DNA of 64,000 bases from positions 143,406,001 to 143,470,000 of the forward strand of contig NC_091990.1 of the NCBI RefSeq assembly GCF_044704955.1. Reading direction: 5' to 3'. Below, in pieces: positions 1 through 64,000 of this stretch (within the stretch, counting starts at the first letter, position 1; each line of letters begins with the position of its first letter). The notes beneath the pieces were generated by a model. It worked only from the letters and a program-made list of their open reading frames with translations. It made no database searches and was not told the origin of the DNA. The stretch is from Pristiophorus japonicus (lineage: Eukaryota). The position numbers and the translations under genes are program-made.

Positions 1-1350
1 TACTGAGTACCACTTCCTTAGTGATTGTGATTGTGTTAAGTTCCTCCCCCCCCTATAGTCCCTTGACTATCCACTGTTGGAATATTATTCGTGACCTCCA
101 CCGTAAAGACTGATACAAAATATTTCTTCAGAATTTCTGCCATCTCCACGTTCCCCATTACTAATTCTCCGGTCTCGTCCTCCAAGGGACCAACATTTAC
201 TCGAGCCATTCTTTTCCTTTTTATATACCTATAGAAACGCTTGCTATCTGTTTTTATATTTGGTGCTAGTTTACGTTCACAGTCTATCTTCCCTTAATCA
301 CTTATTTAGTCATTCTTTGTTGGCTTTTAAACACTTCTCAATCTTCTGTCCTCCCACTAGTTTTGGCCACTTTGTATCCCCTTGTTTTTAATTGGATACC
401 ATCCTTTAGTTAGTCACGGATGGCTATCTTTTCTCTTATGCCCTTTGCTCCTCAGTGGAATATATTTTTCTTGAGAGTTGTGAAATATCTCGTTAAATGT
501 ACACCACTGTTCATCATCCGTCCAACATGTTAATCTATTTTCCCAGTCCATTTTGCCAACTCAGCCCTCATACCTTCATAGTCTCCTTTATTTAAGCTTA
601 GTACATTGGTTAGAGATCCAACTTTCTCACCCTCCATCTGAATTTGAAATTCAATCATGCTATGATCGCTTATTCCAAGGGGATCCTTTAATAGGAGATT
701 GTTTATTAATCCTGTCTCATTACACAGGACCAGATCCAAGATAGCCTGCCCCCTGGTTGGTTCCGTTACATACTGCTCAAGGAACCATCCGTAATGCACT
801 CTATGAACTCTTCCTCAAGGCTACCCTGACCAATTTGATTTATCCAATCAATATGGAGGTTAAAATCACCCATGATTATTGCTGTTCCCTTTTTACAAGC
901 CCCCACTATTTCCTGGTTTATGCTCCGACCAACAGAGTTTTTACTGTTAGGGTGCCTACAGACTATACTCACCAGTGACTTTTTCCCTTTATTATTCCTT
1001 ATCTCCACCCAAACTGTTTCAACACCCTTATCATTTGAGCCAATATCGTTTCTCGCTATTGCAGTGATTCCATCCTTTATCAATAGAGCTACCCCACTTC
1101 CTTTTCCTTTCTGTCTGTCCTTCTGGATTGTCAAATATGCCTAAATATTTAATTCCCAGTCCTGATCACCTTGCAACCACATCTCTGTAATGGCTATCAG
1201 ATCATACCCATTTGTCTCAATTTCTGCCGTCAACTCATCTGTTTTGTTATAAATGCTACGTGCATTTCGACAGAGCCTTTAAATGTGTTTTTTAACCCTT
1301 TTTTCCTGCTTGTTTCCTCTCTCCTTCAAACTCACTTTCTTTATTTTTGC
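1..1350 (-). mobile_element. CR1 LINE fragment (ORF2 endonuclease region, frameshifted)
   Basis: ORFs 766..1134 (GSGVALLIK, IMGDFNLHIDW) and 530..799 (EQYVTEPTRGQAILDLVL, SDHSMIEF) are AP-endonuclease motifs; nearly identical to the CR1 at 49899-53221. Confidence 0.9.
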
Positions 1351-1374
1351 TTTCTAGTTTCAGCCGTTCTACAG

Positions 1375-1713
1375 TGTTAGATCTCTTAATTTCCAATGAA
1401 ATACGAACTCCGATGGTAGTTTTAACTTCTTTATTTTGTCAGAGAGCAACAAGCTGCTGGCTGATTGCCAGTTCCTTTGTCTTACTGGGACCACATGGTC
1501 AAAATGGCTGTATTTATACCGGGTTCAATTTGCAGAAAAGAACTAGCCTTCTTTGACCTTATTGGCTCAATTAATAGTCTTTTAACGTTTTAATTGGCTC
1601 GCTACCCAAGGTCCGAAAATGTTAAGTTGATTGATGACTTAATGCAATGTGGCCTGTGTTTTTTCACAGCCTGTCTAAATGCAGCCTGGCTGCAGAGCTT
1701 GAATTCTCTATCA
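1375..1713 (-). repeat. ERV 3' LTR
   Basis: TG...CA ends. On the minus strand: two CCAAT boxes (1561-1565, 1593-1597), TATAAATA (1511-1518), AATAAA (1430-1435). About 9 substitutions versus the 5' LTR by manual comparison. Confidence 0.95.
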
Positions 1714-1730
1714 ATCCCCCCTTTGATTCT
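1714..1730 (-). promoter_or_regulatory. Polypurine tract of ERV
   Basis: Minus strand AGAATCAAAGGGGGGAT directly precedes the 3' LTR. Confidence 0.85.
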
Positions 1731-1988
1731 TTCACAAACTGAATCGTAAAACTTCAGGTATCACTGGTTAAACAATCTACAAAATAATTTCATACATGTT
1801 AATAGAGTTTCCTTCTAAAATTTGTTGATGTGTTTCGCCACATATCCGGACTAGTAGCTTCCACACAAATTTACACCAACCCGAGTTCCATCGTGGCCAC
1901 AAAGGAAGTCTGGTTTTAGTAGGTTAATTAACCTTATTCCAATTTAATCCAAATCAATATCTTAATTCAACCAGTAAACAACCTTTCC

Positions 1989-3341
1989 TTAAGCATAACA
2001 TACTCCTGTGCCACATACAGATGGTCTGCTGGGACCTGCAAGGTGTCTCACATGCGGGACAGCAGCTACAGCCACCTGGTCGCAACAACATTTAATCAAC
2101 ATAAACAAACAATATAAAAATAAAACAATTACAACAAATAGAATTAAACCTTCCACCAATGAAGTTCCTATTGAACCTAGCCATTCAGTGGCTCCACTCC
2201 ACAAAGTGAATGATGGGGGTTGCTTAAGTTTTTCTACCTCCTTTTGGATATGCTCTGCTAAGTGGGTAATTTCTTCGGAGCTATCTGGGATATATGTGCA
2301 ACACTCAGTTCCGAGTAGGGCGCAAGTATCTCCCTTTTCAGCCAGGATGTAGTCAAGGGCCAGTCTATTCTGTAGGGCTACTGTGCGGATTGCTACCATT
2401 TCTGTATTGATTTTAACTAGAGCCTCTGAAGTATCATTGGCTACTCGTTCCACAACGGATGCCATGTTAATGGATTCCCGTGCCAGTCTTGCGGTCCCAT
2501 ACCTGGGGATCAGAATGGCAAAGAACCTCTCTGTTTCTGTGATAGCTCTCTTAGGACGGTGTAAATGTTCCGACAGTGACTTTATATGATACATATAAGG
2601 CACAATGTTGGCTAAATAGCAGGATCCCATCCAATTCTGGGGCAGCCAAGGGTAGGCCTTGTGGCCACACACCCAATAGGTGCCATTATATGCAATGAAT
2701 GTTAGCTGTTTCTTTGTCAGCAACACTCCGGGGCCTGTCCAGGCTTTTCCATCTGTTTTATTCAGAATCCCCATTACGTTAAAAATTCCCACATTGGCCC
2801 AGTTTGGACGGTTCCGTGGCTTGATTATATTATAATTCCGGGAGCAGTTACTATACCCCATATTTTGGCCTCCTTTGATGTTTCTAATCAAACAGACCAA
2901 TTCCCCCGGTCTTCCTATTCCCGTTGTATTAGTGATAACAAAAAATGGGGGCCGTTTGGAATTATTGTAGCACGGTTGGTATCCCCCTTCAAAGGTAGTC
3001 AGATTGTAACCTGCTGACTTCCATTTACGTGCCCAGTTTTCCGTATCCTAAAACACATTGCCTGTTTTGTTTTGATTAATTATCCACTCAGCCATTTCCG
3101 AGATATTCAAGGGAACTGGCCTCAAGGGAATCCCTCCCTTTGAGTGAATAGGAATATGCATACACACCCAACAACTAGAAATGTTACCTTGTTTGGCATA
3201 AATGTATGACATATATAAAAAGATATTTACATGTAATTCCCTTGCTACCCTACTATTTCCCTTTGGTGCAGAAGGTCGGCTAGTAAGAAGTAGGCCTATG
3301 CCTAGAATACCTACAATCAATAATACAGTAAATGTATACAT
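1989..3341 (-). pseudogene. env: ERV envelope (gamma-type SU/TM), one in-frame TAG at 3048-3050
   Basis: ORFs 3048..3341 and 1989..2900 are in the same frame. Signal peptide, CWVC (CxxC), furin site RPKR, fusion peptide, ISD LQNRLALDYILA, CX6CC (CALLGTECC), transmembrane helix. Confidence 0.93.
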
Positions 3342-3365
3342 TTTCGCAAAAAGTAATTGTCCTTA

Positions 3366-3803
3366 TTAGATTTCAGCTTCAGTTATGGGTGCTCGTTTAA
3401 CATGTGAAGCGTGGATCCAGGCTTTCTTTCCTTGGACTTTAACAGCTGCCTGGGTGGTCAATAACACTTGATAAGGTCCCTCCCACTTGGCACCCAAAGG
3501 TTTTTTATGCAACTTTTTCACATACACCCAGACTCCCGGGATGATGTCGTGTCCTCCTTCGGGTGGATCACCCCAAGCTGCCAATACCTGTCGGGAAACA
3601 GAACTAATAGCATTGGTTAAGTTCTGACAGTATGATAACAAAGTGTCACCCATTAAGTGAACATCAGCTTTCCGTAAATCGATAGTTCCTGGCAGCGACA
3701 TGGGTCTTCCTGTTATAATTTCAAATGGACTTAGACCTGTAGTTCTGTTCGGGGTTGCCCTAATGCTACATAGCACTATTGGTAGTGCCTGGGGCCATGG
3801 TGT
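3366..3803 (-). pseudogene. ERV integrase C-terminal remnant
   Basis: WPQALPIVLCSIRATP...TGLSPFEIITGRPM...WEGPYQVLL (GPY/F module)...WIHASHVK; no HHCC or DDE core upstream. Confidence 0.88.
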
Positions 3804-4207
3804 TCCTTCATTTCTTCTTTCTTCAAAGTTCTAATTGACCAAGTCACCCGACCATCCTCAAAATGCAATGATGAATCTACTTGGATTAGAACGTCCATTC
3901 CCAAAAGGGGTTGATCTACTGGGCCTATCCAGACCGGCGTGGTTAGTTCATGTGGACCCAGCCCTATAAGTACCAGTGTTGTCCTTTTAATTTCCATTTT
4001 ATGGCCTCCAACTCCATAGGCTGTACGTACCCTACCATCCAACGGCAAAAAGTCTCCATATTGTAGGGGTAAGCATGTTAATTCCGCCCCTGTGTCTAAA
4101 AGACAGTTCACATCCTTATCGCCCATCCTCACAGTTATATATAGCCCATCTCCCCTTTGTTGTATCAGTGCGAGGAGGTGGGCCAGGGTGGGCTCTAATC
4201 GTTTTTT
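3804..4207 (-). CDS. pro: ERV aspartic protease, in the -1 frame relative to gag
   Basis: LLDTGAELT catalytic motif, GVGG flap, LLGMD. The frame is open back to the A-AAA-AAC heptamer at 4207-4201. Confidence 0.88.
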
Positions 4208-5762
4208 GCTATCCCAAGTAACTCCTTCTGTTGTTGTATTGTCAGTCGCTTAAATGCTTCTATGAGGTCGTTATCTTGTGACAAGCCTGGCTTGTTGGCT
4301 GAATTGTATCCCTGGCTGCGTCCTCTTCCCCAGCCACGACCTTTCTGTTTGGCCCTGCACGTCTTGGCCCAGTGACCTTCTTTCCCACAATAATGACATA
4401 TTCCGGGTAATTTTCCTAATAACTGTTTATCGGAATCCTGGGATTTCCATCCCATAGCCTGTACAGCTCGGACTTTAGCTCCCATATCCCGATCTAATTG
4501 GTTACATCGATCCACCAATGCTGCAAAGGTAGTTCCTCTACCTTCCCAGTCCGGTAACACTACCTTAAGCATTTTGGACAGTTCTGGCTTTAGACCTGCC
4601 ACGAAAGCTGCTTTCAGGGGTCCAAACACTTGTTCATCCATTTCCTCATCCGTATTATTCATACCCGAATGTTCTAGCCATGTGCATCTAAACCGCTCGT
4701 CATACTCCAGGATCTCGTCTGTTCCTTTCTGTTGGCAGGCTGCAATTTTTCCCCAGTCTGTCTTAGCTGGACTGAAGGCTTGCAGCCAGTTTTTAATCGC
4801 CTCCCATCCTGCGTCTAATTCTTGCTCATTCTGCCCCAAAGCTTCATCTACCTTGTCGTGCAATTTTCTTCCCTGTGTTTTTGGCACCATTATGGTCAAA
4901 ATTTGAACTCCGTCCCAGGGATGAAGTTGATATATATTTCTTAAGCGGTCCAATTGGTCCCACGTTTTTACTCCCCCTTTCTTTGGATTGGGCAATTCCT
5001 TGGACCATTTATCAATTTTCTCTGGGTCTGCCGGAGCATGAACTAAGTATTCTTCGTACACCCTTCTTTTTGTTTTTTTGGTTCCGCCCTCATCCGCAGT
5101 CTCTTCTGATTTGACTACAACTCGTCTTTTTTTTTTAAAAACGGGGCAAAGCGCACCCCTAATTCGTCATCCTCCGACACTGTATTGTCGGAGGATTCAG
5201 AATCCATATCTATTCCTTGGTCGTGTCTTCGGGTTTGCACTTTTAATTTATCCAAACATGGGTACCCTGGGAATTGATCAATACATTTTCCTTTTCCTAT
5301 TACTGTCTCTTGACCTAATGATTTTTTCCATTCTTTAATTTCACCTTTAAGATCTTTAACTTCCGCTTCCAGCTTTTCAAGTTCAAGCTTTTTCTGTCGC
5401 AGCTGCGCACAAACTGCATGCAATTGATCCTTTGTACTGGTCAGTTCTCGATCATGTTGGGAACGCATTATAATTTCATTCCTGTTTCGAATCTGACCCA
5501 TAACCGCTAGGGACCATCGAGTTCGCTCTTTATTTTTCATACGGGTCGTTTTTCCCCAGACCCTTTTAATCTCGTCCAAGGACCATTGTCCTTTGGAGGT
5601 TCTGTACTTTTGTTCGATCTTAAGACAGGTTTTAGATAAGTTGAATTATTGCTCTATGTATTCTTTCAACTGTTCGAGGATTTCATCTAGCAAAACTTCT
5701 GGTGGTGCCTGCCCACCTTTAACAGTTGTAGATAATTCTTTGCTCTTATCTCCTGCTGCCAT
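4195..5762 (-). pseudogene. gag: ERV gag (one premature TAA near 5646, one frameshift near the T-run at about 5126-5136)
   Basis: ATG at 5762 (MAAGDKSKEL); ORFs 5115..5579 and 4195..5061; CCHC knuckle CHYCGKEGHWAKTC; MHR-like QQKGTDEILEYDERF. Confidence 0.88.
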
Positions 5763-6029
5763 TATATTGATTTGTTTACTGGGGTCTCACGTCGTAGGCT
5801 TTCTAGCCGATCAATAGGTTGGTGATTAATTAACTAACACACCGCCGAAGTTTAGACATCTATGGAACCTCGAGCCGACTACCAACCGGAGGGTTCGCAA
5901 ACCGGAGGCTTTCGGAATCGCGTAGAAGGAGAGGCGAATTTAGACTTTTGACTGAGGACTTTTTAAAAAGAGCTTTCCTTACCTCAGTATGTAGGTCCGA
6001 TGTCCAAAATTCAATTTCTTTCCTCAGCG

Positions 6030-6047
6030 ATCCTGTTCGTGACGCCA
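6030..6047 (-). promoter_or_regulatory. Primer-binding site complementary to tRNA-Ser(CGA)
   Basis: TGGCGTCACGAACAGGAT, 4 nt from the 5' LTR, is complementary to the recalled vertebrate tRNA-Ser-CGA 3' end ...ATCCTGTTCGTGACG-CCA. Confidence 0.8.
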
Positions 6048-6051
6048 AAAT

Positions 6052-6390
6052 TATTAGATCTCTTAATTTCCAATGAAATACGAACTCCGATGGTAGTTTT
6101 AACTTCTTTATTTTGGCAGAGAGCAACAAGCTGCTGGCTGATTGCCAGTTCCTTTGTCTTACTGGGACCACATGGTCAAAATGGCTGTTTTTATACCGGG
6201 TTCAATTTACAGAAAAGAACTCGCCTTCTTTGACCTTATTGGCTCAATTAATAGTCTTTTAACCTTTTAATTGGCTCGCTACCCAAGGTCCAAAAATGTT
6301 AAGTTGATTGATGACTTAATGCAATGTGACCTGTGTTTTTTCACAGCCTGTCTAAATGCAGCTTGGCTGCAGAGCTTGAATTCTCTATCA
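6052..6390 (-). repeat. ERV 5' LTR
   Basis: 339-bp copy of 1375-1713; the terminal CA is mutated to TA. Confidence 0.95.
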
Positions 6391-6627
6391 TACAGGCATT
6401 AAATGGCCACACAATCATTCAATATGGCAGGCAGCATTCACAGCACATTCCCAGGTGGAGGTGAACCATATTGGTATAGGCATCCAGAACCCATGCTCCA
6501 AACAGGTGTTAGGACCTTTGCATATATAAATAAGGGGCCTACAGCCTGTTGAATGCACCCTTTACCAAATTGGTTTGCCCTGAATGCAGCTAGCATTGAG
6601 GCGCCTGCATTCACTAAAACAATGTCT

Positions 6628-7172
6628 GGGCTAGATTTTTGGTTTTCCCGAAAACCGTAGTTTTACACCAAAATTACTGTTTTCGCTGCACTATCATTTT
6701 TTACCGAACTTTCGGCCTTTACGTCATCGATAAAGCAGGCATTGCACGACGATTCGCGGTGCAAACTGCGAGTTTTGGCAACTTTAGTCCGGGGCGGTAG
6801 TGCTGGGAGGGTGGAAAATAAAATTCCAAAATAACATTCACAAAACCCTTAGCTACTAAATTGCTGAAAAATAATTTTTAAATAAAAACTTTAACTTACC
6901 TTTTTTGCAGGTTTTCATACTAACCGCTGCTGGCAGAGCTGCACCAACAGGTTTGACCTGTCGGTGTTCTGGGCATGGCATATGGGTTAGCAGAATGCCA
7001 AAAGCACGATGAAAATGCGATCTGCGTTGTTGCACATCGGCACATCTCTCCCTGGCGGTACTGGGAAGTACCATCGCAAAGAGGTACCCGAGGATCCTGC
7101 CGACCAGGTTTTCGCCGCGGAGGGTCAAATCGCGCCGAAAACATGGTCGCAAACCTGGTGAAAGTCCAGCCC
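6628..7172. mobile_element. Non-autonomous Harbinger-like MITE
   Basis: Ends GGGCTAGATTTT ... AAAGTCCAGCCC resemble the TIR of 18814-23244; no clean TSD. Confidence 0.65.
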
Positions 7173-9699
7173 AATATATGGCCTAACCAGTGATCCTGAA
7201 AGGAATCACTGTCGGCTGCCATAAGAAAGGTAAGTTTTGTAAAATATACTTTCCTGAATATGGAATTTGGAGTAGGAGGAGTGTTTTTCCTGACATACCC
7301 TTCCCAGTGCCCTCATCCCCAATCACCCCTTCCCTCTCGATTTCCTTCCTCCCTCCCAAGCATTTCAACCCCCCACTCCTCTCACAGGACATACCTGAGG
7401 CCTGCTGCTGGCCATTCAGTGGCCAGAAATTGTAATCCTCTTTGACAGCGAGCTGGCTGGTGACACCCAGCAGGCATCTGCAACCTCGCTGGTCTCATGT
7501 AAATAAGGCCTGAGGCCAAGTACTGGATGGGTCTTGGCCTACTCGGTCTGGAGCAGGGATCATTCTCTGTGCTCAGTTCGTGCCAGCCCAGTTCTAGGTA
7601 CAAATGTCCAGAATTTTTAGACACAAATGGACTTTAGTCTGCACAGTCAGCTTCTGAAAGATATACTCCATCTGTTTTGTCAGTCTCTGGGCCCAAGGAG
7701 ATTTCACACTGTGTTTCCTATGTAGGAATTGCTCTAGGAATTGCTCTGTGTTTGTATGCTTCTGATGCAGAGGAGCAGAGAAGGAATGCTGCACAGCTAC
7801 TTTGGCACCTTCTGTGTTTTTTCAGGATCACCCAACAGTTTAGGGACAGATATTTGTACCTGGATGCGCAGGATCACACCTACATACAGTGACAATATTG
7901 CTCCAAGGAGGTGACAATGAATTAGGCACAATCCTGCAGCCACAAATGCAATCGATTTCATGATAGGAATAGCTCTATCAATAGAATAAAATAAGATGTT
8001 TCAGTGATTTAATAATAAGACCCTCCTTGAAACCAAGCTTACATGGAAAGACTTCTCAGTGTGGTATGCTGCAGTGCTGAACTGTATGCATGTAATTGAA
8101 TAACATGAGACAGTATGAGGTTCCTAGAATGATACTTGCCTTGGGCTTGGAAGAGATCTCAGATGCGAATTTCCCTGAAGGGAATTGCTCTGTGTTTGTA
8201 TGCTTCTGAGGCAGAGGAGCAGAGGAGTAATGTTGCACAGCTCCATTTCCCAATGTTCTCTCTCATGCTTTCTACTCTCTACACACCCAGAATCTCCAGA
8301 GCTTTTGCCTCATAAATAGTAAATGATTTCCGGTTGGTTTTACCCACTACTATCTACCATGTGTTGTCTTCTGTTATGTGGAGACTTTTTCTGTAAAGAG
8401 ATTAAAAAAAGGACACATGGTGAAAGAGGTGGTGAGTTACCCAAGTGCTCAGAACAAAAAATACTTTATGTAAATGTATGGATATATACCTTCTTCAGCT
8501 ATTGTAGTTGCTCCATTCATTGGGTGGTTTGGTCACCACTTTGATAGGGCAAAATTAAACAATGCCTTGGAAGAAAATGAGCTTGCTCGTGCATTTAGAA
8601 AGATCAACAGTTTACAAATTGTGCTGCATTCTCCCTCTCCGATGGAACACCAACTTTACACTGCCGGGCAAAAATGATGCTTTACAAGGCAACATATTAA
8701 AGTTCATTCCCATTTTTACCCTCTTACCGGAGCGACCTTATGCAGCCTAGCAAATCTCTTCCACAACTGCTCCTAGGCTTGATCCACAGATGAGACAGTA
8801 TTTCTGTTACCTACATCAGTGTTGTGCTGAAATTCTGCTGGATTTCAGAATTGTCCTCTCCCCCCAACAGTGTACATTTTGCTGCAGGGCCTCCTGCCTC
8901 ACGACTCCTAAAGCATTCAGTGGAACCATTTGCCCTCCAATCATTATTAGAACACCTGAAGCACTGCAGCTTTAAGGGTTGCTAGAAACCCTCCAAGAGC
9001 AGCTGTCGCTGGATATCCTGCCCCTACCCCTGATCTGAGTGTTCCTAGCATGTCACATGTTATGCTCTGGGAGCATTGTAAAAATATTTTAAGTAGCCGA
9101 AAACAAATTATTAGAAAAGGCTAGTTTGTTGCTCAACGTGGTCGTGAAGCACCTGATGTGCATGGTCAGTCCTTATAACTTTTGCACCACCTCAGATGTT
9201 GTGCATTAGAAATAACAGCATTAATATGAACACAACAATTAATTTGTGGACATTTACCTTATTAGTGAGCCTTGCAGGACATCCGAGGCATGGAGGCAAA
9301 CTTGTTAGTTTGATTTTAAAGATTGGTACTGTGCATGTAACAAATGGACACATGATAACGTTTAAATGTTCTGATATTAGAAATTAGGGATTGATTAACT
9401 TTGCACAATTAAATTTGTTCATCTGTATAGGCAGGTCAGAGAACTGCCGAAAATCTACTTTCATTTAAAGTAGTGAAACAGTGATGCAGAGAACAAGGCT
9501 CAAAACTCACTGATAATTTGGTGAGTGTTGATGGAGTTGTGGAGTGCAAGAAGGACATTGGGCCACTCAAGCTCACTACATTCAAATGGATTGGTGCTGC
9601 AAGTAATTGCAGGCATAACTTGTTGCAGATATTTAAGTTCGAAGCACTCAGAATGTTGTCATTATATATCAAGATAAATCACAACACACAGCTGAGCAA

Positions 9700-9925
9700 A
9701 GAAAACCTGCCCCCTGACCAGCCTGACCTGTACACAACACCAGTCCCACACCAATGTGGCTGACTCTTAACTTTCCTCTAAAGTGACCTAGCAAGCAACT
9801 CAGTTGTATCAAACCACTGTAGACACTGACTGCAGTGGTTCAAGAAGAAGGCCAACTGCCATCTTCTCGGGTCAGCTAGGGATGGACCATAAATGCTGGC
9901 CCAGATCACGAGATGAATTTTTAAA
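9700..9925 (+). mobile_element. 3' part of a SINE related to 24704-25172
   Basis: Shares AATGTGGCTGACTCTTAAC...GACTGCAGTGGTTCAAGAAG...AGGGATGG..ATAAATGC with that SINE. Confidence 0.6.
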
Positions 9926-9959
9926 AATAAAGCTGATTGCAACTAAATGCAGTGCATAA

Positions 9960-12640
9960 AATGTGGCCAAGACTTGTGGGAGGCCAGAGGATTGGGAAAG
10001 TTTTAAAAGCCAGCAAAGAATGACTAAAAGAATGATAAAGAGAGGCAAGATAGATTATGAAAGTAAACTAGCACAAAATATAAAAACAGATAGTAAGAGT
10101 TTCTACAGGTACACAACAATGAAGAGAATGGCTAAAGTCAATGTTGGTCACCTAGAGGAGGGGACTATGGAATTAATAATGGAGAACAGGGAAATGGCAG
10201 ACATTGAACAAAAATTTGGTTCGGTCTTCATGGTAGAAGAAACAGCAAAAGATACAGCAAGTAATCAGGAAGGCAAATGCAATGTTGGCCTTTATTGCAA
10301 GGGGGATAGAATATAAAAGCAGAGAAGTCCTGCTACAACGGTACAGGGTATTGTTAAGGCCACACCTGGAGTACTGCATACAGTTTTGGTCTCAGTATTT
10401 AAGGAAGGATATCCTTGCATTGGAGGCTGTTCAGAGAAGGTTCACTAGGTTGATTCCGGAGATGAGGGGGTTGACTTATAAAGATAGGTTGAGTAGGTTG
10501 GGCCTATACATATTGGAGTTCAGAAGAATGAGAGGTGATCTTAGTGAAACATATAAGACAATGATGGGGCTCGACAAGGTGGCTGCAGAGAGGATATTTC
10601 CACTCATAGAGGAAACTAAAACTAGGGGACATAGTCTCAGAATAAGGGGCAGCCCATTTAAAACTGAGATGAGGAGGAATTGTTTCTCTCAGAGGGTTGT
10701 AAATCTATAGAATTCTCTGCCCCAGAGAGCTGTGGATGCTGAGTAATTGAATATATTTAAGACGGGGATAGACAGATTTTTGAATGATAAGGGAGTAAAG
10801 GGTTATGGGGAGCGGGCAAGGAAGTGGAGCTGAGTGCATGATCAGATCAGCCATGATCTTATTGAATGGCAGAGCAGGCTCAAGGGGCCAAATGGCCTAC
10901 TCCTGCTCCTATTTTTTATGTTCGTATGTTCTTAAGACCCTAAAAACATCTCAATAGTGGATAATCAAGGGGCTATAGGGAGGGAGGCACTTACTGCAAT
11001 CACTATCACTAATGAAGTAGTACTCGATAAAATAATGGGAATAAAAGCGGACAAGTCCCCTAGACCTGATGGCTTACATCCCAGGGTCTTAAAAGAAGTG
11101 GCTGCAGAGATAGTAGATACATTGGTTGTAATCTACCGAAATTCCCTGGATTCTTGGGTGGTTCCAGTGGACTGGAAAACCGCAAATTTAATGCCCCTAT
11201 TTAAAAAAGGAGGCAGGCAAAAAGCAGGAAAATGTAGACCAGCTAGCCTAACATCTGTTGTTGGGAAAATGCTGGAGTCCATTATTAAGGAAGCAGTTGC
11301 AGGACATTCGGAAAAGCATAATTCAATCAAGCAGATACAGCATGGTTTTATGAAAGGGAAATCATGTTTGACAAGTTTACTGGAGTTCTTTGAGGATGTA
11401 ATGAGCAGGGTTCATAAGAGGAACCAGTGGATGTAGTGTATTTGAATTTCCAGAACGCATTCGATAAGGTGCCATATAAAAGGTTACCGCACAAGATAAA
11501 AGTTCACGGGGTTGGCGGTAATATGTTAGTTAGCCAATCCTCTATCCATGCTAACAGAAAACAGAGAGTTGGGATAAATGGGTCATTTTCCGGTTGGCAA
11601 ACGGTGACTAGTGGGGTGCCACAGGGATTGATGCTGGGTCCTCAACTATTTACAATCTATATTAATGACTTGGATAAAAAGGGACCGAGTGTAATGTAGT
11701 CAAGTTTGCTGATGATACAAAGATAGGTGGGAAAGCAAATTGTGAGAAAGACACAGAAAATCTGCAAAGGGATATGGACAGACAAAGTGTGTGGGCAAAC
11801 ATTTGGCAGATGGAGTATAATGTGGGAAAATGTGAGGTTATTCACTTTGGCAGAAAAAAATAAAAAAGCAAATTATAACTTAAATGGAGAAAAATTGCAA
11901 AGAGCTGCAGTACAGAAGGAACTGGGGGTCCTTGTGCATGAAACACAAAAAGTTAGCATGCAGGTACAGCAAATATTCAGGAAGGCAAATGGAATGTTGT
12001 CCTTAATTGCAAGGGAGATAGAGTATAGAAACAGAAAGTCCTGCTACAACTGTATAGGGTTCTGGTGAGGCCGCACCTAGAGTACTGTGTACAGTTTTGG
12101 TCTCCATATTTAAGGAAGGATATACTTGCATTGGAGGCCGTTCAGAGAACGTTCACTAGGTTGATTCCGGAGATGAGGGGGTTGACTTATGAAGATTGGT
12201 TGAGTAGCTTGGGCCTATAAGTATTGGAGTTCAGAAGAATGAGAGATGATCTTATCGAAACAGATAAGATAATGAGGGGGCTCAACAAGGTGGATGCAGA
12301 GAGAATATTTCCACTCATAGCGGAAACTAAAACTAGGAGACATAGTCTCAGAATAAGGGGCAGCCCATTTAAAACTGTGATAAGGAGGAATTGCTTCCCT
12401 CAGAGAGTTGTAAATCTATGGAATTCTCTGCCCCAGAGAGCTGTGGAGGCTGGGTCATTGAATATATTTAAGGCAGAGATAGACAGATTTTTGAGCAATA
12501 AGGGACTAAAGGGTTATGGTGAGCAGGCAGGGAATTGGAGCTGAGTCCATGATCAGATCAGTCATGATCTTACTGAATGGCGGAGCAGGTTCGAGGGGTC
12601 AAATGGCCTACTCCTGCTCCTATTTCTTATGTTCTCATGT
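9960..12640 (+). mobile_element. CR1 LINE (ORF2 RT region to 3' tail) with a second CR1 3' fragment nested at about 10241-10933
   Basis: [31 protein letters not shown] motifs; two 3' UTR/tails at about 10930 and 12635. The host reading resumes across the insert, with AAGA on both sides. Confidence 0.88.
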
Positions 12641-13044
12641 AAGTGGTGAGCAGCTAGACGAAAATATTGCATTTCAGTTCTTGAAATTCTGCCACCCCCG
12701 ATTCTTACATCTTTAGTTGTAATATTTGTAAGCCTTCTTAAAAAAACACAAACACAAAGACCTGAATGATATACAACCCGAAGATAAGGAGGACATCGTT
12801 TAAGCCCATCACATATGTGAAAATAGTTTTTTCAGTACTGTTGCTGTCTTGATTCAATTAATTTATTTCGATGAACATTTGATTTTATAAATACACACAT
12901 GATTCTCTATTAAACAGTTTGCAGAACATTTAACACATGGATTGCCTCCCAAGATTGGTGTATCTGTTTGTTCTGCCTCCCCCCTCTCCCTTTTTCTCTG
13001 TATTTTTTCAATCCCACTAAAATGCCTGTTTATCTTTCGGACTT

Positions 13045-13147
13045 CAGTTCTGATGAAGGCTGCACACCCGATACATTATAAGCAATCTTTTTTCCTTACA
13101 AATGCTGACTGGTGTATTTCCAACATTATCTGTTTTTATGTCTGATT
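13045..13147 (+). mobile_element. Degenerate Penelope-like terminal remnant with decayed hammerhead motif
   Basis: CAGTT-CTGATGA-AGGC...CCC-GATA followed by the same ATGCTG...TATTTCCA..TCTGTTTTTAT tail as 42286-42395. Confidence 0.5.
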
Positions 13148-14264
13148 GAAAAAGCTAGCATAACATTTCTCAAAATTCACTCTAGCTGATGAGACTCACA
13201 AATGCTTCAAACAAACTCCTGCCACAGAAATCTGATGATTGGGTAAAAAAAAATCTGCAGACTCAATAATATCTGTTAGGTGCAAGTTTAAATCTATTGG
13301 AAAAAAATATCTTGCAAAATGCTCACCTTCACGTGGTTTATTTATTTCATGGTGCTTAATAGAAAAATACAATCTCACGCGTTTTTTCTTGGTTTAAAGA
13401 TAACCTTAATTATGTTAGTCCATTATTATCATATTTCAGTTTGGGTGTTGGGAGTTTTAGCTATTGCAATACTAAAAGGTTAAACAATCCACAAGCCTAT
13501 GATTAAACTGATAAATACTTGAGCCTGTCATCATTTTCCCTCGGTTTAAGCCAAGAGCTATCAGAGAATATACCCATTTATAAACCACCAAGGAATCAAA
13601 TACAGGGCACTTCTAACCTGCCATAAATCACTAGACTGACAGAATTAAACAATAAATATTTAACCTTGTCACTGTGCTCAGCTACAGATGGCAGCTACTT
13701 ACTCACCAACCACCATAGTAAATAAGGTCTCGTGACCACCCTGTTTGTGCTCAAAGGCGGAAAGAGATGAAAAATAATTGGTTGTCTTTCCCGCCCATTT
13801 TCTGTTGCTTTCAGAGCTGGTCAGATTTACCAGGACATTAATCCTGGAAGCTGGAGCTCCCATCTGAAGCAGGCTAAAACCTCCTGAATAAATTCAAATT
13901 GGGGTCAAGCAATGTAAATAGTCGCCAACACCATTTTCCAATCTCACCACAACTTCTTGCTCCATCCCACCAAGTCCTGAGACGACCATTTCAAATGCTA
14001 TTTAAAGGGACCCTCAGCTGCTCTCAGGTAAAGCTGCATAGAGCTTTAGGAAATATTTTTCTTGCAGTAGATTGTGCATTTTATCTTTAAAGGATTTGAA
14101 TGCGCTTTTAGTTGTTACTGTTAGCTTTGTACTCCAGAGGGTTTCTGGCATTGAGTTGTTTCATGATAAAAATACTTCTAAGAATGCCACGCTGGGAGGA
14201 GCAAGGAGCTGGAAATGCAGGGAAACCAAATAGAGGCTTGCTCGGAGGACTCCTTACCAGCTAA

Positions 14265-14850
14265 CAGAATGTATAGAACAAGATACTTACAGCTCTCTGA
14301 GGACCAGTGCTTCAGTTCTCCAGGGAGACAATGATAGAGTTGTGCCTTGTAGCCAACTGTTGCAGCTAGCAAGACATGAAGTGCCTTGGGATGTTTTACT
14401 ATGTTAAAGACACTATATAAATGCAAATGGTTGTTGTTGATGTTGCCTGTTACAGTGAAGGTTACTGCAGCCAAGAAAATCTTTGCTTCCTGCTTCTTCC
14501 AGGATGCCACAAGGGATAACAGCAACATCAATCAGTCTGCAGTCCATGGTTGCATTAAACAGGTGACTAATGCCTTGTTTGATAGAGAAAACACATTCAT
14601 CACTTTCCCCGTGGACATCCATAAGCAGCAGTATAGGGCTCTGGAGTTCGCACAGATTTCAGGTTTACCCCTAACTCCCGGGAGTCATTAACTGCACCCA
14701 TGCCATCCTGCGTGTTCCTTCACACAATATGACAGCCTTCATGAACAAGAAGGCCTCTATTCTATTTATATACCACTGGTACGTGATCACCAGCATTGCA
14801 CCATGCAGGTCTGTGCCCTCTTTCCTAGCAGTTGCCATGATGCTTTTATC
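14265..14850 (+). pseudogene. Old Harbinger (HARBI1-like) transposase relic
   Basis: YLQLSEDQC...VTVKVTAA..FAS..FQ..TRD...INQSAVHGCIKQVTNALF...G.INCTH; multiple disruptions. Confidence 0.75.
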
Positions 14851-15455
14851 TTGCATCAGTTGTTCATTTGCAGCCAGATGGAGGCTGGCTGGCTGCAGGC
14901 AGATAGGCCTGCAGCACTCAGCTGCAGAGAAGAGGGAAGGAGGGATTGAATGCAGGCCAGGGAGTGGATGTGGGCTGGACTCGAGCATCGGGAGAGGGGT
15001 GATGGAGAGAATGAGGCCAGTATCAAAGGATCGGGGGGGCGGTGGGGGAGGGCGGTGGGAGGGAGAACATCGAGGGGCATGGAGAACAATCGGGAGGAGG
15101 GAGGTCAGGAAGGCGATTGGAGGCCTCGTGGTGGGGGGGCGTGGTGGTAAGACAATTGGAGGCCTGAGGGGAGGATTTGAGGCCTCGCCGGGAGGTCTCC
15201 GAGCGCAGGGGGGTGGGTTAGGCAGAAACACTGGATCTAGGAGGTAAGTGTAAAACCTAGCCTTACCATCTAACCTTCAATTCCCAATCTTAACCAGATA
15301 ATTATTCAACGATTCTTTTTGATGCAGTTAATGGATACAGTATTCATTTCTTTATCAAACAGCTGGCTAAATATCTGCCTAAGAATAAGCTGCATTGATC
15401 ATCAGTGTAGAACGATGCGCAGTTTCCCATTCATTTCTAACATGCTTAAAGTAAT

Positions 15456-16132
15456 GGCCCATAATTTGCGGCCCCTATGGGCACATATGATGGGAATACC
15501 CATCGTACGAGTTGTGTACCCGCCCATAAGGACTGCACAAATTCCAGGTTCTCGCGTGTGAAACGCATGCGTGAAAACCCAGAGCTTGTGACCCATCAAT
15601 AATCTTCTTGGCAGATCATCCGAATCCTAAGGAAAAGGGCCTCCGCAGGTGGAGAGTTGGGCTATTTACCTGCTTTTACCACCCTAATAGTTTTAAAAAA
15701 CATATTTTTAAACCATTTATACATTAAAAAAAACTGTACAATAAGGTAAGTTTATTTTTAGCCACTTTAAAACATTTTAATTTATTTTTCAAAAAGTTAC
15801 ATTTTTGTTTTAAGTCTTTAGTTCAATGGCATCTTGATTAATTTTAAATATGTAAAGTTTTGTTTGTTTATTTGATGTGTAGAGATATTTTTGGGGGTAT
15901 TCATGCCTATGGGGATTCTGTACTTTTATTGTTTCCTTTATTGGTTGGCCTGGCCCACGTGATCCCAGCAATGCCGGCGAACTGCATGCGCCCCTGAGAA
16001 AAGTGGGCCTCTATCCGCAGGTACCCAGGGCCGTGAATTTCCGTACCTCCCGGACCACCAGGTACGCGGGCATTTTATTTACGGATCGGTGGCATTTCCC
16101 TGCAGGAAGCCTCCAACCACAAATTCAGGACC
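15456..16132. mobile_element. Harbinger-like MITE
   Basis: Imperfect TIR GGCCCATAATTTGCGG / CCACAAATTCAGGACC; 3-bp TSD AAT; related to 40868-41589 in the opposite orientation. Confidence 0.7.
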
Positions 16133-16220
16133 AATGAATTAAGTTTAAACCCCAGGCAAAGTAGCAGTAATAAGTGTAACAATGTGAATATCTCGATATT
16201 ATTTCAGAAATGTAGCTGGG

Positions 16221-16580
16221 AAAGAAAGAAAGACTTGCATTTATATAGCGCCTTTCGCAGCCACCGGACATCTCAAAGCGCTTTACAGCCAATTAAGTAC
16301 TTTTGGAGTGTAGTCTCTGTTGTAATGTGGGAAATGCAACAGCCAACTTGCACAGCAAACTCCCACCAACAGCAATATGATAATGACCTGAGAGGGCAGA
16401 CAGGGCCTCGGTTTAACGTCTCATGCGAAAGATGGCACCTCCGACAGTGCAGCACTCCCTCAACGCTGCACTGCGTGTGTCAGTCTGGATTTGTTTTATG
16501 CTCAAGTCCCTGAAGTGAGACTTGAACCCGAAACCTTTTGACTCAGAGGCAAGTGTGCTACCCACTGAGCCACAGCTAAC
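16221..16580 (-). mobile_element. tRNA-derived Deu-type SINE (SacSINE1-like), internally deleted
   Basis: Head with box A TGGCTCAGTGG and box B GGTTCAAGTC; tail GGCGCTATATAAATGCAAGTCTTTC; homologous to 34845-35240 and 38835-39287. Confidence 0.8.
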
Positions 16581-16599
16581 ACTACCTGACTACCTTTCC

Positions 16600-16836
16600 T
16601 GGCGAGGCGAGGGCCCAGGGGCAGCACGGGCCAGCCCACACTGCGATATGTGTGCGCACTAGGTCCGTGCAGCAGAGCTGGTCTCCAGTCGTCTTGGTTA
16701 ATTCTTGCAACTGGACCAAGACCTAGCTCTGTCAAGCCCATGTGGTGGCTGGTGTGCAATGGCCACCACACGTTAAAAAAAAATCCACGCACAGACATTT
16801 GCCACCCTTCAAGATTGACTGCCTATGATGATGACG
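16600..16836 (+). mobile_element. Short RTE-dependent non-autonomous retroposon
   Basis: Ends GACTGCCTATGATGATGA, like the RTE tail at about 42890-42906; homologous to 55379-55545. Confidence 0.65.
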
Positions 16837-16842
16837 AATGAT

Positions 16843-16987
16843 GAGATAATCTGGTTTTGTTATATTGATTGAGGGATAAATATTGGCCAGGACACCGGGG
16901 ATAACTCTTCTTCGAAATAGTGTCATGGGATCTTTTACGTCCAACTGAGTGAGCAAACGAGGCCTCGGTTTAACGTCTCATCTGAAA
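16843..16987 (-). mobile_element. Deu-type SINE middle fragment
   Basis: GAGGGATAAATATTGGCCAGGACACC...GGCCTCGGTTTAACGTCTCATC, as in the other copies. Confidence 0.75.
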
Positions 16988-17509
16988 AACAGAGATCGTA
17001 GCTATTCAACTGGAAGGACAGAGTTGGAGGGAAATAATGAAAATGAGAAAGAGAGAGTAAGGGAGCGAAAAATAAATTGTAATAATTAGGAACCGCAGAA
17101 ACAGGGCTCCCTGTAGATGTTTGCTAGTCCACCTTTTTTTGTTTACTCAATGGGGGTGGGGAATAAATATGGAGAGGAATTAGTTCTGAAACCTGTTGTG
17201 CAGGCGAGATAACTTGAGATATTGTATTAGTATTAGTTTAGGAACCAGTGTATTAAGAGCTTTAGAATGATGGTGGTGCTGAGAGATAGAGAATTCTCAA
17301 AGCAGACAATTGACAGTATGCTCACCTCCAGTGTACAGCCTTGAGCTCTGAGTTCATCCCTTAATCCTGCTTTGCTGATCATAACATTTCCAACTCCCTT
17401 GTTTTCAGTTCTTTATTTTATCACTCTAAAGTGCCACCTGTGACTCCTTTCACTCTTGGATTGCTATGCATTTACTTAATATTTCAGTTGTGTTTCTCTT
17501 CCACTATTT

Positions 17510-18692
17510 GGGCCCAACATTGGCCATCAATTTTTTTGGAGTAAGTTGTTTTTTCTGGCGTAAGTTAGAAAATGCCATTTTCCCCAAAAGATTTGTTCCA
17601 GAGTAAGTCAGGTAAGTACGATTATTTTTAGGTCAGTTTTTTTTTCAAAAGGGGGCCTTCCCAGACACTTACGACAGTTTTGGCCATTTATGCCACTTTG
17701 ACCAGCAAAAACATACTACAAATCCACTTAGGTCAGCGTATGTGGCCAGCTCTGAAAAATCTTGCGGGCAGTTAAGAAAAAGCAGCGCACATTCGACAGA
17801 CATTAGGGCAGGGATAGGGGAGGGAAGGGAACTAGAGAGGACCTCAACAACCAAGCAGCAAACATTAAGGAAAAGCTCAAACCAATAAAATACAATAAAA
17901 AAAGAAGTAAATCCAACCTTATCTTTAAAGTTTGCCTGGGAAACTTCTTCCTTCCCCTATCCCAGGCCGAATGGCCTCTGCAGGAAGCCATTCGACCTGG
18001 GATAGGGGAAGGAAGACGTGCACCGGAGAAGTCACAGCTGCTGGGCCGGGGCATCTCGGGGTGGGGCGCACCGAGCGACCGGAGGAATCACAGCTCGTGG
18101 GTCTGGAAGTCTCATCTCTCCCACCCCCCAAAAACTCTCCTCCTTCCCCCTCACCCAAAACTCTCCTCCCGCAAAAAAAAACCTCTCCTCCCCCCCCAAA
18201 AAAAATTTTCCTCTCCCCCCCAAAAAAAAACCTCTCATCCTCCCGCCTCCCCCCCGACCCCCATCAAAAGTTTATTTACAGCCAGTAAATAAAAAATAAA
18301 AGCAAAGTCCTTACCTGCCCGGGAACTCAGCAGACGGCCGGCCGGTGCGGGAGTCCACTTGGCCAGGGATAAGGTCCGGCGAGGTCGAGCGTCCCTTCAG
18401 CCTGGGATGGGGCTGTGAGCATCAGGTCCTGCTCACAGCCCAAAGGATATGCTGGGAGGGCAGGAGCATGCGCGCAGCTCTCAGAGCATGCGCGTGGGTG
18501 CGGCAGTGCTTTGTGCACTGGCCTGTTGCTCCGCCCCCCACTTCAGCCTCCACGCCACGCCACGCCAGGACTCCGGGGACTCTGAAGAGCGGCCAGGATG
18601 GGGCCCCTTTTTTCTGCCGCCCTTTCCAGCGCGCAATGTCGGTGCACTTCGGGTCAGGGTGCCGAAAAAAGGGGTTGGGCACTGTTGGGCTC
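17510..18692. mobile_element. Harbinger-like MITE with central hairpin
   Basis: TIR GGGCCCAACA.T / A.TGTTGGGCTC; TSD TTT; subterminal similarity to 32621-34096 and 56474-57314. Confidence 0.75.
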
Positions 18693-19256
18693 TTTAAAAC
18701 TAACTTGTCTTAACCTGCATATGATAAATTTGGCTGACAAATCAGATATGATAATCAGCTTCTGCAGTGTCCCATATTACTTGAAAAGTAAACAAGATAA
18801 TGAGATACACTATGGGCTAGACTTTCCACTTTTGCGCAGATCACCCAAAAATGAGTGTTATTTCAAGCGTGGGTGGTAAATATGGGTTTTGAGATCGCCG
18901 GATTATCGCCCGTTTTCACAACCCTAACTTTCCATTCTTTAAAAATGGGTGCTTCCGCGAGCTATCTGAAATGGGTGTTAGCGTTAATTTTTTTTGATCT
19001 TCTGCCGTAAAGTGTCATCGTCCATAGGAACGGCATGGCAACGGTCTTTTCCCGCATTTCCGGAGGTCAGGGGTCATCATTACATGTGCAGAAGAGGAGA
19101 CAGAGAGAGAGGGAGCAGAGAGGAACTGAAAGCGTGTGTCGATGTCGTGTCTGCTTGTTTTGGGAAGTAGGAGGGAGATTTTCGACCAGCAGAAAGAATT
19201 CTGAGCAAAAATTAAGTTAGTCCCACTGATATATTTACGGAAATTTGGTTGTTACA

Positions 19257-21060
19257 ATGGAAAGGATAGAGGTGGCGACACAGCATGCTGTGGACACTGA
19301 TGCTGGCGAAAGCAGTGAGCTGGGAGTGGAACAATTGGGAGGATGAAAATGAGCTCGGAAATTCTCCGACGAGGCAAATATCTCCCTCATGCAGGAAATG
19401 GAGTCACGCTGGGGTTAATTGACCCAGGGTGGGCGTGGGAAGCCCACTCCAAAGGCCTACCAGAAGATATGGGCCGAGATAGCTGAGGTGGTCTCATTGG
19501 CAACCAACGAAGTGCATGAGGGCAACCAGTGCCACAAGTGCTGGAATGACCTTGTCGGATCCGCCAGAATAAGTATTATATTTATTTACATGTACTTATA
19601 TATTTGTATAATTTGATTTGTAAGTGCAATGAGTGATTAAAATCAAATGTGATGTCTTGTACTTATACTGGGAATGTTGTACTCAAAGCCTGCATTCACG
19701 TGTACATTTTTAGGTAAAGAATGATAAGTTTCATAATAATCATGATTACATCTGTCGGTTATGTGTTGTATCAGTCTCTGTGACAGTAGCTAGCAATGAT
19801 CTCGTGCCATGTCATGCTGTTGTTACCTTTTAAAGAAGAAGCTTTCCAGGAATAGGGCCGAGCAGATGCGAATGGGTGGTGGGCCATCAGTCATCATCGA
19901 GCTGACAGACATCGAGGAGCGGGTGCTGACACTAGTGGGGAGCCGCAGAACCCGATGTGATGCCACGTGAGTAAAGTATACAACATTGTGTGATGTAAAG
20001 TCAATAGATGCCACACCCACTCATATCCGACCAATAATATATGATAGATGATTGATAAAACTGTTATGTAAACAATGATGGCCTCATAAGATTCATTGCA
20101 ATGCAGAATTTGGTCATGGTCATGAAATGTGCTGTCTGTGATGATTTTGATAGCAATGGTGCTTTTGTCATACATATGCTGTGTGTAGCACTGGAATCAC
20201 CTTGTGAACCCAGCACCCCCATCTCCGCTAATAACCCCATTTGTGTTTTGCAGCCAGCAGCGCAGCCCCAGGCAACACCATCAAGGCCAGAGGCTGGGGG
20301 TGCGGGGCCGGACTCGCTGGATAATCAGACATCGGGCGCTGATTCTTACCTGTGCATCTGCTGTGTCTGTTCTCCACGGAAGACAGTGCTGACTTCGAGA
20401 AGCCTGCATCGCCAAGCTCCATAACGCAGTCCACACCAAAGACATCTTGTGCTCCTGCGGCCATTCCTACCTGCACAGTGGAGGTACCAGGCCCAAGCAC
20501 CTCGCCACAGGGCACCCGAGGTGTCTCCAGAATGGCATCAATCAAGCGGAGGTTGGTTAGATGCGGCAGGTCTGCTCCATGAGTGGCTGATCTGAGCGGG
20601 GACATGGTAGACTTGTCCAGGAGGAGTGTTGACATAGGTCAGCAGATCCTACAGATAATGGGGGGCATATTCCACCAGCTGGCCAGCATGCCTGCCATCA
20701 TGACGGAGTACGTGCTGGGGATGGCGGAGGCCCTGGAGGTGATAGCCATCAACACTGGCGGCACAGGCCTTCAAGTGGTGCCGGAGCACAGCACTGCACC
20801 CCAAGGTGTGTGCGCGCACCCCCATTGCCAACAACACGAGAGCCAGGAGGAAGATCTTGTTTATGGCTCGGAGCACATTCCCACCTCGGGACCATTCTCT
20901 CCCGTATCCGTCCACCGGTTCTGCCGTCATCCCCCCCCAATGAAGCAGCGCCTGAGGAGATCCTTGGTCAGGTGGCTTGGAGTCAGGAGGGGAAGGGGAA
21001 AGGGAAGGGGTGGGAAGGAGAAGCGGGGTCGGAGCGGTGGGGAGAAGGAAAGTGAGGTGC
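19257..21060 (+). pseudogene. Harbinger Myb/SANT-like DNA-binding protein gene, 3 exons, disrupted
   Basis: RKFSDEANISL...YQKIWAEIAEVVS...NQCHKCWNDL. Exons at about 19257-19568, 19836-19966 and 20254-21060; first donor reads ATAAGT (GTAAGT in the paralogous copy); in-frame stops. Confidence 0.8.
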
Positions 21061-21369
21061 ATGGCCGCAGGTGTTGTCTTGGCCATATATTTATGTTGTT
21101 GGTGCTATTTTGTTGGGAGGTTTGGGGGAAGGGGGATGGGGCTAACTTGTTGTTTTGCATTTGTGTTCTGTATTGTTGGAAATGTTGACAATTTGATTGA
21201 TCTAAATGTTATTAATTTGTTGTGGGGTGGGATGGGGTGGGGTGTTTTTTACAGTTATATTTATCATTTCATACAAATATTCTCATCCTCACCAAGGTGA
21301 TGCACACCATTGATGTATGAACTGCAGACACAGCAGTGTTGCAGCTTTGTAAATACCAACAACATTCTT

Positions 21370-22580
21370 TCAAGCAAAGTGCTCATTTATGAGCTGCTGA
21401 CATAAGAGTCTTGGAGTTATGCGGCCACCACGGGCCCTTTACTGCGGCCTAGAAGGGGGTGGGGGCATGGCTTCAGGGTCAGCCTGATTGTCTGACCCGA
21501 GGTCAGCATCCACCTCCTCGTCCTTCTTTTCCTCTCTCTCCTGAGGTGGACCGTCAGTCCCTTCTGGCAATTCTTGTCCCTTTCTGATAGCCAAGTTGTA
21601 CAGCATGGAGCACACCACCACGAATTGAGCTACCTGTTCAGGGTGGTATTGGAGCTCGCCTCCCGAGTGGTCCAGGCATCTAAAGCGCTGCTTAAGCACA
21701 CCAATGGTTTTCGCAACAAAATTGCGTGTAGCCTATGGCTCTCATTATATCGCTTCTCAGCTTCTGTGTGGGTGTTACACAGGGGTGGTCATCAGCCAGG
21801 TGGTGAGGCCATATCCTTTGTCACCAAGCATCCAGCATTGACCTTGTGGCTGACTGGTAAACATGTCAGATACAGCGCTCTCACACAGGATGTGAGCATT
21901 ATGGATGCTGCCAGGAAATTTGGCATTCACTGCCCTAATTATTTGCTGGTGATCGACAACGAGTTGCACATTCTGGGAGTGGAATCACTCTCGGTTCTGA
22001 AAAGCCTCTGCATCTTGAAAAGCTGCCCGCATCGCGATGTGCGTACAGTCTATTGCTCCCTGCACCTTGGGGAAGTTAGCAATTCGGTAGAATCCTCAAG
22101 CCCTCTCAATCTGAGCCTTCCTGGTCATAGGGAAGCTGATGAAGTCCATCCTGAGTACGTAAAGGGCGTCATTGACCTGTCTAATGCAACAATGTGTGGC
22201 ATGCTGAGATATAGTGCAAATGTCGCCAGCTGAGGCCATAAAGGAACCTGACGCATAGAACGAAAGTATCGCGATGCCATTGACCTCGACGGAAAGTGCG
22301 GACCTGATGGTGCTGGTAGGCTGCAGATCTCCCCTGATGAGCTGGCATATCTCACTGATAATCTCTTTGTGGAAGCGCAGTCTCCTAAGCCAGATGTTAT
22401 CGGACAAGTTGAGGTAAGACCACTTCTCCCTGTAAGTGCAAGGGCTGAAGATCTGGTCCTCCTCATCAGTCTGGCAAGTCTTAGATTGGGCACATTATGC
22501 TGTCGAATATACCTTCTGCCATCTCTAGTCTGCAGCATGTGTGTAGTCATCAAGACAGGCTGAGAAATGACAGGCCCCAT
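21370..22580 (-). pseudogene. Harbinger DDE transposase (HARBI1-like), disrupted
   Basis: RRLRF, FYASGSF, GAIDCTH, QLVVD, FPGSIHNA, MLGDKGY, LKQRFRCLDHSGG spread over several frames. Confidence 0.92.
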
Positions 22581-24703
22581 TCCAATAACTATCAGTATTA
22601 TACCTATTGTTCACAAACAATAAATTTCCCCACTAAGACACCTAAACTAAATTCCAAACATCCACAGTATGATAAGATGTTTGTTCAGATCTTCACATCA
22701 CCTTAAAAGAACTCCAGAGTACATCAAAACTTTCCAGAAGTTGACACAGCCTTTTAAATGAAGCAACCTGTGATGTAGAATATGGCATCCATACCGCAGT
22801 GATTAGTTCATGTGAGAGCAACTTTTTCACAGAGTTTCTTTTGGCAAGCGGTATTTTCGGTGATAGGTGTGCGAAGCGCCGATTTTGGCGGTATTTTGGG
22901 CATTAGTTTCAGAAAATCTGATCTTTACGATAAAAAACAGTGGGTGGGCAGTATTATTAAATCTCAGCATTAATTAAATGCCGAAAGTAATGCGGGGCAA
23001 TATTATGGCCGTTGGTTTCGCCCATTCTGATCTTTCCGCCCCAAAAAAGGGGGTGGACGGTATTATATTTTATCGGCGTTAAGTACATTCCGAAAGTTAC
23101 GCTTGGTGATAAGTGACCGAGAAATAGGCGCTAGTTTCCATTTTGTGGCTAAATGGGTGATATATGGGCGTTATCCCTCATCTCAGCATTAAAATGGACG
23201 TTAAGTGGGCGGTATGCATGCAAAAATAATGGAAAGTCTAGCCCTATGAATTTAATGCAAGAGTAACATCACTGACTAATTATACATGGATTGAAATCAG
23301 ATTCACAAATTTCCATGTCTGTCATTTGTCCATATATTAAAATGCCCACCCCTGTCTGTACTTGATTTTTCATTCACTTGATGAGGTTTTACAGTAAACT
23401 GCAGTCATCAACTGAACTGTAGGGATAACATTTTCTCAAGATTAAAAAAAACTATGTTAAAGCTCAGTTCATATAATGTAGAAATATGAAAAGAATATTA
23501 ATGATCTTCTGATACTTGTGTATGTATGTAGTGAATGTACAAATAAAGGGAAATGAGAGTACAGAAGATTGGAAATTAAATCCACTATGGATAAATTTGG
23601 ACTGGAATTTATCATCGATCTGAACAATTTGTTGACACTAATCAGACTCATTTCATATCAGAACTTTACAACTAGCAGAGGGAGGAGGCTTTCCTGAAAT
23701 CATTCCGAGCTGGGTTTAGATCCTGGTCTAAGACATGGAAGGATTGTACGGATTCTACGGCACTATCCAGTCCTCTCCTCTAATTGTCTCCCTATTGTTT
23801 CCTCAAACTGTAACCCAGAGTGTCATGTAATCAGTAGAAAGTAGCTGTCAGTTGCTCAAAATGGATATGAACTGTTCAAATTATTTTATGCCTCTTCTCA
23901 GAGCATATTTGTTAAAGGAACTTGCCTTGTAGAATTCAACAGATAACTGGTGAGGAGAATCCATGAGAAAGAAAGAAAGACTTGGATGAGAGTGTGTCCA
24001 GTGTTTCAACCTTAAGTTGCCTCACCCAAAGCAATATATAAAGCTAGTAATTGGGTGAATAAGTTCCTGTTACTCTCTTTTTTGCTAACAGCTCCAAAGA
24101 AAAACACACACGGCCAGTGTGAAGTTTGATATCAAAAGAAATAAATCCCAGTGTACCAGTGCAGGTATAAGAAGGGTAGCAACAGAAAATTCTCACGCAC
24201 AATTCAAAGGCTGCTTAACTAATGCAGAGTGAAGGCTAGTTTGTATAAAGTGCTGCATTAGATATAGGCCAAGCTCGTATGAGGGCTCAAGACCAATTTG
24301 CGATGCAAGTGCATGAAAAGTATATGCAGGACTGCTGGCAGTGACTAATTTAATTGCTCTGCTTCCAATCTCTGAATGCACACTGCCTGAGGACAGTTTT
24401 GACTATTGTTTTAACAATAGCAGTAACTGGATTCCAACTGAGGGTACAGCAGAGAATGGAGAGATTATTAGGAGAATACAGAGAATTGTGTCAGTGCCAG
24501 TTGGGAATTCAGGGAGTGCCCTGTTCCTTCAGAGTCATCACTTGATGTTAATTTTCCCAATTTAAAACACTATTGCCCATAACTAAAGACAAATTGGAGT
24601 TGAAATGGCAATCTTATTTAGAAAGGTTAGAAATGGAAAGAATTCACACTGATTCAGTTGAGGACAGTCACCTAAGGCGAGTGTTAAGGCACACTCACGT
24701 GGG

Positions 24704-25172
24704 ATATGGTAGCATAATGGTTATGTTACAGGACTAGTAATTGAGAGGCCTGTACTAATAATCTGGAGATCTGATTTAAAATCTCCACCACGGCGGCTGG
24801 AAGAATTTAAACTCAGTTACGTAAATAAATCTGGAATTAAAAAGTTAAAGTCAGAAATGATGACCATGAAACTACTGGATTGTTGTTAAAAACCCAACTG
24901 GTTCACTCATGTTGTTTAGGAAAGGAAACCTGCCGTTCTTACCAGGTCTGGCCTATATGTGACTCCAGACCCACAACAATGTGGTTGATTCTTAACTGTC
25001 CTCTGAAATGGCCGAACAAGCTGTTCAGTTCTAATAAACCGCTCCAACAAAGTCACTGTGGGAGTAACTTCACCACAAGGACTGCAGCGATTCAAGAAGA
25101 TGGCTCATCACCAATTAGGGATGGGCAATAAATGCCAGCAATGCCCACATCCCATGAACAAATAAATTTAAA
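24704..25172 (+). mobile_element. tRNA-like-headed SINE whose 3' tail matches the LINE at 39625-40490
   Basis: Head TGGTAGCATAATGGTTA; tail GGACTGCAGCGATTCAAGAAG...AATTAGGGATGGGCAATAAATGCCAGCAATGCCCACATCCC plus A-rich end. Confidence 0.7.
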
Positions 25173-25988
25173 AAACATTTTGGGCTGCGTTATCTGTCAT
25201 CTGATCATCTTCACCCAGGTGTGTTTAATGGGCACCAAAGTAGCAAAAAATATTCCATTCCTATCAAGAATATCACTCATTTGTTGAGCTCAAAATAATT
25301 GAACTTACAAGCCCTGAAATTAGGGTTAGCGATATTAGTGGAAAAATATTTGACACATTCATATGATATTCACTTTTTTGTCATTTTAGCATGGCTGTTA
25401 ATCCATTTAAAATAAATGGTTTAATTCCTGAATTAAAATGAAGGACAATGTCGTCTTGATCCATTAATATTGTCAACAGTAATCTTTAGGCTATTTTAAA
25501 ACATATAAATAATAGCTCTATCACCACCATTGCACTAAAATAAATGAGCCTGCCACCAACTCCTGGGAATCTGAAGACATTTAGCAATAGCCACGGGGAT
25601 TTTGGCATTGCATTCCGGGATTTTGTATTCTTCCAGTTAAACACAAGGGACGTTTTTAATCGATAGAAAACAATGCATTTCAGGTCTGTCATTGTTGTGT
25701 TGCTATTACCTGCAAACAGTGCAATGAGATTTGCAATGGATTAATAAAATGTAAAACAAAGCAGAAACATAGGAAAATCAGAATATTAAAATCGATCTAT
25801 AATTCAATAGGTGAAATGATTTAAAATGTGCATGGTGTAAGTATCATGTTAGAGGAGGTAACACTTTAAGAATGAGTACACCTGGCATATTCGTAGCAGC
25901 CGGAGTTTAAAGGAGAGACGGGGCAGAGTTAAATGACTGCCGTAGTCAGCTGGTACAACGCTTTTACTGCTGGTGACATTAGCATAAT

Positions 25989-26153
25989 GGGGGTGCAATT
26001 ATACATGGGCAGTGATGCAAAACAGGCAGAACCGGTATCATTATACGACATGCCCAGTATTCATTTCTTTTGAAGTCAGTGTAAATGAATATTGAGCGAA
26101 ACGTGTAACATGTGACAGATGTTTTGCGCCCTGCTCATGTCTAATTTCACCAA
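25989..26153. mobile_element. Old short palindromic MITE (Chompy-like)
   Basis: GGGGTGCAATT ... AATTTCACC ends with imperfect self-complementarity around TTGAAGTCA; a similar piece lies at about 37432-37555. Confidence 0.45.
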
Positions 26154-28241
26154 CAATGTGTTTATAGGCAATTCATCTGTCCGTTAGTTTAATGGAGGAT
26201 GCTAGCCCATTTATTCTCAATGGGGTAATGGCTTTGCTAAGCTAATAAACAGAAGATGTCACAAAAGCATTCAGCAATTTTTCATTCATTTTACCGATAG
26301 TAATTTTCAGGCTTTAGTGTTATTAGCCTTTACAAAGTTAATAAATTGATCTCCATTTACATCCGCAGCACTGCGACCAACATTGTAGTGCAAGAAGCAA
26401 TATTAAATGTTAATTTGGTTGGAAAGAAAAATAGTAATGCCTGTCTGAAATTCACTGGCAAATCGCACCTGAGGAAATTGTTCAGTCAATACAATGGCAA
26501 TAGTCAATATTTCTTCATACAGTAGTTATTGAACAACAAATAGTATCCGCAGTTTAGTCGGGACAATGAAACAATATGCTCAATGTTCTGGTCGCCGTGA
26601 TCCACGTCACCAGGAATGTTGCAAAGTTGGCCTGTTGCGATGTTGGCAAATACTAAGCGCCGAGATTATTTTTATTTATCATGTTTTAGAATCCCTCCTT
26701 AAATATGATGAAACATGCTAGTTAAAAGGGGAGATCAGCCACGGGGATAAATAAATATAAAGCTGCAAATAATACAGAATGTCATAAGGCTTTATTCTGG
26801 AAATGTCATTAGATAATGGGCCATTTCAAAAAATCTTGACCTTAAAATTAGGGAATGATTTGTCAAAAGTACCAACACTCGGGCTGTGTTTTTCTCTCAT
26901 TTAGCGAATAACAGATTTACTTCTGGTTGTGAGGAAATATTGTTTGCTAAAAATTGCATTTTGCCCTTAGTAGATCTGTGCCGGAGTTTAAAGATGACTA
27001 AGTAGTGTTCTCCCTTCGAGCCAGCCATTTTATCTGTCTCCTTCAGAGATCAATGAAGAACAGCAGGTGATATTTCCACCCGTGAGCTTCTAAAACCATT
27101 TAAAAAGGGAAAAAAAAAGTCTGCCATAGATGACTGGTGTCCTGCTGATATATGTTAATTGATTCACTGGCCCAGGAGCAAAGTTTTCTTTAGTGGCAGC
27201 AGATAAAAGTCCAACTTCTGCCCATTCTTATCAAAATACAACAGTAGCCCGCAACAATAAAAGAGAAATGATGCATCAAGTTTGCAGTATTGAAGACCCA
27301 AATACTCCCTTGTCCCTGAGCCCCGACTGCAGTCCCTGCTGCTAGTCCTCGGAGGTAAGAAAAAAACAAGCACTGCAGCTGAACTGTTGCAGAAAAAATA
27401 AGACGTAATTTAAATATGACTGACAAAACTGTGCAGATGTGGTTGTGTCCAGGAAAACAAGGCATGCTGCAACCATTCACTTCAGTTATGCGCTTTAGAT
27501 CAAAACCTCATGATACCAGTGTGAAGTATTTTTGTAGTATAATACTAATCCCCTAACACAGAGTTTCCTGAGGGACACCAGGCAACTTGAAAGAGCTTCA
27601 ATTGCATGGACAACATGTCATAAAGAATGAAACAGCTGTCCCAGTACTGTCAACAATTCCAGGCAGGACACTTTTTGAAACGGCACAATTTATAGCCGCT
27701 GTCCATTCGCGCGATCTAATGTTTATGTTTACTTTTGTCTGAACATCCAGTAGATAGTTTTAAACATTCTCTTATATGTGATGAGAAATAGCTTTGAGGA
27801 AATTATAATTTTCAGTTTACAACACTGATGCTCTCTTCTTACCACGTTTGGAATGATTTCCTCAATCTTTTCTATCGTTTCTCAAGGATATTACAGTGCA
27901 TTTTTTTACTCTGTGGTTCATTGGCTAGTTTAGTTTGAAGAAGGAAAAACATGATATGGACCTTACTGCATAAAATAGTTGGCGAATTTAGCTTCAAGGA
28001 ACGTCCATGTTGGTATACCGGAAACAGCAATTTGATTGATATCGTGGTGCTTGCTGATTGTTGACGAGCATCTTTTCCTATCTGCCCAGTGAATGAAACT
28101 AGCTTTGTAATTGGGTTTCGCTTAGCAAATAGGCTAATTAAGCCAATCACTATGTTTTACCCAATAGACACTTTGAGATGTGATACTTTTGAAAGTTGTG
28201 ACGCTACACAGTCATGGTCAATGGCAAACTTTTAATTATAT

Positions 28242-31097
28242 AGACATAAGAATTTTTACCGAAACTAACGCACAGCAGATCGCCCAGCGTCAATTTCACT
28301 ACCTCGCACACATATTGCCCACAATATCGTTCGCCCCAAAAAACGCCCACAAACTGTTCTGAACGAATGCCAGCGGTGTGGCTGGCATTTTTAATATCCC
28401 ACTCTTACGTGAGGAGCCGATATCTGAATGATTTGCCTGAAAGAGCATTGATGTGAGTGACAACACTGAAACACTGCTGTGTGTGTGCAGCTCAGACATC
28501 AATGGTACCCATCAACTTGGTGCCAGTTAAAGTTTATGTTGATTGATGTTAGGTTGTAGTTAACCCTTTCATGTTAAGGAATCACCAGTGTGTGGTGCAG
28601 CTATCTGAGACAATGCGCAACAAGGTTATATTCAATAATAAAAATGTTATACCAACATTGGTCTGAAATCATAAGCATCACAGGCAATAACACCCAACCA
28701 CCACCCACACCCCACTTTTTCCACCATTGACATAATTCACATGTTCAACATGTCCAGCAATACAGAATACAAAGGCAAAGCAAGAGCATGGTCCCCAGCC
28801 CCCGTACATTGCAACAAATTGCATACACCCAGATGGAGATATAACACAGCCATCACCTGCGGACATGCACCTCACTTTCCTTCCCCACTCCCCTTCTTCT
28901 CCCCACCTCTACCCTTTCTCCTCCTCGCTTGATGGTGCCTTGCCGAGGAGCTCCTCAGCTGGTGCCTCATTGGGGGGATCAAGGCAGATGCGGTCGTTGG
29001 ATGGGTACGGGAGCGGTGGGTGCTGAGAGGGCATCATTCTGTGATGCAGAAGCAGGATCTTGGTCCTTGCTCTTATCTGTTGTTCACAGTGGTGGTGCGG
29101 AACCTAGGGGTGGAGTGCCACGATCGGGGACACTGGGAGGCCTGTGGCAGCAGTATGCCTGGCTATCGCATCCAGGGACTCCACCATCCACGGAATGTAC
29201 TCGGTCATGGTGCCGGAAATGGTGGCCAGTTGTCGGGATATGCCCCCCAATGCTTCGATGAGCTGGTCATCAATGTCTACAGTCCTTCTGGAGAAATGTA
29301 CCATCTCTCCGCTCTCATATGGCACTCGTGGAACAGACCTGCTGCATCCAAGGGACCTCCGCGGGGTCAGCGCCATTCTGTGGACAAATAGGGTGCCTTG
29401 TGGTGAGGTGCTTGGGCCTGGTACCTCCAGAGTGGAGGCGGGAATGACCGGAGGACCACTAGATGGCCTTGGGGAGGAATGGCTTCTGGAGCGTGGCGAT
29501 GAAGACTCCTCAAAGTCCGCGCTCTCATCCGTGGATAAAAGACCCAGCGGATCAACGGGAGAGAATCGGACCTCCTCAGCACCAGATGTAGTAGAATCGT
29601 CTGCCGACTGCTGCCCCGCGCCCCCATATTCTGGCCTCTGTGGTCTTGCCTTGGGACGTGCTGCTGGCTGAGCTGCAAAACACAAATGAGGTTATTAGAG
29701 GAGAAGGGCGTGCTAGGGTGACAAGGTGAGTCCAGCACTACACACAGTATATGTACGACAAAAGCACCACCGCTGTCAAAATCATCGCAGACATCACATT
29801 TCATGACCATCAACACATTTGCATTCCAATGATTTTCATTAGGCCATCATTATTTATATGACAATTTTAGAAATCATCTATCACATATGATTGTTTGCAT
29901 ATGAGTGGGTGTGGCATCTCTCCGCTGTCACATCACACAATGGTGTAAGCTTTACTCACGAAGCATCACTTCAGAGTCTGCAAATGCGTCCATGGCTCTC
30001 CTCCATATCAGTGATGTCGCTGGGGACTGGTGGCTCCCCCATCCGTTCGCCTCTGCACGGACCTCATCGTCGATAGCTTCTTCTGTAAAAGATGACAGGA
30101 CAACATGGCATGAGATCATTGCATGATATCATTGTTAGGTACTGTCACAGACACTGATACAACACATAACCGACAGATGTAATCATGATTACTATGATAA
30201 TTATCATTGTATACCTAAAGATGTACACTGTGACTGCAGGTTTTGAGTGAAACATTTCCGGTAAAAGTGAAAGACCTCACATCTGATGATAGTCACTCAT
30301 GACTGTTACAAATCAAATAAATAAATACATAAGTATATGTAAATCAATGTAATACTTACTCTTGCGGATCCCACAAGGTCGTTCCATCGTTTGCGGCATT
30401 GGTTGCCCTCACGCACCTCATTGGTCACCGATGAAACCACCTTTGCTATCTCGGTCCATATCTTCTGGTATGCTTTTGAATGGGCTTGACGCGTCCTCCC
30501 TGGGTCAAATCACCCCAGCGTAACTCAACCTCCTTCAGGAGGGAGGCATTTGCCTCATCCGAGAACTTCCTTGGTCTTTTGCACCCTCCAATGTGCTCCT
30601 CTCCCACCTCACTACTCTCTCCAGCATCAGTCTCCACAGCATGCTGTGATGCCTCCTCCTCTCCCCATTATAGGCCAAATTCGGTCCAATATGTGGCTGG
30701 TAACAGCTACTTTTTGTTTGCCTACTTGCTGTGAAGCTCTAACGTCTCCCTCCTTCCTCCCAAAGCAGTCACACCACACCCAAACATGCCTTCAGTCCCT
30801 CTGAGCTATCTCTCTCTCTGTCTCCTCTTCTCGCATGTCATGATGACCCTTGACATCCAGAATCGCGGGAATCGAACGTTGCCATGCCGTTGCTAAGGAT
30901 GGCCACACTTTATGCCAGAAGGTCAAAAATGTTAACGCCCATTTTATATCGCTCACAGTAACGCCCATTTTCAAAAGTGGAAACTAGGTGCTTTGAGAAT
31001 GGACGAGAAGTGGCCGATCTGAAAATCCTTTTTTAATGCCCATGCCGGAAATATCGCCTATTTTTGTGCGATACCACAAAACTGCAGGTTCTAACCA
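28242..31097 (-). mobile_element. Internally deleted Harbinger (inverted relative of 18814-23244) that keeps the Myb gene but has lost the transposase
   Basis: 28660-31097 is collinear in reverse with about 18814-21250. Only the last transposase codons remain (ATGATTTGCCTGA, about 28427-28439). Ends approximate. Confidence 0.85.
28870..30668 (-). pseudogene. Harbinger Myb/SANT-like gene, second copy
   Basis: ORF 30446..30637 (KRPRKFSDEANASLLKEVELRW) and ORF 29104..29685 match the exons of copy 1. Confidence 0.8.
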
Positions 31098-32620
31098 TAT
31101 AAAAACATAAGAACATAAGAAATAGGAATGGGGGGGAGGCCATACGGCCCCTCGAGCCTGCTCCGCCATTCAATAAGATCATGGCTGATCTGATCATGTT
31201 CTCAGCTCCACTTCCCTGCCCGCTCCCCATAACCCCTTATTCCCTTATTGTTTAAGAAACTGTCTACTTCTGTCTTAAATTTATTCAATGTCCCAGCTTC
31301 CACAGCTCTTTGAGGCAGCGAATTCTACAGATTTACAACCCTCTGAAAGAAGAAATTTCACCTCATCTCTATTTTAAATGGGCGGCTCCTTATTCTAAGA
31401 TCGTGCCCTTTAGCTCTAGTCTCCCCCATCAGTGCAAACATCCTCTCTGCATCCACCTTGTCACGCCCCCTCATAATCTTATACGTTTCGATAAGATCAC
31501 CTCTCATTCTTCTGAATTCCAATGAGTAGAGGCCCAACATACTCAACCTTTCCTCATAAGTCAACTCCCTCATCTTCGGAATCAACCTGGTGAATCTTCT
31601 CTGAACTGCCTCCAAAGCAAGCATATCTTTTCTTAAATATGGAAACCAAAACTGCACGCAGTATTCCAGGTGTGGCCTCATCAATACCCTGTATAGCTGT
31701 AGCAAGCCTTCCCCACTTTTATACTCCATCCCCTTTGCAATAAAGGGCAAGATTCATTGGCCTTCCTGATCACTTTCTGTACCTGTATACTATCCTTTTG
31801 TGTTTCATGCACAAGTACCCCCAGGTCCCGCTGTACTGCAGCAGTTTGCAATCTTTCTCCATTTAAATAATAACTTGCTTTTTGATTTTTTTTCTGCCAA
31901 AGTGCATGACCTCACACTTTCCAACATTATACTCCATCTGCCAAATTTTTGCCCACTCACTTAGTCTGTCTATGTCCTTTTGCAGATTTTTTGTGTCCCC
32001 CTCACACATTGCTTTTCCTCTCATCTTTGTATCATCAGCAAACTTGGCTATGTTACACTCAGTCCCTTCTTCCACGTTGTTCATATAGATTGTAAATAAT
32101 TGGGGTCCCAGCCCTGATCCCTGTGGCACCCCACTAGTTACTGGTTGCCAACCAGAGAATGAATCATTTTCCCAACTCTCTGTTTTCTGTTTGTTAGCCA
32201 ATCCTCTATCTATGCTAATATATTACCCCCTGATGTGGAACCAAAATAAGGCTCAACACACAAGTGTGATATTGAATCAAAATTAATGTTTATTTGCAAA
32301 TACCTATTGCTTGGCCAAGGGAGAGCAGAACTATGGTAGAGTTCACACAAGTCATACCGTGACGTCTCGACTTTGGCTTCCAATAGTACAGAATATAAAG
32401 CCGAAAATCGGAACGTATCATCAATTCCATTACATTGGGGGCTTTTTACATTTTCACTATGAAGCACAAGCCGTATTTCCTGTTATTCAATGTCTATCTT
32501 TGTTAAGATTGCCACCACATCCTCTTGCAGAGAAACTGCTTTGTGATTGGCCTTGCGAGTTGTTGCTGGACAAAGATGACTTGACATTTTTTTCCCCTGT
32601 TACCTATCCTGCAACTCTAT

Positions 32621-34096
32621 GGCCCCAAGTTTCCACACGATAAAAAACGGATGCCCCTCCGAGCTGGGCGCCCATTTTTCGCGTCGAAAACAGCGCCGGA
32701 AAAAAACCGCACGATTCTGGAGCGCCCTGCAGCTCCATGTCTGCTTGGCGCGGCGCCCAGGGGGGCGGAGCCTACCACTCGCGCCGCTTTTGTAAGTGGG
32801 AGGGGGCGGGTACCATTTAAATTCGTTTTTTCCTGTCGGCAACCCTGCGCCTGCGCGTTGGAGCGTTCGCGCACGCGCAGTGTGAAGGAAACATTGGCAC
32901 TCGGCCATTTTTGTAGTTCTTTGTAGCTGTTTAATTTTTGAACATTTTTTAATAAAAGCACATTGCTCTTCCATGATCAGCACTGAGGCTTCTTGCAGCA
33001 GTGAGAAGGCTGCAGGAAGTCTCAGAGGTTGAGGCAGCCGTTTCCCGACGGCAGCGGGGGGAGGCCGTCGGGAATGGCTGCTCAACTTGTGAGGCTTCCT
33101 GCAGCCTTCTCACTGTCTCCTTCCCCACCCGCCCGCCATCGGGAACGGCTTCCTCCCCCCCCCCCGCTGCGTTCGGTCAGTCGGTCGGGCCCGCACTCCC
33201 TCCCCCCCCGCCCACCCGCCGTCTGGAATGGCTTCCTCCCCCCCCCCTGCGTTCGGTCGGTCGTGCCCGCACTCCCTCCCTCTCGCCCGCCCGCCATCGG
33301 GAACGGCTTCCTCCCCCCACCCCCCCCCCCCCGCTGCGTTCGGTCGGTCGGTCGGGCCCACACTCCCTCCCCCCCCCGCCCGCCCACCGTCTGGAATGGC
33401 TTCCTCCCCCCCCCCCTGCGTTCGGTCGGTCGTGCCCGCACTCCCTCCCTCTCGCCCGCCTGCCATCGGGAACGGCTTCCTCCTCCCCCCCCCCCGCTGC
33501 GTTCGGTCGGTCAGTCTGGCCCGCACTCCCTCCCTCCCCCGCCCGCCATCGGGAACGGCTTCCTCCTCCCCCCTGCCATCGAACGAACGGCTGCCTCAAC
33601 CTGTGAGGCTTCCTGCAGCATTCTCCCTGGCTGAAACACTTTCACACAGGTAGGAAGATGGTTTATTCAATCTTTTCTTTGCTTATAAATTTTTATTCAG
33701 GTTGGATTTATTTGTATAATATTTGTATAAGTATAAATAAGGATTTATTGTAGAATTTAATGACTTCCCTTCTCCCCCCCCCACCTCGTTCTGGACGCCT
33801 AATTTGTAACCTGCGCCTGATTTTTTAATGTGTAGACAAGGTTTTTTCAGTTCTACAAAAATCTTCACTTGCTCCATTCTAAGTTAGTTTGGAGTACGTT
33901 TTCACTGTGGAAACTTTGAAATCAGGCGTCAGTGGCCGGACACTTTTTGAAGAAAAAATTCTGTTCCAAAGTGAAACTGTTCTAACTGACTAGAACTGCA
34001 GAAAAAAAAATGTGGAGAATTGCGATTTCTAAGATAGTCCATTCTCCACCAGTTGCTCCTAAAAATCAGGCGCAAATCATGTGGAAACTTGGGCCC
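32621..34096. mobile_element. Harbinger-like MITE nested in the solo LTR
   Basis: TIR GGCCCCAAGTTTCCACA / TGTGGAAACTTGGGCCC; CpG-rich; TSD imperfect. Confidence 0.8.
33122..33575. repeat. C-rich minisatellite (about 55-65-bp units) inside the MITE
   Basis: Repeated CCCGCCATCGGGAACGGCTTCCTCCCCC...CTGCGTTCGGTCGGTCG...CCCGCACTCCCTCCC, with two alternating variants. Confidence 0.9.
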
Positions 34097-34844
34097 ATTA
34101 TTACTACTTGTCCATTTCTGAACACATTTCCCAGACTGCAACACTTATTGCACTATGGTGGGTTTCTAAAAATCCCACTTCACCCCCAACCCCATGAACT
34201 TTTTGTGCAGTAACCTTTTATGTCGCACCTTATCAAATGCCTTCTGGAAGTCCAAATACACTACATCCACTGGTTCCCTTTATCCACCCTGTCTGTTACA
34301 TCCTCAAAGAACTCCCACAAATTTGTCAAACATGACTTCCCCTTCATAAATCCATGCTGACTCTGCCTGACCGAATTTTATTTTTCCAAATGTCCTGCTA
34401 CCGCTTCTTTAATAATGGACTCCAACATTTTCCCAACTACAGATGTTAGGCTAACTGGTCTATAGTTTCCTGCTTTTTGTCTGCCTTCTTTTTTAAATAG
34501 GGGCGTTACATTTGCATATTCTATATCCCTGGTCCTTAGTTACAGTTTCACGAATGTGTGCTGTCATAGCTCACCGCCAATACCATTAGGGATGCAGCTC
34601 CATATGTAGTGCAATAGCAAAAAGGAGAGCATCCAATCTGAAGTACAGCTCAATTCTAGCCTAAGCTCTGGCCCCCAATCCTTCCCTGCCTGAGTCTGCC
34701 TTCGATATTCCTTCCTTCCAGGTTCAGGTTCAGGCCATCCTGTTCTGTCCCAACTTCCACCATTCCCAGGGATAAATAATAACATTTTTGCTTCCATCAG
34801 AGGTTGGAGCCCTATATTTCACTCCAAGGCCTCATGTGAGGTAA

Positions 34845-35240
34845 AGGAAAAGAAAGGAAGAAAGACTTGGATTTATATAGCACCTTTCATGACGGACGCC
34901 TCAAAGTGCTTTACAGCCAATGAAGTGCTTTTTGTAATGTTGTCACTGTTGTGATATAGGAAACGCGGCAGCCAATTTACGCACAACAAGCTCCCACAAA
35001 CAGCACTGTGATAATGATCAGATAATCTGTTTTTTTGTTATGTTGATTGAGGGATAAATATTGGCCAGTACACTGGGGATAACTCCACTGTTCTTCTTTG
35101 AAATAATGCCCTGGGATCTTTTACGTCCACCTGTGAGAATAGACGGGGCCTTGGTTTAACGTCTCATCTGAAAGTCAGCACCTCCGACAGTGCAGCACTC
35201 CCTCAGTATTGCACTGGAGTGTCAGTCTAGATTTATGTGT
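34845..35240 (-). mobile_element. Deu-type SINE (5' truncated)
   Basis: Homologous to 38835-39287; TTTC-rich tail on the minus strand. Confidence 0.8.
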
Positions 35241-37560
35241 TCATACGAAAGAATAATGAAATATACAGAAATAAATAGAGAAAAGAGAAAAACTGTGTGA
35301 GAGTAGAGAGTAGAATATATAAAGAGAAAGCAGAGGGAAGTGCAGAAGGAGGGAAAGGAAAAGTTCTAGGGAAAAGGCAGCATCAGAGATAAAGAAAGGT
35401 GCCAAAGAGAAAGTGTATGAAATGCATAGGGACAGAAAGAGAGAGAGGGAAAGTGAAAAATAGGGAGACAGAAAAAGTGGAACACAAATAAAAAGCAGAA
35501 AGAGAAAGCGAGATAATGAATCAGGAAGTGGGAGATGAGGAAAGAGATGGGAATTGAGCATAACAGGAAAAGAGAGATTAATGTGTGTTTTTATTTTTGT
35601 CCATCCGCAATGCCAGGGGGGATCAACTGGTAATAATAAAAGTGACAGCTTTTGAGAAATAGGAAATAGCATGTTAAAATATTAAAAACACATGTATTAA
35701 CAGTCCTGACACTGAAGAAGATGTCGCTGCTTGTTTGCCTTTATGATGATGAAATCACATTATTTTTTATTTTGGAATCAAATCCCAAGAAGTATGTAGT
35801 GGTGTCACTCTTCCTGCAACAACTGCTACATCTTAAATATTATCAGAGGAGGAGGTTATCACCAAGAGTGCAGTAGCTTACAAACCACCTTTACAGCTGA
35901 TGCGTCTTCACTTGGGAATGTATTTCACCATTTCATTATTCCCAGTTTGTCTCCGAGATAGAAAATATATGGACATTTATGAATTAATTAACAATGAATG
36001 ATTTGCAATGTTTAATGATAAATATGTTTTGATTTATTTGCAAAATGAAATATGTGCAGATCTTCCCCAAAGTTTGCTTACAAAGCTCGGTAAATGAGAC
36101 AATCCTGTAATAGCTAATTTTTATAGAATTCTTATTTGCTTCTGAGTGAAGCTTCCTCTCTAGGCTTTAAGAGAGTACTTGTTTTTTTATTATCTCTTTG
36201 GATGTCTCCATGTTCAGAGGATCCACGCTCAATTCAGTGGTATCCTAGTTACAAAGTGATTAAATTTCAATGTATTATTTGGAGGCAATTAGTGTTTCTT
36301 AATTAGTCATGCATGAGCCCTACTCCAAGACCCAGAAGACCACTTGAATGTACTTGCCTCAGCCAGATGACAGTTCTCATTTCTCTGTAGAGCCATTAGA
36401 TGGAGCATCACATAGAGCTCAAGCATTTGTACCAATTGCTCCAACCACTGATGCATAGACCATCATGATTACATAGAAAAGTTAACAACATAGGCTTACC
36501 CACCTTACCAACTGAAGAAGGATACAACCACACTGTGAGGAGATAGGTCAAAAAATATTTTTCACAAATCTAAGTGGTAGCCCAGCAGCTCTCATCATCC
36601 AAAAATAGCAGTTGAGATTGGTGTGTGTTGCGCCCGTTTTTCAGGCGTTAAATTTAACTTTTATTTAATTTGCATTCAATACCCGCGATTTGGAGTCAAA
36701 GGGGCACCTGTTGTAGGAGCCGTGGACAAAATTTGTTCCAGATGAGCAGAGCAGGCATCCGGCCAGCCATGTTCAGGATTTGTCAGTAGCCCTGTGGCCT
36801 TCAACCAAAAATCCTTTCTGTGGAGCCAGGAGGAGCAGAAATATCCCCCTCCTCCTCCCCCCACTTCACAATCCTGCGATCAATGCCACCCTGCCCGCCC
36901 TCCCCTCACCTGATCCAAATCACTCCCAGAACTTTCCTGAGGGCCGCTGTTGCTGTTTATTTTTCTCGCCCCGTGAAGGTAAATGAGGCCCGAGGCCCAA
37001 TTTTGGGGTGGCCTTAGGTCTCCCTGTTTTGGATGGTGTGCATCGCTTACCTGGGCTGTGTCTGGGCCTGAAAACAGGCCCAAACTAATTTCTGCCCCTT
37101 ATACTCCAAATTGCAGGCGTTGAATGCAAATCAAAATAAAAGTTACATTTGGCTAACTTTAAATAGGTAAGTTTTGCCAAATCATATGCTGGTGGCCAGA
37201 TGCAGTGCTGGGCCATTACAAGGTGTTCCATCTGGGACACAGAAAGGGAGGCAAACAAGTGAGTAGACCAGTTCAAACCTAAAAAAAATAATTTTGCAGC
37301 ATGGACAAAGCAAAATTAAAAAATAATTAAAAGGGCATGGGGAAGAGACAGAGGAATGGACTACATGGACTGTTCTTTCAGAGAGCTGACACAGGCGAGA
37401 TGGGCCAAATGGCATTCTTTTGTACTCCACAGGGCTGATTTTAACTTTCAGCAGTGGTGGAAAACAATGGTGGGATTGGCCGCTCATTACACACCCGCTC
37501 AATTTTCCTTCCAATTAATGTCAATGGAAAGGATTATCAGGCGGGGTGTAACATTCGAAT

Positions 37561-37885
37561 GATATGTTAAACCGAGGCCCCTCGGTTTAACATATCCCCT
37601 CGGGTGGATGTAAAAGATCCCATGGCACTATTTCATAGAAGAGCAGGGGAGTTATCCCCGGTGTCTTGGCCAATATTCATCCCTCAATCAACTTAACAAA
37701 AACAAATGATCTGGTCATTGTCATATTGCTGTTTGTGGGACCTTGCTCTGCGCAATTTGGCTGCTACGTTTCCTACATTACACCAGTGCCTAAACTTCAA
37801 AAAAAAAGTACTTCAGTGGCTGTAAAGTGCTTTGAGATGTCCGGTGGTCGTGAAAGGCGCTATATAAATGTAAGTCCTACTTTCT
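37561..37885 (+). mobile_element. Deu-type SINE (5' truncated, with foldback at the 5' end)
   Basis: GTAAAAGATCCCATGGCACTATTTC...GGCGCTATATAAATG. Confidence 0.8.
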
Positions 37886-38834
37886 TTGGTTTGCTCCATT
37901 TGTGAGAAATATGCACTAAAACTCATCTTATACACTAACATACATAATAAAATGCTACTGATAATATATAGTTGGTGTGTGCCTTTAAGGAAAGAATCCC
38001 TGATATATTTCTGATATGGTGGTTTCTTGAAAAAAAATGTAATTGCCTCACGTAACCCACAATAACCATTTTAAATTGTGTTTGGAGTGTCCACAAATAT
38101 ATATTTTTTAATATTTTAGCCATTTTTATTTCTACACTACACTTTTTAAAGTTGTTCTTTTCATGGATTTAAGAAGAAGTTCTATTAAGAACACGTCAGT
38201 CAACTTAACTCTGCTGAATTCCAATTTGAGGCATAAAAATATATAAAGTACAATATGACAAATTTGGCGTCTGTCACTTGTAAAGGTCTATTTTAATAAA
38301 AAGACAAATTGCAGTGATGTGATGCGTAGCATTTATCGAGGTTGCAGTTTAACAAAAATACATGTCAGTTTGATTGAATATGTTGTTTGTAGTAAAAAAT
38401 AAAAACCGAAAATGTAATTTGTAAGTACAACGTTGACCTGGGACAGCCTTGGGTATTTGTGCTGCATGATTGGACTTGAAAGCTGATGAAGCAAAATACT
38501 GTATAATTCTTTTGAGTAACTTGCAATGCTTGGTGCAACTGGTCACAGAATCAAGTAGCTACTTAGCAAGAAGGCGTATGTACAAGTAAATATTCAGTGA
38601 TTTAAATCACATGATGTGTTATTTTTCTCCAAAAAAGGTCCACTGTGCCTCATTAGACTTTAATTAATATGTCTGACTGCTCTGTAAATGAAGTTATGCA
38701 GTTCTGCTGAGGATTTCTGCCAGCTGAAAAATGGGGTTGTTAAAGTTTATGCTCCTTTTTGGACACTGTCTTTTATTTCTTAAAATGTTGCAACCTTTCT
38801 TTTTCTAAAAGTTATATTCCCACTGTAAATCATT

Positions 38835-39287
38835 TAAATAGCGCCTTTCACGACCACTGGACATTTCAAAGCACTTTACAGCCAATTAAGTACCTTTTGT
38901 TTGAAGTGTAGGCACTGGTGTAATGTAGGAAACACGGCAGCCAAATTGCGCAGAGCAAGGTCCTACAAACAGCAATGTGATAATGACCAGATCATCTGTT
39001 TTTGTTAAGTTCATTGAGAGATAAATATTGGCCAAGACACCGAGGATAACTCCCCTGCTCTTCTTCGAAATAGTGCCATGAGATTTTTTATGTGCACCCA
39101 AGGGCAGACGGGGCCTCAGTTTAACATGTTGTCCGAAAGATGGCACCTCTGACAGTGCAGCACTCTCTTAGCACTGCACTGGAGTGTTAGCCTAGATTTT
39201 TGTGCTCAAGTCCCTGAAGTCGGACTTGAACGCACAATCCTCTGGCTCAGTAGGTGAGAGTGCTACCCACTGAGCCACAGCTGACAC
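38835..39287 (-). mobile_element. Near full-length Deu-type tRNA SINE
   Basis: Head GTGTCAGCTGTGGCTCAGTGGGTAGCAC, box B GTTCAAGTC, full body and tail. Confidence 0.82.
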
Positions 39288-39624
39288 TGACATGCTGAAA
39301 CTACATAATTGCTTAAAAAATTAATCTGAACATAACAGCATTTATTATACAATTTACCAAGTAATTAATATATTATTAAACGTCAGTGGAATAGATATTG
39401 GGGTGCAATCTCGGTGCAATACACGTTACAAATGCCTAATGAGGCCGGTGTCAGGACCATGACAAATTGCTTCGTCAATTAGGATAGTACCAACAAGCGC
39501 TTTCCATGGCCCCAGAGGCAACTCAACAGCGGGGGTGGGGCAGCAAGAGTCTGGTGGGGTGAGGGTTTCCCGAGAGAAACTCTGCCACCGACCTCCCTAC
39601 CACCCACACAGCCCGCTCCTGTTA

Positions 39625-40490
39625 AGTTTCAGAGAGCCTAACCACCTCCCCTTGGTTTTTAATGGCATTACTATTGCCGGGTCCACCACAATCAACATCC
39701 TGGGGGTCACGATTGACAAAAGCTCAACTGGACTAGCCACATAAACGCCGTGGGTACTGGAGGAGGTCAGAGACTATTTATTCTGTGTCAAGTGGCTCAT
39801 ATCCTGTTTCTCCACCATCTACAAGTCAGGAATGTGATGGAATACTCCCCACTTGCCTGGATGAGTGCAGCTGCAACAGCACTCAGGAAGCTCGACAGCA
39901 TCCAGGACAAAGCTGTCCACTTGATAGGCACCTCGTTCACTAGCCTAAACATCCATTAACTCCACCATTGGCATACCATGGCTTCAGTGTGTACTAGCCA
40001 CAAGATGCATTGCAGAAAATTACCAAGGCTTTTTCAGCTGCACTTCCCAAACCGGCAACATCTGCCACCTAGAAGGGCAAGGGCAGCAGCTGCATGGGAA
40101 CACCATCATATCCAAGCCTCCCTTCAAGTCACATATCATCCGAACTTGCACATAAATCACCATTCCTTCATCGTTGTTGGATCAAAATCCTAGAACTACC
40201 TACTTAAACGCCTTGCAAGAGCACATTCACCACATGGACTGCAGCAGTTAAAGAAGAAGGCGGCGGCTCATAGGAACAGCAGTTAAAGAAGGTGGCAGCT
40301 CGTAGGCCATTGAGCCCCTTCTGCCATTCAATGAGATCATAACTGAGCAGTGACCTAACTCCATATACTCGCCTTTGGCCCATATACCTTAAAACCTTTG
40401 GTTAGCAATGTCATTAATAGCTTCTCAGGATAATTAGGAATGGCAATAAATGCCAGCCTTGCTAGCAATGCCCACATCCCAGGAATATAT
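39625..40490 (+). mobile_element. Non-LTR retrotransposon 3' end (CR1-group, Zenon-like; not the main CR1 family here)
   Basis: INILGVTID, MEYSPLAWMSAA..LRKLDSIQDKA..LIG, HKMHC; tail GGCAATAAATGCCAGCCTTGCTAGCAATGCCCACATCCC. Confidence 0.75.
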
Positions 40491-40554
40491 ATATTTTAAT
40501 TGCATTATACTTTTGTCTAGTATAATTGGATATTATTGTGAATTCAGCAAGGTT

Positions 40555-41667
40555 ACATGGGATATATAGTATGGAAACAGGCCATTCAGCCCAACCAGTC
40601 TATGCAGGTGCTTATGCTCCACTCAAGCCTCCTCCCATGTTTCCTCATCTAAATCTATCAGCATAACCCTCTATTCCCTTCTCCCTCATATGCTTATCTA
40701 ACCGTTCCTTAAATACATCGATACAATTCACTTCAACCACTCCCTGTGGTAGCGAGTTCCACATTCTCATCACTCATTAGGTAAAGAAGTTTCTTCTGAA
40801 TTCCCTATTTGATTTCTTGGTGACTATCTTATATTGATGGCCTCCAATTATGCTCTTCCCCACAACTGGGGGGAAAATTGTGGTCGGAGGCTTCTTTCGG
40901 GCAAACGCTTTCGACCCAAAAACATTTTACGAAAATATTTGGTGGTCACAGAAAAATCTACGATTCCGGTCGGAGGCCTTCATTCACTGTGCAGCGTACG
41001 TACGGAAATGCTGGAATCATGTGGGACTGGACCACCAATCACTAGGTAGTATTCTCATTGGTAAAAATGGGATCTCCATTTTTACGAGTTCCCATTACTA
41101 TCAATGAGAAAACCTTCCTAAAACACAAGAAACACAGAATAATATTTTTTGTAAAAAACCTCACATATTTAAAATAAAATGTTTTAGATATTTTTTTTGG
41201 GGGGAGGGGGATTTTTTAACGTGTTTTAATAGGGTTAAAATAAACTTACCTTAATGGACAGGGTTTTTAACATAAAAATGAATGATTACATTTAATTTCT
41301 ATATGTTTTAAAACTCTTACGCTGGTAAAAGTAAGCTATGTGCCTGCTTTTACCAGGTGTAAAAGTTTGAAGGACATTCGCTGGGCATGAGTTGGGAAAA
41401 TAGCCCAATCTCTCCCGCGCGGATGTCCTTCTCCTGGGGATGCAGAGGATCTATCAGGAGATATCTTGACAGATCAGAAAAGATGGTTTTCAGTGCATGC
41501 GCATCTCGTCCCAAAAACTGGCTTTTGCAAGGCCTTGCCATGTCCGTACGCACTTCGTACGGACCCGGCAAGGCTGAAATTTTCGGCCCATTCTCTCTCT
41601 ATCCACTCTATCCAAACCTTTCATAATTTTAAAGACCTCTATTAGGTCACCCCTCAGCCTTCTTTTT
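40555..41667 (-). mobile_element. Old CR1 3' end interrupted by a MITE
   Basis: GAGTTCCACATTCTC..AAGAAGTTTC.. on the left side; AAGACCTCTATTAGGTCACCCCTCAGCCTTCT on the right side. Confidence 0.65.
40868..41589. mobile_element. Harbinger-like MITE
   Basis: GGGGGGAAAATT ... AATTTTCGGCCC; flanks ACT/ATT; related to 15456-16132. Confidence 0.65.
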
Positions 41668-42285
41668 CAATGATAGGTTGAGATTCAGTTCGGACCACAT
41701 TTTTGTTAAAGCATCACTGAGAATAGGGGGAGCAACACACATTTCACAATAATAATTATGGTACATATTCACAATTTTGAAAGCTGCAATTTTAACTATG
41801 GACCCATCACATGTCAGAGTTTATACATTTATCATTGTTAATGTATCTTGAAGATTTAATTTAAACACCAAAGCTAGTCATGATTTTTTTTGCAACACCA
41901 ATTATCTTGGAAGTTGTCTGCTGCTGTTCTGAATAATTGTGATTTTTTTTCACTAACATTATTTTGTTGACTCAGTTATTGAACTGTGTCTACCAACAAA
42001 TTCTCCTAAGTGAGTTCCTGCAAGCACTTTTGAAGAGATTGGTGATTTTTTTTTTGCTCACTTTTATCCCCCAATTCAAATTTCAATGATAATGGTAAAA
42101 ACAAATGTCATTACTCCATTTTGTTTGGCCGTTATGACTGACATTTTACCCCACCATATCTATTAGATCTTCCAGTTATGATGATGCCCCTCCCATTGTC
42201 CTCAAGATGTGTGGATCTGAAACTTCCCATATTCTGTCATTTCTTCAAGTCCACGTTCAGTTCAGATCCTAGCTATCTCATCCAT

Positions 42286-42395
42286 GTTCTGATGAAAGGT
42301 CATCGATCTGAAATGTTAACTTTGTTTCTCTCTCCACCGATGCTGCCTGATCTGCTGAGTATTTACAGCGTTTTCTGTTTTAATTTCAGGTTTCT
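42286..42395 (+). ncRNA. Minimal type I hammerhead ribozyme motif in a Penelope-like terminal remnant
   Basis: GTT-CTGATGA-A-AGGTC-ATC-GATCT-GAAA-TG-TT-AAC: core boxes, stem II and short stem I are present. Confidence 0.65.
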
Positions 42396-42511
42396 AGCAT
42401 TGTAGGTATTTTGTTTTCCTCCTCCATGTTTTTCCCAGTTTCCAGTGAATACCGCTCCATTTTGGAAGGTTTTTTTTGTACACTTATCCATGCCTTTCAT
42501 TGCCTTAGTTA

Positions 42512-42906
42512 AATGCTTTATGCGGAGCTCCTTCATAGTAAACGAGTCAAAGGAGGACAGCGGAAACATTATAAGGCCACCCTCAAAGCCTCCCTCATGA
42601 AGTGCGACAACATCACCACTGACACCTGGGAGACCCTGGCCAAAGACCGCCCGAGGTGAAGAAAGTACATCCGGGAGGGCGTCGAGCTCTTCGAGTCCCA
42701 ACGCAAAGAGCATGAAGAAACCAAGCGCAGGCAGCAGAAGGAGCACGCGGCAAAACAGCTCCACTGACCCCTTCCCTCGACGAATGTCTGTCCCACCTGT
42801 AACAGAGTCTGTGGCTCTCGTATCGGACTGTTCAGCCACCAACGAACTCACTTTGGGACTGGAAGCAAGTCTTCCTCGATTCTAAGGGACTGCTTATAAT
42901 GATGAT
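42512..42906 (+). mobile_element. RTE-clade LINE 3' fragment
   Basis: GGQRKHYKATLKASL..WETLAKDR..CPTCNRVCGSRIGLFSHQRTH; (ATG)n-type tail; TAGTTA on both flanks. Confidence 0.85.
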
Positions 42907-43829
42907 AGTTAGATATTTTTAATCCATTTCAAATGCCTTTTCACTGTCTCACTGAGATGATCTTTGAGTATCTAGCAGTTTTCTCCTTTTAACAAAAGAA
43001 TACTCTCTATGAGACAGGACTGAGCATTCATAAATCATGACTTGTATCTCCTGTTATTCCCTTCAATCTTCATTTTATCAACCTGATAAAGAGACTTGAT
43101 AATTATCCTGTTTCCACTGCTGACTCCTCAGAGTGTAAGAGAAAATAATTTGTTTTAACCTTCATTTTCTTTCTGAGGAGATTGGTCAAATTCATTTTGC
43201 AGTTGCACTGAGCCTGTGTATGCAATATTATCAGGGTCTATTGGTAATACAAATGTGCTATTTCAAAAAAAAAAGAGAGCAGTGGCAACACTGATTTAAA
43301 TGAATAGCGCTTTAATGACATATACAGAGTGGTTATCGTTTTTATCTTCAGAAAAACCAGTAACTGTCACTGAAAATAAGTGAGCCTTGACAGGTCTACT
43401 TTACAGACAGTTTTCCAGACTGCTTTAATCAATAATTCAATTACTTCAGCACATACTGTTTGGTGCCAGCTTGATTTAATTAAATCAATGTTTTAACACA
43501 ATATTTTGGATGATTTAATTGCCTTTTGTTTTACTTTGAAGATTTGTGCCTGGGTTTGAAGTAGGGGGAGTTAACATTTTTTTAAATGTTTACTGAAGAA
43601 TAAATCACAAACAGTAGAAGAGCCTCCAATATAACAGAAGTTTTAACTCCTGACAGATTTCAAGGTTGTGCTGCTCTTTAAAATATTACAGAAGCCTGTC
43701 GAAAGTGAAATAAGTCAAATACTCCGAAGGGAAAAAGTGCAAGAAACCCTGGAGAAAGTCGTGATATGTTTTTCTGAGTTTATAAGCAGCAGTAGTGGTT
43801 TATGGCTTGACCGGTACACAAAAGGCATG

Positions 43830-44025
43830 GTCTCCATGGCCTCGCCCCTCCCTATCTTTTTAAACCCCTCCAGCCTCACAATCCTCTGCCCTCCTCCAAA
43901 TCTGGCCTCTTGCATATATCTGTTTTTCAATGCTCCACCATTGATGGCCATGCCTTCAGCTGCCTGGGCCCTGAAACTCACCGATTCTCTCCCACTCTCT
44001 CCTTCTTCAAGATCCTCCTTAAAAT
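43830..44025 (+). mobile_element. L2-like LINE 3' fragment
   Basis: LHGLAPPYL...GHAFS pattern typical of the L2 ORF2 C-terminus. Confidence 0.6.
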
Positions 44026-44794
44026 GTACGGAGCTAAATACAATAGTCCCTGAAAATGGGCACATGGATTGCGATGCATGAGTAGCCCTGCGCGTTGCTT
44101 CCGATGCAGGCACATGCAAACTTCGTGCTGCTTGGTAATTTACATGATTGCAGTGCTGAGATAGTGCTAAAAACACTGTTCAGTGGCTGAGTGCCTCAAC
44201 ACGAGGTCGAAGATCGCGCGAACCTAGCACAACTTAAAGTGAGCGTGCACTATTAAATCCAGTCTGCACCACTGGTGCATTCTGGCTGAGGCAGGTGCTG
44301 CTAATAGTCTGGCCTGCAAGAACACTGAATTATGACACAACGGTGGAGAGAGCGTGCTCCAGGTTCACGAGAGCTGCACTGGAAGCCTTGATGGTGGAGG
44401 TGGACAAGAGGAGAGAGGTCCTCTATCCACAGAGGGCCAGGAGGCCCTCCAGACAAACTCTACAAAGGCAGTGGGAGCAGGTAATCATAGTGGTCAATGC
44501 TAGATGCCAAGCCCTTAGGACCTGGATGCAGTGCCGTAAAAAAGTTCAATTACCCCACAAGAGTGTTCAAGGTTAGTGATTTCATCTTCAAATGCCATAT
44601 CCCACTAACCGCACCACAAGCCTCACACACTGTTCACTGCACCACAAACCATCACTTACTTCCCAACAATCTCTATCAAACATGACTCATACCTCATTCA
44701 TAGCTTCACTTCACCCTCACGCAATTAGTGCTGCTGCAAGCCTCACACACACACATCTCACAGCTTGCACATACTGTCAGCAATTGATAAAAGC

Positions 44795-45330
44795 TTAAGA
44801 AATAGGAGCAGGAGTAGGCCATTTAGCCGCTCGAGCCTACTCTGCCATTCAATAAGATCATGGCTGATCTTCTATCTCAACTCCACTTGCTTGCACTATC
44901 TCTATTGTTTTGTATTTAACCCCTTGTAACCTGTATTACACTACCACCAGAGGGCCTACCTGTTGGAGTCCCAAGGGATCCCAGCATCCCTTGGGAGCAC
45001 AGTATATAAGCAGGCCACCCACAAGGTACCTTTACTCTGGAGTCTTATTAAAGAAGCTAAGTTCACACTTGGCCATTGTACACAGTTTCATCCTTTGTTA
45101 TGAACGCATCATCTATATACCTTGATTCTCTTAATATGCAAAAATCTAGCAATCTCTGTATTGAATATGCTCAATAATGGAGCCTCCACAGCCCTCTGGG
45201 GAAGAGAATTTCCTAATAATCACCACCCTCTGAGTGAAGAAATTCTCCTCATCTCAGTGCTAAATGGCTGACCCCCTATTCAGAGATTATGACCCCTGGT
45301 TCTAGACTCCTCAGCCAGGGGAAACATCAA
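44795..45330 (-). mobile_element. CR1 3' tail inserted in the Myb gene intron
   Basis: ATAGGAGCAGGAGTAGGCCATT...AATAAGATCATGGCTGATC, the CR1 3' UTR. Confidence 0.8.
44906..45111 (+). mobile_element. Solo LTR (206 bp)
   Basis: TG...CA ends; 5-bp TSD TCTAT (44901-44905 and 45112-45116); internal TATATAA and ATTAAA. Confidence 0.85.
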
Positions 45331-48300
45331 CCATGACAGGCACATCACCCAAACACATTGCATAACACTCACTGACACACTTCCATCTCTTGCAGGACAA
45401 GTTGGTGTTTAACCGACGGCAGCAGGATTAACTGGCGGGGGACAGGCAGGGCTGCATGATCTTGCCCCGACGGAGGAGACAGTGGTTGCCAATGTTGGAG
45501 CGGGCATCGCATGTGGCCAGTGGCGGGGCTGAAACAATTGAAGATGATGGTATTCTCATGGCTAATTCTCCTTTTCAGATCCGACTTCCACCTCATCCTA
45601 CATTCTCTTGTGATTTATAAGCTGCTGATGGTGTAAGCATACACCTCTTGCGTTCCCCCACTCCCCTCACCACAATCCTACCCTTGTGTCTTTCTCCTTT
45701 CAGATCACTGTCCCCATTAAGCTGTGCGTCCACATTGCGGCGTAATGGTCAGGAGGGATAATGCAGTGGCTTTTAAAGGGAAATATCACATGTGCACGGA
45801 AATTTGAATGGCCTGCGCAAGCCGTTAAAGTGGCTGCACACTCCCCCAAAAAATAGAGGGAACATTGTTTCAGATACCCAAAAACTGCGACCTGGTCAAG
45901 CAGTGGTGGAGGAGCAAGAACTGGAAGAGGAAGAAGGCAGTGATGAAGAAGACACAGCACTTTCGCTAATACTCCCTCGAATTTTTCTTTTGGGTGCACG
46001 GCCCATTCACAGTTCCGCGCATTTGCAAAATTTAACATTGGAAAAGGCGATCCCAGGCTCCGTGGCAGAGAGCTGTGAAGCTGCACGGCCACACAGCTTA
46101 AAGGGAACATTGACCAACGCTCCTTTCCACATTCACAACCACCACCTCGGATACTGTCTGGAGGATAGCTTCAACGCGGGATCTGCACGTGGTGAGACAC
46201 CAGGAATGAGTATCCTGCAGCAAGGGCAAGGGGCAAAGGTAGCACTGGAGGGCGAGGTCGCACACATGTTCTGCTGCAGTGGACTCAGATGGAGTGGGCT
46301 ACAGAAGAAGGCTAATAGGTATGCACAGTGAAATGCTTGGTGCATTGGCAGGCTTGCCAGAAAGCCTGCGTGCAATGTCAAGAAGCAAGGAGGAGTCCGG
46401 TACTAACGTAGCAAAGGATTTTGCACAGAGCTTGGAATCCATCCTTTCCAGCATGGCAGTGATGGTGAACTCCATTAGGACACTTGCGAACCCAACCAGG
46501 ATGCAGCATCTGATGGCCGATGTCTCAGCTTCCATTGCAACACAGTCAGAAGCCACCCAACATCTGGGTGCTGCAGGGCAAGTTCAGACTGAAGTCATGC
46601 AAGATCAGACTGCTGCCTTCGTGGATGAGTTCACCAGTGTTCAAACGAGTTTTCAAGGTGCCACAGTGATCCTGCAATCTATTCTCCAACAGATTTACTA
46701 GGATTGCTGAGGCATCGCCGCGAGAGAGTGGCAATGGCTCCTTGGAGCACAAACCTGCTGTTCTCTCTCAGGATGACATCATTCATGCGCCCACCACTGT
46801 CACTCCGCCAGGGCCCTTGGTGTTGCCTGTCAGCCAGCCTGCCCAGACTGCTGCCGCTCATGCCGAGAGGATGCAGTCCGAAGCTGGGCCTTCTAGGCAC
46901 AGAGCTGATCGAGGTCACATTCCAAGGTTATCTGCAGTCTCCCCCACTGAAAGCCAGCAGCCATCCACCAGCTATGCTGCTCCAGCCACTGGGGTAGCAC
47001 TGCATAGGAGCACTAAGACAGGCAAAAGTACAAGGAAGATATGCTCTAAGATAATGCACAAGGGTGATTAGTTGACGTTTGTATGCAATGTGGAATGCTT
47101 TGATCTATAAATTTGGTTTCGAGGTTTCTTTTGTGTTGGCTGAGTGCCTGAGTGCATCTCACACTCCAACCAGTCATGTTGAGGGCGATGGTTCCTCTGG
47201 GGAGTAAAGCCAGAGCCAAGTCCACGGCACCACAGATGGCTCAGCTATACGGCGGGGGTGGGGAGTGAGGGGAGGACAGGAAGGAAGAAGAGTGGGAGAG
47301 CAATAGTGATCTGCGACTGCAGATGTGATTCCAGGATGGTATGTTGCCTCCCTGGTGCCAGGGTCAAGGATGCCACAGAGCGGCTGCAGAACACTCTAAA
47401 GAGGGAGGGAGACGTTGTGGTCCACGAGGTCCTACAGGCAGAGTTTAGGGAGCTAGGAAAAAGATTAAAAAGCAGGACCTTAAAGGTAATAATCTTCGGA
47501 TTACTCCTGGTGCCATGAGCTGGAGCATATAGAAATAGGAGGATAGAGCAGCTAAATGTGTGGCTGGAGAAATGGTGCAGAAAGGAGGGATTTAGATTCC
47601 TGGGACATTGAGACTGGTTCTTGGGAGGTGGGGTCTGTACAGGCCGGATGGGTTACATAATAACAGAGCCGGGACAAATATCGTTGTGGGGTGGTGGGTG
47701 AGGGGTTGCTAGTGCTGTTGCAGAGGGTTTAAATTAATTCTGCAGGTGGATGGGCACTAGGGTGTAGTATTAAAACATGGTGCACAAAAGAGTGGGAGAT
47801 ACAGATAGCTCTAGAGTAAGAGATAGTACAGTATTAGGTGGGGTCAGACTATGAGAAAATACAAGAAGGTCTAAAATAAGTTCAGAGTGCATGTGTGTAA
47901 ATGCAAAAAATGTAGTAAATAAGGTTGGTGATCTGCAAGCGCAAATAGTCACATGGGAATACGATGTTGTGGCGATAATGGAAATCTGGCTCAAAAAAGA
48001 ATAGGATTGGGTACTAAATATTCCTGGATATAAATTGGGGAAATATTTGTTCCCTTAGCACCTCCCATTAGCGCCAAGAGATGGCACTAATGGGGCACTA
48101 TAGCAATATCGCTGGGGCAAGGTGAATCCAGCGTCACACGGCAAATCCCATTCCCCCATAGCACTGCTGGTAAGAAGTATCGCCGGGAATGTCAACGCTA
48201 GGTGGATTGTGATGTCAGTGAGTATGCTCAATGACCGCCCGATCTGCTAAACTGATTCTCACCACTTACCTTAGCACCTGGAGTAAACACCAACAGGGAG

Positions 48301-48909
48301 AGCTGGCATGAAGCATCAGGAAGTCGGCTCCAGCGACGTTATTTAAAGGGATCATCAGTAATGACTTGCAGCTGTCAGGTTAGTGCAGTTTCAGTGGTTT
48401 CTTGTCAGTTTCACATAGTCCACCAGTTTCAATAAGTTATTTCAATCTTCTTTTGAATCAGGAGTGTTCCGGCAAATAAAACGTAGCTACATTTATTCTT
48501 CAAAGAATCAAATTGCTACACTTGGTAACCTTAATGGGGGCTGTACTGGCATGCTACCTCACCCTCCAGGAGCTATGGCGGAGGAAGCAGTGGCAGCGAG
48601 AAAGATGTGAACATGTGCCCAGAAAGATAAGGAGGGATATCAGGGCTCTCACCAGTAAGCTTTACCCTCGAAGGGTATTCCGAGAGCACTTCTCCTACCT
48701 TCAATTAAGCGAGGAGCAGTGTATTAGACGGCTTCACCTCACCAAGGAGGTCGTCACAGAAATCTGCCACCTCCTCCAGACAAATCTCCAGCCTCATACC
48801 AGGATGACAAAGCACTTTACTCACCACATCCTAGCATTCCATTCCTCTCACTGGCCATATCACACCGCAAAGCTAAAATGACAGACACCACAAAAGAATG
48901 GTAGGTTAG

Positions 48910-61059: not shown

Positions 61060-63830
61060 CAGATTGTAGTTGACACTCAGCATTGCCCTGATGCAACACG
61101 CACCCAACCCCATAGGATGATGCATCACATGTCAGAACCAATTTTTTACAGGAGTCGTACAGGGTCAACAACTTGTTTGAACAAAGTAGGTTTCGCGCCC
61201 GATCAAAAGCCCGTTCCTGACAGTCCCCCCAAAACCATTCGCAACCCTTACGCAGGAGCATGTGTAGCGGCTCCAACAACGTGTTCAAGTTCGGCAGAAA
61301 GTTCGCGAAATAGTTCAACAGTCCCAGGAATGAACGCAACTCCGATGTGTTGCAGGGTCTGGGTGCTCATCGAATCGCCTCTGTTTTGGATTCAGTGGGC
61401 CGAATCCCATCTGCAGCAACCCTCCTGCCCAGACACTCAACCTCAGGAGATAAGAACACAAATTTAGACTTCTTGAGTCGCAGGCCTACCCGGTCCTGTC
61501 GGCGTAGCACCTCCTCCAGGTTGTGGAGGTGTTCCTCGGTGTTTCAACCCGTGATGAGGATTTTGTCCTGGAATACGATCGTTCCAGGAATGGATTTAAG
61601 CAGGCTTTCCATGTTTCGTTGAAAAATCGCGGCCGCTGATCAAATGCCAAACGGGCACCTGTTATAAACAAACAGTCCCTTGTGCATGGTGATGGTGGTC
61701 AGTAGTTTAGATTCGTCGGCCAGTTCCTGGGTCATATAGGCTGAAGTGAGGTCCAACTTGGTGAACAGCTTGCCACCTGCCAGCGTGGCGAAGAGGTCCT
61801 CCGCTCTCGGGAGCGGGTATTGATCTTGTAGGGACACCCGATTGATGGTGGCCTTGTAGTCGCCACAGATCCTGACAGAGCTTTTAGGACGGGAACGATG
61901 GGGCTCGCCCAGTCACTGAATTCAACAGGCGAGATGATGCCCTCTCTCAACAGCCAGTCCAATTCGTTCTCGATCTTTTCCCGCATCACATACGGCACTG
62001 CTCTGGCTTTGTGGTGCACTGGCCTGGCATCCGGGGTGATGTGTATCACTACTTTAGTGCCTTTGAAAGTCCCGACACCAGGTTGGAATAGTGAATCGAA
62101 TTGTTGTAGGACTTGTGAGCACGAACTTCGCTCCACAGATGACATTGAGTGAACATCCCCCATTTCCAGTTCATCTCGGCTAACCAGCTCCTCCCCAACA
62201 GTGCGGGACGATTGCCGGGACAATCCAGAGCGGCAGCCGATTCACTAACCCATTGTGTGTGACAGCCAACATTGCACTTCCTAGCACCGGAATGATTTCT
62301 TTAGTGTAAATCCGTAATTGTGTCGCAATACGTGCTAATTTGGGTCTACTGGCTTTAAGTGGTCATTGCTTCTCAAATTGCTGAATGACCATGAATGACT
62401 GGCTGGCCCCAGTGTCCAGCTCCATGCGTACTGGGATACCGTTTAATAAAACCCTCATCATCACTGGTGTCATTTTGGTGTATGAACTGTGAATATTCGC
62501 CACATGGACCTGCTGAACCTCGGCATCCATCGGTTTGCCCCAAAAGTCATCCTGCCTCAAAGAACCCTCTTCTGTTCCATCCGCCTCATATATTAGTCTG
62601 GTTGCAGACTTCCTGCACATTCGAGCGAAGTGGCCACTGAGATTGCAGTTCCTGCAGATAAACGGTTGAAATCTGCAAGATCTAGCTGAGTGTTTTCCCC
62701 CACACCTTCAGCATGAGTTAAAGTTTCCATTATTGGAAACAAAGGGACTATGGCCAGGCATTCCGTGCTGACTGTCCCTTTGACTGCTCTTAAGTACCCT
62801 CTTAGTGGGTGTTAATGGCCCCATCCCGGGCCGCATTGTCCACTGTGATGGTGTGAATGTCCGTTCAGCCTGCCATTGTCTCTGTTGAAGTCCTACTCTG
62901 GGGTCTATTGCTGCCTGGGGAGTGTCGGACTGCCCCTGCCTGCCTGCGAAGCTCTGAGTCGCATTGATGATGTTGACTCCCTGATCCATCGCCGCGTTAG
63001 AGGCAGAATTGCTTGCGTATATTATTTTCGTTTCCTCCTCCCCCGCCATGAAAGTTTGAACTATCAACGCCGCCGCTTCCAAGGTCAAATCCTTGGTCCA
63101 ATTAATTTGCGGAAAATTTCCGCATGACCGATGCCCTCGATAAAGAAGACCCTTAGCATCTCCCCCCTGCAGGCATCTGTGAACTTACAGAGGCTGGCCA
63201 AATGCTGGAGGTCCGCTACGAAGTCCGGTATGCTCTGTCCTTCACGACGTCGGTGGGTGTAGAATCTGTGTCAGGCCATATGTATGCTACTCGCCGGTTT
63301 GAGGTGCTCCCTGATCAATTTGCTAAGTTCTTCAAAGGTTTTGTCAGCCGGCTTTTCGGGTGCTAGTAAGTCCTTCATGAGCGCGTAAGTTTTTGGTCTG
63401 CAGATGGTCATAAGATGAGCCCTTCGCTTGTCGGCTGCTGCATCCCCCAGCCATTCTTTCGTAACGAAGCTTTGTTGAAGCCTCTCGACAAAATCATCCC
63501 AGTCTTCCACAACACAGTACCGTTCCTCTGTGCTACCGGTGGCCATTCTCGTGGGTCGTGAATTCCCGTTTCTCGTCGCCAATGTAAAGTCCTTACTCTA
63601 CAGCATGAAACCACACGAGACACATTCTGGGGACAAGGTCACTCTGTGACCTTAACTCTTTATTCACAGGACTCCAAAGACGATGACCCTGCGTAGGACC
63701 TCCCTTTTTATACCTGTGTGATCAGGTAAGGAGTGTCTCCCACAAGTTCACCCCTTGTGGTCAAGGTGTGCATCTAGGTTGAATGTATACAGTAATACAG
63801 TGATGTTACATTGTGGTTACATACATGACA
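61060..63830 (-). mobile_element. Gypsy/Ty3 LTR retrotransposon (K02A2.6/Mag-like), 3' truncated in RNase H
   Basis: gag ATG at 63546; protease ELDTGAS; RT WASPIVPV, YPLP, KLDL..AY, RCPFGI, FQDK; RNase H LTCDASSYGVG; PBS TGGCGACGAG (63572-63581). Confidence 0.92.
63583..63830 (-). repeat. Gypsy 5' LTR (248 bp)
   Basis: TGTCATG...TTTACA on the minus strand, with TATAAAA and AATAAA, directly followed by the PBS. Confidence 0.85.
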
Positions 63831-64000
63831 TGCAGATGTCATTTGCCGAATGCAGACATGTGTTGCATGTTGAGAAATGGCGCACACATCCCCAGTTGTA
63901 GCTTGGAAGGATCCAGATGCATAAAATGTAAGTGCAGCTGTAACCTTCACTTCAACTGACAATGCAGTTCTCCTGACGCTTCTAGGTTGCAGGTTTGCTT
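63831..64000 (-). pseudogene. Harbinger transposase fragment (target of the Gypsy insertion)
   Basis: VEVKVTAALTFYASGSFQATTGDVCAISQHATHVCIRQMT. Confidence 0.85.

Follow-up and report, generated by a model that had tools for sequence, protein, structure and literature searches.

An internally deleted shark provirus, probably from a frameshifting retroviral lineage next to class I

The 64-kb stretch of DNA analysed here (the window) contains a provirus on its minus strand, between positions 1375 and 6390, and its anatomy was confirmed directly from the sequence. It is bounded by two LTRs of 339 bp each, the 3' LTR at 1375-1713 and the 5' LTR at 6052-6390, the latter with an altered terminal CA (6052-6053). 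The LTRs align without gaps and with 9 mismatches, as originally estimated. The 5-bp target-site duplication (TSD; 1370-1374 and 6391-6395), the polypurine tract (1714-1735, minus strand, adjoining the 3' LTR) and a tRNA-Ser primer binding site (PBS) had also been predicted and were all found; the TG...CA ends of the LTRs are incompatible with any 4-bp reading of the TSD. The PBS (6030-6047, minus strand, 18 nt) is specifically that of tRNA-Ser(CGA), as 15 of its 18 nt equal the 3' end of a tRNA-Ser(CGA) gene, called by ARAGORN at one of the six loci that the PBS matches, and the remaining 3 nt pair with CCA. A candidate splice donor (AG/GTAAGG, 5978-5985, minus strand) is a motif match. PBS, TSD length and env type were measured at this one locus. 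No further provirus copy or solo LTR was found within the 64-kb window, and the pre-integration site could not be reconstructed from the other LINE copies in it. The LTR divergence (K2P 0.027) corresponds to 6, 14 or 61 Myr at rates of 2.2e-9, 1e-9 or 2.2e-10 per year, so the age of the provirus is not fixed and depends on the rate assumed.

The gag gene (4195-5762, minus strand) encodes a protein without Gly2, with an N-terminal coiled-coil-type region (matches to coiled-coil families were weak), a capsid and one CCHC knuckle (4357-4398). It is interrupted by a stop at 5646-5648 and by a frame change in an A/T run near 5128-5140. The protease (3810-4207, minus strand; DTG at 4096; Pfam RVP, E 8e-7) is the sole open frame among gag, pro and env, and is in frame -1 with respect to gag. 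It is followed, out of frame, by an integrase remnant (3366-3809, minus strand) made of the end of the catalytic core and the GPY/F C-terminal domain (GPY at 3479; MLVIN_C, E 7e-16). The short env (1989-3341, minus strand, 450 codons; TLV_coat, E 4e-17) is of the predicted gamma type, with CWVC at 3173, a furin site RPKR at 2558, an immunosuppressive domain (ISD) at 2375, CX6CC at 2324 and a TM anchor; a stop lies inside it at 3048-3050. The original prediction that gag, pro and env remain is thus true of the DNA, but gag and env are broken, and the env stop weakens the description of the element as env-retaining. That prediction had passed over these lesions, as well as the position of pro in the -1 frame behind a slippery heptamer. 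The provirus is an ordinary dead, internally deleted copy. Co-option of env was rejected because its stop is nearly private to this copy, and strand-biased hypermutation because the changes are symmetric (A>G at 47 and T>C at 42 places in public run X1).

A many-copy family with undeleted pol was found in the public runs; an undeleted partner for the pol-less provirus therefore exists. The median summed internal depth was 334,730 over 27 bins, compared with 13.8 for the provirus's own LTR-flank contig, these values being depths without conversion to copy number. Many differences between the window copy and the family are private: at 15 of the 40 listed difference sites (219 in total), the env stop included, the window letter had a depth of at most 103 in X1.

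Judged from the relatives, about 2.6-2.7 kb of pol is missing, comprising RT, RNase H and the N-terminus and catalytic core of integrase. A fusion of pro to the integrase C-terminus at about 3800-3805, with the integrase core gone, had been proposed. RVP does join MLVIN_C, but the junction is an 11-bp repeat (3799-3809), and most of the core is lost while its last helices are kept. Loose ends were found at 3809 in runs X1, X5 and X7 and at 3799 in X5 and X7. Both lead into sequence foreign to the window, which, read by hand, corresponds to the P0002 integrase core and to the start of RT in P0001. One X5 contig covers 3396-3809 and extends 493 nt further, and a second starts at 3799 and reaches 4247 with 0 gaps; the X5 contigs pass both junction ends into pol without a break at a depth of 72-92, with no branch toward the deleted form. 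The deletion junction was not seen in the X5 contigs of this second species (organism B). An exact search for the junction gave 0 matches among metagenome contigs and among viral contigs, which is uninformative because neither collection should contain shark DNA; a search of the viral contigs for related loci likewise gave no retrovirus reference. X5 is a different organism from organism A, whose tables (X1 and X7) are compatible with a subfamily that carries the junction; X9 (organism C) gave 4 short contigs only and was left out.

Pol was probably lost by recombination between two copies of the 11-bp repeat, whether through template switching in the course of reverse transcription or through end-joining after insertion. 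Template switching ahead of integration fits a short repeat at a deletion junction, and this, together with the presence of every cis element and of a many-copy undeleted partner, would fit a non-autonomous pol-less subfamily that spread with full-length help and of which this locus is one decayed member. Shared deletions do occur in the lineage, since 6 of the 14 deleted pol proteins compared in a teleost relative have one deletion in common (residues 654-1076 of P0042) while their sequences differ. We nevertheless consider such a subfamily unlikely, because the X5 contigs run unbroken past both junction ends, because so many differences of the window copy are its own, and because short-repeat deletions also arise singly, as does an unrelated RT-to-integrase deletion in P0003. 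It is reasonably likely that the 3799-3809 junction is rare, present at one or a few loci; the deletion would then most likely be a single event or confined to a few loci, with decay afterwards, and is of little importance unless the junction turns out to be common to many loci.

The -1 position of pro coincides with a putative slippery heptamer, A_AAA_AAC (4201-4207, minus strand), in the gag frame and a single codon upstream of the stop of gag (4195-4197). A -1 frameshift site is defined by X_XXY_YYZ in the zero frame, a structure 6-9 nt downstream and an open -1 frame. Here the heptamer is in the zero frame, the -1 frame is open, and a predicted stem-loop (4127-4192, minus strand; inner stem at about 4142-4185) begins 8 nt after the slippery site. 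When 19 slippery-type heptamers were compared, the one at 4207 had the strongest fold 3' of it (-21.0 kcal/mol), and it ranked 17 of 992 folding windows; the hairpin by itself is of modest strength (z -1.95, with 9 of 200 shuffles). The second X5 contig covers this region without a gap, so damage to the window copy does not account for the -1 layout.

Gag homologues gave a further indication. Among 43 with E<=1e-10, 20 have one CCHC, and 13 of these 20 terminate 30-70 residues past it. Nine of these 13 have GN, KN or LN at their end (allowing 0-2 trailing residues), compared with about 3% expected; this 30-70 residue cut was chosen after the endings were seen, and when it was dropped 10 of 20 passed, one of them probably by chance. 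Such an ending was found in 1 of 13 weak gag matches, itself a family member. GN, KN and LN are codon pairs of slippery sites, so that three different pairs occur at the end of gag, in proteins that are mostly 22-37% identical, though three of the nine positives share 59-69% identity among themselves. As the teleost gags end in EKN and the fused forms read EKKL or GKKL at that place, the site there is forced to be A_AAA_AAY. Could the offset be unprogrammed, with pol translated from a spliced RNA or from a start of its own, or with the offset a product of decay? Old ERV frames are noisy, a -1 step at gag-pro occurs in 17% of gamma-like ERVs (Jern 2005), and the database pol proteins of the relatives have their initial Met close to where the protease begins. 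Decay or splicing would predict neither an identical gap-free layout in organism B nor three slippery codon pairs at the gag ends of such divergent proteins, and we regard this reading as very improbable. The sequence comparisons argue instead, with good confidence, that the parent virus made Gag-Pro-Pol by -1 frameshifting.

The nearest named proteins were a Heterodontus integrase (86%) and Scyliorhinus gags (44-50%); named relatives with full pol come from Astyanax, Coilia, Alosa, Danio, Cyprinus and Gadus. The original suggestion of a poorly sampled cartilaginous-fish lineage stands in that the family lies outside well-described ones, but teleosts carry it too and it is not shark-specific. 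Since the provirus has no RT, placement relied on the teleost relatives as proxies. Their RTs were sister to the class I clade and not inside it (28 rows, without a named epsilon row), with support of 98/97 for the family, 100/99 for class I and 100/98 for both together; named rows for SnRV, ERV-S and WDSV are missing from the tree, and long branches meet near its root. The window's own integrase grouped with the teleost relatives at only 90/87. In RT scores, MLV reached 444 bits compared with 210 for foamy virus. The best named BFVD matches of the predicted Pol were WDSV (37%) and gammaretroviruses, with foamy virus at 21% and 2 of the top eight unnamed, a ranking that is a lead only as the model is poor (mean pLDDT 42.7). 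Together these results make a position beside the gamma/epsilon (class I) clade likely.

The class features can also be read differently. A backbone of class III or of an SnRV-like virus (clade Huo) with an env of class I, the arrangement of XtERV-S and HERV-S, would account for the Ser PBS, the 5-bp TSD and an env that, like that of XtERV-S, is short and has an N-terminal CxxC. It would also suit the class III-like RT motif of the relatives, WRLTVDYR; SnRV Gag is itself described as having one zinc finger and a coiled coil but no myristoylation signal, the elephant shark is known to have an SnRV-like lineage, and some unclassified SnRV/Ovex1-like ERVs carry GPY/F or a zinc finger (Chong 2014). 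The zinc knuckle and GPY/F of the window element are missing from ERV3 and ERV4, and SnRV uses readthrough. The tree joins the family to class I, a class III grouping (six DY-motif rows, a group named after the tree was seen) was disfavoured in the AU test (p 0.03), and the Pol matches point the same way. We hold this backbone to be decidedly unlikely. Identity with ERV-S or ERV4, the class III-related groups hinted at originally, is contradicted by the same two domains, even though the 5-bp TSD and Ser PBS are those of ERV3/ERV-S. Of the class I features, the zinc knuckle, GPY/F and gamma-type env are present; gag and pro are not in one frame, and the TSD is not of the 4 bp that ERV1 usually yields, a length that is typical and not strict. 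Bhikhari was rejected as a relative, being a lokiretrovirus.

The explanation we favour, as probable, is that the locus holds one dead copy, with an internal deletion, of a shark ERV family that has many copies and belongs to a shark-teleost lineage next to class I whose parent virus used frameshifting. In that parent, reverse transcription would have been primed by tRNA-Ser(CGA), integrase would have generated a 5-bp duplication and env would have been expressed from a spliced RNA; ribosomes would have slipped back one base on A_AAA_AAC before the stem-loop to make Gag-Pro-Pol. About even chances are given to a broader claim: an undescribed genus-level lineage, spread over both sharks and teleosts and forming the sister group of all gamma- and epsilonretroviruses, with a conserved -1 frameshift on the interchangeable heptamers A_AAA_AAC, G_GGA_AAC and U_UUA_AAC, to which the window version would add the Ser primer, the 5-bp TSD and the short gamma-type env. 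Retrovirus taxonomy treats translation strategy as a global marker, with readthrough in gamma, epsilon and SnRV and frameshifting in alpha, beta, delta and lenti. A frameshifting fish lineage beside class I would break this split; if the claim is true, a switch between frameshift and readthrough lies at the base of class I, translation strategy fails as a class marker, and the order of change is testable on the tree. The close zebrafish relative opens the lineage to study in a laboratory animal.

EAV-HP is a pol-less non-autonomous ERV family of several loci that has kept its cis elements. ENS-1 and Bik-2 have likewise lost pol and kept the cis elements (PMC12067270), as in the window, but they are multi-locus families, whereas the junction is seen here at one locus and gag and env of the window element are broken. 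The lineage has probably already been seen in trees: most zebrafish class I ERVs are described as resembling the ancestor type of epsilon and gamma (Bai 2021; PMC8672886), and the Danio protein P0183 is a member of our family; the main text of that paper contains no whole-word match for frameshift, readthrough or TSD. XtERV-S of Xenopus (PMC8278194) and HERV-S (PMC4724089, PMC5753468) resemble the window element in their tRNA-Ser PBS, 5-bp TSD, short class I env, lack of a Gag myristoylation signal and deleted genomic copies, as far as the published excerpts describe them. The XtERV-S env has 441 aa with CWIC near its N-terminus, compared with 450 codons and CWVC here. The combination of Ser PBS, 5-bp TSD and class I env, which had been called an unusual mix, is already published (PMC8278194). 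In the same excerpts XtERV-S is a class III element without a zinc knuckle, with a dUTPase, in-frame readthrough and a Ser(AGA/TGA) primer, whereas the window element combines a CCHC knuckle and GPY/F with a -1 gag-pro layout and a Ser(CGA) primer. SnRV and CmiERV lineage I share one zinc finger and a coiled-coil, non-myristoylated Gag, lie between class I and III and have relatives in one cartilaginous fish (PMC4422223, PMC2717909); SnRV, compared here by its description, is reported in these excerpts to use readthrough and to carry accessory ORFs, which are not evident in the provirus. The epsilon-like fish retroviruses WDSV, SSSV and ZFERV (clade Mu), the best named Pol matches of the family, share the zinc knuckle, GPY/F tail, gamma-type env and fish hosts, but are described, in the portions available, as using stop-codon readthrough (PMC13517186, PMC3835772). 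What seems new here, as read from the sequence, is the -1 gag-pro layout behind A_AAA_AAC and a putative hairpin, unlike the readthrough of gamma, epsilon, SSSV, ZFERV and SnRV.

The provirus (1375–6390, minus strand) was delimited by its LTRs and by a 5-bp duplication on both sides of them. The two 339-bp LTRs differ at 9 sites (5 transitions) and show no gaps. The PBS (6030–6047) corresponds to the 3' end of a gene called tRNA-Ser(CGA) by ARAGORN; among the six loci carrying the PBS pattern, ARAGORN called one Ser(CGA) and one Ile and left four uncalled. Pfam recognized a retroviral protease, an MLV-type integrase C-terminal domain and a TLV_coat env, together with a zinc knuckle match slightly below the cut-off. 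The env gene is short (450 codons) and carries the motifs CWVC, RPKR, ISD and CX6CC; syncytins are its closest solved relatives. No second copy of the element was found within the 64-kb window. Other repeats, with family labels assigned by eye, are an 809-codon open frame of a CR1-type LINE encoding the endonuclease end and RT (49992–52421, minus strand), further LINE pieces (701–1374, 10237–11436 and 58018–58518), Gypsy-type gag-pol-like fragments (61732–63184, minus strand) and Harbinger-type transposase-like fragments (21496–22610).

The original prediction that gag, pro and env remain overlooked a stop about 39 codons into gag, a gag frame change near 5128–5140 and an env stop at 3048–3050. 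Neither Gag nor Env can be supplied by this copy. The protease frame closes a few codons beyond the pol deletion junction, an 11-bp repeat at 3799–3809, and the integrase remnant lies in a different frame. The strongest 60-nt fold in the provirus (−27.3 kcal/mol) begins at 5195–5220 (minus strand), inside gag and upstream of the frame change.

Parts of the element were present in 9 of 11 public sequencing runs, from organisms A, B and C, and four runs were mapped onto window positions 1714–6520. One contig of run X1 crosses the joint between 5' LTR and flank without differences (depth 13.8); X1 therefore has this very insertion. Summed X1 depth over 27 internal bins had a median of 334,730, which is not a copy number; the element belongs to a many-copy family. 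Several distinct low-depth env deletions in other copies were carried by X1 contigs in 1866–3439. Contigs had loose ends behind 3809 (X1, X5, X7) and before 3799 (X5, X7), and their continuations, read by hand, matched P0002 in its integrase core and P0001 at the beginning of RT; hence undeleted copies exist, with the same 11 bases on both sides. Judged from full-length relatives, 874–912 codons of pol were lost. The junction might be common to other loci and define a deleted subfamily, possibly helper-dependent, as first proposed. The lineage is capable of producing such subfamilies, since in a teleost relative one deletion is common to 6 of the 14 pol proteins with deletions that were compared. 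However, X5 contigs (organism B) pass both junction ends into pol uninterrupted, so that organism B has few if any copies of the deleted form. Of 40 sites shown (219 in total), 15, the env stop among them, carry a window letter that is nearly private. We consider a deleted subfamily rather unlikely; the junction most likely arose as an ordinary deletion, in a copy that is now decayed.

Rearranged relatives were also seen among database proteins. Two gene models of Heterodontus francisci, P0001 and P0002, include pieces of this ERV family under the names 'zinc finger protein 850-like' and 'ervk-19'; P0001 fuses fragments of gag, protease, RNase H and integrase to zinc-finger exons. The six proteins P0035, P0161 and P0170–P0173 have one common in-frame pol deletion, which spans residues 654–1076 of P0042 and removes RNase H and the integrase core; P0042 stands for a cluster of 3937 members. 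They keep RT, differ among themselves and are close to the Danio-named P0183; they are possibly a trans-mobilised subfamily. In the relative P0003, a separate and independent in-frame deletion begins early in RT and extends to the integrase core.

The part of the finding worth pursuing is a probable −1 gag-pro frameshift in this lineage, deduced from sequence. At the end of gag (K-N-D-stop), A_AAA_AAC is in register with the zero frame; the −1 frame is open at this point and encodes the protease. A predicted stem-loop begins 8 nt past the heptamer (−22.8 kcal/mol, z −1.95); none of the other slippery-type heptamers (19 in all) is followed by a stronger fold, and among 992 windows this one ranks 17th. 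The −1 layout is a family property, because an X5 contig spans 3799–4247 gap-free. Among 43 gag matches at E ≤ 1e-10, 20 have a single CCHC, and 13 of these end 30–70 residues past it. A GN, KN or LN C-terminus, the product of XXA-AAC codon pairs, was found in 9 of the 13 (about seven independent proteins, mostly 22–37% identical), for an expectation of about 3% per protein; the length cut was set after data inspection, and 10 of 20 pass without it. Among weak gag matches, 1 of 13 had a slippery-type ending. Teleost gags terminate in EKN, whereas fused forms have EKKL or GKKL at that position, so the heptamer there must be A_AAA_AAY; for sequences other than the window, heptamers were worked out from protein rather than DNA. 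No description of frameshifting in fish retroviruses was found by title or abstract start in the literature searched, a scope mostly outside subscription papers, Repbase reports and supplements.

For the integrase remnant, a Heterodontus protein shows 86% identity, and unnamed and teleost proteins show 56–67% (named relatives in integrase/pol: Astyanax, Coilia, Alosa, Danio, Cyprinus, Gadus); best gag matches were in Scyliorhinus (44–50%), then Pimephales, Cirrhinus and Esox. In an integrase tree of the window and 33 of 81 matches, the window groups with the family at 90/87, unstarred. The RT tree comprised 53 of 144 filter-passing rows, after removal of near-duplicate sequences and of excess rows from birds and Gypsy. 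The ten family rows grouped together (98/97), with 28 class I rows (100/99) as their sister group. This tree, with no named SnRV, WDSV or ERV-S sequence in it, places the relatives beside the sampled class I clade (both together 100/98), not inside it. Six DY-motif rows and Gypsy fall apart from both; constraining the family with the DY-motif rows, a group named after tree inspection, was disfavoured (p-AU 0.03). Against a relative, RT scored 444 bits for MLV and 210 bits for foamy virus. Proteins P0048, P0049 and P0053 form a second deep lineage outside class I and this family; one of its members, from Heterodontus, carries two zinc knuckles and the motif RLTIDY.

The lineage departs from class I, ERV-S, ERV4 and SnRV-like viruses in at least one tested feature each. 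According to Chong 2014, ERV1 combines a 4-bp TSD with zinc fingers and GPY/F, whereas a 5-bp TSD and the lack of both motifs mark ERV3 and ERV4; TSD length is not a strict class marker. Readthrough is given for gamma, epsilon and SnRV (Jern 2005; a 2026 review; PMC3835772), to which the 2026 review adds SSSV and ZFERV; most zebrafish class I ERVs are described as resembling an ancestor of epsilon and gamma (Bai 2021). Related literature includes Han 2015, Naville 2016, Xu 2018, Ovex1, Kojima 2018, Vargiu 2016, Chang 2025, Wang 2023 and an avian ERV paper. The combination of Ser PBS, 5-bp TSD and class I env, first taken as unusual, has a precedent in XtERV-S, which shares all three (441-aa env) with the element. 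In contrast, XtERV-S is described as using readthrough and as having no zinc finger, whereas the element has a zinc knuckle and the −1 layout.
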